Shown here piece after piece: positions 1-64,000 of a stretch of 64,000 nucleotides of DNA. The stretch lies in NCBI GenBank assembly GCA_002069815.1, contig MWCB01000002.1, positions 4,716-68,715 of the forward strand. The letters run 5' to 3'. This DNA is from Tenericutes bacterium ADurb.Bin239 (lineage in GTDB: Bacteria > Bacillota_I > Bacilli_A > RFN20 > CAG-826). The position numbers and the translations under genes were made by a program. The notes under the pieces were generated by a model. It had not been told where the DNA came from. It did not search any database and saw nothing but the letters and a program-made list of their open reading frames with translations. Numbering within the stretch: the stretch's first letter is position 1; each line of letters opens with the position of its first letter.

Positions 1-461
1 ATTATATGATTTCTAATAATTATGATTTTTCTAGTACAGATTATGGAATAATTAATGAAGCTGGCGAAAAATTGGGTAAATATATTACTGCTCCTAAAAA
101 AATAACACATAAAAAATTTCGTAAGATTAGTTGGGTAGGTTGTTTAACAGTAATGTATAAAAGAAGCATTTTTCCAGACCTTTCTATTCCTGATAGCATT
201 AAAAAAAGGAATGATTATGCCTTATGGTTAAAATTATCAGAAAAAGCGAATTGTTACCATATGAAAGAAATTACTGCCTGTTATCGAAAGAGAGGTGGTT
301 CAATTTCCTCTGGAAGCAAAATAAAGTTATTTAAGTATCATATTGCATTATTTGAAAAACTGTATGGATACAATAATTTTAGAGCATTTTTAATGGCATC
401 AAGGAATACGATTTATTATTTTTGGAAAGTTTTTGCATACACAAAGAAAGAAAAAGCGTAA
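1..461 (+). CDS. glycosyltransferase family 2, C-terminal part (5' end outside window)
   Basis: The ORF is open to the window edge. Its C-terminal region (KRNDYALWLKLSEKANCYHMKEITACYRKRGGSIS) looks GT2 TagX/EpsJ-like, and it sits in a polysaccharide locus. Confidence 0.5.
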   Translation, partial: YMISNNYDFSSTDYGIINEAGEKLGKYITAPKKITHKKFRKISWVGCLTVMYKRSIFPDLSIPDSIKKRNDYALWLKLSEKANCYHMKEITACYRKRGGSISSGSKIKLFKYHIALFEKLYGYNNFRAFLMASRNTIYYFWKVFAYTKKEKA

Positions 462-484
462 TAGAAAGAAGAGTTATTTGATTT

Positions 485-1399
485 ATGGCAAGTTTAACAA
501 GATGGAAAATTTGGTTTAAGATGATGATTGGCAAAAGTGAACTCCATGTTAATCAACCATTAGGTAAATTTATCTCAGTTGATGAAATAAAAGGTTATTA
601 TAACGATTTTACTAATAAAGTCTTATTTGATAAAAAAACTGAAAAAATCGTTGATTATATTCCTCTTTTCACCAATGATGATGGCAAAAAAGTGGTTTTT
701 CCTATCACAGTGATCCAATATGCTCTGGGTTGTTATGAATTATTTTTAGAAACCAATGATGATGTTTATCTTAAAAAAATGATTCATTGTTCCGAATATG
801 TCTTATCTTTAATAAACGCGGATGGTTCTATTTCTTGTATGTATTTTTTCAAAGATATTTCTAACCCATATTCAGCTATGTGTCAGGGTGAATGTGTTTC
901 GTTGCTTGCCAGAGCTTATTTAGAAACGAATGATAAAAGATTTTTTGACGGTGCGCTAAAAGCCTTTAATTTCTTAATTAATGAAGATCATAATCAAGCT
1001 GTTGTCAAAACATTTAGAAATTTAAAATATTGTCTTTATGAATTTCCCGACAAAACGATAGTCTTAAACGGCTATATTTATGCTCTTTTCGGAGTTTATG
1101 ATGCATATTTACTTTTTAAAAATCCTGAAATTAAAAAAATCTTTGATATTTCATCTGCTTCTTTACTCAGTATTATAGATGATTTTGATTATAACAAATG
1201 GTCCTTCTATGATCTTGCTGGAAATGTTTCTAGTAAATTTTATCATAAATTACACGTAGTATTATTACCAGCTTTAAATCTAATTTGTAATAATAAATTT
1301 AAATATTGGGAAACTCGATGGTATGAAGGCTTAAAAGACAAGCGATTATCAAGAAAAATGTTTTGGAAAAAAGTAAAACAAAAATTAATAAGAAAGTAA
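485..1399 (+). CDS. hypothetical protein of polysaccharide locus (possibly alpha/alpha-barrel, C5-epimerase-like; unverified)
   Basis: A 304-aa ORF lying between the GT2 and GT4 genes on the same strand. I recognise no diagnostic motif. Confidence 0.35.
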   Translation: MASLTRWKIWFKMMIGKSELHVNQPLGKFISVDEIKGYYNDFTNKVLFDKKTEKIVDYIPLFTNDDGKKVVFPITVIQYALGCYELFLETNDDVYLKKMIHCSEYVLSLINADGSISCMYFFKDISNPYSAMCQGECVSLLARAYLETNDKRFFDGALKAFNFLINEDHNQAVVKTFRNLKYCLYEFPDKTIVLNGYIYALFGVYDAYLLFKNPEIKKIFDISSASLLSIIDDFDYNKWSFYDLAGNVSSKFYHKLHVVLLPALNLICNNKFKYWETRWYEGLKDKRLSRKMFWKKVKQKLIRK

Positions 1400-1680
1400 A
1401 ACAAATTCAAATACTTTATTTAATAAGACAATTTTATTAACTATCCTGTCAGCAATTTAACAGAATGTTTTGTAAATAATTACAAATGTTATTATAATGT
1501 GTTGAGAAAAAACAATGAAAGCACTGTATAGAGGAAAGTATATTGTTATTAAATGGATGTGTTCTTTTTTAATTTGTTTAGTATAAATAAATCCTTGAAT
1601 TATAAAACAGTGTTATTTTTCTGACCATAACTGTAGTCGATGTTTCGAGAAAACATAGACATAAAGGAGAGATTATTATA

Positions 1681-2772
1681 ATGAATATATGTTTTTGTAG
1701 TAGTGCAATGATAGCTGGTGGCGCAGAAAAAGTAATCGCCTCATTAGCAAACTATTTTGTAAAATTAGGGCATAAAGTAACTATTTTAATGGTTGCTGGC
1801 ACAAAAAAAGAATCATTTTATACACTTTCAGAAGATATAAATTTAATAGCACTATGCGAGGGAAAAAAGAAGGCATCTAGACCAATAAAACGAGTCATAC
1901 TTTTAAGGAAAGCCCTAAAATCATTAAATCCCGACATTGCAATTTCTTTCCTGTATCACGCTAGTATTTATAGTTATTTTGCTTTATTAGGAACAAGAAT
2001 TCCTCTTTTAGTGTCGGAACGAAATAATCCAAAAAAAGTTCCAAGTAATTTTCTTATAAGATTATTGAGAAATTATGTATTTAAAAATGCTAGTGGTATT
2101 GTTTTTCAGTTGGATGAAGCCAAACAATATTTTAATGGAAAATATCGGAGAGGTGAAGTTATTAGTAATCCTGTTATTTTAAATTACCACCCAGTAGATT
2201 CTTTAATTAGTAGAAAAAAGAAAATTATTTACGTTGGAAGTGACAAAAAAGAAAAAAACAGAAAACTCCTATATGATGTTTTTTCAATTTTTTACAAAAA
2301 CAATCCCGATTATATACTTGAAGTATATGGTATTGATAGTTTTGACGCAGACAAGGAACATTTGAAAAAAAATGGTATTGTTGATTCAGTAAAATATTGT
2401 GGTTTTGTGGAAAATTGGCATGCACTAGCATTTGATGCAACAGCATTTATATTAACATCTGATTTTGAAGGAATGCCCAACGCGCTTTTGGAAGCACATA
2501 CACTCGGAATACCCTGCATATCGACAGATTGTCCTCCTGGCGGGCCGCGTGAAATATTAGAAAATGGTGATGGCGGAATTTTGGTGGGAGTTGGTGATGC
2601 AAAAAAAATGGCTATGGAACTTGAACGACTTGCTGCTGACATAAAATTACAAAGAAAATTTTCAAAAAAAGGTATGGATAATCGGACCAAATATAACGTT
2701 GAGGCAATTGGAGACAAATGGCTAGCACTTATTGAAGAAATAATAAAAAATAAAATTTCTACTAAAGGATAA
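1681..2772 (+). CDS. glycosyltransferase family 4 (GT-B, retaining)
   Basis: The C-terminal motif EGMPNALLEAHTLGIPCISTDCPPGGPREIL is the GT4 E-x7-E signature. An AGGAGA RBS lies just before the ATG at 1681. Confidence 0.8.
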   Translation: MNICFCSSAMIAGGAEKVIASLANYFVKLGHKVTILMVAGTKKESFYTLSEDINLIALCEGKKKASRPIKRVILLRKALKSLNPDIAISFLYHASIYSYFALLGTRIPLLVSERNNPKKVPSNFLIRLLRNYVFKNASGIVFQLDEAKQYFNGKYRRGEVISNPVILNYHPVDSLISRKKKIIYVGSDKKEKNRKLLYDVFSIFYKNNPDYILEVYGIDSFDADKEHLKKNGIVDSVKYCGFVENWHALAFDATAFILTSDFEGMPNALLEAHTLGIPCISTDCPPGGPREILENGDGGILVGVGDAKKMAMELERLAADIKLQRKFSKKGMDNRTKYNVEAIGDKWLALIEEIIKNKISTKG

Positions 2773-2792
2773 AATTAACTATTATATATTGA

Positions 2793-3755
2793 TTAATGAT
2801 TTAAATTGATAGTCATCTTTGAACCAATTAATTCATCAAAGTTTTTCGGGTGTTTAAATCTAAGATATCCTCCCCAGTGAAAAAAAGTGGTTTCTCCAAA
2901 ATATATATTGTTGTTTATGGTATATAAATCAACACGTAAGAAAGGAAAACCATTTGCAATTTTTTTACTAATTTCGATCATTTTTGAGATATTATGTGGC
3001 AATTCAGGAATATTTTCTGCTGGTGGTTCAACCTCCCAAATGTCTAGCGGTTCTAATTTTTCATTAAAAAAATTGATTCTTTCACTTTCAGCTTTATTTG
3101 AATTCACGTGGAAAACAATCAATTCTCCATAATTCATTAGAAATTTATAGTCACGTAAATCTGTTGTATCTAGATATTCTTCCACTAATATTCTGGGTTT
3201 GATTTCTTTGTAATTCCATTCTAATAATTGATAATAGTAATTTATTTTAAGCAATTCATTCAGTATTTTTTGCATTGTTTTAAATCTTATTTTTTTGTGC
3301 GTTCGATCTTTTAAATTTTCAATTTCGTATTTTTTATTAGATTTTTTGTGGATAAAAAAAATATAGCCCGAATTATGATTACATTTTATTATTGATTTAT
3401 TAGGGAGATTTTGTAATGAAATTTGTTTGGCGTTATCAAAAACAGCATATGTTTTCGGGAAGTTTATCTCATCCCCCAATAATTTTTTAATATAATCTTT
3501 GACCAGCACTTTATCAGACATTATTGTTGATTCAGATTTATGAAAATACAATTTTTGCCATAGTAAAATTTCTGAAAATCTAGTCGGATTATTCAAATTT
3601 GGTTTTCTTTTGTAATAGTCTTCATATTCTTTTACTAATAGTTTTGAAATATTAGAAGATTCTATTTTTTTTCGCCTTTTTTTATTAATTCTAACAAGCT
3701 TTTTAACAATAAATAAATGTGTCAAATCAAATTTTTTAAGTATTTTTTTAAACAT
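2793..3755 (-). CDS. TupA-like ATP-grasp family protein
   Basis: Contains KCNHNSGYIFFIHKK and FPFLRVDLYTINNNIYFGETTFFHWGG. These resemble the RVDLY...GKIYFGE.TF core of TupA-like ATP-grasp proteins found in teichuronic and capsule loci. Confidence 0.5.
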   Translation of the reverse strand: MFKKILKKFDLTHLFIVKKLVRINKKRRKKIESSNISKLLVKEYEDYYKRKPNLNNPTRFSEILLWQKLYFHKSESTIMSDKVLVKDYIKKLLGDEINFPKTYAVFDNAKQISLQNLPNKSIIKCNHNSGYIFFIHKKSNKKYEIENLKDRTHKKIRFKTMQKILNELLKINYYYQLLEWNYKEIKPRILVEEYLDTTDLRDYKFLMNYGELIVFHVNSNKAESERINFFNEKLEPLDIWEVEPPAENIPELPHNISKMIEISKKIANGFPFLRVDLYTINNNIYFGETTFFHWGGYLRFKHPKNFDELIGSKMTINLNH

Positions 3756-4067
3756 ATATTGTCTCCTGTTTTATTTTTGCATAAAATACCAAACAATGAG
3801 AATTAGTTTTGTTAGCGAACACAATAACATAAATAAAAGTCAGGCGCTCATCGTAACAAAGCAAACATATAGAACATTTAAAAAGTAATTATGAAGTTTG
3901 CAAATATAGTATACACCATAACGAAAATAAGGAGACTTCATAACTTTTTTTGGTGCTTCAAACACATTTTTGAACGATTTTTGCCTATTGAATACAACAA
4001 AATAGGCGATATTTTGTAAATGATTAATATTTTTATTATAATGGTTAGCGTGGAATAACTTGAAAGT

Positions 4068-5288
4068 ATGAGAATAACGTTTAAAAAAATTAATGTTGGG
4101 TTGTTTGGTACATACATTATGGTTATGTACTTGTTTGATTTAAATATTAATACACTGTGGATATCAAAAGTCGTTTTTTTAATGTTTGCAATCTCAACCT
4201 TGATTTCGTTGTTTATAGCAAAAAAAGTAACTCTCAATTTATTTTTTTGGTTATTTGGTTTATTTGTATTTTATTCAGCAATAAGTATTTTCTGGGCCGT
4301 TGAATCTAATTTAGCGTTGAAGATGACATTAACATTATTTCAGTTATTAATTCTTGGGTTTTGTGTTACCCAAACATTTGATAAAGAAAATATAGAAATT
4401 ATACCCCATTTCTTCGCTCTGGCGGGAGCGTTGCTTTTTTTATATTCGTTATATATCTATGGAATTAAAGATTTTTTTGTCAGTATAATCAACTCAAAAC
4501 GGCTAGGCGCACAAATTAGCCAAGAAAATATTTATGGTTTTCAATCGGCAATTTCAATTGTTGCAGCACTATATTTAATGTTTTTTAAAAAGAAATACAT
4601 TTATGTGTTGGTTTGCCTTGCTTTATTGTTCGTAATCGCCGCTAGCGGATCAAAGTCTGCCTTGTTGATTGTACCAATTGGTTTCATAATTGTTATATTG
4701 TTAAAATATGGCGTTAATAGGAAAGTAATATTATTTTTTATTCTTTTAATTGTTTTCAGTATCGCATTACTTAATACGCCAATTTTTAAAGGTGTAATTC
4801 ACAGAATACAAAAAATGTTAGAAGTTTTGTTGTACGGCAATACAGCCCAAGACGGTTCAACAACAAAAAGGTTAGAATTTATTATAGAAGGAATCGTTTT
4901 ATTTTTTAAAAAACCGCTTTTCGGTTATGGAGCTGATAACTTCAGAGTTATCATCGCTCCCATTTTAGGAGTTTCAACATATTCCCACAATAATTACATT
5001 GAATTACTTGTCAATGGTGGAATAATTGGTTTTCTATTATTTTATTTTTCATATTTTGTATTGATATTGGAAGCATTTTCTAAAAAATTAGATAAGTTTT
5101 TACTTATAATAATGATATTATTTTTGATTGCTGACATGGCAACTGTTTCGTTATATTCAAAAATATTCGTAATTTTTCTATCTTTAGGATTTTCCTCTCT
5201 TGAAGGAGCAAATAACGAAACAGTCGAAGTTAAAAAATATTCAACAAAATATAAAAAAAGCATGATTTCTACGCCAATACTAGGGTAG
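4068..5288 (+). CDS. wzy: O-antigen polymerase/ligase family membrane protein (Wzy-like)
   Basis: Roughly 10-12 predicted TM helices with a large periplasmic loop. The NYIELLVNGGIIGF region is Wzy_C-like. The gene sits next to a Wzx gene. Confidence 0.6.
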   Translation: MRITFKKINVGLFGTYIMVMYLFDLNINTLWISKVVFLMFAISTLISLFIAKKVTLNLFFWLFGLFVFYSAISIFWAVESNLALKMTLTLFQLLILGFCVTQTFDKENIEIIPHFFALAGALLFLYSLYIYGIKDFFVSIINSKRLGAQISQENIYGFQSAISIVAALYLMFFKKKYIYVLVCLALLFVIAASGSKSALLIVPIGFIIVILLKYGVNRKVILFFILLIVFSIALLNTPIFKGVIHRIQKMLEVLLYGNTAQDGSTTKRLEFIIEGIVLFFKKPLFGYGADNFRVIIAPILGVSTYSHNNYIELLVNGGIIGFLLFYFSYFVLILEAFSKKLDKFLLIIMILFLIADMATVSLYSKIFVIFLSLGFSSLEGANNETVEVKKYSTKYKKSMISTPILG

Positions 5289-5552
5289 TAGGAACTAAAG
5301 AAGTAATTGAATATTTTATTAACAGATAACGGTACCGCTTGATAAAATCATATATTAAAAAAGACAAGAAGAAAGAATAGAAAAATATATAGAATCATAA
5401 AGTGTTTTTAAAGTTCTCCCACTTTCAATAAATGAGCATTTAATAATAACGAAAAACATAAAGTTTATTGAATAGGTATTTTACCTTGTTGCTTTACCAC
5501 ATTCATGCGTAGTGATACAATTATGTTCGAATAATTAAAAGGTGATTTATAA

Positions 5553-6419
5553 ATGGCTAAAAATGACATTCTAAAATTAAACAAACAACAAAGTGATATT
5601 AAAAAGAAACTCAAAAAATTACAGAGTATTCAACTAGAAATATTGCAATATTTTGATACTGTTGCGAAGGAAAATGATATTACATATTATTTAGCTTTTG
5701 GCACGCTGCTCGGTGCAATTCGACACAAAGGCTTCATTCCTTGGGATACAGATATCGATGTTACACTGACTCGAGACGAATATGAAAAAATAATTAAAAT
5801 TTTGCGTGATAGGGAAGAAAATGAAAGTTTCTTCGTGAGATCTTCTGGTGAAAAAAATCATTTTTGTACTCACGCACTATTATATTGTAAAAACACTGAA
5901 CTTATAAACAACAATAACAAAAGAAAAAAAATACGGAGAGAAGTTTATATTGATTTATTTCCGCTTGATAGAATTCCCGATGATGATAAATTATGGAAAA
6001 AACATTTGCAAAGAGTTACCAAAATTGCAAAAGCTACAGATATAAAGAAACCAGTGTATCACAAGAAGGGAAGATTATATAAATTTCTTAAATATGCACG
6101 TTCATATTTGTACTTTTATATATCTATTGAAAAACTCTTTAAAAAATTTGATAAAGAGGTACAGCGATATAATGATCAAAAATCCAAGCGTTATGCGCAA
6201 TTAACGAGTCCATATAGACATGTGCCCCTAAATACTGAATATTTCGGCGAACCAAAATATGTTCAATTTGAAAATATTATGGCCCCCATACCACAAAACA
6301 CCAAATTAATTTTAGAAGCAAATTATGGCGATTTCATGAAACTTCCATCACTTGAAGAACAGGAAGAACAATTATCGAAATATTTCGAGGTATATGATTA
6401 TAGGGACACAAATGAATAA
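5553..6419 (+). CDS. licD: LicD-family phosphotransferase (phosphocholine/phosphonate transferase to glycan)
   Basis: YYLAFGTLLGAIRHKGFIPWDTDIDVTL matches the LicD/fukutin nucleotidyltransferase-fold motif, including its DxD. An AAAGGTGA RBS precedes the start. Confidence 0.7.
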   Translation: MAKNDILKLNKQQSDIKKKLKKLQSIQLEILQYFDTVAKENDITYYLAFGTLLGAIRHKGFIPWDTDIDVTLTRDEYEKIIKILRDREENESFFVRSSGEKNHFCTHALLYCKNTELINNNNKRKKIRREVYIDLFPLDRIPDDDKLWKKHLQRVTKIAKATDIKKPVYHKKGRLYKFLKYARSYLYFYISIEKLFKKFDKEVQRYNDQKSKRYAQLTSPYRHVPLNTEYFGEPKYVQFENIMAPIPQNTKLILEANYGDFMKLPSLEEQEEQLSKYFEVYDYRDTNE

Positions 6420-7938
6420 ACACTCCAAAAAGAAAGCCGTTATTATTTCATACATTGCTACTATTCTTAATTATGCAGCAATGTTTTTCGTTGTTCCTAT
6501 AACGATTAGAATGTTAGGAAAGCAAGAATTTGGCTTGTATAGTTTAGTTAATTCTGTTGTTGGCTACCTAGCTCTTCTGAGTTTGGGTCTTGGCAGTGCT
6601 TATATTCGCTTTTATTTTCGCGCAAAAACTGACAAGCACTCATATAAAGTTGAAAATCTAAACGGGATGTATTTTTTATCATATGTAATTATTGCTTTTG
6701 CGGTAATTATTTTGGGTGTTATTTTTATTATATTTTCCGAAAATATTTTTGGTCCTAAATTAACAATAGAAGAGCATCAAACCGCCAAGGTTCTATTAGC
6801 AATTTTAATATTTAATTTAGCAACCACGTTTCTCTTTTCTATTTTTTGGTCATATACACGAGCAATAGAACATTTTGTGACTTTGGAAATAGCAAATTTG
6901 CTTAAAGTTGTTTTAGGACCCGCAGTTACTATTCCCTTGCTTCTTTTGGGATTTGGCAGTGTAGGATTTGTTGCTGGTACAACCGCAATCACTACATTAA
7001 TTGAAATCTCTGTGATGATATATGCTATTAAAAAAGGGCGAATTACTTTCAAATTTAATTATTTCGACAAAGTTTTATTAAAAGAAATTGTCGTTTACTC
7101 ATTGTTTATTTTTGGTTTTCAATTATTAGATCAAATTAATAATGGTGTTGATAATTTAATACTCGGATGGACGGGAGGAACCGAAGTTGTTTCTATATAT
7201 GCAGTGGGAGCAACAATTGCATATGTTATTTTATCCTTACCAAATGGAATAAAAGGGGTTATAGTTCCAGAAATCAATAAAATTTCTTCTAACGATGAAA
7301 ATAAATTAGAAAAAATTAGTTTATTGCAAACTCGTTATGGAAGAATAATATTTATGATTTTAGCGTTAGTACTTTTAGGTTTTGTACTTTTAGGTTTACC
7401 ATTTCTTGATTTATGGGCTGGTGTTGGATTTAGTGATTCATATCTAATCGTAATTTTGTTGGTTTTAGCTAGGTTAATTAATTACTCATTGGTAGTTAGT
7501 TCCGAATTTATTAGAGCGGAGAATAGACACAAAACTAGACTTACCATCTATGCCATAACGATATTACTCAATGTAATAGTTTCTATTCCGCTGGCAATTT
7601 GGCTGGGACCAGTTGGTGCTGCTATAGGTACTGCTTTCACATACACTATTTATACAATATTTCTATATTTTTACTATATTCGTAAAATAGGGTTGAATTT
7701 AAACATCTTGTTGAAGCAACTTATAAAAATGGCAGTAATTTATGTTCTTGTATTTACACCATTTTATGTTGCAACCTTCTTTGTGCAAATGAAAAACATA
7801 ATGATTTTTTTAGCAATTGGTGGAGGATTTACTTCAATATTTTTAATAGTAAATTATTTATTTGTTATGAATGAATATGAACGCGGAATAATCAAAACTC
7901 TACTTAGAATAAAAAGGAAAACACACTCACAATCTTAA
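6412..7938 (+). CDS. wzx: polysaccharide flippase Wzx (MOP superfamily)
   Basis: About 12 TM segments with a Wzx-like N-terminus, MNKHSKKKAVIISYIATILNYAAMFFVVPI. I chose the ATG at 6412, which has an AGGGA RBS, over the track start at 6352. This start overlaps the licD stop. Confidence 0.7.
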   Translation: MNKHSKKKAVIISYIATILNYAAMFFVVPITIRMLGKQEFGLYSLVNSVVGYLALLSLGLGSAYIRFYFRAKTDKHSYKVENLNGMYFLSYVIIAFAVIILGVIFIIFSENIFGPKLTIEEHQTAKVLLAILIFNLATTFLFSIFWSYTRAIEHFVTLEIANLLKVVLGPAVTIPLLLLGFGSVGFVAGTTAITTLIEISVMIYAIKKGRITFKFNYFDKVLLKEIVVYSLFIFGFQLLDQINNGVDNLILGWTGGTEVVSIYAVGATIAYVILSLPNGIKGVIVPEINKISSNDENKLEKISLLQTRYGRIIFMILALVLLGFVLLGLPFLDLWAGVGFSDSYLIVILLVLARLINYSLVVSSEFIRAENRHKTRLTIYAITILLNVIVSIPLAIWLGPVGAAIGTAFTYTIYTIFLYFYYIRKIGLNLNILLKQLIKMAVIYVLVFTPFYVATFFVQMKNIMIFLAIGGGFTSIFLIVNYLFVMNEYERGIIKTLLRIKRKTHSQS

Positions 7939-8033
7939 TTTAGAAAAAAGAGTTGTTTTAAAAAGATTATATTTATTTAACATCAGAAAATAGCAATATG
8001 TAGAAAATTCCAGCAGATAAAAATTAACAGAAG

Positions 8034-9152
8034 TTATTTTCTCCATGTTTTAATATTAATGATCTGAGCGTAACTTTGAATAATTTTAACTACTTTAGTG
8101 GAAACATTTAAAGTTTGATAATCTTTATTAAATGTTATTTTTTCATTTTTTAAAGCTAACGCTAAATTAATTGATTGTATAATATTTTTTGTAGTAATTC
8201 CGCCGATAATGATACTTCCGAAATCTAGCGCTTCAGGTCTTTCAGTTGAAGTTCTAATGAGAATTCCAGGAAAATTAAGCATTGCGCTTTCCTCACTTAA
8301 AGTTCCAGAATCACTTAGCACACAAAACGATTCTTTTTGTAATTTATTATAGTCAAAAAAGCCTAATGGTTTCATTTGTTTTACAAGAGGATGGAATATG
8401 AAGTTTCGTTTTTCAATCCATTTTTTGCTACGCGGGTGCACCGAATAAATAACTGGTAGTTGATATTTTTCTGCGATGTCATTAATTGCAGTCATTAAGT
8501 TGTAGAAGTTATGTTCTAGGTCAATATTCTCTTCACGATGACATGAAACAAGGATATATTTACCTCTTTCTAATTTAAGTTCCGATAGTATTTTACTTTT
8601 TTCGATGTTTTCCGCATACATATGAATGACTTCAGCCATTGGAGAACCAGTTACGAAAATAGTTTTTGGATCAATACCTTCTTCAATAAGATAAAGGCGA
8701 CTATTTTCTGTGTAAGGCAAGTTAATATCAGCTATACTGTCTACAATTCGTCGATTAATCATTTCGCTAACATTCCAGTCCCAGCAACGATTGCCAGCTT
8801 CCATATGGAAAATAGGTACCTTTAATCTTTTTGCGGAGATAGCAGCTAAGGCACTGTTAGTATCGCCAAGAATTAAAACCGCATCAGGCTTTTCTTTAGC
8901 AATAACCTTGAATGACTTGGCAATAATATTACCCATTGTTTCCCCCAAATCTATATCTGCAACTTCTAGAAAATAATCTGGTTTTCTTATGCCTAAGTCA
9001 TTAAAAAAAATTTCATTTAGTTCATAATCATAGTTTTGGCCAGTATTAACCAAAATATGATTGAATACTTCGTCAGCCTTCTTAATAACAGCTGATAAAC
9101 GAATGATTTCAGGTCTTGTTCCTAAAATAGTCATTAATTTTAATTTTGACAT
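8034..9152 (-). CDS. fnlC: UDP-N-acetylglucosamine 2-epimerase (FnlC/CapG/WbjD type)
   Basis: The N-terminus MTILGTRPEIIRLSAVI is typical of non-hydrolysing UDP-GlcNAc 2-epimerases. It is the third gene of a CapE/CapF/CapG-like trio. Confidence 0.75.
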   Translation of the reverse strand: MSKLKLMTILGTRPEIIRLSAVIKKADEVFNHILVNTGQNYDYELNEIFFNDLGIRKPDYFLEVADIDLGETMGNIIAKSFKVIAKEKPDAVLILGDTNSALAAISAKRLKVPIFHMEAGNRCWDWNVSEMINRRIVDSIADINLPYTENSRLYLIEEGIDPKTIFVTGSPMAEVIHMYAENIEKSKILSELKLERGKYILVSCHREENIDLEHNFYNLMTAINDIAEKYQLPVIYSVHPRSKKWIEKRNFIFHPLVKQMKPLGFFDYNKLQKESFCVLSDSGTLSEESAMLNFPGILIRTSTERPEALDFGSIIIGGITTKNIIQSINLALALKNEKITFNKDYQTLNVSTKVVKIIQSYAQIINIKTWRK

Positions 9153-9155
9153 AAT

Positions 9156-10265
9156 CTATACCTCCTCATAAATTGTATCGGGATTATTTTTATCAAAAGG
9201 CTCATTACTCCATATAATCACAACCATATCAATTTCACCGATATTTTCAATGTTATGGGTATAGCCAGGCGGAATATCTAAAACTTGAAGTTTATCGCTA
9301 TTTACTTGATATTCAATCGTCTCATCAGTGTGCACCTTACGAAAACGAATAATTCCTTTTCCACATACAACCAGAAACTTTTCAATTTTGCTATGATGCC
9401 AATGGTTACCTTTTGTAACGCCAGGTTTAATAACGTTAATTGAAAGCTGGCCACAATCATTTGTCCTAAGAAATTCAGTAAAAGATCCGCGATTATCTAT
9501 TGTCATTTTTAAATCATATATAAGTTTTTCTTTTGGTAAATAACTTACATAATTAGAATATAATTTTTTTTGGAAGTCATCATCTAATTTAGGAATACTT
9601 AAGTTTTGTCTGCTATGTTTAAAGGAGTAGAGAAGATCTACAATATAACCAAGTTTTACTCTGTAAACAGGTGTGATTTGCCTAAACTTTTGGGATTTCG
9701 AGTCATTTTTATCCAATAAACCAATCAATGCATTAACAACGTCATCAATATAAACAAGCTGAATATCTTGGTTTGAATCATTAATAACAATTGGTAAATC
9801 ACGCGCGATGTTATACGAAAAAGTAGCAACAGCGCTATTGTAGTTAGGTTTTGCCCATTTGCCAAAAACATTATCAAGACGGAAAATGTATATTTTGTTT
9901 CCTGTTTCTTTTTCATAATCAAACATTAAATCTTCAGCAGCTTTTTTACTGATGCCATAAGGATTATTAATCGCAACTTTTGTGGAAGAAGAAATCATTA
10001 TTGGTGATTTGTTATTATGTTTTTTAAGGTTATTTAAAAGTACAGACGTAAAAACATAATTACCTTCCATAAATTCTTTTTCATCCTTTGGTCTATTAAC
10101 TCCCGCGAGATGAAAAACAAAGTCACACTCTTTGGTGAATTTATCTAAGTCTTCTAAAGAGGAATCTATGTCATACGAAAAAATAGTGTAGTTATTATTT
10201 TCTTTTAATCGTTCAATTAAATTCTGAGCAATAAAACCCTTGGAGCCAGTAACCAGTATTTTCAT
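9156..10265 (-). CDS. fnlB: UDP-2-acetamido-2,6-dideoxy-L-talose reductase/epimerase (FnlB/CapF type: SDR + C-terminal cupin)
   Basis: An N-terminal Rossmann motif MKILVTGSKGFIAQNL is followed by a C-terminal cupin-like half (HWHHSKIEKFLVVCGKG). It lies between the FnlA-like and FnlC-like genes. Confidence 0.7.
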   Translation of the reverse strand: MKILVTGSKGFIAQNLIERLKENNNYTIFSYDIDSSLEDLDKFTKECDFVFHLAGVNRPKDEKEFMEGNYVFTSVLLNNLKKHNNKSPIMISSSTKVAINNPYGISKKAAEDLMFDYEKETGNKIYIFRLDNVFGKWAKPNYNSAVATFSYNIARDLPIVINDSNQDIQLVYIDDVVNALIGLLDKNDSKSQKFRQITPVYRVKLGYIVDLLYSFKHSRQNLSIPKLDDDFQKKLYSNYVSYLPKEKLIYDLKMTIDNRGSFTEFLRTNDCGQLSINVIKPGVTKGNHWHHSKIEKFLVVCGKGIIRFRKVHTDETIEYQVNSDKLQVLDIPPGYTHNIENIGEIDMVVIIWSNEPFDKNNPDTIYEEV

Positions 10266-11260
10266 TATTTAAATATATCCAACTTCATTAATAATATTTT
10301 CATTTCTTTTACATTTAATCTTGTAGTATTGTGTGAATGATACGCATCCTTTATAAAATTTTGTTCAACGCCCTTTTCAATATATTTTTCATAGTTCAAA
10401 TTACGATTATCCGAAGGTATTTTATAAAAGTTTGGCAATTCAATAGCTTTCGCCATTTCCTCTTGTGTCACTAATACCTCGTAAAGTTTTTCACCATGCC
10501 TTGTTCCAATTAAAACGGGATTTTGCTTAACACTCTTTAATTCAAGTATTGCTCTTGCTAGAGTATCAATTGTGGCAGCGGGGGCTTTGTGCACGAATAA
10601 ATCTCCTTGTTTACCATGTTTAAAAGCATACAAAACAAGATCTACCGCATCATCAATTGTCATCATAAATCGTGTCATATTAGGATTAGTGATAGTAATA
10701 GGTTTTCCTGCTTTAATTTGATCGAGAAACAACGGTATTACAGAACCACGCGTTGCCATAACGTTACCATATCTTGTAAGGCATAAAATAGTATCAGTAG
10801 AACGAAGTTGTCTAGATCTAGCCACAACATTTTTTTCCATGAGAGCCTTACTCATTCCCATAGCATTAATTGGGTAGGCTGCTTTGTCAGTTGATAAGAA
10901 TATTGCCTTTTTAACACCATTTTTTACAGACGCAGTGATAACATTATCGCTTCCTAAGATGTTTGTTTTGACAGCTTCAAGCGGATAAAATTCACATGAG
11001 GGAACTTGTTTTAGTGCGGCAGCGTGAAAAACATAATCAACACCAATGAAAGCTCCTTCAATGGAGTTATAGTCACGAACATCACCAAGATAAAATTTTA
11101 GTTTGTTGTTATTGAATTTTTTTCTCATATCTTCCTGTTTTTTCTCATCGCGCGAAAGAATCCTAATTTCTTTAATGTCTGAGAGTAAGAAACGTTCAAC
11201 AACAGCATTTCCAAAAGAACCTGTTCCACCAGTTATTAAGAGTGTTTTATCTTTAAACAT
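10265..11260 (-). CDS. fnlA: UDP-GlcNAc 4,6-dehydratase/5-epimerase (FnlA/CapE type)
   Basis: LLITGGTGSFGNAV is the CapD/CapE-type extended-SDR motif and the protein is about 330 aa. Its start overlaps the fnlB stop. Confidence 0.8.
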   Translation of the reverse strand: MFKDKTLLITGGTGSFGNAVVERFLLSDIKEIRILSRDEKKQEDMRKKFNNNKLKFYLGDVRDYNSIEGAFIGVDYVFHAAALKQVPSCEFYPLEAVKTNILGSDNVITASVKNGVKKAIFLSTDKAAYPINAMGMSKALMEKNVVARSRQLRSTDTILCLTRYGNVMATRGSVIPLFLDQIKAGKPITITNPNMTRFMMTIDDAVDLVLYAFKHGKQGDLFVHKAPAATIDTLARAILELKSVKQNPVLIGTRHGEKLYEVLVTQEEMAKAIELPNFYKIPSDNRNLNYEKYIEKGVEQNFIKDAYHSHNTTRLNVKEMKILLMKLDIFK

Positions 11261-11479
11261 ATTATTTTTCCTTCCTTATTTTTCTAATGTAATGTTTATT
11301 TTACAAACAGAAATTATTTAAAACATATCAATATCATTTTAATTATACCTAAAACTGTGTAAATCTTCGTTAAATAATTAAAAATAAAAGATATTTAACT
11401 TTAATGGTTTAGAAACTGTTAAAAATTAACTATAATATTGATAGCGCATTATTTGTAACATTATGTAAGCGAGGTAATT

Positions 11480-12787
11480 ATGAATAAAAAAGTATATGTA
11501 GCAATTGGAGCAGACATTCTCCATCCAGGTCATATCAACATTATTAACGAAGGTGCAAAATACGGAAAAGTAATAATTGGTTTACTATCTGATGAGGCTA
11601 TAGCTTCTTACAAAAGACTACCAATTTATCCTTACGATTCTAGAAAAGCAGTTTTTGGCAGTCTTAAAAATGTTTATGAAATAGTAAGGCAAGACACCCT
11701 TGACTATACCGAAAATCTAAGAAAAATAAAACCTGATTATGTTGTACATGGTGATGATTGGCGCGAAGGTGTTCAACAATTAGTCAGAGAAAAAGTAATT
11801 GAAGTATTAAAAGAATGGGGCGGGGAACTTATTGAAGTTCCCTACACTCATGGTATTAGTGCCACTAGCGCTCATGCCCAAATCACTAGAGATTTGAGAG
11901 CACCAGATTATCGTCGCGGAACATTAAAACGAATGCTCCATTTAAAACCCTTTGTGTCAGTTATGGAAGCTTCTAATGGTCTATCTGGTCTTATTGTTGA
12001 AAATACAAGTGTTATTGATAAAGAAACGGGATTACCACGTTCTTTTGATGCAATGTGGATTTCTTCGCTTTGTGACTCAACCTTTAAAGGAAAACCAGAT
12101 ATTGAACTTGTGGACCTAACAAGTAGATTAGTCACTATCAACGAAATCATGGAAGTGACCACTAAACCGATTATTCTAGATGGCGACACAGGCGGTAAAG
12201 AGGAACACTTTGTGTTTAATGTTAGAACATTAGAAAGATTAGGAGTTTCCGCAATTATTATTGAAGACAAAACTGGTCTTAAAAAGAATTCACTATTTGG
12301 AACTGAAGTCGAACAAACTTTAGAAGATCCAGAGGTGTTTGCCCATAAGATTAGAGCCGGAAAACAAGCTTTAACCACTCGTGATTTTTTAATTTTTGCG
12401 CGTATTGAAAGTTTAATTGCCGGAAAAGACGTCGCGGATGCGATGATGCGCGCGAAAATTTACGTTGAAGCGGGAGCGGACGGAATTATGATTCACTCTA
12501 AAGATAAATCCGGAGAAGACATTTTTGAATTTATGCGACAATTCCGCAAATATAGTAAAGATATTCCAATTATTCTTGTCCCAACTTCTTACAATCAATT
12601 TACAGAAAAAGAATTAGCGGAAAAAGGAGCGAATATTATCATCCACGCTAATCATTTACTAAGAGCAGCCTACCCCGCAATGGTAAAGGCAGCCGAAACC
12701 ATCCTTGAAAATGGTCGCAGTAAAGAAGCGGATGAATTCTGTTTACCAATTAAAAAAGTATTAACACTTATTCCAGGTGGTAAATAA
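11480..12787 (+). CDS. pepM: bifunctional cytidylyltransferase (HxGH, TagD/Fom1-type) / phosphoenolpyruvate mutase PepM
   Basis: An N-terminal domain of about 110 aa carries [14 protein letters not shown], the HxGH cytidylyltransferase motif. The remainder is PepM-like ([13 protein letters not shown]...[10 protein letters not shown]). Confidence 0.85.
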
Positions 12788-13907
12788 AATGATTGATACA
12801 AAAGCGTTCTATGATTATTTATCAAGTAAAGACATTGACACATTTTTTGGAGTACCCGATTCTTTGCTTAAAGATATTTGTGCATATATCACACAAAATG
12901 CACCAAGTGAAAAACATATTATTACCGCTAATGAAGGTAATGCTGTTGCCCTTGCTTGTGGGAATTATTTAGCAACAGGAAAAATAGCAATGGTTTACTT
13001 ACAAAATAGTGGCTTAGGTAATATTGTTAATCCGCTTATTTCTCTAGCAGACGAAGATGTTTACAATATTCCAGTATTATTTATGGTGGGGTGGAGAGGT
13101 GAACCAGGAACACATGATGAGCCCCAACATAAAAAACAAGGAAAAATTACACTGAGTACTCTTGAAACACTCGGAGTAAAAACATTTATACTTGAAGAAA
13201 ATTATAAGCCAATTGTTGATGAAGCAGTTAAGTATATGAAAAAAACACTTAAACCAGCGGCCATCGTTGTTCGAAAAGGAACATTTAGTAAAGTTAAATT
13301 AGAACTCCCACTAGACTCTTTTTCAATGTCACGGGAAGAGGCCTTAAAAGCAATGATGAAACACATTGATGATAAAAGTGTCATAGTGAGTACAACTGGA
13401 AAAACAAGTCGCGAAGTATTTGAAATAAGAGTTAAAAATAATGATTCACACGAAAGAGACTTCTTGACTGTTGGATCAATGGGCCACACCGCATCAATTG
13501 CGCTTGGTATTGCTTTAGCCAGCAAAAAGCGTGTATTTTGCATTGATGGTGATGGTTCTATGCTCATGCATTTAGGTGGGTTAGGGGTTGCAGCAGTTAA
13601 CGCTCCTAAAAACTTTAGATATATTGTTATTAATAATGGAGCGCATGAATCAGTGGGTGGGCAACCCACAGTAGCGTTCTCGCTAAACTTTAAAAAGATT
13701 TTGGAAGGTCTAGGCTTTAGTAAAGTTTATGAAGTTAAGACATTAGAAGACATTGAGAAAGATTTTCCAAAGTTTAAGCGTAAAAATAAAGCAGCTTTAG
13801 TAGTGTATGTTAATCAAGGAAGCCGTGATGATTTAGGGCGTCCAACAACGACTCCAGCCCAAAATAAAGAGTCATTAATGAAGTTTTTAAGGAGAAGCCG
13901 TAAATAA
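12777..13907 (+). CDS. ppd: phosphonopyruvate decarboxylase (ThDP-dependent)
   Basis: [11 protein letters not shown] is the ThDP-binding motif and the 376 aa length fits Ppd. The gene overlaps pepM by 11 nt, indicating translational coupling. Confidence 0.8.
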
Positions 13908-13908
13908 A

Positions 13909-15714
13909 ATGAAAGCATTCATATTTAATAGTGGTATAGGATCCCGCTTAGGCGACTTAACAAAAGACAAACCCAAAGCGCTGGTTGAATTAAAAAACGG
14001 AGAAACTATTTTAGGACGACAACTTCGTATCCTGCGAAGTGTAGGAATTAAGCATATTGTCATTTCGACAGGGTATAAAGCAGAAATGATTAAAGATTAT
14101 TGTAGAAAAGAGTTTCCAGAATTAGATTTTACTTTTGTGCATAATCCAAAGTTTGACACTACCAATAGTATTTACACAATGTTCTTAGCGGAAAATACAT
14201 TTCAAGATCATTTTCTTATAATGCATGGCGATCTAGTATTTGATGAAAAAATAGTTGAAAAACTTTTAGTAGAAAAACATCGTGATTTAGCATGCATCAA
14301 TACTAATATTCCAAAACCTCTTAAAGATTTTAAAGGAAGAGTTAGGAATGGTAAACTCCATCGGATTTCGGTTGATATTTTTGGGGAAAATGATTATGCT
14401 TTGCAACCGTTATATAAGTTGAGTTTTGCCGCGATTAGCCAATGGATGCTTCAAATCAAGGATTTAGTTCGCGCAAATGTTGTTAATGTTTATGCCGAAA
14501 ATGCTTTTAATAATGCATTACCACTTCTAGATGTACGCGTCGTTGATTATAAAGATAATTTTATTGAAGAAATTGATACATTAGATGATTATGATAGAGT
14601 AAGCGATGCTGTAAGATTATTTGATTACGCAAATCAAAAAGTTTATAACGGAGATTACTTAGTTAGATTGGATGAAGTATTTAAAAAACATGATTTTAAG
14701 AGACCATTTATTGTATATAACGCTGCTGCTTATAAAAGCCCAGAGTATCCTAAGTTTATTAAAAGATATGAAACAATAATGTTTGATGATTATTCTCCTA
14801 ATCCAAAGTATGAAGAAATAATGCCTGGAATTAAACTGTTTAAAGAAAATAAATGCGATGTTATTGTTGCTATTGGTGGTGGTTCAACGTTAGACGTAGC
14901 AAAAGCAATAAAGTTATTTTCTAAACTAAATCCAAACATTGATTTTTTAAAACAAACACCAGTGTATGTTAATACTCCGCTTATTGCTATTCCCACAACA
15001 GCAGGAACTGGTAGCGAAACAACGCGATACGCTGTAATCTACGCAAGTGGTGAAAAACAATCGTTAACACATGATTGTATTTTTCCAGATATCACGATAA
15101 TTGATCCTACTTTTCTTCGCGGCTTGCCTGAATATCACCGGAGATCATCATTGCTTGACGCACTTTGTCAAGCAATTGAAAGTTATTGGTCAAAAGGCGC
15201 AACCAAACAGACCCGTGAATTTAGTGCGAGAGCGATTCACTTATTTAGGTATACTTATAAACACTATTTAGAAGGTCATCCGTTTGTGGACGATAGAATT
15301 ATGAAAATTGCCTACTTAGCAGGTCAGGCAATTAACATTACCGCTACAACAGCACCACATGCAATGAGTTATAAACTGACCTCCTTAACTGGTATTGCCC
15401 ATGGTCACGCTGTTAGTGTTACACTTCCTTACACCTATAAATATATGTTTGACAATATGGAAGTGGAAAAAGATAAAAATTTGGCTCAAACATTTGCCAA
15501 TCTTGCGAAAATTTTTGAAACTGATGAAACAAAACTATTTGAATTATTAAGAACTATCTTTGATGAATTTGAATTGGAAAAACCAAAGGTTACCGAAAAA
15601 CAACTTATGGAATTGATTAATGATGTGAATACAGAAAGGTTGCAGAATAATCCCGTTTTTCTCGATAAAGAAGCAATTTCAGAAATATATAGGAGCTCAC
15701 TCACAGTAGTGTAA
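13909..15714 (+). CDS. fusion: LicC-like nucleotidyltransferase (N) + iron-containing alcohol dehydrogenase (C), putative phosphonoacetaldehyde reductase/phosphonate cytidylyltransferase
   Basis: The N-terminus MKAFIFNSGIGSRLGDLTKDKPKALVEL has the NTP_transferase G-x-G-x-R...K pattern seen in LicC. The C-terminal 340 aa carry GGGSTLDVAKAI and conserved His residues typical of Fe-ADHs. The start lies 2 nt after the ppd stop. Confidence 0.75.
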   Translation: MKAFIFNSGIGSRLGDLTKDKPKALVELKNGETILGRQLRILRSVGIKHIVISTGYKAEMIKDYCRKEFPELDFTFVHNPKFDTTNSIYTMFLAENTFQDHFLIMHGDLVFDEKIVEKLLVEKHRDLACINTNIPKPLKDFKGRVRNGKLHRISVDIFGENDYALQPLYKLSFAAISQWMLQIKDLVRANVVNVYAENAFNNALPLLDVRVVDYKDNFIEEIDTLDDYDRVSDAVRLFDYANQKVYNGDYLVRLDEVFKKHDFKRPFIVYNAAAYKSPEYPKFIKRYETIMFDDYSPNPKYEEIMPGIKLFKENKCDVIVAIGGGSTLDVAKAIKLFSKLNPNIDFLKQTPVYVNTPLIAIPTTAGTGSETTRYAVIYASGEKQSLTHDCIFPDITIIDPTFLRGLPEYHRRSSLLDALCQAIESYWSKGATKQTREFSARAIHLFRYTYKHYLEGHPFVDDRIMKIAYLAGQAINITATTAPHAMSYKLTSLTGIAHGHAVSVTLPYTYKYMFDNMEVEKDKNLAQTFANLAKIFETDETKLFELLRTIFDEFELEKPKVTEKQLMELINDVNTERLQNNPVFLDKEAISEIYRSSLTVV

Positions 15715-15773
15715 ATAGCAAAGAATGATAACGTATGTTAAAATGACAGCGCGATCTGTGGATTCAATGAATT

Positions 15774-16562
15774 ATGTATAGACCTATTAAAAGAACAATG
15801 GACTTTGTATTATCGCTACTAGCAATCATAATGCTGAGCCCTATTTTTGTTGTTATTTCCATTTTAGTAAGAATAAATCTTGGAGCCCCTGTTCTTTTTA
15901 AACAAAAGCGAGCGGGAAGATATAATAAAATATTTACCTTATACAAATTTAGATCAATGCGAACTGTATATGACGAAAACGGAGAATTGTTGCCTGATGA
16001 ACAAAGATTAACGAAGCTAGGTCTTTTTTTACGCAAAACAAGTCTTGATGAATTGCCCCAACTATTTAATATTTTGTTTGGTCATATGACAATAATAGGG
16101 CCACGCCCAAGAGTTATTTTTGAGACAATGTTAATGAAAGACACAAAATATGTGTACAGGATGGCCATTAAACCAGGATTGAGTAGTTGGTCGGTGATTC
16201 ATGGAAGAAACAATATGAGAATTGATCAAGCTTTGGCTTATGATTTTGAGCATGTGGTTAAATTTTCATTTTGGTTAGATTTAAAAATATTTTTTAAGAC
16301 GATAGGGATTGTTTTGAAAAGGACAGGTATTAACACCGATGGTTATGTGACCACTAAGCCTATCAGTGAATTTTTGATTGAAAATAATTTAAAGACACCT
16401 GCTGAAATTACAGAAATAAAAAAAGAGTCATTTGATGTTGAGGCATCAAATTTAAAATATATACCGATGAATATATCTAAAGAAGAATTTAAAGCAAAAC
16501 GTCGTGAAATCCAAAAAAATCGCAAATCATATACTCCTAGCAAAATTGTAACTTGGGATTAA
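15774..16562 (+). CDS. initiating phosphoglycosyltransferase (small Bac_transf / PglC-WbaP C-domain type sugar transferase)
   Basis: MDFVLSLLAIIMLSPIFVVISILVRINLGAPVLFKQKRAGRYNKIFTLYKFRSMR is the hallmark N-terminal hairpin plus the K-F-R-(S/T)-M motif of bacterial sugar transferases. Confidence 0.8.
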   Translation: MYRPIKRTMDFVLSLLAIIMLSPIFVVISILVRINLGAPVLFKQKRAGRYNKIFTLYKFRSMRTVYDENGELLPDEQRLTKLGLFLRKTSLDELPQLFNILFGHMTIIGPRPRVIFETMLMKDTKYVYRMAIKPGLSSWSVIHGRNNMRIDQALAYDFEHVVKFSFWLDLKIFFKTIGIVLKRTGINTDGYVTTKPISEFLIENNLKTPAEITEIKKESFDVEASNLKYIPMNISKEEFKAKRREIQKNRKSYTPSKIVTWD

Positions 16563-16676
16563 ATGATGTATTTAAATTTTATTTTTATAAAAAATAAAGA
16601 AAACGCTAATGCTTATAGTATTCTTTTACTTTATAGTATAATGGTTGTGAATCCAAATTTTTAAGGAGGATTTCTT

Positions 16677-17216
16677 ATGGCAGAAAAATTAAGAGACTAC
16701 TTCGTAATCTTAGTGCTAGATGATATTACTTCACTTAAAGTAAGAACTTTAAAATTAACCGACAAAGATTTTAAAGTACCATATCGCAATTTCTATCCAC
16801 ATATTAACCTAGGCCGTTTTTTAGAAGCCGAAAAAAGCGTCGTGGTTAAAGCAATGAAGAAAGTATCAAAATTATTAAATTCTTTTGAAATAGATATTAA
16901 CAATGTTGAAATGTTAACTGAATACCTTATGGTTTTAACTTTCGCTGATAACGAAAAATTAAAATTTGTCCATCGCAAACTACATGATTTAGTGCCATAT
17001 AAATCCGACGAGTGGACTAATCCTGACTCAGGAAAATATGTCCCACATATTTCAATTTATTACAATCCAGGCGAAGATGTGCGTGAGATGCATAAACACT
17101 ACTTAAATATTTTCAAGCCTTTCAAGGGTAGAGTTGTCGCTATTGAACTTAGTGAATATGATGGCCAAAGCTTCCGTGTATCTCATCGATACGAATTGAA
17201 AAAGAGATTATTTTAA
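16677..17216 (+). CDS. hypothetical protein, possible 2H phosphoesterase (LigT-like) superfamily
   Basis: Two H-x-(S/T/N)-x patterns, HINL and HISI, are separated by about 85 aa. That resembles the 2H-fold spacing, although the first motif is non-canonical. Confidence 0.3.
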   Translation: MAEKLRDYFVILVLDDITSLKVRTLKLTDKDFKVPYRNFYPHINLGRFLEAEKSVVVKAMKKVSKLLNSFEIDINNVEMLTEYLMVLTFADNEKLKFVHRKLHDLVPYKSDEWTNPDSGKYVPHISIYYNPGEDVREMHKHYLNIFKPFKGRVVAIELSEYDGQSFRVSHRYELKKRLF

Positions 17217-17566
17217 TGATTAGTGATGATGTCATTAAAAAAGTAATAAAATTTCGAGATGACCGCGACTGGCGGCAATTTCATAATGGCAAAGATTTAG
17301 CAATTTCCCTTAATCTCGAAGCAAGTGAACTTCTAGAAATTTTTCAATGGTCGGGCGCTGATTTATCAGTTCCTGAGAAAATTGAAGCGATGAAAGAAGA
17401 ACTCGCTGACATCATGATGTACACTATTCTTTTTGCGGATAGATACAATATTGATCTAAATGAAGCCCTAGAAAAGAAGTTAGAAAAGAATAACAATAAG
17501 TATCCTGTAAGCGCTGCTAAGGGCAAAAAAGATAAATATACTGAACTTAAAGATGTCAAAAAATAA
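17216..17566 (+). CDS. MazG-like nucleotide pyrophosphohydrolase (YpjD-like, all-alpha NTP-PPase)
   Basis: EASELLEIFQW and EELADIMMY match the paired EExxE/D motifs of MazG domains. The protein is 116 aa and its start overlaps the previous stop (TAATG). Confidence 0.6.
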   Translation: MISDDVIKKVIKFRDDRDWRQFHNGKDLAISLNLEASELLEIFQWSGADLSVPEKIEAMKEELADIMMYTILFADRYNIDLNEALEKKLEKNNNKYPVSAAKGKKDKYTELKDVKK

Positions 17567-17792
17567 AACACTTTTTAAAATATTAGCAATCTTACTTCTC
17601 ATCATAGGCATCGTTTTAATTGTGTTTGGTTTTATTGATATTGTTAAAGTGACTACATTTAACAAAAATCTATTACCAGGCGAAGAACCAAGAGCGGCAA
17701 ACTTACTTTATCCCTTATTAGCAACCCCCTGTATGTTTGGCGGTGTGTTTCTCTTCGCGTTAGGTTTTGGAAAGAGTAAACAGCATGTCTAA
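17553..17792 (+). CDS. small membrane protein (two TM helices)
   Basis: A 79-aa ORF with two hydrophobic helices whose ends overlap both neighbouring genes. It has no homology anchor. Confidence 0.35.
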   Translation: MSKNKTLFKILAILLLIIGIVLIVFGFIDIVKVTTFNKNLLPGEEPRAANLLYPLLATPCMFGGVFLFALGFGKSKQHV

Positions 17793-18690
17793 ACCGCATA
17801 AAAGAAAACAAGCAAAATCTAAAATATATAGAGTAAGTGAAAATAGCGAACTTCTTACGTTTCTTTTAACAATTCCTGGATATTCGCGAAATAATATTAA
17901 AAGTTTACTTTCTCGTAAACAAGTTTTAGTCAACGATGTTCCTATTAGTCAATTTAATTTTGGTGTTTATAAAGGCGATGAAATCAAGATTACACCCTAC
18001 ATGAATAAAAAGATGACCGCGACTAAAGGAAGTCGCTTAAAAGTAATATATGAAGATGATGAAATAATCGTTATTGATAAACCAAGTGGCTTACTTACAA
18101 TTGCCAGTGATAAAGAAAAAAGACATACGGCTTATCGTCTTGTTAATGAACATGTTCAATCAAGTAATAAGAATGCTAGAGTCTTTATTGTTCATCGCTT
18201 AGACCAAGATACCAGTGGGGTAGTAATGTTTGCTAAAAGTCATGAATTAGCAAACGCTTTTCAACAAGATTGGAATAATATCGTGGCAAAACGCGGCTAT
18301 TATGCCATTATTAAAGGATCACCCGCCGAAGAAAAAGGGATAATTAAATCGTTCTTGTACAAATCAAAATCAAATGAAATGTATAGTGGTCATCGAACTA
18401 AAACAGGCAAATTTGCAGAAACCCATTACAAAGTAATTAAAAAAGGTGAAACATACTCTTTAGTGGACATCAATATATTAACTGGTCGCAAAAATCAAAT
18501 TAGAGTTCACTTAAAAGATTTAGGATTTCCGCTTGTAGGTGATAACAAATATGGTGGCGAAAAATCGCCAATTCAAAGACTCTGTCTCCATGCCTACGAA
18601 CTTAATGTAATGCACCCGTTCACGAAAAAAATACTTGTCTTTAAAGCAAAAACACCAAAAGAATTCGAAATATTATTAAAAAGCGTGTAA
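17767..18690 (+). CDS. RluA-family 23S rRNA pseudouridine synthase with N-terminal S4 domain
   Basis: HRLDQDTSGVVMFAKS is the RluA catalytic-Asp motif. S4-like residues precede it. The start could instead be 17785. Confidence 0.8.
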   Translation: MERVNSMSKPHKRKQAKSKIYRVSENSELLTFLLTIPGYSRNNIKSLLSRKQVLVNDVPISQFNFGVYKGDEIKITPYMNKKMTATKGSRLKVIYEDDEIIVIDKPSGLLTIASDKEKRHTAYRLVNEHVQSSNKNARVFIVHRLDQDTSGVVMFAKSHELANAFQQDWNNIVAKRGYYAIIKGSPAEEKGIIKSFLYKSKSNEMYSGHRTKTGKFAETHYKVIKKGETYSLVDINILTGRKNQIRVHLKDLGFPLVGDNKYGGEKSPIQRLCLHAYELNVMHPFTKKILVFKAKTPKEFEILLKSV

Positions 18691-18734
18691 AATAACATAG
18701 AATGTTATAATGATTAAGCGGGCGAGGTATTTGT

Positions 18735-20069
18735 ATGAAAAAAAAAGCAAGACAAGATGGCGTGGCACTTATCACATTATGGAAAATGTTTCTTAAAAAC
18801 GTATTCTCCGTTTTTTATTTTATGATTGTGGGTTTAATACTAGCAGTTATATATACACAATTTTTAGTGAAACCATCGTTTGTAGCAACTGGTAATATTG
18901 AAAATGTTGGAGCAGTAAACACGGCCTTAATGCAAACTATGCCAATGATTGCGAAGGAGCAACAAACTCTTGAAAAAGTAGTGGAAAAAATGAATGTCCC
19001 AGTTGTAGAACAAGCAAAAAAAATTGAAGAAATTAACACAAAATTAGTTGTTAATAATTATTCCGCGACAACATTAAAAGTTACTATTTCATACAAAAGC
19101 ACCGCAAAAAACGAAGCTGAACTTGTTGTCAATTGCGTAATAGAAGTCTCGATTGAACGTTTTATTGAACGAAATCCGGCATTGGAAGATAAGGTTAAAA
19201 AGCAAAGTAATCCAATTGTAGCGCGTCCAACTGGTTTATCGAATAGAGCAATATATATAGGATTTATTGGATTAGGTGTAGTATTTGGTGCTGTAGTTGG
19301 TATTGCGGGTGATTTAATTAATCGACATATTTTGTTTGCCGAAGATTTAAAAGAGTATGGTGTTCCTTGTAACGTAATTAATTTAAATCAAAAAAAGGGT
19401 GATGTTATTCCCCCACTTGAAACAGAGGAATTTTTAAAAGGAACTATAGTTTTACAAGATCAACTAGAGGGAGTGATTAGAGACAAAAAAGCAAGGGTAA
19501 TTGGAGTAGCTAATTTGGGGTATGATACTTACGAAGTTTTAAGTGCAGTACTGGCGGAGAATCTATCAAAAGTTGGACTTAAAACTTTAGTTATAGATTT
19601 AGATTTAGAACATCCAAGAATACATGCTTTCTATAATGTTGACACCGCGATAAATATAACCAACATTCTAAATGACGAAGTTATTAAACCCCTTAAAATC
19701 AAAAATAATTTAGAAGTGTTACCCACTACCACATATGCTTATCCCGCTCATTTTTTGAAAGATGAAAGATTACATAAATTAATTAGAGAAAATGCACTTA
19801 AATATGATTATGTGTTTGTTAATATTCCAATCGTGGATTATTATGCTCCTATCTTATTTAATTTTGATTTAATTGATATGTTGCTTATCAACACTTCTTT
19901 TGAAGGCACGAAGATGAAAAAATTAGATGCGTATATTGAAAACCTCGAAATAGAACATCGCAGTAAATTATTCCTTAATGGTATCGATAGTCGCGCTAAA
20001 CGGGATTTTACAAAAATTAAAGAAAAGATAAAAGCTTTATTCAAACGCAAAAATAAAAAGGACGAGTAA
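18735..20069 (+). CDS. fused polysaccharide co-polymerase (Wzz/CpsC-like, 2 TM) + degenerate CpsD/BY-kinase-like ATPase domain
   Basis: An N-terminal TM segment followed by PSFVATGNIEN and a second TM (IGFIGLGVVFGAVVGIAG) resembles CpsC. The C-terminus aligns by eye to CpsD: Walker A' LVIDLDLEHP is kept, but the P-loop GKS/T is replaced by GYDTYEV and there is no C-terminal Tyr cluster. Confidence 0.5.
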   Translation: MKKKARQDGVALITLWKMFLKNVFSVFYFMIVGLILAVIYTQFLVKPSFVATGNIENVGAVNTALMQTMPMIAKEQQTLEKVVEKMNVPVVEQAKKIEEINTKLVVNNYSATTLKVTISYKSTAKNEAELVVNCVIEVSIERFIERNPALEDKVKKQSNPIVARPTGLSNRAIYIGFIGLGVVFGAVVGIAGDLINRHILFAEDLKEYGVPCNVINLNQKKGDVIPPLETEEFLKGTIVLQDQLEGVIRDKKARVIGVANLGYDTYEVLSAVLAENLSKVGLKTLVIDLDLEHPRIHAFYNVDTAINITNILNDEVIKPLKIKNNLEVLPTTTYAYPAHFLKDERLHKLIRENALKYDYVFVNIPIVDYYAPILFNFDLIDMLLINTSFEGTKMKKLDAYIENLEIEHRSKLFLNGIDSRAKRDFTKIKEKIKALFKRKNKKDE

Positions 20070-20099
20070 GCTCATCCTCTTCTTAGTAATTTATTAATT

Positions 20100-21242
20100 T
20101 TATTGATACTTTTTTAATATTTCTACTGCTGTTTTTAATGTGTCCATGGGAACACATAAGCTGAGTCTTACATATTTATCGAACTTTTCACCAAAAGCGA
20201 TACCTGGTACCACGAGTAAATTATGTTCTTCTAATAATTTATTAGCGAACTCTGTACTTGTTGACTTTGTTTCACTAATATTCATAAAGTAATAGAAAGC
20301 ACCATCAGGTAAGGTGCCACTGAATAGTGGTAATTTATTAATTTCTTCATGTAAGAATAAAGCTCTTTCTTTTAATTCATTGTTATATGGAATTAGAAAC
20401 ATTGGTTTATTAGTTAAGGCGGCAACTGCTCCTTTTTGAATAAAAGTTGCGGTATTTGTGTGAATGCTTTGGTTAACTAGGTTCATTTTATGCACTAACG
20501 CTTTATTACTTAGCGCATAACCTAATCGAAAGCCAGTCATGGCATAAGTTTTACTAAAGCCATTAACGACAACGAGTTGATCTTTAATAAGCGGGAATTC
20601 GCCAAAAGAATGGAAGGCTTTCCCACTGAAGTTAAGTTTGTCATAAATTTCATCACTTAGTAAATAAATCTTATTTTGGAATACTAAATTAACAATTTTC
20701 ATTGTTTCTTGGAATGATAAGATTTGACCAGTGGGGTTATTTGGATAATTAACAATTAATAATTTTGTTTTCTTTGTAATCTTTTCTTTTAATTTTTCAA
20801 TTGGAAAAGTAAAGTCTTTATTAAGCGCTAGTTTAATAATCTTAGCTTTTGGTTCCGCGAGTTTAATCATTGCGGGATAACTAACGTAATACGGCGCGAT
20901 AATAATAACTTCGTCGCCTGGTTCAAGAATACTCGCTAGCGCTGCGTGAATCGCCGCTTTTGCGCCTGGAAAAATAATAACTTCATCTGCAGTGTAATGT
21001 TTATTTTCTTTAGCGATTAAAGTTCTTAATTCATATAAACCTTGCGGCGTGGAATACTTTGTATAACCTTCATCAAGTGCTTTCTTCGTTGCGTCAATTA
21101 TATATTCAGGGGTGGCAAAGTCAGGTTCACCGACGGCAAGCGAAATAATCTTCTCACCTTCCGCTTCTTTTTGTCTTGCTTTTTCACCGAGTAAAAGGGT
21201 CGGACTTTCTTTTATTTCCGGACTAAATAACATAAATAACAC
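20100..21242 (-). CDS. class I/II pyridoxal-phosphate aminotransferase (aspartate/aromatic aminotransferase-like)
   Basis: NYPNNPTGQ and SKTYAMTGFRLGY (the PLP-binding lysine) are the class-I aminotransferase motifs. Confidence 0.8.
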   Translation of the reverse strand: MLFMLFSPEIKESPTLLLGEKARQKEAEGEKIISLAVGEPDFATPEYIIDATKKALDEGYTKYSTPQGLYELRTLIAKENKHYTADEVIIFPGAKAAIHAALASILEPGDEVIIIAPYYVSYPAMIKLAEPKAKIIKLALNKDFTFPIEKLKEKITKKTKLLIVNYPNNPTGQILSFQETMKIVNLVFQNKIYLLSDEIYDKLNFSGKAFHSFGEFPLIKDQLVVVNGFSKTYAMTGFRLGYALSNKALVHKMNLVNQSIHTNTATFIQKGAVAALTNKPMFLIPYNNELKERALFLHEEINKLPLFSGTLPDGAFYYFMNISETKSTSTEFANKLLEEHNLLVVPGIAFGEKFDKYVRLSLCVPMDTLKTAVEILKKYQ

Positions 21243-21338
21243 CTCTTTTCTCTACAATTTTACCATATTTCACTCATTTTTAGATAAAAAATGACATTAT
21301 ATGGTAAATTATTAAATATAGGAAGAGGGGATTAATTA

Positions 21339-23045
21339 ATGAAGACATTTCACTTTAATGATGACTATGCGCTTATTTGTTTTGACGATATAAATGTTAA
21401 TGATCCTTTCTTAATTCTTAACTCTAAAAGTTTTGAAAAAGTGTTTCGAAGTTATCATCGCACTTTAAAAGATGAACAAAGTGTTTTACTTATGCCGCTT
21501 ATCAAATTAACGGCGACTGATTTATTAGAATTTTATAAACTTCTTTTTAAGTATGAACTTAGTACAGTTTTAAGACGGATGCCAAAAGTGACCAAGGAAC
21601 ACGTCTTACCCATATATGAATTAACGGAAAACTTCTATGACTATTGGCGAAAATTTGAAAGATTTGGCTTACTTAATGCTTATAAGGAAGATACATCTCG
21701 CACGAAAGTTGATGATTTACTAAAGGTAAGTAACGACTTCAACCATCAAATTATTACAATATACCGAACCATTAGTCAAAAACTTTTAGGGGAACACTTC
21801 CACGTCTATCGGCAATTACCCGCGGGGATTAGTGCGAATATGCTCTATACTTATCACACTTTTGATAAACGTTTGAAAGAGTATAAGCTTTTGAATAATA
21901 TTCCAGTGGCAACAAAGATAGTTATTCATCCACCCTTTATTATTAATTCAAAGAGTAATGTAAGACGCGGCACTTTTACACCCTTAACTTATTCTTATAA
22001 TCCAATCAATCACCTTAAGATTAATAAAAGTAGTTTTATTGCTTTTCCATTATGGGTGGGACCACTTCTAGCGTATGTTTATATTCATATTGATTTCTTA
22101 CATCACGGGATTGCGCTATCTAATCTTTTTGAAATCGCTGATTATCAAAAGATAAAAGATCAAAAACCAAACTTAATATATATCTATGGTGTTGAAGATA
22201 CTTTGTATGATTCGAAGTTTTATCATGATAATAAAAACGATATCTATTTAGGATTTGTGTGTAAGAGTGAAGAAAATGATTACTTTGGTTATCTTAAAAA
22301 GATGTTACTTACCCTTCATAACTTATATATGATTAATCACGATAGTTTGCCACTGCATGGAGCGATGGTTGAAATTACCCTTCGCACAAATGCTAAGAAA
22401 AGAGTTGTGATTGTCGGTGATAGCGGAGCGGGGAAAAGCGAAACACTAGAAGCTCTCCGTCAAATTGCAAGTGATGATATTAAAGATATCAAAGTTGTCT
22501 TTGATGATATGGGTACCCTTAGTATTAATGAAAACAAAGAAATTGTCGCTAGCGGGACGGAAATCGGCGCATTTGTAAGACTTGACGACTTAGAACAAGG
22601 TTTTGCTTATGAAGTGATGGACCGCGCCTTATTTTTAAATCCTTCCCAAGTTAACGCCCGCGTTGTTATTCCCCTAAGTAGATACTCCTTTGTGATTGAA
22701 AAGCATCCAGTTGATCTTTTCTTATACGCTAATAATTATGAAAATAAAGATGGTATTAAAGTATTTGATAAATATGATGATGCGCTCGCCGTCTTTAAAA
22801 AAGGAATGCGGAGAGCTAAGGGGACCACCGCTGAAGTTGGGATGACTCAATCTTACTTTGCTAACCCATTTGGGCCAATGCAATATCGCGCTAAGACGGA
22901 TCGATTATTAAATAAATTCTTTAAAGCTCTGAGTGATAATAAAGTGGTGTTAGGGGAGTTATACACAAAACTAGCGCTCCATGATGAGGAAGTTAGAGGA
23001 CCGGCTAATGCGGCCCTCGCGCTTCTAAAATTATTGCAAGGTTAA
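21339..23045 (+). CDS. hypothetical protein with C-terminal HPr kinase/phosphorylase-like P-loop domain
   Basis: LHGAMVEITLRTNAKKRVVIVGDSGAGKSETLEAL resembles the HprK core (HGVLVDV...GVLITGDSGIGKSETALEL). The N-terminal 350 aa match nothing I recognise. Confidence 0.45.
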   Translation: MKTFHFNDDYALICFDDINVNDPFLILNSKSFEKVFRSYHRTLKDEQSVLLMPLIKLTATDLLEFYKLLFKYELSTVLRRMPKVTKEHVLPIYELTENFYDYWRKFERFGLLNAYKEDTSRTKVDDLLKVSNDFNHQIITIYRTISQKLLGEHFHVYRQLPAGISANMLYTYHTFDKRLKEYKLLNNIPVATKIVIHPPFIINSKSNVRRGTFTPLTYSYNPINHLKINKSSFIAFPLWVGPLLAYVYIHIDFLHHGIALSNLFEIADYQKIKDQKPNLIYIYGVEDTLYDSKFYHDNKNDIYLGFVCKSEENDYFGYLKKMLLTLHNLYMINHDSLPLHGAMVEITLRTNAKKRVVIVGDSGAGKSETLEALRQIASDDIKDIKVVFDDMGTLSINENKEIVASGTEIGAFVRLDDLEQGFAYEVMDRALFLNPSQVNARVVIPLSRYSFVIEKHPVDLFLYANNYENKDGIKVFDKYDDALAVFKKGMRRAKGTTAEVGMTQSYFANPFGPMQYRAKTDRLLNKFFKALSDNKVVLGELYTKLALHDEEVRGPANAALALLKLLQG

Positions 23046-23047
23046 AC

Positions 23048-24328
23048 ATGAAAAAAGTTTATAAATATCTAGAAGAGTTTAAAAATGAACCACATTATTT
23101 AGCAAGTGTTAATGCTTTTCTTAGTGGCATCAAAGAAGAAAACATTAGTGAAGACAAGTTATTAGTGTTAATAACGCCGAACCATATTATTGAATTTGAT
23201 GTGGAGTGGACGGATGACTTAGGTAAAAAACATACCGAAAAAGGATGGCGTGTCCAACATAGCAATAAACTTGGTGTCTATAAGGGCGGGATTCGTTTTA
23301 GTAATACAGTTACGCTTGATATTTTAAAAGCACTAGCGTTTGAACAAACATTAAAAAATAGTTTAACTGGACTACCACTTGGGGGCGCGAAAGGCGGTTC
23401 CACCTTTGATCCAACACATAAGAGTGAAAACGAAATCAAACGTTTTATTAAAGCATTTATGGAAAAGTTGAGTCCTATTCTTGGTAGTAATGTTGATGTA
23501 CCCGCTGGTGATTTAGGGGTCGGCCAAAAAGAAGTAACACTCATGCAAAAGGAATATGAACGAGTATTAAATACGAAAGATATAACTTTCACGAGTAAAC
23601 TCATCAATTACGGTGGTAGTTATTTACGTAGCGAGGCGACTGGATATGGTTTATGTTACATGGTAAATGAAGCCCTTAAAAGTCGCTTTGGGACGACAAT
23701 AAAGGATAAAACGCTAATTGTATCAGGAAGTGGTAATGTCGGTCTCCACGCCGCTTTTAAAGCGAGAGAATTAGGCGCTAAAGTTATTGGTGTTAGTGAT
23801 ATAAGCGGAACGATTTATGATGATCAAGGGATTGATTTAACATTCATTAAAGCGCTTAAAGCTAATAGAGAGTCATTTGCGAACTATTTAGTAAAACACA
23901 AACACGCTAAATATAGTCCTTACCCCAAAGCCCTTTGGGAAATAAAGGCTGACATCGTGTTACCATGCGCGACACAAGATGAAATAAACACAGAAGATAT
24001 CGCAAAAATTGTAAGTAATAAACCACTTCTTATCGCCGAAGGTAGTAATCTTGGTTTAACGTTAAAAGCAGTTGAATACTTAGTAAAAAAAGAAATTTTA
24101 TTTATCCCTGGGAAAGCCGCTAATAGTGGGGGAGTAGCAGTAAGTTACTTTGAAATGCTACAAAATAAAGAAGGTGTTTCTTGGAGCGAAAGTGAAGTTG
24201 ACACTAGACTAAAAGATGTTATGAAAAATGTTTTTCGTCGTATCAATGAATATGCTTTAAAACATAATTACCCCTATGACTTAAAAAGAGCAGCGGATAT
24301 CGTAGCGCTTTTAACTTTGTTAAAATAA
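23048..24328 (+). CDS. glutamate dehydrogenase (Glu/Leu/Phe/Val dehydrogenase family)
   Basis: LPLGGAKGGSTFDP is the catalytic-Lys GGxKGG motif and GSGNVG is the dinucleotide-binding motif. The start lies 2 nt after the upstream stop. Confidence 0.85.
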   Translation: MKKVYKYLEEFKNEPHYLASVNAFLSGIKEENISEDKLLVLITPNHIIEFDVEWTDDLGKKHTEKGWRVQHSNKLGVYKGGIRFSNTVTLDILKALAFEQTLKNSLTGLPLGGAKGGSTFDPTHKSENEIKRFIKAFMEKLSPILGSNVDVPAGDLGVGQKEVTLMQKEYERVLNTKDITFTSKLINYGGSYLRSEATGYGLCYMVNEALKSRFGTTIKDKTLIVSGSGNVGLHAAFKARELGAKVIGVSDISGTIYDDQGIDLTFIKALKANRESFANYLVKHKHAKYSPYPKALWEIKADIVLPCATQDEINTEDIAKIVSNKPLLIAEGSNLGLTLKAVEYLVKKEILFIPGKAANSGGVAVSYFEMLQNKEGVSWSESEVDTRLKDVMKNVFRRINEYALKHNYPYDLKRAADIVALLTLLK

Positions 24329-24348
24329 ATTAAAAATATAAAGAAAAA

Positions 24349-24372
24349 CTAGGAGAGGGTCCTAGCTTTTTT
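24349..24372. terminator. bidirectional intrinsic terminator between convergent gdh and lipoprotein genes
   Basis: CTAGGA-GAGGG-TCCTAG hairpin with an A-run on its 5' side and T6 on its 3' side. Confidence 0.65.
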
Positions 24373-24408
24373 GGGAGAAAGGTTATTTTTCTTTTTTATT
24401 TAATTTGA

Positions 24409-25893
24409 TTAAGCCTTAGTTACCCAAGCGGGTAAGTAAGATGTATAACCACGAAAGGTAAATACTTTTGTATCATGGAACTTTGTATTTTCTTCACCAG
24501 TAACTTTGTTTTCAAAGTCTTGAAGGTCTTCGTTCCACACGGGAGTTCCACCTGTTTTAGTTAAATCGTAATAGCCCTTAACGGGGGTACTACCTTCCAT
24601 TACTAAGTCATTAGCGCCCCCATTAGTGGAGAATTTCATAGTTCCATTAGCCGCATTCCAGAAAACATTTAAGTTTAAAGAAATGCGTGGAATTTTATAA
24701 ATCCGTTCTACCGCGGCGGCGGCGGGGTGACCTTTTGTACCATCTAAGTTATAAGTATCATCAGGATTTGGTGGTCCAGGATTTTTATTATAGGCACCCG
24801 CTCTACTAGCGGCAATTGCCACCATATATGGATTTAAGGTATCCATCAAGGCTTGGCTATTACTGCCATGACTGCCGTGGTGACTAGCTTTATATAAGCT
24901 AACCTGTGGCAACGTTTCATTCCGTAATAAACTAGTTTCGCTCCCAGTTGTTAAATCACCCGCCGTAAAAAATTTAAAGTCTTGATAACAGAAAAGTAAA
25001 GCAAGGCTATTAGCGTTACCACTGCTTGTATCACTATATGCGCCAGTATTTAAGACATCCACATAAAATTCACTCGTAAAGTAATAACGGTTTGTTGCTC
25101 CATTTACTTTATTGATCGAATCAAGCGCAGTGTAATAAACGGCACCATCATTTTGTTGACGATTACGAATGAGTTGTTTGTAAGCACTACTTTCACCACC
25201 AGCGCGTCCATAATCTAAGAAACTAGTAATATGCTCAATATCGCGAACGATATACGGAATACCCTGAGTATGATCAGCGTCACCATGACTAGCAATAACC
25301 ATATCAAGCCGGCCATCTTCCACCTTTTCATTAAGGAAGTCACGATTCATTTCGCCATCACACTGCCACCCCGCATCAATTAAGATTTCAATATTGCCTT
25401 TTTTAATTAAGAGCGAGTCAGCGTAAATTTTATAAGTTTCTAGGAAGTATACTTCAAGAGGACCATCGCCTTCATATCCTTTATAGAAAGGATCATCAGC
25501 GCTTGTCCCCGTACCAACTCCAGTTTGTTCTGCTACCTGATTAACAGTTAAGAATAAACTAGCTTTAACATCAGGATAATTAAGCGCGTGGACATTAACC
25601 ATTGTTTGACCAGCGGCGACACCAGTGACAACACCGGTTTCACTGATAGTGGCCAAAGCAGTGTCCGTAACACTCCACACGACATCTTGCGCTGCGTCTT
25701 TTGGTAATACTTCGGCTTGTAGTGAAATAGTATCATTTACGTACGTAGTAACATCAAAAACTTGAGTGTTATCTTTTAAAATTTTAACACTTAAAGGTGT
25801 GGGGGGCACACTTACTACCTCCGAAGAGGAGCGCCTAGTGCAACCACTAAGCGCTAAGAGTACTAATAAACCAAAGGTGGCTAATCTTTTCAT
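24409..25893 (-). CDS. lipoprotein: Big_2 (Ig-like) domain + ComEC-C-terminal-type metallo-beta-lactamase hydrolase (putative extracellular nuclease/hydrolase)
   Basis: The lipobox LLALSGCTRRSSSE and a Big_2-like repeat (WSVTDTALATISETGVVTG) are present. The MBL motifs VIASHGDADHTQG and YKASHHGSHGSNSQ resemble the ComEC lactamase domain. Confidence 0.6.
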   Translation of the reverse strand: MKRLATFGLLVLLALSGCTRRSSSEVVSVPPTPLSVKILKDNTQVFDVTTYVNDTISLQAEVLPKDAAQDVVWSVTDTALATISETGVVTGVAAGQTMVNVHALNYPDVKASLFLTVNQVAEQTGVGTGTSADDPFYKGYEGDGPLEVYFLETYKIYADSLLIKKGNIEILIDAGWQCDGEMNRDFLNEKVEDGRLDMVIASHGDADHTQGIPYIVRDIEHITSFLDYGRAGGESSAYKQLIRNRQQNDGAVYYTALDSINKVNGATNRYYFTSEFYVDVLNTGAYSDTSSGNANSLALLFCYQDFKFFTAGDLTTGSETSLLRNETLPQVSLYKASHHGSHGSNSQALMDTLNPYMVAIAASRAGAYNKNPGPPNPDDTYNLDGTKGHPAAAAVERIYKIPRISLNLNVFWNAANGTMKFSTNGGANDLVMEGSTPVKGYYDLTKTGGTPVWNEDLQDFENKVTGEENTKFHDTKVFTFRGYTSYLPAWVTKA

Positions 25894-25897
25894 ATTA

Positions 25898-28024
25898 TTA
25901 AGCCTCGTTGATTAATTTAAGGTTATCAATATTAATACGATTACCAGTCCCAGCTTTAACACAAAGTGCAACACGAACATTGCTGCTAGTGTCAAGACGG
26001 ACGCGGTATTTTTGTAATTCAAAGTTATTAATAGTAAATTCGCGTTCGATTTTAATCCAAGTTGCTCCATCATCAGTGGACACTTCAAACATGAGAACGG
26101 TGCCCTTTGCGTTAGTTCCGTAAATGGCACAATCAAATTCAATCATGTTAAATTCAAGATCGTTTTCTTGTAATTCAATGCGACCAGCGTTATCTTGAGC
26201 AGCGTTAGTTTGGGTACGCATTGCATAAGTACCAGTACGCTTATCTCTTTTGTCACCACCGATTAAAGTGTTTCTAAGGTACCATTGCTTTTGAGTAGGA
26301 TGACCGAGAGTAACCATATCATCGTTATGTGTATATGTTGGTTTAGTGAGACTATTACCATAACCATTAGCTGAATCAGCATCCTCTAAGTCAAAGGTAT
26401 GTAAAATTTCAAGAATGCTTTCATCAGTTCCAAAAACAGTAACGAGGAAGGTTCTAGTTGTTTGTCCGGCCCCTTTCTTAACGGTAGCGGTTAAAGTAAC
26501 ATCTTCCATAATGTCGGGGTGCGTGACTGCGCCAGTACTAGCGTTAATAATAGCACTATCTGAAGCCCATTCAACCGTCACACCCTCGTAATTTTCTAAA
26601 GTTGTTGGTAGGTTGAGAGTCGTCACTGTCGTTGGCACACAGTCAAGTACCTCTAAAGTGGCCGCGGCAATTTGAGCGGCTTGTTGTTCCGTCATTACCG
26701 CCGCCCCAAAATCAGTTGAACGAACAATTTTGAGTTGGTTGGCTGGTTTACCATAACCAAATGCACACATAACCCCAACGACATCAATCGCCGAACCAGG
26801 AGCGGTGGCTTGGAATTTTGCATTAATTGCCGCAAATTCATCAACAGTCATTAACGTTGGGTCAACGCGGAGAGTAAATTCTTGATCACCAACCATTATT
26901 TTGACGTTGTAGGCTTTAGTATAGCTTGTTGGTAAAACACTGATAACCCCCGCTTTTATTTCAACGAATGAAGCTTGGTGGGTAGCCATATCATCTAAGC
27001 TTAAGAGATTTTTATCACTAACATCAACGATATTATAGGTTAGGGCTGGAGTATGTGGCACGAAGTATTCAACATCCACTAATTCACGAGTACCGAAATA
27101 GTTTTTGAAATAACCACCAACGGTATATGATTCACCAACGGTAACAGGAAATGCATTATTATCTTGTTTATAGATATAATATCCTTCCGCGCCATTTTGG
27201 ATAAAGTATTCAACCGTGCCTTCAGCGCTAACTGGCGCTGCATAAGTTACAACGCCACGGATTTTAAACGGAGTGCCGTTTTCCGTAGCAGTTGAAACAA
27301 AATCACTATGGAGACTATAATCCATATTTTCCCAGTTTTGGCCAACTGCATCTTCGACAACTTCAAGGCTAAAGACTTTTTTAACCGTGCCTTTAACTGC
27401 ACTTGTGGCAGTAATATCAACAGGGCCAACCGCGATACCGCTAACTAGGCCCGTATTATCAACTTCAGCTTTACTCGTATCAGAACTAGACCAGAGTACT
27501 TCTTGGCTAGCTTCAACTGGTAAAACAGTAGCGTTAAGTTTTAGCGTCCCGCCCACACTCACGATCGTTAAATCATCCACTGAATTAATAAGAATTTCAG
27601 TTGGATCGGGAGTAACGATAACTTTAGGAGTAATCGCTAGTGATACTTGGGCTGAGAGATCGACATTAACCGTTGAGGTTGCGATAATAAAGACATTTCC
27701 TTCCCCTATCCCAGTTACTTCACCACTGTCGGTAATAGTCGCTTTAGTTGTGTCACTAGTTGCCCAAGTGACACTTTGCGGGGCGCCTTCAGGTTTAACA
27801 GTAGCACTAAAAAGGGCTGACTCATCAACAGCCAAACTGCTTGGGCCACTAATAGTGATACTAGTTGGTGCAATTGGGCCTCCGCTACTGGTTGTTGTAA
27901 CAACCGATCCTTCGCTACTGCTTGTTTTACAGCCGCTTAGGAGTAAAGCTACAAGCGGAATTAATAATAATCTTCTTCGTTTCATAAACATCTCCTTTCT
28001 TATATATGTAAAAAACGAAAACAT
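25898..28024 (-). CDS. lipoprotein with three Big_2 repeats, OB-fold-like and lamin-tail-like C-terminal regions (putative surface nucleic-acid/ligand binding protein)
   Basis: The lipobox LLLSGCKTSSSEG is followed by three copies of W(A/S)(T/S)SDT(S/T)KA...GxVTG. The central and C-terminal domains are assigned by eye only. Confidence 0.5.
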   Translation of the reverse strand: MFSFFTYIRKEMFMKRRRLLLIPLVALLLSGCKTSSSEGSVVTTTSSGGPIAPTSITISGPSSLAVDESALFSATVKPEGAPQSVTWATSDTTKATITDSGEVTGIGEGNVFIIATSTVNVDLSAQVSLAITPKVIVTPDPTEILINSVDDLTIVSVGGTLKLNATVLPVEASQEVLWSSSDTSKAEVDNTGLVSGIAVGPVDITATSAVKGTVKKVFSLEVVEDAVGQNWENMDYSLHSDFVSTATENGTPFKIRGVVTYAAPVSAEGTVEYFIQNGAEGYYIYKQDNNAFPVTVGESYTVGGYFKNYFGTRELVDVEYFVPHTPALTYNIVDVSDKNLLSLDDMATHQASFVEIKAGVISVLPTSYTKAYNVKIMVGDQEFTLRVDPTLMTVDEFAAINAKFQATAPGSAIDVVGVMCAFGYGKPANQLKIVRSTDFGAAVMTEQQAAQIAAATLEVLDCVPTTVTTLNLPTTLENYEGVTVEWASDSAIINASTGAVTHPDIMEDVTLTATVKKGAGQTTRTFLVTVFGTDESILEILHTFDLEDADSANGYGNSLTKPTYTHNDDMVTLGHPTQKQWYLRNTLIGGDKRDKRTGTYAMRTQTNAAQDNAGRIELQENDLEFNMIEFDCAIYGTNAKGTVLMFEVSTDDGATWIKIEREFTINNFELQKYRVRLDTSSNVRVALCVKAGTGNRINIDNLKLINEA

Positions 28025-28434
28025 TTTTAGTTTTTCTAGTACGTTTGATTATCGTTTAGCAACCACCCCCTTTTTAAGTTACTGAAAGTGACCTAAAATA
28101 TTTATATTCGCTACAGTTGTAGGGAATAGGGGGCTAAAAAGTCTCTTGGAAAAGCTTTTTAGGATCACTTTAATAATAATTAAAAATATGACAATTGTCA
28201 AATAATACAGGTGAAATTTTCTTCCAGAAAATTGGTTATATTATGGTCATATGTGTGTATTGTGTAGACTTGTAAAAAAGTAATGTTACAGTAATTCAAT
28301 GTTTATTTTATTGTATGTCTACAATTAGGGCAACAGGACGTGCAATTACATTATTAGTTATTAGTGAATAATGTAGAAGAATAGTCATTTTATGTTATAC
28401 TTACAAAGTAAAAAAAGAGAAAAGGTGTAAATAC

Positions 28435-29949
28435 GTGAAGTTCTTACGATATTTAAAAGAAGTATTTATCTCAAGTTTACCCCTGCTTGCCGTTATTGTT
28501 TTAGTGGGCGGAATTATCTTTCCTGTTCAAACGAAAACTGAAATACTCCAACTAACGGTTGGTTATGTTGGGGTTGTTATTGGGCAAGCCATCTTTTTAT
28601 TTGGTTTAGATTACAGTGTTTTACCAATTGGGAACTTAATTGGAAGTTCAATTGTCAAATTAAATAAATTAGCGTTTGTGTTAATGTTTGCGTTCTTATT
28701 TAGTTTACTTGCAAGTGTTGCAGAACCAGGCATTACTGTACTAGCCGCGCAAGTAGGGGGCATTCATCCACGTATTAATAGTACACTTTTCATTTGGGTT
28801 ACAAGTTTTGGGATGGGGATTCTTACGGCTTTAGCGGTATATCGCTTAATTAAAGGGATTAGCATGAAAAAAATATTCTTCTTCTTTTACTTAGCGGTTA
28901 TCATCATCATTTTCTTTGTTCCTGCGCAATTCCAAGCGCTTGGTTTTGACGCAAGTGGGGCGGCTACTGGGGCAATCAGTGTTCCTTTTATTCTTGCTTT
29001 AGGTGTTGGAGTTTCGCACACCGTTAGTCGCAATAAATCAACGGAAGATAGTTTTGGAATTGTTGGTATTGCAGCGATTGGACCGATTATTACAGTTTAT
29101 GTCTATGGATTGATTGTTGGTAATAGTGATGTGTTAAACGTATACACTCCTGGTGAAAATAGTAATTTATTAGCTGTTATGTTAAATAACTTATTACCAG
29201 TGGCCCTTGCGGTATTCCCGCTTGTTGTTATCTTTCTAATTTTCCAAGCTTTCTTTATTAAATTACCGAGAAATAAACTTGGTCAAATTATTGTGGCATC
29301 GGTTGTCGTCTTTATTGGTTTATTTATTTTTATTGCGGCGACTGACTATGGCTTAGCGTTTGCGGGTAAGTATATTGGCGAACAATTTATGCTTAGTGAA
29401 AAATTATGGTGGATCTTATTGCCCCTAGCGTTTGTGCTGGGGTTTGCCATTACTTTAAGTGAACCAAGCGTTGTCGTCTTCTGTGAACAAGTTGATGAAT
29501 TAACGAGTGGTAGTATTTCTAAAAACACCATCAAAATGGCTCTTGGTATAAGTGTAGGATTAGCTACCTTCTTCGCCGTTATTAAAACGGTGTTTGATAT
29601 TAATATCTTGTGGTTTATTGTTCCTTTTTACGTAATTACCATTGGTTTAATTTATTTTACGCCCACTTTATTTGTCGGTTTGGCTTTTGACGGCGGGACC
29701 GTTAGCGCAGGCGCTATCACTAGTGCTTTTTTAACTCCAGTGACGCTTGGCGCTAGTCAAGCTTTAGGGCATACCAACATCTTAACTTCAGGATTAGGTA
29801 TTTTAGCCTTTATCAGTGTGATGCCGCGGATTGTGGTTCAAGTGCTTGGTATAATTTATGATTACCGCTTAAAGAAAGCGACACCACCAGTGTATGAAGA
29901 TATTAGTTACGACGCTACTAAACAAGAGGAGGCTAAAGATGACGCATAA
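28435..29949 (+). CDS. DUF1538-family membrane protein (internally duplicated, ~12 TM)
   Basis: A 504-aa polytopic protein whose two halves share the pattern GL(D/T)Y...P.G..IG. The assignment to DUF1538 is from memory of the family. Confidence 0.5.
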   Translation: MKFLRYLKEVFISSLPLLAVIVLVGGIIFPVQTKTEILQLTVGYVGVVIGQAIFLFGLDYSVLPIGNLIGSSIVKLNKLAFVLMFAFLFSLLASVAEPGITVLAAQVGGIHPRINSTLFIWVTSFGMGILTALAVYRLIKGISMKKIFFFFYLAVIIIIFFVPAQFQALGFDASGAATGAISVPFILALGVGVSHTVSRNKSTEDSFGIVGIAAIGPIITVYVYGLIVGNSDVLNVYTPGENSNLLAVMLNNLLPVALAVFPLVVIFLIFQAFFIKLPRNKLGQIIVASVVVFIGLFIFIAATDYGLAFAGKYIGEQFMLSEKLWWILLPLAFVLGFAITLSEPSVVVFCEQVDELTSGSISKNTIKMALGISVGLATFFAVIKTVFDINILWFIVPFYVITIGLIYFTPTLFVGLAFDGGTVSAGAITSAFLTPVTLGASQALGHTNILTSGLGILAFISVMPRIVVQVLGIIYDYRLKKATPPVYEDISYDATKQEEAKDDA

Positions 29950-30247
29950 AGAAGAATGGGTAGTGATGGTTATTATTGCCCGTCGGAAACATAAATCCGA
30001 ATTAGTAAAGATGCTCTACGACCATGAAGCAGCGATGGTGCATCAAACCTACGCAAAAGGGACAGCCAAAGCTAGTTTTTTAAAGTCATTAGGCTTCACT
30101 TTAGAGCAAAATAAACTCTTTTTACTTGGGTTTGTTAAAACCAATCAAGTTCCAGCAATCTTTAGTGTATTAGAACACAAATATCAATTTAAACAACCAA
30201 ACTCTGGGTTTGCCTTCACATTCCCACTGGAAAAGATTAGTTACTAG
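29939..30247 (+). CDS. PII-like (GlnB-fold) regulatory protein, paralogue 1
   Basis: About 102 aa (MTHKEEWVVMVIIARRKHKSELVKML...) with a PII-like alternating pattern. I chose the ATG at 29939, which has a GAGGAGG RBS and overlaps the DUF1538 stop, over the track start. Confidence 0.5.
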   Translation: MTHKEEWVVMVIIARRKHKSELVKMLYDHEAAMVHQTYAKGTAKASFLKSLGFTLEQNKLFLLGFVKTNQVPAIFSVLEHKYQFKQPNSGFAFTFPLEKISY

Positions 30248-30259
30248 GAGGACACTTTT

Positions 30260-30565
30260 ATGGCTGAAAATATGAAAGCATTATTTGTTATAGTAAACGC
30301 TGGCTTTAGCGAACAAATCGTTGAAGTTGCCCAGAAGCATGGCGCGCGTGGTGCTACTGTTATCCCTGCTCGTGGGACTGGTAAAAAGTTTGTCAAAGTT
30401 CTTGGTATTCAATACGAACCAGAACGCGAAATCTTATTAAGCGTAGTCGAAGATGAAATTGCTCATAAGATTGCCGCGGATGTCAAAGAAAACTATGGCA
30501 AAGCAACCCCGACAAACGGGTTATGTTTTATTTTGCCAGTTTCCGATTATTTATTTAAAGATTAG
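30260..30565 (+). CDS. PII-like (GlnB-fold) regulatory protein, paralogue 2
   Basis: ALFVIVNAGFSEQIVEVAQKHGARGATVIPARGTGKK...ILLSVVEDEIAHKIAADV aligns by eye to the GlnB beta-alpha-beta core and T-loop region. An AGGAGG RBS precedes it. Confidence 0.55.
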   Translation: MAENMKALFVIVNAGFSEQIVEVAQKHGARGATVIPARGTGKKFVKVLGIQYEPEREILLSVVEDEIAHKIAADVKENYGKATPTNGLCFILPVSDYLFKD

Positions 30566-30619
30566 TAAAAGCAAGTTTGCTAACTATTAAGTCAAAACTT
30601 ATTCTATAATGGTAATACT

Positions 30620-33600
30620 ATGGGAAACTTTATTCGTAAATACATTGATACTGCACTCCTAGTTTTAAATGTCTTGGTCTTTGTTTTATTTACGCTCGTT
30701 TATCCTTTTGTTACTTTTGAACACACCTTTCTTAACGCCTTCTACTTTATCCTACTTAGTGCCCCCCTTATTACTTTCTTAGTACTGAGATTTTTAAAGT
30801 TTGACCCGAAGAGTGAAGCAAGTGTCTTTTATTATAGACGGGGTTTTAATTTACTTGCTTTTGTAAATAACTACTTGTTTATTATGACTGCAAAAAGTGT
30901 TTTTGCTTTAACTAAAGGAACACGCGGCCCTCTTTTTATTATTTATGTAATTTTCTTTTGCTTAATGTGGGCCATTAACGTTTTCCAAATTATTTTAGAA
31001 CTTGGCTATTTAGATAAATGGTTACCAGTTCGTGAATACGCAGTTGATGAAGCACAAGAAGAAACCAAAGCCCTTGCCCGCGAAGCTCAATTTAAACGGT
31101 TTGAAGAAAAAGCAGCGACCCGCTATTTCTTTATCGGGGTAGTGGCGTTTCTTGCCATTATTTTCTTTATTTACCCGCTTGCTACTGAATATTTTACTAT
31201 TCCTTTGGGCGGTGACTTCACCCAGCAACAAATACCTTTCTATACGAATGGCTATGATGACTGGTGGCATTTTATTAAGACTGGCGAATTTCCGCTGTGG
31301 GACAGCAATACCTTTTTAGGTGTTAATAACATTGGATCCAATAGTTTCTATTATTCAATGAACCCCTTCTTTTTACCCATCCTTATTTTCCCTCGGGAAT
31401 TAATACCACAAGGGATTAGTATTTTAATGATTGGGAAGTTTGTATTAGCGGCTGTCACAATGCGGTTATACTTAAAATACATGGGAATTGCCGAGAAAGA
31501 AGCAAGGTTCTTCGCCATTGTCTATGCCTTTAGCGGATGGAACGCTTATTATTTATGGTTTAACCACTTTATGGAAGTAGCGGTTATTTTCCCCTTTATT
31601 TTCCTTGGCATTGAAAAGTTGATTAAGGAAAAGAAAATGTTAACGTTGATTTTATCCTTAGGACTTATGGGGTTCGCTAACTTCTTCTTTTTAATGACGG
31701 TTGGGGTCTTAGGAGTTTTATACGCCGGCTTTCGATATTTCCAAAAATTACCAAAAGTTGAACCGAGCGTTATTGGTTTAGGAATTGTTGCTTTTGCGTT
31801 AGGAATGCTTTTAAGTAGTGTTGTTCTATTCCCAAGTTTAGTAATTGCGCTTGGAAGTGATCGGGCCACGGATGCGACTTATTTAGAAAAACTTTTGAAT
31901 TTATTTAAAAATGTAAGTTCATTAAGTCTCAAAGAACAAAGACGACAAATTTGGCATTTAATTACGAAATGGGAGCCTTATACTGCAGAAGGAACGCCGC
32001 CTAGTACACAATATTCCCATAAAAAGTTTTATCCGCTTATTTCTTATTATTTCCCTGTTTTAAGTAACAGAAGCGTTGCGCTACTTAATACTTCAAATTA
32101 TGACAATACAATTTCAAGTTTGTTCTCCTTTAGTCCAGTAATTATATTACTAATTCCGTCTTTATTTATTTCCGCTAAAAAGAAAAAAGTAAGTCATTTT
32201 ATCGCCCTTGCTTTCTTCTTGTTTGCTCTTTTTACTCCGTTTTTTTATCATGCTTTCCACGGATTTACGAAAGATTATGGGCGGTGGCAATTAATTGTTA
32301 CCTTTAGTCTTATTACTTATGTAGCAATGTCCTTACCAGCCATTAAAGATGAAAAACCATATCTTCTCGATATAAGTATTATCTTTAACTTAATTATGAT
32401 GGGGATTACCGCTAAAATAGCGTTCTCTTACGAGAATAAGAGTGGTTTTAGTTATATGTATCAACGCGAATACGTTATTTACTATCAAGCGCTAATGCTT
32501 TTTGTTGCTTATTTAGTACTTCGTTTAGGACGGAAGAGCCGCAATGAATATTATTTCCGTAATGCTTTTGTCTTCATTGAAATAGCGGTTATGGGCACGA
32601 TTACGATGATTGGACACGGCTTTATTAGTTATGAGAATAGCGTGTCAGGCGGATATAAAAATTATCGAGATGACTTAACGACAATTCGTGAAATACAAGC
32701 TTTAGATGGTACGTATTATCGCATTTTTAACTCACGAGCGTATCGCGGCAATGATAACTTACCAATGCGTGAAAATTATAATGGTTTGTCCACTTTCCAT
32801 AGTTTATATAACTTTGAATTAATGCCGTTTAATAATTGGTCAAAAATTAACTACAACAGTAAGGGTTGGAGTTTAGGCGTTTTTGAAAAGCGAAGCATGC
32901 TTAATGACTTCTTACAAATTAAATACTATATGCTTAATGACACAAATCATGTCTTACATTGGAATAATGCCGAACCAAGTGTTGCCCCTTATAAAAACAT
33001 CCCTAACACTTATGAATTTATGCCTGAATTAAGTAGTGATAATCGTTTTGTTTATAAAATGAAAGAAAGTTTTACCCTTGGTTTTGGGGTGGACGCGGTT
33101 ATAAGTTATGAAAGTAGATTAAGTGATGGAACATATTTAGATTTAATCGCTAAAGATCGTGTGTTTTCGCCAATTCAGAATGAAGAGTTATATTTAACAA
33201 GCGCACTCTTAAACTACGAGGACTATAATGAAGTAATACGTACTTATGGCGGTTTAACAAGCGAAGAAATTAATACCTTTCCTCATCAACATTACACACA
33301 TTTAAGTGTGAATAATGGCAAATTGAAAGCGAAGGTGTATGAATTTAATGGTCCGCGTTATCCTTATGAAGCGCAAACGAGAACCTTAGGTGAAATAATT
33401 TTGCCAACACCAACCTGGGTAGCGGAAAACGGCACTGAACTCGTACCAGCCTTAATGCCAGCCGAATTAAATGGCAGTAAACACGTTATCGAATATACGA
33501 AAAGGGACGGCACTAATTTTGTGGATGATGTTAATTTATTAGGTGAACAAATTGGTGGCGAACTTATTTTGCATTTACCGCTTTCCTACTACAACAGCAG

Positions 33601-34192
33601 TACCCTTTACTATAATTTCCGTTATCGTGTGTTCTTATATGATGAAAATTATGAATTAATTACTTTTGATGATCACCATACGTTACCAAGTTCATGGACC
33701 GACTGGAAAGCATTACGTAGTTTCCATTCGCCTAAAGCTGTTTCTAAAATTACGCTCGTGCCAATTGGCAGTCGAGTTACTCCGCCGCGGACTCATGAAT
33801 TATTCATGTATTCACAAGCGACACTTGATACTATTCGCCAAACGTCAATTGATAATTCTTTAACTGATGTTAAAGTTACAACGAATAAAGCAACCTTTAA
33901 AACAAACTTTCCCACTCGTAAGTTTGTCATCACAACGATTCCTTACGACAAGGGATGGAGTGTTGTAAATGAAAACAAAATAAAAATACCCGTCTATCGG
34001 GTCCAAGGCGGGTTTGTTGGTTTTGTAAGTAATAGTGGCGAAATGAGTTACACAATGTCCTTCCGACCACAATATTTCAATATGGGCTTAATGCTTACAT
34101 TTAGTGCTGGATTAGTAACGTTATTACTTGAGTTAAACGTCTACTTCTTTAAAAAATATAAAAAGACCAAAAAAGAAAACGCTACCGTTTAA
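30620..34192 (+). CDS. YfhO-family membrane protein (glycosyl/teichoic-acid-glycosylation associated), unusually long (1190 aa)
   Basis: GGDFTQQQIPFYTNGYDDWWHFIKTGEFPLWDSNTFLGVNNIGSNSFYYSMNPFFLPILIF is the characteristic YfhO N-terminal region. A large C-terminal extracytoplasmic domain follows the TM block. Confidence 0.7.
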   Translation: MGNFIRKYIDTALLVLNVLVFVLFTLVYPFVTFEHTFLNAFYFILLSAPLITFLVLRFLKFDPKSEASVFYYRRGFNLLAFVNNYLFIMTAKSVFALTKGTRGPLFIIYVIFFCLMWAINVFQIILELGYLDKWLPVREYAVDEAQEETKALAREAQFKRFEEKAATRYFFIGVVAFLAIIFFIYPLATEYFTIPLGGDFTQQQIPFYTNGYDDWWHFIKTGEFPLWDSNTFLGVNNIGSNSFYYSMNPFFLPILIFPRELIPQGISILMIGKFVLAAVTMRLYLKYMGIAEKEARFFAIVYAFSGWNAYYLWFNHFMEVAVIFPFIFLGIEKLIKEKKMLTLILSLGLMGFANFFFLMTVGVLGVLYAGFRYFQKLPKVEPSVIGLGIVAFALGMLLSSVVLFPSLVIALGSDRATDATYLEKLLNLFKNVSSLSLKEQRRQIWHLITKWEPYTAEGTPPSTQYSHKKFYPLISYYFPVLSNRSVALLNTSNYDNTISSLFSFSPVIILLIPSLFISAKKKKVSHFIALAFFLFALFTPFFYHAFHGFTKDYGRWQLIVTFSLITYVAMSLPAIKDEKPYLLDISIIFNLIMMGITAKIAFSYENKSGFSYMYQREYVIYYQALMLFVAYLVLRLGRKSRNEYYFRNAFVFIEIAVMGTITMIGHGFISYENSVSGGYKNYRDDLTTIREIQALDGTYYRIFNSRAYRGNDNLPMRENYNGLSTFHSLYNFELMPFNNWSKINYNSKGWSLGVFEKRSMLNDFLQIKYYMLNDTNHVLHWNNAEPSVAPYKNIPNTYEFMPELSSDNRFVYKMKESFTLGFGVDAVISYESRLSDGTYLDLIAKDRVFSPIQNEELYLTSALLNYEDYNEVIRTYGGLTSEEINTFPHQHYTHLSVNNGKLKAKVYEFNGPRYPYEAQTRTLGEIILPTPTWVAENGTELVPALMPAELNGSKHVIEYTKRDGTNFVDDVNLLGEQIGGELILHLPLSYYNSSTLYYNFRYRVFLYDENYELITFDDHHTLPSSWTDWKALRSFHSPKAVSKITLVPIGSRVTPPRTHELFMYSQATLDTIRQTSIDNSLTDVKVTTNKATFKTNFPTRKFVITTIPYDKGWSVVNENKIKIPVYRVQGGFVGFVSNSGEMSYTMSFRPQYFNMGLMLTFSAGLVTLLLELNVYFFKKYKKTKKENATV

Positions 34193-35024
34193 GATAAGCG
34201 TTGTATAAAACATTTTTGGAAACATTATAGAGCAAGGCAACAACACTAGTTGCCTTTTTAACACTCATATTTTCCTTAGTAATTAAGAGTTCAACCTTAT
34301 CAAGTAATTCTTCTAAATCACTATTTTTCTCACCAGTATTGCCTTCAATAACTAAAACAATTTCTCCTTTTAAATCAAGGAGCGGATTATCATTAAACTT
34401 AGCTAAAGTTGTATAGATATATTCCTCGTGTAGTTTACTTAATTCACGGGCAATTACAAGCTTTCTGTCGGCAAAAACGCTGTAAATCGTTGATATTGTC
34501 TTTATAACACGATGCGGAGCTTCATAGATTATTAGTGTGTCCTTATAATTTTTATAGCGTTCTAAAGTATTAATAACTTCTTTATTGTTGCCTTTTAAAA
34601 ATCCAATGAAAGTAAAGGTGCCAGCATTAAGCCCGCTGCCAATAAGTGCAGGCAAAAGGGCGCTTGGTCCGTTTACAACACTGACATTAAAATTATTCTC
34701 AATCAGTGTTTTTACAAGGGGGTGACCAGGGTCACTAATAAGGGGGTAGCCTGCATCACTAATAAAGGCGCCAGTCTCGCCCTCTTTTAATTTGTTAATG
34801 ATTAAATCTAATCTGTTTTGCTCGTTAAATTTGTGAACACTAACAAGTTGTTTTTTAATACCAAAATGATTTAAAAGAACACTACTTGTTCGCGTGTCTT
34901 CCGCACATATAAAATCAACACTTTGAAGCACTTTAATCGCTCGCGGCGAAAACTCTTCTAAATTACCAATGGGAGTGGCCACTAAATAAAAGGGAGTACC
35001 ACTAAACGATTTATTTCTTTTCAT
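34182..35024 (-). CDS. rsmI: 16S rRNA (cytidine1402-2'-O)-methyltransferase RsmI
   Basis: FYLVATPIGNLEEFSPRAIKVL is the tetrapyrrole-methylase-like RsmI N-terminus. Its 3' end overlaps the YfhO stop convergently. Confidence 0.85.
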   Translation of the reverse strand: MKRNKSFSGTPFYLVATPIGNLEEFSPRAIKVLQSVDFICAEDTRTSSVLLNHFGIKKQLVSVHKFNEQNRLDLIINKLKEGETGAFISDAGYPLISDPGHPLVKTLIENNFNVSVVNGPSALLPALIGSGLNAGTFTFIGFLKGNNKEVINTLERYKNYKDTLIIYEAPHRVIKTISTIYSVFADRKLVIARELSKLHEEYIYTTLAKFNDNPLLDLKGEIVLVIEGNTGEKNSDLEELLDKVELLITKENMSVKKATSVVALLYNVSKNVLYNAYLKR

Positions 35025-35844
35025 ATTTAACTTTATAATCCCTTTTTAATTCATCTAAGGGCAAAATCACAAAGCCGCCTTCATAATCAAGGCGCACGGT
35101 TCTATTTACGACATTAAAAGATGTTAGTTGATAAAGAGTGTCACTCCGCGTAAAAGTTGAACCAATATTTGGGAAGTCTTTTTTCGATTCTGTGTAATAA
35201 TCATCTTCATATTTTAAACAACAAAGTAATTTGCCACAGTGGCCACTTAACTTAGGAATATTGAGTGGTAGCATTTGGTTTTTAGCTCTGTTGATCGAAA
35301 TGCCATCAAATTCTTGCAGGAAAGTGTGACAACAAAGCGGGAACCCACATTGACCTAATCCCCCCACAAGTTTGGCGCGATCCCTACTTCCAATTTGGCG
35401 AAGTTCAACCCGTGTTTTTAAGTGTGAACCAAGGATTTTAACGAGTTCGCGAAAGTCAACTCGTTCTTCAGCGGCATAAGTAATATGAATTTTGGTGCGA
35501 TCAAAAGTATATTCAGACGTTAGTAGCGTCATTTTAAGATCAAGGCGTTCCACTTGTGTTTGACAAAAAGCCATGGCTAGCGCGGCATCTTTTATATTAT
35601 CTTCATGTTGGCGAAGTTCGTGCTCATTAGCGCGTCTAATAATATCTTTTAATTCCAAAGAACTACTATATTTGTCAATGCTTTGCGGCGGGGCCACTAC
35701 TTTAGCAACCGCTACGCCTTGACTGCTTTCGACTAATACATGATCACCCACTTCTAAAGTATTATCTTCAGTTCCAAAACAGTAAGATTTACCACCTTCG
35801 TTGTAAGTAATGCTTATAAAGTAACGTTCATTATTTTCAGTCAT
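35011..35844 (-). CDS. ricT: PSP1-domain protein YaaT/RicT
   Basis: The Cys cluster CGFPLCCH...CGKLLCCLKYE matches the PSP1 C-terminal domain. It sits in the conserved position after holB. Confidence 0.8.
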   Translation of the reverse strand: MTENNERYFISITYNEGGKSYCFGTEDNTLEVGDHVLVESSQGVAVAKVVAPPQSIDKYSSSLELKDIIRRANEHELRQHEDNIKDAALAMAFCQTQVERLDLKMTLLTSEYTFDRTKIHITYAAEERVDFRELVKILGSHLKTRVELRQIGSRDRAKLVGGLGQCGFPLCCHTFLQEFDGISINRAKNQMLPLNIPKLSGHCGKLLCCLKYEDDYYTESKKDFPNIGSTFTRSDTLYQLTSFNVVNRTVRLDYEGGFVILPLDELKRDYKVKYEKK

Positions 35845-36823
35845 TAGATGTTTCCTTTATCATTGAGATTAATAATTCATCGACGAGTAAGCCAGTATTG
35901 ACATAATCATCAACTTTCTTACTTATTTCATAAGTAGTAACAATAAGCGGCAGTGGATTAATAATAGTCTTTGCAAGCTTTACCACAAGGGTATCATAAC
36001 TTTTAAAAAGCCGCTCATGACCTATACTATAGTTTACAACATCTTTAAAGAAAAGCGCAAAGTAGGTGAAAACGCGCTTAATTAAAAAGCGATCACGAAG
36101 CGGAGTTATTAATTCGTGAGCTTTTAAGTATCCTTTGCGTGGATCTTCGCTAAACGCTTCTAAAGTGGCGATTACCGCAGTTTTATACTCTGGATAACGC
36201 TCAGACTTTGCTTCTTCCTCAATTAAACTAGGAATATTGTAAAAAGGAACTAACATTTCAATGTCTTCTTGGGTGATATCAAGTGATTCACAAAGTTTTA
36301 ATAAAATATCGCGCTTTATAAGTTGTAATGAAATAATTTGGCTTCGGCTTTTGATAGTGGGAATAACGTTGTGCAAGTTATTCGTAGTTAAAAAGGCATA
36401 TACTTTACCCGCGGGCTCTTCTAAAAACTTTAAAAGGGCGTTAGTAGCCTCAATTGTCATATTTTCAACGTTATGTGTGACATAAATTAAAACACCTTTA
36501 TGCTCAACGCTTGTCATGTTAAAAGCTTTTTCAAGCGCTAGCACACTTTCTTTTTTAATGCTTGACTCAGCGCCATCAAAAAAGAAAAAGTCAGTGTAAT
36601 TACCTTCTTCGAAGCGATGACATGATAAACATTTGTCGCATGCAAAAGGATTAGGATTATCACAAACTAAACTTTTGGCTAAGTAAAAAGCAACTTCTTT
36701 TAAAGGAGTGCCCGGTTCACCATCAAGTAAATAAGCGTGACTTAAATTGTTGTTTTTTAAAGCATTTCCAAATGTTTGGAAAAGAATAGGTTGAAAATCT
36801 TGTAAGTAACTATAAATGGTCAT
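35837..36823 (-). CDS. holB: DNA polymerase III delta' subunit
   Basis: AAA+-like HAYLLDGEPGTPL and a C4 Zn motif CDKCLSCHRF. It lies in the position conserved for holB after tmk. Confidence 0.8.
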   Translation of the reverse strand: MTIYSYLQDFQPILFQTFGNALKNNNLSHAYLLDGEPGTPLKEVAFYLAKSLVCDNPNPFACDKCLSCHRFEEGNYTDFFFFDGAESSIKKESVLALEKAFNMTSVEHKGVLIYVTHNVENMTIEATNALLKFLEEPAGKVYAFLTTNNLHNVIPTIKSRSQIISLQLIKRDILLKLCESLDITQEDIEMLVPFYNIPSLIEEEAKSERYPEYKTAVIATLEAFSEDPRKGYLKAHELITPLRDRFLIKRVFTYFALFFKDVVNYSIGHERLFKSYDTLVVKLAKTIINPLPLIVTTYEISKKVDDYVNTGLLVDELLISMIKETSND

Positions 36824-37443
36824 TTCTGGGGGAGATATTCTAAAATAACTTTTAGTGTATCTTCATAAACTTTCTCAAAACTTTGACTCGCGTCAATTAT
36901 ACGATAACGATTTTTATATTTTTTACTTAACTCTAAGTAGGCATTTCGGACTTTAATATAGAAATTACGTTCTTCTAAATCTAACCGATTAACTTCCCGA
37001 TGTTTATTAGCTTTAATTCGTTCAAAACCAATCTTTGGCTCTAAATCAAACAAAAGCGTTAAATTTGGAAATGTATCTTCAACTGCAAATAGATTAATCC
37101 CTAAGACAGTATCAACACCTAAACCACGTGCGGCACCTTGATAGGCGAGCGAAGAGTCTAAATAACGATCACAAATAACAACTTTTCCAGCTTTTAAAGC
37201 GGGCCGAATTTTTTCCACAACGTGCTGACGACGACCTGCTGCAATTAAAAGAGCTTCAGCGCGGGCATCTAGGGCTGTGTTTTTCTTATCTAAAGTAACA
37301 TCACGAATTTGTTCGGCGATGGGAGTGCCACCGGGTTCGCGAGTGTAAACAATGTCATAACCTTTTTCAATAAGTGTTTTTACAATTTGATTAGCGATAC
37401 TTGTTTTACCGCTTCCTTCTGGGCCTTCAAAAGTAATAAACAT
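36820..37443 (-). CDS. tmk: thymidylate kinase
   Basis: MFITFEGPEGSGKTS is the P-loop and DRYLDSSLAYQG is the DRY motif. Confidence 0.9.
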   Translation of the reverse strand: MFITFEGPEGSGKTSIANQIVKTLIEKGYDIVYTREPGGTPIAEQIRDVTLDKKNTALDARAEALLIAAGRRQHVVEKIRPALKAGKVVICDRYLDSSLAYQGAARGLGVDTVLGINLFAVEDTFPNLTLLFDLEPKIGFERIKANKHREVNRLDLEERNFYIKVRNAYLELSKKYKNRYRIIDASQSFEKVYEDTLKVILEYLPQK

Positions 37444-37452
37444 AATACCCTC

Positions 37453-38052
37453 CTATTTAAGATCTTTGCGTCCCTCTAATGCCTTAAATAATGTCATAGC
37501 ATCAGCGTAATCAACTTGTCCGCCCATTGGCAAGCCATAGGCTAAACGTGTAATTTTAATTGGTAATCCCGCTAGTTTTTTGCTAACAAACAAAGCAGTC
37601 AACTCGCCTTCCACTGTTGGGTTGGTGGCTAAAATAATTTCTTCGACTTTATCACGAACAATTCGCTTTTCTAGTTCCGAAATTGCTAGTAATTCAATCC
37701 CTTTGTTAGATGAAGGGCTAATCACCCCACCTAATATATGAAAGCGCCCATGATAATCTTCTAATTTGCTAAATCCAAGAACGTCTTTTGGATAGCTAAC
37801 AACAATTAAAACACTGTTGTTTCTTTTTGGATCTAGACAAAATGAACACAGTTCATTCTCCGTATAAAGCCCACAGTTTTTGCATAAATGAACTTTCTCA
37901 CGGAGTTCGCTAATAGATGTGCCAAACTCTTTTAAAGTTTTGTCATCAAAAGTTAATAGCGCTTGTGCCATACGTTCTGCGCTCTTTTGACCAACACTCG
38001 GCAGGCGTTTTAAGTGTTCAATTAATGCATTTAATGTGGGTAAATTATCCAT
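37453..38052 (-). CDS. recR: recombination protein RecR
   Basis: A C4 zinc finger CKNCGLYTENELCSFC and a Toprim region. Confidence 0.9.
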   Translation of the reverse strand: MDNLPTLNALIEHLKRLPSVGQKSAERMAQALLTFDDKTLKEFGTSISELREKVHLCKNCGLYTENELCSFCLDPKRNNSVLIVVSYPKDVLGFSKLEDYHGRFHILGGVISPSSNKGIELLAISELEKRIVRDKVEEIILATNPTVEGELTALFVSKKLAGLPIKITRLAYGLPMGGQVDYADAMTLFKALEGRKDLK

Positions 38053-38363
38053 TAAAATAATCCTGATGCACTTCCTGTAATTGCTTCGTTAATGGCGGCT
38101 TCCTCAGCATTAATTTGTTCTATACACTCATTTGTTGCCATGATAATAAGCATTTCCACCATCTCTTTATTATCTTTATCAAAAAGATCTTCATTAATCG
38201 TAACTTCGATAACTTCCTTGCTTCCTAACATTGCTACAGTTACACCACCACTTTTGGTGACGCTAAATTCTTTTGCGCGTAACTCCTCTTGTGCTTTTTG
38301 CATTTCACGCTTCATTTTTTGTGCTTGTTGCATTAATTTTTGCATACTACTCGACATAATCAA
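38052..38363 (-). CDS. ybaB: nucleoid-associated protein YbaB/EbfC
   Basis: About 103 aa with a conserved MQKLMQQAQKMKREMQKAQEEL N-terminus, lying between dnaX and recR. Confidence 0.85.
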   Translation of the reverse strand: MIMSSSMQKLMQQAQKMKREMQKAQEELRAKEFSVTKSGGVTVAMLGSKEVIEVTINEDLFDKDNKEMVEMLIIMATNECIEQINAEEAAINEAITGSASGLF

Positions 38364-40149
38364 ACTTCCCTTCTAATTCTTTGGTTACATTTTTTACACG
38401 CGGTAATTTTTGGATTTGGTTCATTGAACGATATTTTCGGGCAAAACCAACAGCTTGGCCGTGAGTAAGACCATAAACAGGAATACGCCTTCCAATCAAT
38501 TTTTCCATAATATCTTGCATTATTTTTTGGTTTTCTAAAATATTGACGTACCTAGCATATTGATCAAAGTTAAATTCAATTAATATAATTTCGTGCGAAA
38601 GAGCATATGGTGCACCATTATACAAAACATTTGCGTGTTCGCCAATTTCGGTGTCCATACACATTAGCGCAAGATCATCCCATCTCTCATTTCTTAGAGT
38701 TAACTTCTCATCGCGGTCAGCTAAGGTGAGTATTTTAATAACAGTTTCCTCATCTAACTCAATTGCTTGTCCTTCTTTTATAAGTGGATTAGAATATTCA
38801 ACCTTTTTAGGCACAGGGATGGAGGTTTCTTCTTTTTGTTTTGGTTGTTTGAGTTCAATTTTGGTTTCAAATTCCGGCACATCAGCGGTCTTTTTATCTG
38901 TTTGCGTCATAAAAGGCGGTAATTCAGGCTCATCACTTGCTTGCTCAGGCTTAGATTTTGACACAGTGGACGCAATTTCTTGTTTTTTCGACACAGCGGC
39001 GGCACTTTTTAATGGTTGCGATGGTGTCGTTACTACCTTTTCTATTCCTTTTTCTTCATTAAGTAAAGTAATAATTCGTAGTAAAGTAATTTCGAATATG
39101 TTTTTAATATCACTAGCAAAGCGATAATCAGCTTGTGCTTTTAACAAACTTTCAATCATTATGTTAAGGTCGGTAACAGCAAATAATTCGATTATTTCTA
39201 TTACTTCTGATTCTCGCAAATGGTTTAATAATTCTATATTTTTAGTTCGATAATAGACAAGTGCATCTTTTAACAAATTTAGTAAGTCCATTGTTAATCG
39301 GCGAACATCAATACCTTTGTCGATTAAGTTATTCAAAATTGTAAAAACTTCTTCAACATTACTAGCAGCGATTGCTTTGAGTAAATCAATTTGTTCGAGT
39401 TTACTCGTCAATGCAAACAAAGCGAGAACGTCATCCAATCTCAGATGTTGATGGGCATATGCTAAAACTTGATCTAACATACTTAAGGCATCGCGAACAC
39501 CTCCATCTGCTAGCGAAATAAGCAAATTCAGCGCCTCTTCCTCAAAAGGAATCGCCTCAGTCTTCAAAATTGTTTTTAGACGGTTACTAATATCACGATC
39601 GCTTACCTTTGAAAAATTATAACGCTGACAACGACTTAAAATCGTTGGAATTACTTTATGTGGTTCAGTTGTTGCAAGTATGAAAATAACATTCGATGGC
39701 GGTTCTTCAAGTGTTTTGAGCAGCGCATTAAAAGCGCTTTGAGTCATCATATGGACTTCGTCAATGATATAAACTTTATAACGTCCACGTATAGGAGCAT
39801 AGTTTATATTTTCAATAAGTTGGCGAACGTCTTCAACGCCATTGTTACTAGCAGCGTCTATTTCATAGACGTCTGGATGGGTTCCATCATTAATGCCTTT
39901 ACAATTAATACAACAATTGCATTGTTGCCCAACACCCTCATCACAGTTTAATGCTTTGGCAAATAATTTAGCCATCGTAGTTTTTCCGGTGCCTCGCGGG
40001 CCGCTGAAAAGATAAGCATGCGCCATTTTGTTTTGATTTAAGGCATTTTGCAAAGTGCGGACAATCGCTTTTTGTCCAGCTACTTCGCCAAAAGTTAGCG
40101 GTCGGTATGTTCTATATAGTGCTTTATAACTCATGTAGTAATTATACAA
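38347..40149 (-). CDS. dnaX: DNA polymerase III subunits gamma/tau
   Basis: YLFSGPRGTGKTT is the Walker A motif, CDEGVGQQCNCCINC the Zn module and TTEPHKVIPTILSRCQ sensor 2. Confidence 0.9.
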   Translation of the reverse strand: MYNYYMSYKALYRTYRPLTFGEVAGQKAIVRTLQNALNQNKMAHAYLFSGPRGTGKTTMAKLFAKALNCDEGVGQQCNCCINCKGINDGTHPDVYEIDAASNNGVEDVRQLIENINYAPIRGRYKVYIIDEVHMMTQSAFNALLKTLEEPPSNVIFILATTEPHKVIPTILSRCQRYNFSKVSDRDISNRLKTILKTEAIPFEEEALNLLISLADGGVRDALSMLDQVLAYAHQHLRLDDVLALFALTSKLEQIDLLKAIAASNVEEVFTILNNLIDKGIDVRRLTMDLLNLLKDALVYYRTKNIELLNHLRESEVIEIIELFAVTDLNIMIESLLKAQADYRFASDIKNIFEITLLRIITLLNEEKGIEKVVTTPSQPLKSAAAVSKKQEIASTVSKSKPEQASDEPELPPFMTQTDKKTADVPEFETKIELKQPKQKEETSIPVPKKVEYSNPLIKEGQAIELDEETVIKILTLADRDEKLTLRNERWDDLALMCMDTEIGEHANVLYNGAPYALSHEIILIEFNFDQYARYVNILENQKIMQDIMEKLIGRRIPVYGLTHGQAVGFARKYRSMNQIQKLPRVKNVTKELEGKFDYVE

Positions 40150-40392
40150 TAATTAACATCACTTTGTAGGAATAAGAAAACAAATCTTAAATTGTTTTGA
40201 TGATACAAAGGACCTTAGCTTTTCTTAAATAACGGGACTAATTTAGTTATATCGGTAATTTACCGAATTTAGATGGGAGATTAACATCTTAATTATTACC
40301 ATAAAAACACAAAAATTAATAATAAATGATTTACATTTTTATCGAGAAAGCATAATTGTTTTATTTAAGTTCATTGGCTTATATAATTAACG

Positions 40393-41370
40393 TTGAAAAG
40401 GGGGTATTATTATATGTTTAATTTACAATTAAGTTCAAATAAACAAGCTATTAATTATGATGAATTATATGATTTTATCGCCCTTGGTTTAGGGCCAGCG
40501 GGGCTGAATGCAGGTTTATATGCTGAAAGAAAGGGTCTTAAAACTCTAGTTGTTGGACAAAGCTTAGGGGGTCAATTAGGTAACACGGCGGAAGTTGAAA
40601 ATTATTTAGGTTTTCCGCATATTAACGCTCAAAAACTAATTGCTGAATTTAAAAATCATATTGATGAGTTGGGAGTAACACTTTTAACTAATGTCATAAT
40701 TACGAAAATTGAAAAAAATGATAGCACATTTATTATTTCTTTAAATAATGGCAAAAAGTTGCATGCAAAAACTGTGCTTTATGCTTTAGGGGGTAATCCC
40801 CGAAAATTGGGAGTACCAGGTGAAGATAGATTAGCAGGAAAAGGCGTTTCTTACTGTGTTACGTGTGATGGCCCATTTTACAAAGGCAAAGATGTTGTTG
40901 TTGCTGGAGGAGGTAATAGCGCAATTGATGCTGCTAGAGATCTAGCGCGAATTGCTAATAGCGTAACCGTTATCCAACGCAGTGTGCTTCGAGCGGATAA
41001 GAAAAGTGTCGATAAACTATTAAACCAACCTAATGTTAAAGTTTTATTACAAACCCAAATAATTGAGATTCTCGGCAAAGAAAGGGTCACAGGTGTGCGA
41101 GTTTTTGATAAATCAGCCACAGCGGAAAGAGTTTTTAAGACAGATGGACTCTTTATTGAGATTGGGAATACTCCTAATACCTCACTTTTAGAAAACCTTG
41201 TTGATTTAAATGAAAGTGGAGAAGTCATAGTCAACGATAAACAACAAACAAGTTTAGGCGGATTATTTGCCGCTGGCGATATAACTGCAAATAGTCATCG
41301 TCAGATTATTATTGCCGCGGCTGAAGGCGCTAAAGCAGCGCTTGAAGCAGCTAATTATATAAATAACTAA
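40393..41370 (+). CDS. thioredoxin-reductase-like FAD/NAD(P)H pyridine-nucleotide disulfide oxidoreductase
   Basis: GLGPAGLNAG is the FAD motif, CVTCDG the redox-active CxxC and VAGGGNSA the NAD(P)H motif. The start may instead be the Met at 40414. Confidence 0.75.
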   Translation: MKRGYYYMFNLQLSSNKQAINYDELYDFIALGLGPAGLNAGLYAERKGLKTLVVGQSLGGQLGNTAEVENYLGFPHINAQKLIAEFKNHIDELGVTLLTNVIITKIEKNDSTFIISLNNGKKLHAKTVLYALGGNPRKLGVPGEDRLAGKGVSYCVTCDGPFYKGKDVVVAGGGNSAIDAARDLARIANSVTVIQRSVLRADKKSVDKLLNQPNVKVLLQTQIIEILGKERVTGVRVFDKSATAERVFKTDGLFIEIGNTPNTSLLENLVDLNESGEVIVNDKQQTSLGGLFAAGDITANSHRQIIIAAAEGAKAALEAANYINN

Positions 41371-41386
41371 CAAAGGAGATAAAATT

Positions 41387-42028
41387 ATGGAAAAATTATT
41401 TAATGAAGAAGTGGCAAGCCAAATTAAACAAGTGCTTGATCAAATGAAAAATCCCATTACACTTAAATTATTTATAAAAGGGTCGTGCCCTACTTGTTTA
41501 GAAACAAAACAAGTTTTAGAAGAAACAAAGGCGTTGAGTGATAAAATTACCTTAGTAATACACGACTTAAATAGTGGTGGTGAAGAAGCAAAAAAATATG
41601 ATATTACGATAACTCCGACTTTCGTTATCCTTGATGATAAAGGTGAATATCATGGGGTAAAGTTTAGTGGATTCCCAGGGGGATACGAAATTAACTCCTT
41701 TATTAGTGCACTTTTAGAAATGTCAGGACATCGCCCAAATTTCTCCCAAGAAATCATTAAACGTGTTTCGAATATTAATAAACCTGTTGATATCAAAGTA
41801 TTTGTAACTTTAGGTTGTCCGCACTGTCCAGGAGCAGTCGAAACTGCGCATCGGTTAGCGATGCTTAATAAAAATATCACAGGAGTAATGATTGAGGCCA
41901 CAACTTTTGGTAAATTATCACAAAAATATCACGTTTCAAGTGTTCCAAAGATTGTATTTAATGATAAACGCGAAATTCTTGGTAACCAACCAATAGAAGT
42001 ATTTTTAAATGAAATCGAAAAACTATAG
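41387..42028 (+). CDS. glutaredoxin-like protein disulfide oxidoreductase with two thioredoxin-fold CxxC motifs (PDO/AhpF-N-terminal-domain-like)
   Basis: Two CxxC motifs, GSCPTCLE and LGCPHCPG, are spaced about 110 aa apart. The gene follows the TrxR-like gene with a 16-nt gap. Confidence 0.55.
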   Translation: MEKLFNEEVASQIKQVLDQMKNPITLKLFIKGSCPTCLETKQVLEETKALSDKITLVIHDLNSGGEEAKKYDITITPTFVILDDKGEYHGVKFSGFPGGYEINSFISALLEMSGHRPNFSQEIIKRVSNINKPVDIKVFVTLGCPHCPGAVETAHRLAMLNKNITGVMIEATTFGKLSQKYHVSSVPKIVFNDKREILGNQPIEVFLNEIEKL

Positions 42029-42045
42029 ATTTAACTAAAATTAAC

Positions 42046-42077
42046 AGGCTCCAATCAAATATTAGGGGCCTTTTCTT
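42046..42077 (+). terminator. rho-independent terminator after PDO-like gene
   Basis: AGGCTCC - 12-nt loop - GGGGCCT followed by TTTCTT. Confidence 0.5.
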
Positions 42078-42145
42078 ATGTTTATAAGAAGAAATGATGA
42101 AAAACAGGTAAAATTATAATATAATACGACCGCAAGGATAAATAT

Positions 42146-43219
42146 ATGGAAGATGTATTAAGAAATCGATTAGAAATTACAAAGAAACGTTTAGCTGAAA
42201 TTGATGAGGAGTTGCTCAAACCCGATATCACAAACGATCTTGATTATTTTCGTAATATTTCCGTTGAACGTTCACAAATAGAAGAAGTTGTCCAAAAATA
42301 CAACGAGTATTTAAAGGCCGAACAAGCTTTTGAAGAGGCCTTAATTTTGATGAACGATAAAGATGATGAAATTGCTGATTTTGCAAAAGAAGAACATAAA
42401 ACTTTATCACAGCGACTTCCCGAATTGATTGATGAAATTAGAGTTCTTTTAATTCCAAAGGATCCATATGATGATAAAAACATTGTTGTTGAAATTAGGG
42501 GTGCTGTTGGCGGGGATGAAGCTAACATTTTTGCCGGCGACTTATTTAGAATGTATGTCAAATATGCTGAAAGACAGGGATGGCAAATGCAAGTTCTTGA
42601 TGAAAATAGTAGTGCTGCAGGTGGTTTTTCTCAAATTTCATTTATGATTAAAGGAAAAGGTGTTTATTCAAAACTCAAATATGAAAGTGGTGGACATCGG
42701 GTCCAACGCGTTCCACGTACAGAAGCAAGTGGCAGAATTCATACTTCAGTTGCTACTGTTTTGGTTATGCCAGAAGCTGAAGAAGTTGATGTTGATATTC
42801 GTTCTGAAGATTTAGAAATTGATACTTTTAGATCACAAGGCGCTGGTGGCCAAAATGTTAACAAAGTTGAATCTGCTGTTCGTATTACACATAAACCAAC
42901 TGGCATCAGCGTTGCTTGTCAAGTGGAAAAAAGTCAAATTCAAAACCGCGAAATTGCGATGCGCCTTTTACGCGCTCGTATTTTAGCGGCTAAAGTTGCT
43001 GAACAAGAAGAAAAACTAGGCGCGGAACGGAAACTTAAAATTGGTACTGGCGAACGTAGTGAAAAGATTAGAACTTATAACTACCCGCAAAACAGAGTCA
43101 CTGATCATCGGATTGGTTTTAGTACCTTAAAATTAGACTTAGTTCTTGAAGGAAACTTAGAAGAAATCATTGAAGCACTTGTTCATTTTGACGAACAACA
43201 AAAAATGGTAAATAGTTAA
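42146..43219 (+). CDS. prfA: peptide chain release factor 1
   Basis: GAGGQNVNK is the GGQ motif. It is full length in a single frame and is followed by prmC. Confidence 0.85.
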
Positions 43220-44049
43220 TGTTAACTTTATATACATTAGAACAAAAAACATTAAAATCGTATAATTTTCTCGACAAAAACGATATAAAATTAGCGTTAA
43301 TGCATGCTTATGATATTAAATCATACACTGATTATGTTTTAAAATTACATTTTCCTATCAAAGAAAGAAAAGAGTTTTCAAATATTTTAAAAAGGTTAAT
43401 TAACGGGGAACCAATTCAATATATTTTAGGTGAATCTTATTTCTATGATCGTTATTTCAAAGTTAATAAAAATGTTCTTATTCCTCGAATTGAAACGGAG
43501 GAATTAGTCGATCTTGTTCTTAAGGATATTGATAAAAAGAGCGGAAATTTACTCGATTTAGGAACTGGCAGTGGTGCTATTGCTATTACTATAAAATCTC
43601 ACTCTAAGTTAAATGTTTACGCCAGTGATATAAGTAAAAAAGCTCTCAAGATAGCAATGGAAAATGATAATAACAAGCAAGTTAACTTTGTTCACGGTGA
43701 TTTACTTTTACCGTTTATAAAAAAACGAATTAAATTAGATTACATCGTAGCTAATCTTCCATACATTAATCCTAACGAAGTAGTTGAATCTAAGGTTAAG
43801 GATTATGAACCAACGAAAGCTTTATTTAACACGCAACTTAATATCTTTAAACGACTATTTAAGCAAGTAAATAGACTAGACATTCCTGCAACTGGTTTAT
43901 CAATTTATTTAGAAGTTGGGACTATGCAGGGTAAGGAAATAAGCACAATAGCGTATAAATACCTAGGTGAAAATGTTAAAATTAATGTGTTGAATGATAT
44001 GCATGGTAAGGAAAGATTTGTAGTCATAAAAGATATATATGGAAACTAA
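43219..44049 (+). CDS. prmC: release factor glutamine N5-methyltransferase PrmC (HemK)
   Basis: LDLGTGSGAIA is the SAM motif and VANLPY an NPPY-type motif. Its start overlaps the prfA stop. Confidence 0.85.
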   Translation: MLTLYTLEQKTLKSYNFLDKNDIKLALMHAYDIKSYTDYVLKLHFPIKERKEFSNILKRLINGEPIQYILGESYFYDRYFKVNKNVLIPRIETEELVDLVLKDIDKKSGNLLDLGTGSGAIAITIKSHSKLNVYASDISKKALKIAMENDNNKQVNFVHGDLLLPFIKKRIKLDYIVANLPYINPNEVVESKVKDYEPTKALFNTQLNIFKRLFKQVNRLDIPATGLSIYLEVGTMQGKEISTIAYKYLGENVKINVLNDMHGKERFVVIKDIYGN

Positions 44050-44653
44050 GATTTTTAAACCTAACGAAATTCATTTACTGGCAGATCTTGCAAAAGAAGG
44101 TGCTATTATTGCTTTTCCCACCGAAACAGTTTATGGTCTCGGGGTTGTTTACGATAATGAAGAAGCGTTCAACAATTTAGTGAAAGTAAAAGATCGCAAA
44201 ATCGATAAACCCTTTACCCTAATGCTTGATTATACACGCGATATTGGAAATTATGCGATTTTAAATAACAAAATTACAAATTTAATTGATGTATTTATGC
44301 CAGGCGAACTAACACTAATAATTGAAGCAAAACCAAATTTACCAAAACATGTAACACTAGGTTCAAAATATATTGGAATTAGAGTGAGCGCTAATTATCA
44401 AGTAGCTAATCTTCTTAATTTAGTGGGGAAACCACTTCTTGTTCCGAGTGCAAATAAACGCGATGAGAAGCCAGCCTTAACTTGTGATGAGGTTTATGAA
44501 AATTTCAAAGGCGAGATTGCTGGCATCTTAGAAGGTAAGACAACTTCCCATATTCCGTCAACAATCATCAAGGTGAGTGATAAAATAGAATTAATAAGAG
44601 AAGGAAGTATTCCTTTTAATTTAATCCAAGAAGTATGGGAGGAAGAAGTATGA
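44039..44653 (+). CDS. tsaC: L-threonylcarbamoyladenylate synthase TsaC (YrdC/YwlC family)
   Basis: IIAFPTETVYGLG is the YrdC signature. It sits in the ywlC position between prmC and rpiB. Confidence 0.8.
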   Translation: METKIFKPNEIHLLADLAKEGAIIAFPTETVYGLGVVYDNEEAFNNLVKVKDRKIDKPFTLMLDYTRDIGNYAILNNKITNLIDVFMPGELTLIIEAKPNLPKHVTLGSKYIGIRVSANYQVANLLNLVGKPLLVPSANKRDEKPALTCDEVYENFKGEIAGILEGKTTSHIPSTIIKVSDKIELIREGSIPFNLIQEVWEEEV

Positions 44654-45093
44654 AAGTAGCAATCGGTTGTGATCATGGTGGTTTTGAACATAAAGAAGCA
44701 GTTAAAAAACACCTTGAAAGCAAGAAAATAAAAGTAATTGATGTTGGAACGGATAGCAACGAAAGTGTTGATTATCCAATATTTGGTATTGCCGTCGCAG
44801 AAAAAGTAAGAGATAAAAAAGCTGATTTTGGTATTGTTATTTGTACATCTGGCGAAGGTATTACCATTGCGGCTAATAAAGTTAAAGGTATTCGTGCTGG
44901 TATTGGTTATAATGACGATGTTTCGCGACTTATTCGCGAACATAACAATGCGAACATAATTGGCTTTGGTGGAAGTCAAATGAAAGTAGAAGATGTGCTT
45001 CGCCGAGTTGATATCTTTCTTAACACAAAGTTTGATGGTGGAGAACGTCACCAACGTAGAGTTAAATTAATTAGTGATTACGAAAATAAGTAA
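44650..45093 (+). CDS. rpiB: ribose-5-phosphate isomerase B (RpiB/LacAB family)
   Basis: MKVAIGCDHGGFEHKEAVKKHLE and GICTSGEGI are RpiB motifs. Confidence 0.85.
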   Translation: MKVAIGCDHGGFEHKEAVKKHLESKKIKVIDVGTDSNESVDYPIFGIAVAEKVRDKKADFGIVICTSGEGITIAANKVKGIRAGIGYNDDVSRLIREHNNANIIGFGGSQMKVEDVLRRVDIFLNTKFDGGERHQRRVKLISDYENK

Positions 45094-45133
45094 TACTCGT
45101 TAAATAATTAGTCTTGCTCGCTTACTTATTATT

Positions 45134-46303
45134 GTGCAAGACTTTTTTATTTGCCCTTCGTGTGGTAACGATGATTTAAATAAAACAGGAATTAGAGACG
45201 GTAAATTATATTGTCGTGCATGTTTACCATTTCAAGGTCAAAATGCACCAATTATTAAACATTTCCCACTTAATTTACCAATCACGCTCAATTATGAATT
45301 AACCGCCGAACAAACGCGAATTGCCGAAGAAATAAATAAAAACTACGTAAATAAAACAAACTCTTTAGTATACGCTGTATGCGGTGCGGGTAAAACAGAA
45401 CTGGTTTATTTAGCAATGCAAACGGCGCTCGCTAAAGGTCATCAAATTGGTTTTACAGTACCGAGGCGTGAAGTTGTAATTGAACTTGCCATGCGTATTA
45501 AATCAACTTTTCCTGCCGCTAAAGTTATTAGTGTTTTTGGTGATCACCATGATGTTTTAACAGGGAATATCATTGTATTAACCACCCACCAATTATTTCG
45601 TTATAAAAATTATTTTGATTTATTAATTTTCGATGAGATTGATGCTTTTCCTTATGTTGGTGACTTAGTACTTGAAGCTTTCTTTAAACGAAGCGTTAAA
45701 GGCGTGTACGTTCTACTTAGCGCCACTCCTAGTCAAAAATTATTAACGGAGTTTCCTAAACAAGGGAAAGTGTTAACATTATTTACTAGATTTCATAATA
45801 ATAAAATCCCTGAACCTAAAGTTAGCAGGGGATTTCTCCTTTTTAACTTCGTGTTATTACTCAAGCATCTATCTTTATTCATTAAAAGCAAGAAACCAGT
45901 GTTAATATTTGTTCCTACGATTAGACTGGCCAATTTTATTTATAAACTTCTAAAACTTGATTATAAGAATGGCAATGTTGTTCATTCCAAAATTAAAGAT
46001 AACTCAAAGATTATTGATGATTTTAAGAAAGGTAAATATGTCTATCTAGTGACGACAACAGTGTTAGAAAGAGGGGTGACAATTAAAGGTTTACAAGTAA
46101 TAATTTATAACGCAGATCATCCAGTGTATGATGCCGCTAGTTTAGTACAAATATCAGGACGAGTTGGGCGGAAAAAGGAGGAAAGTGATGGCGAAGTTAT
46201 TTTCATCGTTACCAGAGAAAATAAAGCGATTAAAGACGCAATCAGTGATATTAAAGCCAAAAACGAATATTTGCAAAGTATGCTTCAAAAGTATTCATCC
46301 TAA
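45134..46303 (+). CDS. comFA: competence helicase ComFA-like (DEAD-box superfamily 2, N-terminal zinc finger)
   Basis: Zn finger CPSCG...CRAC, Walker A AVCGAGKTE and a DEID box (LIFDEID). The only in-frame start ahead of these motifs is a GTG at 45134 with no clear RBS. Confidence 0.7.
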   Translation: MQDFFICPSCGNDDLNKTGIRDGKLYCRACLPFQGQNAPIIKHFPLNLPITLNYELTAEQTRIAEEINKNYVNKTNSLVYAVCGAGKTELVYLAMQTALAKGHQIGFTVPRREVVIELAMRIKSTFPAAKVISVFGDHHDVLTGNIIVLTTHQLFRYKNYFDLLIFDEIDAFPYVGDLVLEAFFKRSVKGVYVLLSATPSQKLLTEFPKQGKVLTLFTRFHNNKIPEPKVSRGFLLFNFVLLLKHLSLFIKSKKPVLIFVPTIRLANFIYKLLKLDYKNGNVVHSKIKDNSKIIDDFKKGKYVYLVTTTVLERGVTIKGLQVIIYNADHPVYDAASLVQISGRVGRKKEESDGEVIFIVTRENKAIKDAISDIKAKNEYLQSMLQKYSS

Positions 46304-46868
46304 CTTTAACGACTTATTGCTTGATACTCATGTGTGTCAAAAATGTTTTACTGATTTAGATGCCAAATTTGATGTTTCAAAAATTGACGGGATAACGTAT
46401 ATTAGTCTTTTTAATTATGATGAACACTTTAAAACATTACTTTTTCACTTGAAAGGTTTAAAAGATATTGTATTAGCCCCGCTTTTTATCGAAAGATTTG
46501 TGTTTTACTTGCGGCTAAGATTTATTAATTATTATTTAGTGCCCGCGCCATCAACCAAAGAAAGCGACGAAGAACGTGGCTTCAATCATGTCATTGAAAT
46601 ATTTAAACCGTTAAAAAAACATTTTTTACTAATTATTTTCAAAAAAGCAAATTTTAAGCAAAGTGAATTAAATTACGCAAGTAGGCAAAAAGTAAAAGAC
46701 AATTTAGTTGTTGTGGATGGGCATAAAGTAAAAGATAAAAATATCTTAATTGTGGATGATATTAAAACAACGGGCGCAACAATCAGAGCCATAATTGATT
46801 TATTAATACCATATAAACCACGAAAAATAGTGGTCTTGACCTTAGCGAAAACAACCTTAAGCGAGTAA
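46188..46868 (+). CDS. comFC: competence protein ComFC (zinc finger + phosphoribosyltransferase domain)
   Basis: Zn finger CKVCF...CQKCF and the PRTase motif ILIVDDIKTTGATI. The ATG at 46188 has a strong AAGGAGG RBS and overlaps the comFA 3' end by about 116 nt. Confidence 0.7.
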   Translation: MAKLFSSLPEKIKRLKTQSVILKPKTNICKVCFKSIHPNFNDLLLDTHVCQKCFTDLDAKFDVSKIDGITYISLFNYDEHFKTLLFHLKGLKDIVLAPLFIERFVFYLRLRFINYYLVPAPSTKESDEERGFNHVIEIFKPLKKHFLLIIFKKANFKQSELNYASRQKVKDNLVVVDGHKVKDKNILIVDDIKTTGATIRAIIDLLIPYKPRKIVVLTLAKTTLSE

Positions 46869-46924
46869 CTATCATATTTTTGTAGAAAATATGGTAAACT
46901 TTTATAGGTACATGATAAAAAGGA

Positions 46925-49339
46925 GTGTATATGAGTCTTATTGAAAAAATATTCCGCTTTGAACAAAGGCGCTTAAAGAAACTAGAAAAAATAACCAAAA
47001 AAGTTTTAGCTTATGAAGATAAGATGGCCGCTTTAACTGATGAAGAACTACAGGCGAAAACACCAGAATTTAGAGAAAGACTCGCTAAGGGGGAAACATT
47101 AGATGATTTATTGCCAGAAGCTTACGCCACTGCGCGGGAAGCTGCACGTCGTACTTTAGGGCAATTTCCTTATCCCGTCCAAGTTACAGGGGCCATTGTT
47201 TTACATCAAGGCGATGTAGCTGAGATGAGAACTGGGGAAGGAAAAACGTTAACGGCCACAATGGCTGTTTATCTTAACGCATTAGAAGGTAAAGGTGTTC
47301 ATGTTGTTACCGTTAACGAATATCTCGCTGCTCGTGACGCCGATTGGATGGGCCAAATTTATCGTTTCCTCGGTTTAACCGTTGGTGTTAACTTACGTGA
47401 GAAAACAGCACGCGAGAAACGCGAAGAATTTTTATGTGATATTACATATACCACCAATAGTGAAGTAGGCTTTGACTATCTTCGTGACAATATGGCAAGT
47501 ACGGTTGAAGGCCGAGTTTTACGTGGTTTAGAATATGCGGTTATTGACGAAGCTGACTCTATTTTAATTGACGAATCAAGAACGCCGCTTATTATTTCGG
47601 GTGGTTCTAAAGTACAAGCTTCAAGTTATAACGTTGCCGATCGGTTTGTGAAAACACTGCGAAAAGACAAGCATTTTGTCGTTGATATTAAGACCAAAAC
47701 TGCAAACTTAACTGATGAAGGTAATAAACTAGCCGAAAGAATGTTCGGCGTTAATAACATTTATGATCCTCAATATAGTGATTTAGTGCATCGAATTCAT
47801 AATGCTTTAAAGGCAAACTATGTGATGACGCGTGATATTGAATATATGGTGGACGCTAATCGTGAAATTCAACTTATTGACCAATTTACTGGTCGGATGA
47901 TGCCAGGTCGTGAATATAGCGATGGTTTACATCAAGCCATTCAAGCTAAAGAAAACGTCACGATTAAAGAAGAAACAGTGACAATGGCAACGATTACTTA
48001 CCAAAATTTCTTCCGGTTATACACAAAATTAAGTGGGATGACTGGTACTGCCAAAACGGAAGAAGAAGAATTCCGTAAGATTTATAATATGCGTGTTATT
48101 TGTATTCCAACGAATAGACCCGTTATTCGCGAAGACGCAGTGGACCGAGTATACGCGCGTAAAGAAGATAAACTTAATGCCCTTGTTGATGAAGTTAAAG
48201 AACGGCATGGTAAAGGGCAACCAATTCTTATTGGGACTAGCAGTGTTGAATCAAGTGAAGAAGTTAGTGAATTATTAACGCAACATGGTTTACGACATGA
48301 AGTTCTTAACGCTAAAAACCATGCTCGTGAAGCGGATATTGTGGCTTTAGCAGGTAATAAAGGGCAAATTACGATTGCCACTAACATGGCTGGTCGGGGG
48401 ACCGACATTAAAATTAATGATGAAGTTAAAGCCCTTGGTGGTCTGGCGGTTTTAGGTACTGAACGACACGAAGCGCGCCGGATTGATAATCAATTACGCG
48501 GACGGAGCGGACGGCAAGGCGATCCTGGTTTCTCTAGATTCTATGTTTCTTTTGATGACTTACTAATGCGCCGGTTCGCTAGTGATATGATGCTTAATCT
48601 TGTTGAAAAAATGGGATCAGAAGCCCTTGAAAACAAGATGTTTACAAATGCTATCACTGGTGCGCAAAAACGAATTGAAGGACAAAACTTTGATACGCGG
48701 AAGAGTTTGTTAGAATATGATGATGTTTTAGCCAAACAAAGAGCCATTGTTTATAAAAAGCGTGACAGCATTCTCTATGCTGGTGACATTAAAGACTTAG
48801 TGCAAGAACAATTTACACTAGGCGCCCACTACTTAGCGAGAAAAGCTATTCCACTGACAAGTAAAGATCAATTAGTGGACGGTGTGATGCTTAAACAAGT
48901 GATGGAACCAAACTACTTACCCGAAGGATCGATTAATCCTTCCGCCTACGATGAATCACCAGCGGATGAAATTGGTGAAGACTTAATGCTTTTAATGTAT
49001 CGTCGTTATCAACTTCGGCGCCGTGATTGGGGTGAAGAACTTGCTGATCGGGTTGAACGCGAAATTACTCTACGTGCGATTGACCGCAACTGGACGCGGC
49101 ACATTGACACAATGGCGCATTTACGTGAAGGTATTCACTTGCGCAGTTATGCGAATATGAACCCGCTTCAAGACTATGTTAACGAAGGATATAAACTTTT
49201 TGGTGAAGCGATGGATGTTATCGCTGTTGAAACAATTTTAAACTTACTCAATGCCAAAATTAATGTAGCACCAACCGTTGAAGAAGGTGAAGAAGAAGGC
49301 AGTGAAGAAAATAAAGAAAAGGAAGACAAAAATAAATAA
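46925..49339 (+). CDS. secA: preprotein translocase ATPase SecA
   Basis: MRTGEGKTL is the Walker A motif. It has a DEAD-like motor and an 804 aa acidic C-terminus. Confidence 0.95.
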   Translation: MYMSLIEKIFRFEQRRLKKLEKITKKVLAYEDKMAALTDEELQAKTPEFRERLAKGETLDDLLPEAYATAREAARRTLGQFPYPVQVTGAIVLHQGDVAEMRTGEGKTLTATMAVYLNALEGKGVHVVTVNEYLAARDADWMGQIYRFLGLTVGVNLREKTAREKREEFLCDITYTTNSEVGFDYLRDNMASTVEGRVLRGLEYAVIDEADSILIDESRTPLIISGGSKVQASSYNVADRFVKTLRKDKHFVVDIKTKTANLTDEGNKLAERMFGVNNIYDPQYSDLVHRIHNALKANYVMTRDIEYMVDANREIQLIDQFTGRMMPGREYSDGLHQAIQAKENVTIKEETVTMATITYQNFFRLYTKLSGMTGTAKTEEEEFRKIYNMRVICIPTNRPVIREDAVDRVYARKEDKLNALVDEVKERHGKGQPILIGTSSVESSEEVSELLTQHGLRHEVLNAKNHAREADIVALAGNKGQITIATNMAGRGTDIKINDEVKALGGLAVLGTERHEARRIDNQLRGRSGRQGDPGFSRFYVSFDDLLMRRFASDMMLNLVEKMGSEALENKMFTNAITGAQKRIEGQNFDTRKSLLEYDDVLAKQRAIVYKKRDSILYAGDIKDLVQEQFTLGAHYLARKAIPLTSKDQLVDGVMLKQVMEPNYLPEGSINPSAYDESPADEIGEDLMLLMYRRYQLRRRDWGEELADRVEREITLRAIDRNWTRHIDTMAHLREGIHLRSYANMNPLQDYVNEGYKLFGEAMDVIAVETILNLLNAKINVAPTVEEGEEEGSEENKEKEDKNK

Positions 49340-50455
49340 TGGAGCAAGGGTATGTCATAAGGAAAGCTAATGAATTAAAGAAATTACTGGGCAAACTCAG
49401 TGACTCTCTTTGATGTTGCTGCTTTACAAAAGACAATTAAAACTTTAAGTATTGAGACAAATAATCCTTCCTTTTGGAATGATCAAAATAAAGCTAAAAA
49501 TATTATTAAAAAATTAAACGCGGCGAAAGAGAAAATACGAATTTTTTCGTTAGTGGAAAATACGGTTAATAACGCTTTTGAACTATTAAAATATGAGGCA
49601 ATTTTAAACGATATCCATGCTTTGACTGATTTGGGAGTTGAGATATATAATGCGCAAAAAGAAGGTGAAGTACTCGTTAATCTATTATTATTCAGTGGAG
49701 AATATGATGAAAATGACGCAACGATAAGCATTCACGCTGGAGCAGGTGGCACCGAGTCCCATGATTGGGCCGATATGCTCTATCACATGTACGCGCGCTT
49801 TTGTGAAAGAAATGGATTTGCGCTTAAAGTAGTGGATTATCAAGCTGGTAACGAGGCTGGTATTAAAAGCGTTACACTTATTATTGAGGGTCCGCATGCT
49901 TATGGGCATTTGCGTAGTGAAAAAGGAGTACATCGTTTAGTGCGTATATCTCCTTTTGACGCTAACAAACGACGGCACACCTCATTTGCCAGTGTTAATG
50001 TTGTACCCATCTTTGATGAAACCGATGATATTGTTATTAATGATAGTGACTTGCGTGTTGATACATATAGAAGTGGTGGCGCTGGTGGTCAAAATGTTAA
50101 TAAAGTTGAAACTGCTGTCCGGATTACGCACCTACCGACTGGTATTGTCGTCGCCTGTCAAATGGAACGCAGTCAATTAATGAATCGTGAAATTGCCATG
50201 CGTATGCTTAAGAGTGAATTATATCAGTTAGAACTTGAACGCCAAAAGGCTAAAGTAAGCGCCATTGAAGGCGAAAAGAAGATGATTGAATGGGGCAGCC
50301 AAATTAGATCGTATACGTTTGCTCCTTATACTTTAATTAAAGACCATCGCACTAATTATGAAGTCGGTGATATTGCTAGAGTAATGGACGGCGATTTATT
50401 AGAATTTATGTATAAATACCTCGAAATGGAGGCCAAGGAAAGTGAAGAAAAGTAA
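49339..50455 (+). CDS. prfB: peptide chain release factor 2, with programmed +1 ribosomal frameshift at CUU UGA
   Basis: Frame 0 runs ATG 49339 through CTT(49408-10)-TGA(49411-13) and encodes [24 protein letters not shown]. The +1 frame then continues from GAT at 49412 as DVAALQKT..., with the motifs SPF-like region and GGQ (GAGGQNVNK). Confidence 0.85.
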
Positions 50456-51410
50456 AATTCAATTATTTAAAGAAGATTGGCGAGTAATCGTTAAAAACTA
50501 CACTTTAATTGTAGCTGGTTCCATCCTTTTAGCAGTTGGAACGGGGGTATTCTTATTACCCGCTGTCCTTAATACGGGGGGATTAAGCGGAATTGGTATT
50601 ATTGGCGAAGGACTATTTAGTTTTGATCCTGATTTAGTTGTCCTCGTTATGACTTGGGTTTTCTTTTTAATTAGTTTATTATTCTTAGGATGGCGTTTTA
50701 CGATTAAGTCACTTGTTAGTTCTTTTGTTTATCCCTTAGCTCTCATTTTACTTATGCGTTTACCAGCAATCGCGACGGAGACCACTAAACTATTTGGGGA
50801 AGGCGCGGATATGGCCACAAAACTTATCGCTGGTGTTTTTGGCGGTGTTTTTAATGGTGTCGGTGTTGCCTTAACTTTTAGAGGGGGCGGTTCTACAGGC
50901 GGAGTCGACATCCTTGTTGTTATTTTAAACAAGTATTTGCGACTAAGTTATTCAATTATGTCATTTGTAATTGATGGCTTAATTATCGTAATTGGTCTAG
51001 TCGTATTAAAAAACGTTTTACTATCATTAGTGGGGATTATGAGTGCATTCGTCTTTGCGATTACTCTTGAATTTGTCTTTGTAGGTAAGAGCCACGCAAT
51101 GACAGCGTCCATTATTAGTCGTACCCACAGCGAAGATATTAATACTTTTATTCAAAATGAAATTGGCCAAGGAACAACGCTTGTTTCAGTTATGGGTGGA
51201 TATCAAAAAGATGAATACACCATGGTAGTAGTTCATTTTGACCGCAGTAATTACGCTAGACTAATTAATGGGGTTGCCAAAATTGATAAAAATGCATTCG
51301 TGAGTATTGAACAATCAACGGTTGTCCTAGGCGGAAAATTTGAAAGTTTAAAACCAGTCAAAGAAGGACTAGTCAATATTAAAAAGAAAGATGAAAAAGA
51401 TAAAACATAA
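50442..51410 (+). CDS. YitT-family membrane protein (DUF161 + DUF2179)
   Basis: Five or six TM helices ([33 protein letters not shown]) followed by a soluble C-terminal domain. Confidence 0.65.
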
Positions 51411-53376
51411 ATTTGTTTTAGAAACAACGTTTACTCCTACGGGAGATCAACCAACCGCGATTAAAGAATTAGTCGATGGAATTAAACGTGGCGAGAAACA
51501 TCAAGTTCTTCTAGGCGCGACCGGCACCGGAAAAACTTTTACGATTGCTAATGTAATTGAAGGTATCCAAAAACCAACACTTGTTTTAGTGCATAATAAA
51601 ACACTTGCTGGACAACTATATGCCGAATTTAAAGCTTTGTTTCCGAATAATCGCGTTGAATACTTTGTTTCTAATTTTGATTTTTATCAACCCGAGGCGT
51701 ATGTACCTTCGCGCGATATGTATATTGAAAAAGAAGCAGTGCAAAACGCGGAAATTGAAATGTTACGCTCGGCCGCAATTAATAGTTTACTTGAACGAAA
51801 CGATACGATTATTGTTGCTAGTGTAGCGGCGATCTACGGTTTAAGTGACCCTGAAGAGTATAGTAAACTGGCTTTTAATATCGTTGAAGGCGAAGTTATT
51901 AATCGTCGCAACTTTTTAATTAAACTCGTAGATGCTCAATATACACGTAATGATTATGAGTTGCGCGCTGGTACTTTTAGAGTGCGTGGGGATGTTATTG
52001 AAATAATGCTACCAATTAGTGAAGATTATTTAATTCAAGTTGATACGTTTGATGATGTGATTGAGAAAATTCGCGAAATTGATGTTTTAACTGGTGAAGT
52101 GCGGAAGACTTTTAATACTTATCCTATTTTCCCAGCGTATGCTTATGCATCAAGCCGCGAACGCATTAATACCATTATTCCGAAAATCTTAAGTGATTTA
52201 GCCTCACGCCTAAGCTATTTTGTTGATCAAGGTAAACTCCTTGAAGCTGAACGGCTCGAATTTAGAACAAGACAAGATGTTGATTCACTTCAAGAATTTG
52301 GTATATGTCCTGGGATTGAAAACTACGCTCGGTATATCGACGGACGCAAAGAAGGCGAAAAACCTTTTACGTTAATGGACTATTTTCCAAAGAATTATTT
52401 ATTAGTAATCGATGAAAGTCACGTAACCCTACCTCAAGTAAGAGGGATGTTTAATGGCGACCGTAGTCGTAAACAAAACTTAGTGGATTACGGGTTTCGT
52501 TTACCAAGTGCTTTAGATAATAGACCGCTGCAATTTAACGAATTTGAAAATATGATTAATCAGGTAATTTATACAAGTGCTACGCCTGGAGATTATGAAT
52601 TAGATAAGACTGGCGGTGTAGTTGTCGAACAACTTATTCGCCCAACTGGACTTATTGACCCCGCAGTCATGATTAAACCAAGTGTGGGGCAAATTGATGA
52701 CTTGATGAGCGAATTAAATGAAGTAATTGAACGTGGCGAAAGAGCAATGGTTGTTACTTTAACAATTAAAATGGCGGAAGATCTTACGCACTATTTAAAG
52801 GAACATGGCTTTAAAGTTGTGTATTTGCATAACGAAACAAAAACATTAGAACGTAGTCAAATAATCTATGAATTGCGTAAAGGAAAGCATGATGTCCTAG
52901 TTGGTATTAATTTACTTAGAGAAGGACTTGATATTCCTGAAGTATCACTCGTGGCAATTATTGATGCGGATAAAGAAGGTTTTTTACGGAGTGAAAGGTC
53001 ACTTATCCAAGTCATGGGCCGCGCTAGTCGGAATGTAAACGGAAAAGTTGTAATGTATGCCGCTAGTGTGACAGGCTCAATGGAAAGAGCTATTGCTGAA
53101 ACAAAAAGACGAAGAAACTTACAAATCGCGTATAACAAGAAGCATGGTATTATTCCTAAAACAATTATTAAGCCGCTTGGTGAACCATTACATAACTTCG
53201 GTACTGAACGGGAATTAGAACGAATTAATAAAGGATTAATGACGCGTAAACAACTTGAAAAATATATTCGTGAAATCCGCGGAAAGATGAATGCCGCGGC
53301 CAAAGCCTTTGAATTTGAAAAAGCAATCGAATATCGCGAAATACTCTTTGAATTAGAGGGAAACATAAGAAAATAG
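51391..53376 (+). CDS. uvrB: excinuclease ABC subunit B
   Basis: GATGTGKTF is the Walker A motif. A beta-hairpin region, helicase motifs and a C-terminal UVR domain (EFEKAIEYREIL) are present. Confidence 0.95.
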   Translation: MKKIKHKFVLETTFTPTGDQPTAIKELVDGIKRGEKHQVLLGATGTGKTFTIANVIEGIQKPTLVLVHNKTLAGQLYAEFKALFPNNRVEYFVSNFDFYQPEAYVPSRDMYIEKEAVQNAEIEMLRSAAINSLLERNDTIIVASVAAIYGLSDPEEYSKLAFNIVEGEVINRRNFLIKLVDAQYTRNDYELRAGTFRVRGDVIEIMLPISEDYLIQVDTFDDVIEKIREIDVLTGEVRKTFNTYPIFPAYAYASSRERINTIIPKILSDLASRLSYFVDQGKLLEAERLEFRTRQDVDSLQEFGICPGIENYARYIDGRKEGEKPFTLMDYFPKNYLLVIDESHVTLPQVRGMFNGDRSRKQNLVDYGFRLPSALDNRPLQFNEFENMINQVIYTSATPGDYELDKTGGVVVEQLIRPTGLIDPAVMIKPSVGQIDDLMSELNEVIERGERAMVVTLTIKMAEDLTHYLKEHGFKVVYLHNETKTLERSQIIYELRKGKHDVLVGINLLREGLDIPEVSLVAIIDADKEGFLRSERSLIQVMGRASRNVNGKVVMYAASVTGSMERAIAETKRRRNLQIAYNKKHGIIPKTIIKPLGEPLHNFGTERELERINKGLMTRKQLEKYIREIRGKMNAAAKAFEFEKAIEYREILFELEGNIRK

Positions 53377-53456
53377 CAAAAGTTAACTAAAACATACAAT
53401 GTTTTCTTGAAATAATTTATAAATAGTGTATATTAATAAAGAACTGGAGGAAGATC

Positions 53457-53684
53457 ATGGGAGCATTAGATATTATCTTCATTATCGTATCAATCTTATT
53501 AATCATCATCTCACTTATGCAAGGTGGGAAAAGTGAAGGAGCATCGGGCGCTATTACTGGTAGCGGTCTTAATATTTTTGTGAAAACCAAAGAAAGAGGT
53601 AGTGAAAAAGTAATTTCCTATATTACTTATGGCCTCGCTATTCTTTTCTTCCTTCTCGCCGTGCTTGTTAAAGCGCTTGGCTAA
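53457..53684 (+). CDS. secG: preprotein translocase subunit SecG
   Basis: The 75-aa ORF begins MGALDIIFIIVSILLIIISLMQGGKSEGASG, the typical SecG N-terminus, and has two TM segments. Confidence 0.75.
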   Translation: MGALDIIFIIVSILLIIISLMQGGKSEGASGAITGSGLNIFVKTKERGSEKVISYITYGLAILFFLLAVLVKALG

Positions 53685-53706
53685 AAAATAAAAACACTTA
53701 AAATTA

Positions 53707-53730
53707 ATACCCGCGAGGGTATTTTTTTTG
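53707..53730 (+). terminator. rho-independent terminator after secG
   Basis: ATACCC-GCGA-GGGTAT hairpin followed by T8. Confidence 0.7.
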
Positions 53731-53784
53731 TATCTGTCGGACATGATTCTTAACTCATGCTATAATTTATTTTAAGAGGTGTAT

Positions 53785-54582
53785 ATGGATATTAAAACTT
53801 ATGTTTTAAAACGTAAACAATATTTAAAAGATAAAATAACTAGAGATGGCGGAACTCCAAGTTTAGCAATTATTCAAGTAAATGATGATTTTGCTAGCAA
53901 CAAATATATTGCCGGCAAAATTAATGACGCTAAAGAAGTGGGGATTAACGCTACGCTTATTAAACTTCCTGAAACAACGGCAATGGAAGTAGTGCTTAGA
54001 AAGATTAAAAAACTTAATAAAGATCCACATATAAACGGTATTATTGTTCAACTCCCTCTCCCTAAACACATTGATGAAAATATCATTAAAGAAGCAATTA
54101 GTCCAGCGAAAGATGTTGATGGTTTTCATCCGCTTTCACGTTTTAAAGCCTGCACGCCTTTGGGAATCGTTAATTATTTAAAAGATGAAGGTATTAAAAT
54201 AAGCGGAAAGAACGTTGTTATCATCGGCCGGAGTAATATTGTTGGAAAACCCGCTGCCCTTCTCTTTTTAGCAGAAGATGGTAATGTTACTGTTTTACAT
54301 TCACGGACCAAAGCCGAAGACTTAAAAAGATATGTCGCTAATGCTGATATTATCGTTGTGGCGGTTGGGCGGAAACACTTCATTAATGATGAGCATACGC
54401 TTAAAAAAAGTGCCGTCTTAGTAGACGTTGGTATTAATCGTAATGATGATGGCAGTCTAACTGGGGATATTAAACCTGGCCGTGGTGTCTTTTTACAAAC
54501 ACCAGTACCAGGTGGTGTAGGACTTTTGACAAGATTAACTTTATTAGAAAATGTAATGGAGGCATATTTACATGGAATTTAA
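53785..54582 (+). CDS. folD: bifunctional methylenetetrahydrofolate dehydrogenase/cyclohydrolase FolD
   Basis: KYIAGK..., GIIVQLPLP and VVIIGRSNIVGKP are FolD motifs. I chose the ATG at 53785, which has an AAGAGGTG RBS. Confidence 0.9.
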   Translation: MDIKTYVLKRKQYLKDKITRDGGTPSLAIIQVNDDFASNKYIAGKINDAKEVGINATLIKLPETTAMEVVLRKIKKLNKDPHINGIIVQLPLPKHIDENIIKEAISPAKDVDGFHPLSRFKACTPLGIVNYLKDEGIKISGKNVVIIGRSNIVGKPAALLFLAEDGNVTVLHSRTKAEDLKRYVANADIIVVAVGRKHFINDEHTLKKSAVLVDVGINRNDDGSLTGDIKPGRGVFLQTPVPGGVGLLTRLTLLENVMEAYLHGI

Positions 54583-55168
54583 AATTGAAAACGCAGTCGT
54601 GTACGGCTTAGAAAGAGCCGTCAAAGCAAGTGGTAACCCCATGCGTACAGAAATTGAAAAAGGACCACTACATGAAAAAGATATAAAACGGGCGATCGTG
54701 TTAGGAACGACCAAAGGAGGCGAAGGCCATGACAACTATCTAAAAGGGATTTTAGTGCATGTTGATGTTACCGCACCTTTCTACTGGTGGAAAGAAGCAC
54801 AACGCTATCACTGGTTTGACTTTATTAGTAGTCAATCGACGATGCACATGCTTTTAAAGTTTAAGATTGATGAACGTTGTGTGCCTGAAACAGATCAAAG
54901 AGTATTCCCAATTTTAGAAGAACTAGTAAGTGACTATAATGCGATTGCTGATGAAGATAAAGACGCTAAAGTTAAAGCTTGGCGCAAAATTGTTGCCACC
55001 CTTCCAAGTGGCTTTTGTCTAGCGGCGACCATGACCACTAATTATCAACAATTAAAAACGATGTATTTCCAACGGCGAAATCATAAATTAAAAGAGTGGC
55101 ATGTCTTTTGCGACTGGTGTTTAACTTTACCCCATTTTAAAGAATTCATAATTAAAGAAGGAAAATAA
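54572..55168 (+). CDS. hypothetical protein
   Basis: A 198-aa ORF overlapping the folD stop by 11 nt. I recognise no motif in it. Confidence 0.35.
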   Translation: MEFKIENAVVYGLERAVKASGNPMRTEIEKGPLHEKDIKRAIVLGTTKGGEGHDNYLKGILVHVDVTAPFYWWKEAQRYHWFDFISSQSTMHMLLKFKIDERCVPETDQRVFPILEELVSDYNAIADEDKDAKVKAWRKIVATLPSGFCLAATMTTNYQQLKTMYFQRRNHKLKEWHVFCDWCLTLPHFKEFIIKEGK

Positions 55169-55174
55169 TTATTT

Positions 55175-56401
55175 ATGAAGAAAAGCGATCTTAAGAAATA
55201 TGCGCGTCTTATTGTACGAAAAGGCGCTAATGTTCAAAAAGGGCAAGATGTCTTTATCACCGCGGAATTAGAACAACGCGAATTTGTGTTAATGTTAATT
55301 GAAGAATGTTATCGCGTTAAAGCAAATAAGGTTACCGTTGACTGGATTGATGACGATATTACGAAACTTGATTATAAGTATCGTTCAGTTAAATCGTTAT
55401 CATCGATGGAAAAATGGCAAATTGAAAAACTACAATACTATGTTGATAAATTACCAGTAAGAATTTATATTACTTCTGAAGATCCTGATGGCGAAAAAGG
55501 AATTGACCAAGAAAAACGGGCCAAGGCGCTGCAAGCTCGTTTTCAAATTTTAAAACCGTTTCGCGATCAAATGGAAAATAAATATCAATGGACGATTGCC
55601 GCGGCAGCGGGTACTAAATGGGCGAAGAAGTTATTTCCTAATTTACGACCAAAAGCGGCCCGTGATAAATTATGGGACGCTATTTTAACAACAAGCCGGG
55701 CTTATGGTGATCTACTTGCAAACTGGGATGCCCACAATCATCGTTTGAGTGAACAAGCACGCAAACTTAATGAATTAGGGCTTGTTTCGCTTCATTACAC
55801 TAGCAAAAACGGCACAAATTTGACGGTTGGGCTTATTCCTACCTGTCGCTTTTTAGCGGGTGGTGAACATACTTTAAATAGTAATATATTTCATAATCCA
55901 AATATTCCCACCGAAGAATGCTTCACGACTCCAAAACGTGGCGAAGCCGATGGCAAAGTTGTGGCAACAATGCCCTTAAGTTATCAAGGAGAATTAATTG
56001 ATGGCTTCTGGTTTGAGTTTAAAGATGGTAAAGTTGTGAACTTTGGCGCTAAACAAAATGAAGACTTATTACGACAAATGTTAGATATGGACGAAGGCGC
56101 TCGTTATATGGGCGAAGTTGCGCTTGTTCCTAAAGAATCACCCATTAATCAATTAGGCATCTTATTTTATTCAACTTTATTTGATGAAAATGCATCATGT
56201 CATATTGCCCTAGGAATGGGGTATAGCAATACTATTAAAGATTATGACAAATATACACTAGATGAACTGCGTGAAATGGGTGTTAATAGTTCAATGATTC
56301 ATGTTGACTTTATGATTGGCACAGATGATATGAAAATTGTTGGCACTACTCACAACGGGGAAAAAATAACAATCTTTAAAGAAGGGACTTGGGCGATTTA
56401 A
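55175..56401 (+). CDS. aminopeptidase, M29 (AmpS/aminopeptidase T) family
   Basis: About 408 aa beginning MKKSDLKKYARLIVRKGANVQKGQDVFI, with a C-terminal Glu/His-rich metal-binding region. Family membership is judged by eye. Confidence 0.65.
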   Translation: MKKSDLKKYARLIVRKGANVQKGQDVFITAELEQREFVLMLIEECYRVKANKVTVDWIDDDITKLDYKYRSVKSLSSMEKWQIEKLQYYVDKLPVRIYITSEDPDGEKGIDQEKRAKALQARFQILKPFRDQMENKYQWTIAAAAGTKWAKKLFPNLRPKAARDKLWDAILTTSRAYGDLLANWDAHNHRLSEQARKLNELGLVSLHYTSKNGTNLTVGLIPTCRFLAGGEHTLNSNIFHNPNIPTEECFTTPKRGEADGKVVATMPLSYQGELIDGFWFEFKDGKVVNFGAKQNEDLLRQMLDMDEGARYMGEVALVPKESPINQLGILFYSTLFDENASCHIALGMGYSNTIKDYDKYTLDELREMGVNSSMIHVDFMIGTDDMKIVGTTHNGEKITIFKEGTWAI

Positions 56402-57735
56402 TGAGCAAAAAGAAGAAATTTAGACCATTACGTTTTATTTTAGGAACAATATTTATCCTTTTAGGAGTTGTAGTTTTAGTGTTAGGAAGTTATGTTGGTT
56501 ATATTAGCCTTACCTATTATCGGATTGGCGACATTCATCTCCAAGTTTTAAATAATCAAACAACAAAGATTGCCGCAGGTGATATAGGCATAAAAGAATT
56601 TAAGATCACAACATACAATGTTGGTTTTGGCGCTTATGACCGTGATTATAGTTTCTTTATGGATGTGAGTGAATTTAAACAAGAATATATCGAATCGCAA
56701 GGAAATAAAGATAATACTGGTGATAGAGCTCACGGCGCAAGTAAAGCACAAGTAATTACTAATATTACAGGTGCATATGACACGATCGTTAATTTAGGTG
56801 ATTTAGACTTTATGCTTTATCAAGAAGTAGATACGAAATCAACTCGTTCCTATAAAATTGACCAATATTCAATTGGCAATGAAAAACACGTTGATTATGG
56901 AAAGTTTATTGGTCTTAACTACCATTCAGCTTACTTAGCCTACCCTTTCCATGAACCAATTGGTCAATCAAATTCTGGTATCACTACTTATTCCAAATAT
57001 AAAATTGATAGCGCTGAACGTCGTGAATTTAAAATTACCGATAGTTTCTTCGGCAAATTTTTTGATTTAGATCGCTGTTTTACCATCAGTGAAATACCAA
57101 TTGATGGTTCCGCGAAGAAGTTATATATCTTTAACGTCCATATGAGTGCCTATGATGCGGCAGGGATAATTCGTAAAGTTCAATTAGAACAACTTAAAGC
57201 GGCAATTACAGTTGCTAGAGATTATGATGGGAACAATAACTATGTTGTGGTAGGTGGGGACTTTAATCATGACTTGGTCATTGATAACCCACTTGTAAAC
57301 GACGCATATAAAGATAATATTTTCAACAAACAAGAAACCGCTATTCTTACTACTGATTGGTATAACTATTTAAGACTTGATCCAAGTAAGCATGGAACAA
57401 GAGCGGTTAACCTTATCAGCGGGATGGAAGAAGATTATGTTTATGACTTTAAAGATATGCATCTTACGAGCCACGGACCAGTAAATATTGGGACGTGTCG
57501 CGATGCCTCGATTCCTTTTGTGGATAAAAATAATAATGGCATCGTGGATAATGCGATGGTTAGTATTGATGGTTTTCTTGTAAGTGATAACATCAGCGTT
57601 ACAGAAATTAAAACTATTGGCAGTGGCGCTGGGCTCCAAACCGAAACATTACCCGCGAGTGATCCGCGATACGGCTTAGGGTTTGTCTATAGCGATCATA
57701 ATCCAGTGTTTATGAGTTTTAAATTATTAGTTTAA
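56401..57735 (+). CDS. membrane-anchored endonuclease/exonuclease/phosphatase (EEP) family protein
   Basis: An N-terminal TM segment precedes the EEP motifs KITTYNVGFG, GGDFNHD and SDHNPVFMSF. Its ATG overlaps the ampS stop. Confidence 0.65.
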   Translation: MSKKKKFRPLRFILGTIFILLGVVVLVLGSYVGYISLTYYRIGDIHLQVLNNQTTKIAAGDIGIKEFKITTYNVGFGAYDRDYSFFMDVSEFKQEYIESQGNKDNTGDRAHGASKAQVITNITGAYDTIVNLGDLDFMLYQEVDTKSTRSYKIDQYSIGNEKHVDYGKFIGLNYHSAYLAYPFHEPIGQSNSGITTYSKYKIDSAERREFKITDSFFGKFFDLDRCFTISEIPIDGSAKKLYIFNVHMSAYDAAGIIRKVQLEQLKAAITVARDYDGNNNYVVVGGDFNHDLVIDNPLVNDAYKDNIFNKQETAILTTDWYNYLRLDPSKHGTRAVNLISGMEEDYVYDFKDMHLTSHGPVNIGTCRDASIPFVDKNNNGIVDNAMVSIDGFLVSDNISVTEIKTIGSGAGLQTETLPASDPRYGLGFVYSDHNPVFMSFKLLV

Positions 57736-58040
57736 TCAACTATTTCTATATTTAAAAGATTGGTGAAAGAAACGGTTAAATCGTTAAACATTAAGCGTTT
57801 ATATAAAACATCAATCTTTTTTATTTTAGCTTGATGTGCTTTAATAAAACCGCGGTTATAATAGTAAATTAACACGGTTTCGCCGGAATATTCCGTCAAA
57901 ATGCGGTTAATATCATTAACTTGATCTTCGCTTAGTTCAGGCTTTTCTACTTTCTTTTTTTGCTCGTGCATTTTTGCTAAAAAGAGGGCCTGTTCTTTCA
58001 AACTAGCGTAAGGTAAAAATTTTTTCATACCGCGACTCAT
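57732..58040 (-). CDS. YolD-like protein (accessory gene of Y-family polymerase cassettes)
   Basis: A 102-aa ORF lying immediately 3' of the Y-family polymerase gene with a 4-nt overlap. The assignment rests on size, position and its partner. Confidence 0.45.
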   Translation of the reverse strand: MSRGMKKFLPYASLKEQALFLAKMHEQKKKVEKPELSEDQVNDINRILTEYSGETVLIYYYNRGFIKAHQAKIKKIDVLYKRLMFNDLTVSFTNLLNIEIVD

Positions 58041-59293
58041 TTATTATGGCCTCCAATTTGTGTGGTGCGTCGTAAATAAGTACTGGCTTTAGTAAGCGCG
58101 TTCGCCCGCATTATTTTATCTTTACCAAAGCGTTCGTGTAAGTCATCAATCGTTTCCCAAAGTTTTTGCTCTTTCGTATTTTGCGTAACATAATCTTCAA
58201 TTAAACTAAGTTGTTCATAGGGGTCATTAGTGAGCCCGCTGACGCTAAGATGCAGCGCTCTTACACTAGTGCCATCAAGCGGAAAACGTTTGTAGACTTC
58301 CATAAATGCTCTATATAATTCGGTATTTCCGCTTGTTGGTAAAAGAAGCGACATTGATTTACTAAAAGAAGTACTTTCGGGTTTACTTGTTAAGATATGA
58401 AGCGCGACTTTCTTCGCTTTTAAATTATTCTTACGCATACGCATACAAAGTTCATCAGTCATTTCACGAATTAGCACAGGAACTTCACCCCCTGTATAAT
58501 CGCGCATTAAAACCTGTCCACTTGTTAAAGATTTATCAAGCGGAATATAAGTTTCACTTAAATCAGTATTATCAATACCGTGAGCGTGTTCCCAAAGTTG
58601 TTCACCCATAATGCCAAATTCTTCTTTCATTTTAGTTTTGGGATATTTAGCGATATCACCCATTGAGAATAAACCTAATTTATTAAGTCTTTTTTCATAT
58701 CGTTTGCCAATACCCCATATTTTATGAAGAGGTTTAACATGCCATAATTTATTTTGGACATCTTCCATGGTCCACCGTGCATAAAAACGCGGATCTTTTT
58801 TAGCTTCTAAGTCAAGTACACATTTAGAAAGAAACATGTTGGGAGCAATTCCAACGGTAACATATAATTTAAAGTGGTCATAAATTTCTTTAATGATAAA
58901 TTCAATAAGTGCTTCAGGCGTCTTTTTATATAATTCTAAATATGGCGTTAAATGCACAAATGTTTCGTCAATGGAATAAGGATACCAATCTTCTTTAGCA
59001 AAATAATTAAGAAGTAGAGCATTAAATTCAGTTGAACGCTGAATGTATAGTTCCATTCGTGGCTTAGCAAAAATATAATTAATACCTTTAGGCAGGTCAA
59101 ATTTACGCATAACATTATTCAACCCTTTTGCTTTTAAGTAGGGAGTAACCGCCATGATAATAGTACCGTCACCACGGCGTTCGTCACACACCACTAAAGG
59201 GGTGGTAAAAGGATCTAAACCTCTTTCCGCACATTCGACACCCGCGTAGAAACTTTTTAAATCAATAACCGCGTATACCTTTTCCATTACCAT
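58037..59293 (-). CDS. Y-family DNA polymerase (DinB/UvrX/YqjW-like translesion polymerase)
   Basis: The N-terminus VYAVIDLKSFYAGVECAERGLDP corresponds to the D-x-D...F(Y/F)ASVE catalytic region. The little-finger region carries KIWGIGKRYEKRLNKLG. Confidence 0.8.
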   Translation of the reverse strand: MVMEKVYAVIDLKSFYAGVECAERGLDPFTTPLVVCDERRGDGTIIMAVTPYLKAKGLNNVMRKFDLPKGINYIFAKPRMELYIQRSTEFNALLLNYFAKEDWYPYSIDETFVHLTPYLELYKKTPEALIEFIIKEIYDHFKLYVTVGIAPNMFLSKCVLDLEAKKDPRFYARWTMEDVQNKLWHVKPLHKIWGIGKRYEKRLNKLGLFSMGDIAKYPKTKMKEEFGIMGEQLWEHAHGIDNTDLSETYIPLDKSLTSGQVLMRDYTGGEVPVLIREMTDELCMRMRKNNLKAKKVALHILTSKPESTSFSKSMSLLLPTSGNTELYRAFMEVYKRFPLDGTSVRALHLSVSGLTNDPYEQLSLIEDYVTQNTKEQKLWETIDDLHERFGKDKIMRANALTKASTYLRRTTQIGGHNK

Positions 59294-59391
59294 AATTATA
59301 CTAGACCTAGTCTTTTATTTCGTAGAAATAACATAAACAAAAGATGTAAATGCGCTAAGTAGTGTAAAATAAAAGAGACGGAGGAAATATT

Positions 59392-60537
59392 ATGGAAATT
59401 GCAGTATATATTTTATTAGGTCTTAGTGTTATTTTAATTGTGCTTTTAGCAATAGTACTCGTTATGTTATTAAAAAAGAAAGAGCAAACTGCTCCTAGAG
59501 TAGTAGTGGATCAAAGTGAAACATTAACGCAAATTAATTTTGTCCAAGAATCACTCGCGCAATTAAAAGTTGAAATGGAAAAAGCATTCGTGGAACGTTT
59601 TATGGCTCAAACTAAATCATTAAATGAAAGTGACGCTAAATTCTTACAAACGATGCGTGATGAATTTGACAAAAAACTTTCAGCGTTAAATAAGGATGTG
59701 CAAGAAAAACTAAAACTTGATGCGGAAAAAGGGGAAAAAACATTTGAAGATTTAGGAAAAAGAATGCAAGCCATTGTTGAGGCGAATAAAGAAGTCGTTT
59801 CTTTAGGCGAGGATGTTAAAAAACTAAGTGATGTCATCAGCGGCGGCGGAGCGCGGAAAGGTCAATTTGGCGAATTTTTACTTGAAAATATATTAGATGA
59901 AGTATTTGCGAGTACCACTAATATGTTTGTTACCCAACAAAGCATTGGCAATGTTCGTCCCGATGCCATTATTTATTTACCACGTAAAGAAGCAAATATG
60001 TTATGTATAGATGCAAAATTTACGTATGATAATTACGCTAAAATATATGACGAAAACCATAATGTTGTGGCAAATGCTAAAAAAGACTTTAAAAACGATG
60101 TAAAAGCACGAATTAACGAAGTTAAAGATAAATATATCATTCCTGGTAAAACAATTGAATATGCCCTTTGTTTCTTCCCTAGTGATGAAATTTATCAATT
60201 TATTAATACTGATAAAGATTTCGTGGATATTGTCCGTTACGCGAGACGCCATAATGTTGTACTTGTTTCGCCTGCTACCCTTCAACCGACGCTCCACACT
60301 TTAAAATCACTAATGATTGAGTATCGTCGTAGTCAAAAACTCGCTGAAGTTAATAAAATGATTACCGAACTAGCGATTGAATTTGATCGTCTAGCAGAAC
60401 GGTACGAAAGCTTCATGAAGACATATGATGCGCTTCGTCCCAAACGTGATCAACTCGATATTACCGTGAACAAACTCGTTAATAAATTTGAACGAATTAA
60501 AGATGATAGTGAAGAGGATATAGAAGAAGACTTATAG
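59392..60537 (+). CDS. rmuC: DNA recombination protein RmuC
   Basis: An N-terminal TM segment, a long coiled coil and a C-terminal RmuC region (RPDAIIYLPRKEANMLCIDAKF). Confidence 0.7.
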   Translation: MEIAVYILLGLSVILIVLLAIVLVMLLKKKEQTAPRVVVDQSETLTQINFVQESLAQLKVEMEKAFVERFMAQTKSLNESDAKFLQTMRDEFDKKLSALNKDVQEKLKLDAEKGEKTFEDLGKRMQAIVEANKEVVSLGEDVKKLSDVISGGGARKGQFGEFLLENILDEVFASTTNMFVTQQSIGNVRPDAIIYLPRKEANMLCIDAKFTYDNYAKIYDENHNVVANAKKDFKNDVKARINEVKDKYIIPGKTIEYALCFFPSDEIYQFINTDKDFVDIVRYARRHNVVLVSPATLQPTLHTLKSLMIEYRRSQKLAEVNKMITELAIEFDRLAERYESFMKTYDALRPKRDQLDITVNKLVNKFERIKDDSEEDIEEDL

Positions 60538-60582
60538 TTCTTGCAAATATTTGCCATTTTGATAAACTTTTACTATGGCTTT

Positions 60583-60658
60583 GGGGCCGTAGCTCATCTG
60601 GGAGAGCGCATCGTTCGCAACGATGAGGTAGCGAGTTCGATCCTCGTCGGCTCCACCA
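60583..60658 (+). tRNA. tRNA-Ala (anticodon CGC)
   Basis: A cloverleaf folded by hand: acceptor stem GGGGCCG/CGGCTCC with the G3:U70 Ala identity pair, D arm GCTC/GAGC, anticodon stem CATCG/CGATG with loop TTCGCAA, T arm GCGAG-TTCGATC-CTCGT and an encoded CCA. Confidence 0.8.
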
Positions 60659-60670
60659 AAAACAAAATTA

Positions 60671-60700
60671 AGCTCGATACATGAAACATCGAGCTTTTTA
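60671..60700 (+). terminator. rho-independent terminator after tRNA-Ala
   Basis: AGCTCGAT - 9-nt loop - ATCGAGCT followed by TTTTT. Confidence 0.7.
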
Positions 60701-60710
60701 ATTGCAAGAC

Positions 60711-60738
60711 GAAAAAAGGACCATGTTTTTCATGGCCC
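60711..60738 (-). terminator. rho-independent terminator of the minus-strand lipoprotein gene
   Basis: On the minus strand, GGGCCATG - AAAAA - CATGGTCC followed by TTTTTTC. It lies 37 nt past the stop at 60775. Confidence 0.55.
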
Positions 60739-60774
60739 CATCTTTAATAGATCCTTTTAATATTATTTGATTTA

Positions 60775-61812
60775 TTATTGGAGAACGTAACTTACGCTTA
60801 CTTCACCAGTTTCTTCATTAGTGGTAACGACTTTTTCATAAATATATTCATTACCTTGAACTTTAATTTTGATGAAGGTACGGTCACCGACAGTTTCGTA
60901 TTCAACTTCGTACTTAACGCCATCAATCTTAACTTCAAGTTCTAATTTATTATCTTCATTTTCAAGTTCGAGTTTGAAGTTTTTCGCGACTTCGCCATCT
61001 TTAACGACCATGTAGTGGAATTCTTCTTCGTATTCATAATCAGGAGTACCGGGGGTGCCTTCAATTTCGATTTCTTGTTTAATGTTAATGAAGTTATCAT
61101 CATCTTTCCAAAGCATGAAGCGTAATTTGGTTTCCGTTTCGTCATCATCAACTTCGCTAGTTGTTTTGGACATGAAGCGATATTCTTCGTCTCCGACTAT
61201 TGCGATACCACGAATGCGGTAGTGTTTATCTTTTTCGCGATCACGATTACGGTTGCGGTCACGGTCACGATCACGATCACCATTGTTATCGTCATCATCG
61301 TCACCGTTGCAATTTGTGCCGTTGTTACAGACTGTATCATCATCTTCATCTTTTGTGCCATGACGCGCAGCGACTGAGATTTCTTCGCTTGGTACGACTT
61401 CATCGTCATCATCATCAAATACGTCAGCGGATGTTTCTAAGTTGTAGTAGAGAGCGTATTCAATGCGGCTATCATCACCAATGTTGAAGGAGATGGTATC
61501 AACGTAGGCGTACCCTTCTAAATCACTATCACCATGTTCAATATGGAAGTCGACCCCATTATTGAATAAGATATCTAAGGTTGCAACTGGGATATCTGGT
61601 TCTGCAACGCCACTTGCAGCTAGTGCCCTTTTTAAAGTTTGCATCTCAGGTGTAGTTTCAAATCCACCAACTAGGGTAAGCGCAGTTGTGGCTTCAAAGG
61701 CCATGGTTTGGCTTTTAATTACGGCTGTAACTTCGGCCTGTGGTTTAGTACAGCCGCTAAGCGCGAGTGTTGCTCCCAGCGCAAGTGTCATTAGTGTAAA
61801 CGTTTTTTTCAT
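60775..61812 (-). CDS. lipoprotein with acidic low-complexity (D/N)R repeat and C-terminal beta-rich E/K/Y repeats
   Basis: The lipobox LALSGCTKP, DDDDDNNGDRDRDRDRNRNRDREKDK and C-terminal repeats such as KLELEVKIDGVKYEVEYE. Confidence 0.5.
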   Translation of the reverse strand: MKKTFTLMTLALGATLALSGCTKPQAEVTAVIKSQTMAFEATTALTLVGGFETTPEMQTLKRALAASGVAEPDIPVATLDILFNNGVDFHIEHGDSDLEGYAYVDTISFNIGDDSRIEYALYYNLETSADVFDDDDDEVVPSEEISVAARHGTKDEDDDTVCNNGTNCNGDDDDDNNGDRDRDRDRNRNRDREKDKHYRIRGIAIVGDEEYRFMSKTTSEVDDDETETKLRFMLWKDDDNFINIKQEIEIEGTPGTPDYEYEEEFHYMVVKDGEVAKNFKLELENEDNKLELEVKIDGVKYEVEYETVGDRTFIKIKVQGNEYIYEKVVTTNEETGEVSVSYVLQ

Positions 61813-61902
61813 AATTTGTTCCTCCTTTTTCCGTTACATTATAAATACGATCAAGTTGTTTGATTTATTGGGAATTTTATTATTTTATTTAAAAATATTT
61901 TT

Positions 61903-62994
61903 TTATTCGTAAGAATAAGAATATTTTTTATTTTCAATTTCGTGGGCAATAATAATGATATATTCGTATTCAATCATGAATTTACCATTCCGTTTTGTGA
62001 TAACAAACTCATAATCAATATTGTTATATTTAGCTTTAACATCAACACAATGGCGCGGACCACCACCATGACCGCTTTCGTTATAACTTTCAATTTCAAC
62101 ATAATATTTTTCATCACCATCTAAATAAAGTTTATATTCAAAGGTTTGTTTACCATTATCATTTTCACTTTGAATTTCTAAATATGTATCTTCATCATAT
62201 TCAATTTTAATGCTGATGTCAGTTTCATTATCCGTAGTATCAATTTCAGTTTCACCTTCAAAATGGAAGTGCGTGTCATAAATAATAATTTCCCCATCAA
62301 GTTCCATTTCAGTTCCAGTGTCTTCTTCCTCAATTTCAATGTCTCCGATTATGCGTGTGTATTCATTAATAATATATTCACGCGCATATGTCCCGTATTT
62401 CCCCGCGAACGATCCTTGGTTTCGTGCATAGTTAAAGCCTTTATCAGCATTAAAGAAATCATCAACAAGTGGTAAGGTTTGATCAAGGGTTGCTTCTAGT
62501 TCAACTTTTTCTTCATCAGTAAGTGATGATGAAGAAGAACGAGCAAGGGGCTTAATTGCGCCCGAAGGAGTAATTGAACCCGCTGGTGCATAGTTAAGGG
62601 CGGAAGTCGACATAAAGACAAACTCACCTTCTTTACCATGGGGGATTTTAGTATTTTGTCGCGGCTCACTAGTAGGAGTGCTTGTGGTTGGCGATTCTGA
62701 TGATGACGTTGCTGAAGTTTCGGGATCTTGGCTCGTGCTTATAATCGGTGGTATAACTGTATCGCGCAAAAGATAAACAGTTAGACCAATAACAAGAGCC
62801 GCACTTAAAAATCCCAAACTATATTTAAAGAGGGAACGACTAAAGAAAGGAGTACGTTTTGGTTTAGCTTTAGTGCGTTGCCGTTCTTCATGCATTGCTA
62901 AAATCTGAGCAGCGGAAAGCTTGATTTCAGGCTTTTTAACATTATCCTGAATGATTTTTTTAATTTTGTCATCATTCATTTGGCGCATAATCAC
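61903..62994 (-). CDS. single-pass membrane protein, putative anti-sigma factor of the adjacent ECF sigma (large extracytoplasmic domain paralogous to downstream lipoprotein)
   Basis: A 55-aa cytoplasmic N-terminus, one TM segment (LGFLSAALVIGLTVYLL), and an S/T-rich linker leading into E/D/Y-rich beta repeats (EYKLYLDGDEKYYVEIESY). It overlaps the sigma gene 3' end by 23 nt. Confidence 0.45.
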   Translation of the reverse strand: MIMRQMNDDKIKKIIQDNVKKPEIKLSAAQILAMHEERQRTKAKPKRTPFFSRSLFKYSLGFLSAALVIGLTVYLLRDTVIPPIISTSQDPETSATSSSESPTTSTPTSEPRQNTKIPHGKEGEFVFMSTSALNYAPAGSITPSGAIKPLARSSSSSLTDEEKVELEATLDQTLPLVDDFFNADKGFNYARNQGSFAGKYGTYAREYIINEYTRIIGDIEIEEEDTGTEMELDGEIIIYDTHFHFEGETEIDTTDNETDISIKIEYDEDTYLEIQSENDNGKQTFEYKLYLDGDEKYYVEIESYNESGHGGGPRHCVDVKAKYNNIDYEFVITKRNGKFMIEYEYIIIIAHEIENKKYSYSYE

Positions 62995-63523
62995 TTAGTC
63001 CTTTCTGTAGTTTTTTAATAGCGTTACTATATGTCCATGTAATGGTGCCAAGTGGTTTATTTAAGTACTCAGCAATTTCACGGTGCGTTAATTCTCCTAA
63101 GATGTAGAGAACAACGACTTCGTATTCAGTTTCGTTTAGTATCTCTTGCATGCGCGCGAGCAAACGATCACTATCATCATACTCGTCGGTAGTACTAGCG
63201 CCTATATAGCTTTCTACTGCAAAGTCTTCAATATAGCTAACTCGATTTTCTTTTTTGAAGTAGTCATAGGCGAGATTACGAGCGGTCACGAGCAAGAAAC
63301 CAAGAGGATTCGTATTTGCTTTGATGCGTTTAAGATTGTCTAAAAATCGTAAATAAGTTTCGGCAAGAATATCTTCGGCTAACTCGTGATTTTTAGTAAG
63401 TGAGATTAGCGAATAATAGATTTGATATTTTGTGAGTTCATAAAACTCCGCAAAATTATCCATATTCCCGCGTTTTATTTCATTGAGTAGCGCAATAATA
63501 CGACGGACTTTATCGTCACTCAT
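62972..63523 (-). CDS. ECF-type sigma-70 family RNA polymerase sigma factor
   Basis: The region-2 residues AEDILAETYLRFLDNL and the region-4 HTH REIAEYLNKPLGTITWTYSNAIKKL identify an ECF sigma of 183 aa. Confidence 0.8.
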   Translation of the reverse strand: MSDDKVRRIIALLNEIKRGNMDNFAEFYELTKYQIYYSLISLTKNHELAEDILAETYLRFLDNLKRIKANTNPLGFLLVTARNLAYDYFKKENRVSYIEDFAVESYIGASTTDEYDDSDRLLARMQEILNETEYEVVVLYILGELTHREIAEYLNKPLGTITWTYSNAIKKLQKGLSDYAPNE

Positions 63524-63692
63524 TTTTGGCTCCTCACTATTAATACGATTTTATTCTTCATTTTATTGGTATTTTTTTGGTTTTTGTTTGTCAATGACTA
63601 TTATAACAAACTTAAGACTATGTCTTACAAAGTAACGCAGTTACTAAAATATCGTTTATTAATTTGTTAAAATACAAATAGGAGGTACCAAG

Positions 63693-64000
63693 ATGTTTAA
63701 AACAAAATTTAGACTAGATCCCAAAGTTTTAAATAAAGATAGTTTTTATACTTTGAATAATGGAGTGAAGATGCCAGTTATTGGTTTTGGTACTTGGCAA
63801 GTTAAAGATGGCGAAGAAACTTACGCAAGTGTAAAAGAGGCACTCCGTGTTGGTTATCGTCACATTGACACAGCGGAAGCTTATAAAAATGAAGAAAGTG
63901 TGGGACGCGCTCTTCGCGACAGCGGTCTTCCGCGCGCCGACATATTTGTGACCACAAAATTAAATAATCCACATACAACATACGAGGCCGCTAAGAACGC
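63693..64000 (+). CDS. aldo/keto reductase (3' end outside window)
   Basis: A GGAGG RBS precedes the ATG at 63693. GFGTWQ and [19 protein letters not shown] are AKR motifs. The ORF is open to the window end. Confidence 0.7.

Follow-up and report, generated by a model that had tools for sequence, protein, structure and literature searches.

What do two small PII-like genes do directly behind the gene for a duplicated membrane protein? Few signal-processing proteins are as widespread in biology as the PII family. To our knowledge, the transporters that they are understood to act on are few, with AmtB and SbtA as the main examples, next to some ABC systems. The locus examined here lies in a 64,000-nucleotide stretch of DNA from Tenericutes bacterium ADurb.Bin239 (the window), in which three tightly packed genes on the plus strand occupy positions 28435-30565.

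28435-29949, + strand: DUF1538 transporter, fused two-domain protein, GTG start, 504 amino acids
29939-30247, + strand: S1, highly diverged PII-like protein, ATG start, 102 amino acids
30260-30565, + strand: S2, PII-family protein with a non-canonical B-loop, 101 amino acids

A first-pass annotation had placed the start of S1 inside the end of the transporter gene, and the coordinates confirm an 11-nt overlap between the S1 start and the transporter stop. GAGGAGG lies six nucleotides upstream of the S1 ATG, and 12 nt separate S1 from S2. A homologue search returned a database protein of 102 amino acids (P0001) that is identical to S1. The locus is one operon.

The same annotation had pointed to the region in front of the operon as unusually long and as a possible site of a riboswitch. 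The length is correct, the intergenic region 28025-28434 being 410 nt, and this length is what would favor control of the operon by a structured leader such as a riboswitch. Using Rfam, we found one tRNA at threshold and no other family in the window, and the permissive matches in 27950-28500 were noise, all with E values above 1. When the upstream regions of eight orthologous loci were aligned, the only conserved sequence was an extended -10 element followed by an A-rich leader and a ribosome-binding site, AAAGGTG (about 28421-28427), so that the operon leader is short, at approximately 25 to 30 nt.

28393..28401, + strand: extended -10 promoter element, TGTTATACT

A generic promoter scan had missed TGTTATACT because its -35 is weak. 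A divergent gene shares the upstream space and has a strong promoter-like site of its own (28201-28173, minus strand). Given this alignment and the Rfam results, we consider control by a structured leader very improbable.

The transporter is matched twice by the Pfam DUF1538 profile (PF07556; E 5e-106; 353 bits against a cut-off of 22.6), the two stretches covering both halves of the protein, and more than 1200 homologues were found. UmpAB of Halomonas zhaodongensis, a two-component Na+(Li+,K+)/H+ antiporter, is the only characterized member of the family; its subunits are predicted to have seven transmembrane segments each, they were coimmunoprecipitated, and both were needed for the antiport measured in everted vesicles (PMC5484666). 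In E. coli, UmpAB worked with no PII protein present, and a PII partner was neither mentioned nor included in that study (PMC5484666); S1 and S2 would thus be unneeded for basal transport, at least in the UmpAB case. DUF1538 has also been counted among pH adaptation features alongside Mrp, Kdp, and Trk (PMC13255231), and in the portions of the DUF1538 literature available to us, no discussion of PII was found. The window protein shares with UmpAB the Pfam family, two homologous seven-helix units, and conserved acidic residues, its N-terminal half matching UmpA-type subunits and its C-terminal half matching UmpB-type subunits. However, the units are separate in UmpAB and fused into one chain here, and the window protein scores far below the NCBIfam equivalog cut-offs (UmpA, NF041627, 147 bits against 490; UmpB, NF041628, 118 bits against 500). 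By these profile matches, the protein is of the same family as UmpA and UmpB, is not an equivalog of either, and is the single-chain equivalent of the pair. The first-pass annotation had left the substrate open; in view of UmpAB, the DUF1538 family is characterized in part.

Next, we looked at how the chain is built. The proposal that it is made of two homologous halves was borne out, as these align with 27% identity over 212 residues (E 2e-16). In 62 homologues, the K+R bias alternates between sides, which places equivalent loops on opposite sides of the membrane (paired K+R values of 2.5/0.6, 0.4/3.2, 2.6/0.8, 0.3/1.8, 3.2/0, 2.2/0.2, and 0.6/5.5). Because the charge alternates in this way, the positive-inside rule indicates a 7+7 inverted topology, and the inverted-repeat transporter that had been suggested is supported by both the homology of the halves and the loop charges.

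28435..29118, + strand: repeat 1, residues 1-228, N terminus predicted inside
29167..29880, + strand: repeat 2, residues 245-482, N terminus predicted outside, inverted

Repeat 1 contains an invariant E97 (AEP motif) and an invariant D172 (FDxSGxxTGxxSVPF motif), and repeat 2 contains a nearly invariant E343 (SEP motif) and an invariant D419 (FDGG motif). In the AlphaFold model, which is all-helical (pLDDT 86.5, pTM 0.86), taken together with the alignment, the conserved E and D residues fall at helix breaks in both repeats, and the same residues are present in split alphaproteobacterial subunits. A fold search had been proposed as a route to the transporter type. It led nowhere: a Foldseek comparison of the model with solved structures detected no transporter similarity, the best TM-score being about 0.2. 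The fold gives no mechanistic support, as the model matched no solved transporter in this comparison.

The claim that both small proteins are paralogues aligning to the PII fold was straightforward for S2, which matches Pfam P-II (PF00543) at 41 bits (cut-off, 25). Its PDB sequence matches are TTHA0516 (2cz4) and a 105-amino-acid PII chain of 9p1x, and its homologues are named "P-II family nitrogen regulator" by NCBI. For S1, the claim failed at the level of the single sequence. S1 alone had no match in Pfam (E of 0.1 or below) or NCBIfam and none among PDB sequences by phmmer, it gave no BLASTP alignment with S2, and a word-indexed homologue search returned only two proteins. At the level of the family, the claim stood. 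S1 has 105 cluster representatives, Pfam P-II matches 30 of 68 S1 family members (E of 0.01 or below), and the top eight PDB matches of the S1 family profile are all PII proteins. Alignment of the S1 and S2 families by hhalign gave a probability of 98.2% over 99 columns (E 2.8e-14). The S1 AlphaFold model (pLDDT 89) has the order beta-alpha-beta-beta-alpha-beta, and 49 of its top 50 Foldseek matches in the PDB are annotated as PII, PII-like, or CutA, the remaining one being unannotated. Judged by family profiles and predicted fold, S1 is a PII-like protein, and S1 and S2 are paralogues at the profile level only. A further "PII-like" lead, Borrelia BB0017, turned out to be an unrelated YitT/DUF2179 protein.

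To examine the ligand site, we aligned 61 S1 and 53 S2 sequences to a hand-entered E. coli GlnB sequence and took as the canonical site the B-loop TGxxGDGKIF (G87, K90), R38/Q39, K58, and R101/R103. Relative to this hand-entered reference, only G89 is kept in both families and K58 is kept in S1 (97%), whereas K90 is replaced by I in both and G87 is replaced by N in S1 and by A in S2; R38, Q39, R101, and R103 are conserved in neither set. A HMMER alignment to the 105-amino-acid PII chain of 9p1x gave the same B-loop substitutions. Both proteins have a T-loop of approximately 17 residues and a short B-loop, both end shortly after the last strand, and both conserve an LG[LI]..E motif in the T-loop region. 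Because the canonical ATP and 2-oxoglutarate residues are missing, any signal is probably sensed in a non-classical manner, and for the same reason, ligand sensing by S1 and S2 is assumed here rather than indicated.

We then determined how widely the three genes stay together. A single-protein scan of genome contigs yielded seven close relatives, and distant and split-subunit loci were drawn from a plasmid collection. The order transporter-S1-S2 is kept in all seven close genomes where the contig allows it to be seen, as well as in Lacrimispora, Erysipelotrichaceae, and one further lineage at 47 to 57% identity. Of the 83 related loci that were informative, 68 have the small genes directly downstream of the transporter; the other 15 form one clade. 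PII-like domains also directly follow DUF1538 in all nine plasmid or chromid records, which span Firmicutes (about 31 to 34% identity) and Alphaproteobacteria. Domain fusions add to this. Among Firmicutes, three genera (Vescimonas, Paraclostridium, and Peptoclostridium) have tandem S1-like/S2-like proteins of 222 to 224 amino acids, and in two more (Acetoanaerobium and Subdoligranulum), the transporter is followed by a pair of adjacent PII-like domains; two-domain relatives also turned up frequently in the representative search. The transporter open reading frame reads through into S1 in two loci (L035 and L073), and one database protein (P0147) is a DUF1538-PII fusion fragment. That search also picked up a 790-amino-acid protein with immunoglobulin domains (P0220), matched in six stretches, which was a false positive. 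No third conserved partner emerged, since no family was enriched among 116 flanking genes (maximum, 4 of 116).

These data confirm the conserved neighborhood that the first-pass annotation had proposed to check, and because the cassette is so widely conserved, S1 and S2 almost certainly act on the transporter. One could still argue that independent nitrogen regulators landed downstream by chance or that S1 is no real gene, given that S1 alone has no database family match and that S2-type proteins are named nitrogen regulators. Against this stand the order and spacing kept across Firmicutes and Alphaproteobacteria, the fusions, the 105 cluster representatives and confident PII-like model of S1, and the lack of nitrogen genes nearby. 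By these comparisons, the chance reading is effectively refuted, and we give it almost no credence.

The split loci also bear on how two regulators could serve one transporter. In Alphaproteobacteria, two separate half-size subunits (A and B) accompany a single PII gene, which disfavors the earlier idea of one regulator per repeat. That single PII scores higher with the S2 model than with the S1 model; in sequence, S2 thus resembles the PII of the split-subunit arrangement, presumed to be ancestral. The other earlier idea, a heterotrimer, fared better in part. Because 1:1 tandem S1-S2 fusions are common, joint action of the two proteins is supported, but a simple 2:1 heterotrimer is not.

We also examined where the PII-like proteins might dock. 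The transporter ends in a tail that AlphaFold models with low confidence (pLDDT below 50 at residues 487-504).

29866..29946, + strand: acidic C-terminal tail, cytoplasmic, predicted disordered (RLKKATPPVYEDISYDATKQEEAKDDA)

An acidic tail of at least 28 amino acids is present in all 68 PII-associated homologues, and in all 15 PII-less homologues the tail has 14 amino acids or fewer. The PII-less loci form a single clade, and the correlation therefore represents one evolutionary loss event. The alphaproteobacterial split subunits have short tails and retain the PII gene. On this evidence, the tail is a candidate site for docking of the PII-like proteins. That S1 binds it electrostatically was considered and kept only as speculation: S1 of the window is basic (+6, pI 9.7), but the S1 family has a mean net charge of +0.6 (standard deviation, 3.6) and thus weak charge complementarity with the tail.

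On balance, we lean toward a reading in which the cassette encodes a PII-like-regulated cation/proton transporter in one operon with its cytoplasmic control module. That it comprises a functional transporter plus a PII-like module is very probable. Regulation by direct binding of the PII-like proteins is, from the comparative data, a likely component, and a cation/proton substrate, taken by analogy from UmpAB, is an evenly balanced call; the transfer is weak because the window protein is far from UmpA and UmpB and because a single heterologous study underlies it. Two homologous seven-helix halves, inserted in opposite orientations in one chain, would present broken helices with the conserved carboxylates of repeat 1 (E97, D172) and repeat 2 (E343, D419), and the protein would most likely exchange monovalent cations for protons, as UmpAB does. 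S1 and S2 would be made in step with it through overlapping or adjacent genes and would probably form a hetero-oligomeric module that acts jointly on its cytoplasmic face, with S2 as the likely sensor or gate and S1, the faster-evolving copy, as a likely adaptor tied to the acidic tail. The pair may switch transport on or off upon a small-molecule signal, as GlnK does for AmtB and SbtB does for SbtA; we infer both this gating, by analogy, and the separate roles of S1 and S2. In its most specific form, S1 and S2 would make an obligate 1:1 hetero-oligomeric PII-like complex on the tail and cytoplasmic face, with a non-canonical ligand site that gates ion flux, S1 as degenerate adaptor, and S2 as sensor, a second heteromeric PII class after NifI1,2. 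We put this form forward tentatively, as possible but on the unlikely side.

Two other readings keep the cassette together and change what it does. DUF1538 could carry a different cargo, such as ammonium, bicarbonate or some other anion, or a small metabolite, with S1 and S2 signaling the metabolic state that goes with it, in the manner of SbtB with SbtA. Nitrogen or carbon species are the cargo of AmtB and SbtA, the known PII-gated transporters; CPII, a bicarbonate-binding PII-like protein, is among the structural neighbors of S1; the transporter fold matches no solved antiporter; and the functional data stem from a single distant member expressed in a heterologous host. However, the four conserved membrane-embedded carboxylates are pseudo-symmetric and suit cation/proton better than anion binding, no nitrogen assimilation or carbon fixation genes are enriched among the 116 genes flanking the cassette, and the carriers are mostly anaerobic heterotrophs of digesters and guts. 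We regard a different cargo as a serious contender that is nonetheless rather unlikely.

Alternatively, S1 and S2 could be constitutive cytoplasmic subunits that have lost signaling but retain the PII fold and serve to stabilize, assemble, or complete the transporter. The missing nucleotide and 2-oxoglutarate residues, the fusion of S1 to the transporter in several lineages, and the tight translational coupling of the genes would all fit. Yet a whole transporter clade manages without S1 and S2, as does UmpAB in E. coli, and PstA, SbtB, and CPII bind ligands despite non-canonical sites. Moreover, the T-loop of characterized PII proteins is the target-binding, ligand-responsive element, and it is in this region that both proteins conserve their LG[LI]..E motifs. 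Constitutive subunits are thus an improbable explanation, and we return to the regulated cation/proton transporter as the preferred one.

The comparisons describe a widespread, self-contained cassette that pairs a barely studied transporter family with PII-like proteins whose ligand site is derived. The work on UmpAB, the only characterized DUF1538 member, left out the protein that probably regulates it. The series of split and fused forms shows which parts work together. The cassette may serve ion, pH, or energy homeostasis, and since many Firmicutes of guts and digesters carry it, what it does in the cell could be of consequence to these communities. Although S2-type proteins are named nitrogen regulators, nothing here ties S2 to nitrogen.

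Among known PII systems, GlnK plugs the cytoplasmic face of AmtB through its T-loop, and there, too, a PII-fold gene adjoins a transporter gene. However, GlnK has the canonical ATP/ADP/2-oxoglutarate residues and a uridylylatable Y51, which S1 and S2 do not, AmtB belongs to a family other than DUF1538 (and our transporter model matched no solved structure), and one PII gene stands there against two here. The cyanobacterial bicarbonate system SbtB-SbtA offers a non-canonical PII-like protein cotranscribed with an inverted-repeat, Na+-dependent secondary transporter, and the S1 model matches SbtB structures in Foldseek. It differs in that no sequence-level relation of SbtB to S1 or S2 was found, its C-terminal redox-sensitive extension is missing from both, the partner here is DUF1538, with no SbtA structure among the listed Foldseek matches of the transporter model, and there are two PII-like paralogues here.

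The c-di-AMP-binding PstA/DarA proteins are also among the top Foldseek matches of S1, although sequence identity is only 13 to 15%. In PstA, the T-loop is short and the B-loop long (PMC6516651), the opposite of the lengths in S1 and S2. In Bacillus, darA lies between tmk and holB; the first-pass annotation had noted that this slot is empty in the window, and indeed the two genes overlap with no gene between them.

36820-37443, - strand: tmk, overlapping holB
35837-36823, - strand: holB, overlapping tmk

TTHA0516 of Thermus thermophilus (2cz4), a structural genomics PII-like protein, is the best solved-structure match of the S2 family (E 6.7e-07) and has in common with it an (I/T)PARG(T/E)G motif; our literature search found no paper mentioning TTHA0516.

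Finally, the methanogen proteins NifI1 and NifI2 come from two adjacent PII paralogue genes and form one hetero-oligomer, and among PDB sequences, the 105-amino-acid PII chain of 9p1x is one of the best matches of S2. PDB 9P1X is, by the paper that cites it, a methanogen nitrogenase-PII complex; a methanogen fitness screen paper names PII only in a reference. The NifI proteins differ in that their target is nitrogenase rather than a transporter and that they keep the canonical ligand residues. The S1-S2 pair would be a second candidate and a test case for heteromeric PII assemblies, one in which the tandem fusions imply a 1:1 stoichiometry in contrast to the 2:1 of NifI.

Three genes lie on the plus strand at window positions 28435-30565, with no real spacers between them:

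28435-29949, plus strand: transporter gene, GTG start, encoding a 504-aa two-domain DUF1538 membrane protein
29939-30247, plus strand: S1, the first small PII-like gene, ATG start, 102 aa, GAGGAGG 6 nt before the start
30260-30565, plus strand: S2, the second small PII-like gene, 101 aa, start 7 nt after AGGAGG

In this operon, the S1 start overlaps the transporter stop codon by 11 nt, and S2 starts 12 nt after the end of S1. A mechanical ORF list puts the S1 start at 29894; we preferred the ATG at 29939 because of the GAGGAGG in front of it and because the resulting product and a 'Tenericutes bacterium ADurb.Bin239' database protein are the same from end to end. The cassette is flanked upstream by a divergent gene for a 708-aa Big_2 lipoprotein and downstream by a gene for a 1190-aa YfhO-family protein. 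Among 116 flanking genes checked for enrichment, no family recurred more than four times. The transporter and PII-like cassette is the conserved unit, and its surroundings offer no metabolic clue.

The neighbourhood of DUF1538 and PII genes, which the first-pass annotation had marked for checking, is kept across genomes. The order transporter-S1-S2 occurs in all seven close relatives among the reference genomes, wherever the contig is long enough. The same gene order accompanies transporters of 47-57% identity in Lacrimispora, an Erysipelotrichaceae genome, and a third lineage, where the first small gene has no or a weak P-II match and the second matches P-II (only weakly in the third lineage). 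When 80 metagenome loci and the genome loci were scanned with our own HMMs of the three families, 68 loci had S1 directly 3' of the transporter, plus S2 where the contig continues. PII-like domains also lie immediately downstream in nine of nine DUF1538-bearing plasmid or chromid records. The association is therefore broadly conserved. Both small genes are missing from fifteen loci whose sequence runs on for at least 650 nt past the transporter; a neighbour-joining tree groups all fifteen, most of them of termite-gut origin, in one clade, and the absence is one loss event. The members of this clade are as follows:

L046, L048, L053, L055, L060, L063, L067, L068, L070, L076-L078, L080, L082, L086: PII-less loci with fused transporters

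In L046 the transporter is followed by genes for a response regulator and a hybrid histidine kinase, in L060 by a small convergent gene.

The transporter matches Pfam DUF1538 twice (E 5e-106). It groups at family level with UmpA and UmpB, at 147 and 118 bits against the NCBIfam models, far under their equivalog cut-offs of 490 and 500. UmpA and UmpB are subunits of the Halomonas zhaodongensis Na+(Li+,K+)/H+ antiporter; both 7-TMS subunits are required, they co-immunoprecipitate, pH-dependent antiport was measured in everted vesicles, and PII proteins are not mentioned in that study (PMC5484666). The two halves of the transporter are homologous, as first read from the sequence, with 27% identity across a 212-residue alignment (E 2e-16). 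Across 62 aligned homologues, the mean K+R count per loop alternates strictly, and loops of repeat 1 lie on the side opposite to their repeat 2 equivalents, which bears out the suggestion of an inverted-repeat transporter. By these counts both termini are inside and the linker joining the repeats is outside; such alternation is the signature of a 7+7 inverted repeat. The same alignment contains conserved carboxylates in two pseudo-symmetric pairs, E97/E343 within (A/S)EP motifs and D172/D419 within FDxxG motifs, all four at helix breaks in the AlphaFold model (pLDDT 86.5, pTM 0.86). A Foldseek search of the PDB gave no meaningful match for the fold (best TM-score near 0.2).

The small proteins had been read as two paralogues aligning to PII. 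For S2 this was direct: its Pfam P-II score is 41 bits, above the cut-off of 25; its homologues carry the name 'P-II family nitrogen regulator'; and among solved structures the closest to it in sequence are TTHA0516 (2cz4) and a 105-aa PII chain of 9p1x, a methanogen nitrogenase-PII complex. S1 as a single sequence matched nothing in Pfam, NCBIfam, or the PDB, nor S2 by BLASTP, and it was placed through its family and its fold. An exhaustive HMMER search with S1 gave 105 cluster representatives; 30 of 68 aligned family members match Pfam P-II, and the best eight PDB matches of the family profile are all PII proteins. Near-threshold matches in this search need checking: P0220, an apparently eukaryotic 790-aa immunoglobulin-domain protein (E 7.8e-04, six matched stretches), was rejected as a false positive. 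The S1 model (pLDDT 89) has beta-alpha-beta-beta-alpha-beta topology, and among its best 50 Foldseek PDB matches 49 are annotated PII, PII-like, or CutA (including GlnK, PstA, CPII, PotN, SbtB, and TTHA0516), the remaining one being an unannotated protein. Profile-profile comparison aligned the S1 and S2 families over 99 columns (probability 98.2%, E 2.8e-14); the two are paralogues, with S1 the more diverged copy. Identity kept in close relatives is 39-87% for S1, 59-87% for S2, and 68-90% for the transporter.

Next, E. coli GlnB served as the reference in an alignment of 61 S1 and 53 S2 sequences. Where this reference has the B-loop TGxxGDGKIF, S1 has F-D-K-P-N-T-G-I-A-F and S2 approximately K-K-T-P-A-H-G-I-C-F; an independent HMMER alignment to the PII chain of 9p1x showed the same substitutions. 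S1 and S2 alike have a hydrophobic residue in place of K90, R38, Q39, R101, and R103 are conserved in neither, and K58 is retained in S1 (97%). Judged by these residues, S1 and S2 are not canonical PII proteins, and the classical ATP/ADP/2-oxoglutarate site is absent. Around the T-loop, the motif LG(L/I)..E is conserved in both families; the T-loop of characterised PII proteins touches the target.

The tail after the last transporter helix has at least 28 residues in 68 of 68 PII-associated fused transporters (mean 51 residues, D+E 12 versus K+R 6, frequently with an acidic amphipathic ELxxL-type stretch) and at most 14 in 15 of 15 PII-less ones. In the window transporter it comprises residues 478-504, predicted disordered in the AlphaFold model. 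S1 may dock on this tail. We offer docking as a hypothesis because tail loss and PII-gene loss are one evolutionary event in the neighbour-joining tree, alphaproteobacterial B subunits have short tails and keep the PII gene all the same, and S1, with a charge of +6 in the window, is about neutral across its family.

Of the available evidence, fusions speak most strongly for S1 sitting at the transporter C terminus and for joint 1:1 action of S1 and S2. In two unrelated metagenome lineages, L035 (5420-5911) and L073 (1793-2212), the transporter ORF continues into S1 with no stop codon between; each is a single contig in which sequencing error is possible. The same caution applies to P0147, a fragmentary database protein that joins the C-terminal part of DUF1538 to a P-II domain. 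In Vescimonas, Paraclostridium, and Peptoclostridium, the fused transporter precedes one 222-224 aa tandem PII protein, and Acetoanaerobium and Subdoligranulum have the same two-domain arrangement where no gene is annotated. Wherever one model clearly outscores the other, the N domain belongs to the S1 type and the C domain to the S2 type; the N-domain match is weaker and less clear-cut in Vescimonas and Acetoanaerobium. Two-domain proteins make up about one-quarter of the S1 cluster representatives. The transporter also occurs split, as two separate DUF1538 genes in Methylocystis and as a short A-type gene plus a B gene in Chelativorans, the A-type subunit matching the N half of the window transporter and the B-type the C half. 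A single PII gene follows at these loci (69-72 bits with the S2 model, 39-49 with S1), and the idea of one regulator per repeat therefore does not fit.

A riboswitch had been suggested in the 410-nt upstream region. Apart from a tRNA, Rfam found nothing in the window, and no match in 27950-28500 was credible. Eight orthologous upstream regions have in common only an extended -10, an A-rich stretch, and a ribosome-binding site, so that the leader, at roughly 25-30 nt, is too short for a riboswitch; the remainder of the intergenic region belongs to the divergent gene:

28393-28401, plus strand: extended -10, TGTTATACT, conserved in the eight orthologous regions
28201-28173, minus strand: near-consensus promoter-like site of the divergent gene

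Between the latter and the lipoprotein start, an inverted repeat (ACCACCCCCTTTT ... AATAGGGGGCT, 28030-28170, minus strand) is conserved in the orthologous loci L012 and L003 and not in more distant ones. The minus strand here gives -32.9 kcal/mol as RNA (z = -2.9) and may serve the divergent gene, rather than the DUF1538 operon, as a leader structure.

Several neighbours deserve description. Two large predicted Big_2 lipoproteins are adjacent (25898-28024 and 24409-25893, both minus strand), the second with a metallo-beta-lactamase domain as well. In the 708-aa ORF, a signal peptide of the lipoprotein type, MKRRRLLLIPLVALLLSGC, starts at residue 14 with AAGGAG in front, and the listed start is probably too early. 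The YfhO-family membrane protein (30620-34192, plus strand) is unusually long against the 835 positions of the Pfam YfhO model. A gene of about 1165-1190 aa holds its position in L001, L002, L004, L006, and L007, all five close relatives whose contig reaches it (the three scanned are YfhO), and is missing in more distant loci. No terminator-like site lies between S2 and the YfhO gene, one at 30505-30522 overlapping the last 61 nt of S2; co-transcription with the cassette is possible. In Peptoclostridium acidaminophilum (L096, 4950-6458), the DUF1538 and tandem-PII cassette is convergent to a ClC H+/Cl- exchanger gene, a single case with no enrichment elsewhere. The minus strand carries, one after another, dnaX, recR, tmk (36820-37443), holB (35837-36823), a PSP1/RicT-like gene, and rsmI. 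A 4-nt overlap of tmk and holB leaves no room for darA between them in the window, as the first-pass annotation stated; the block (35837-37443 for tmk-holB) is compact, without the yaaQ (darA) and yaaR of Bacillus.

The best-supported reading is a secondary ion transporter under the control of its own pair of PII-like proteins. S1 and S2 would bind the transporter directly and gate transport, S1 as adaptor and S2 as sensor of the ligand that the pair would perceive, and the transporter may exchange a cation for protons. We give this substrate even odds: its basis is a single, distant family member of known function, the conservation of four carboxylates in the membrane, and a statistical link, itself weak, between DUF1538 and pH adaptation (PMC13255231). 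The main rival keeps the same architecture with a different cargo. That S1 and S2 are purely structural is less likely, since an entire transporter clade dispenses with them and UmpAB is active in E. coli without such partners.

That PII-type proteins control transporters is well established, a single DUF1538 member has been characterised, and the labels 'DUF1538' and 'P-II family nitrogen regulator' already stand in the neighbours' standard annotation; within the searchable part of the literature, we found no paper connecting the two. The cassette is moderately interesting rather than surprising, and it is well suited to structure prediction and simple biochemistry. What appears distinctive is a paired or tandem PII-like module with a derived B-loop, attached to a modelled transporter fold without a solved relative. 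Such a module would point to 1:1 stoichiometry. Hetero-trimeric regulators had been proposed here, and NifI forms a closed 2:1 heterotrimer; that arrangement does not fit S1 and S2, because their tandem fusions are 1:1.
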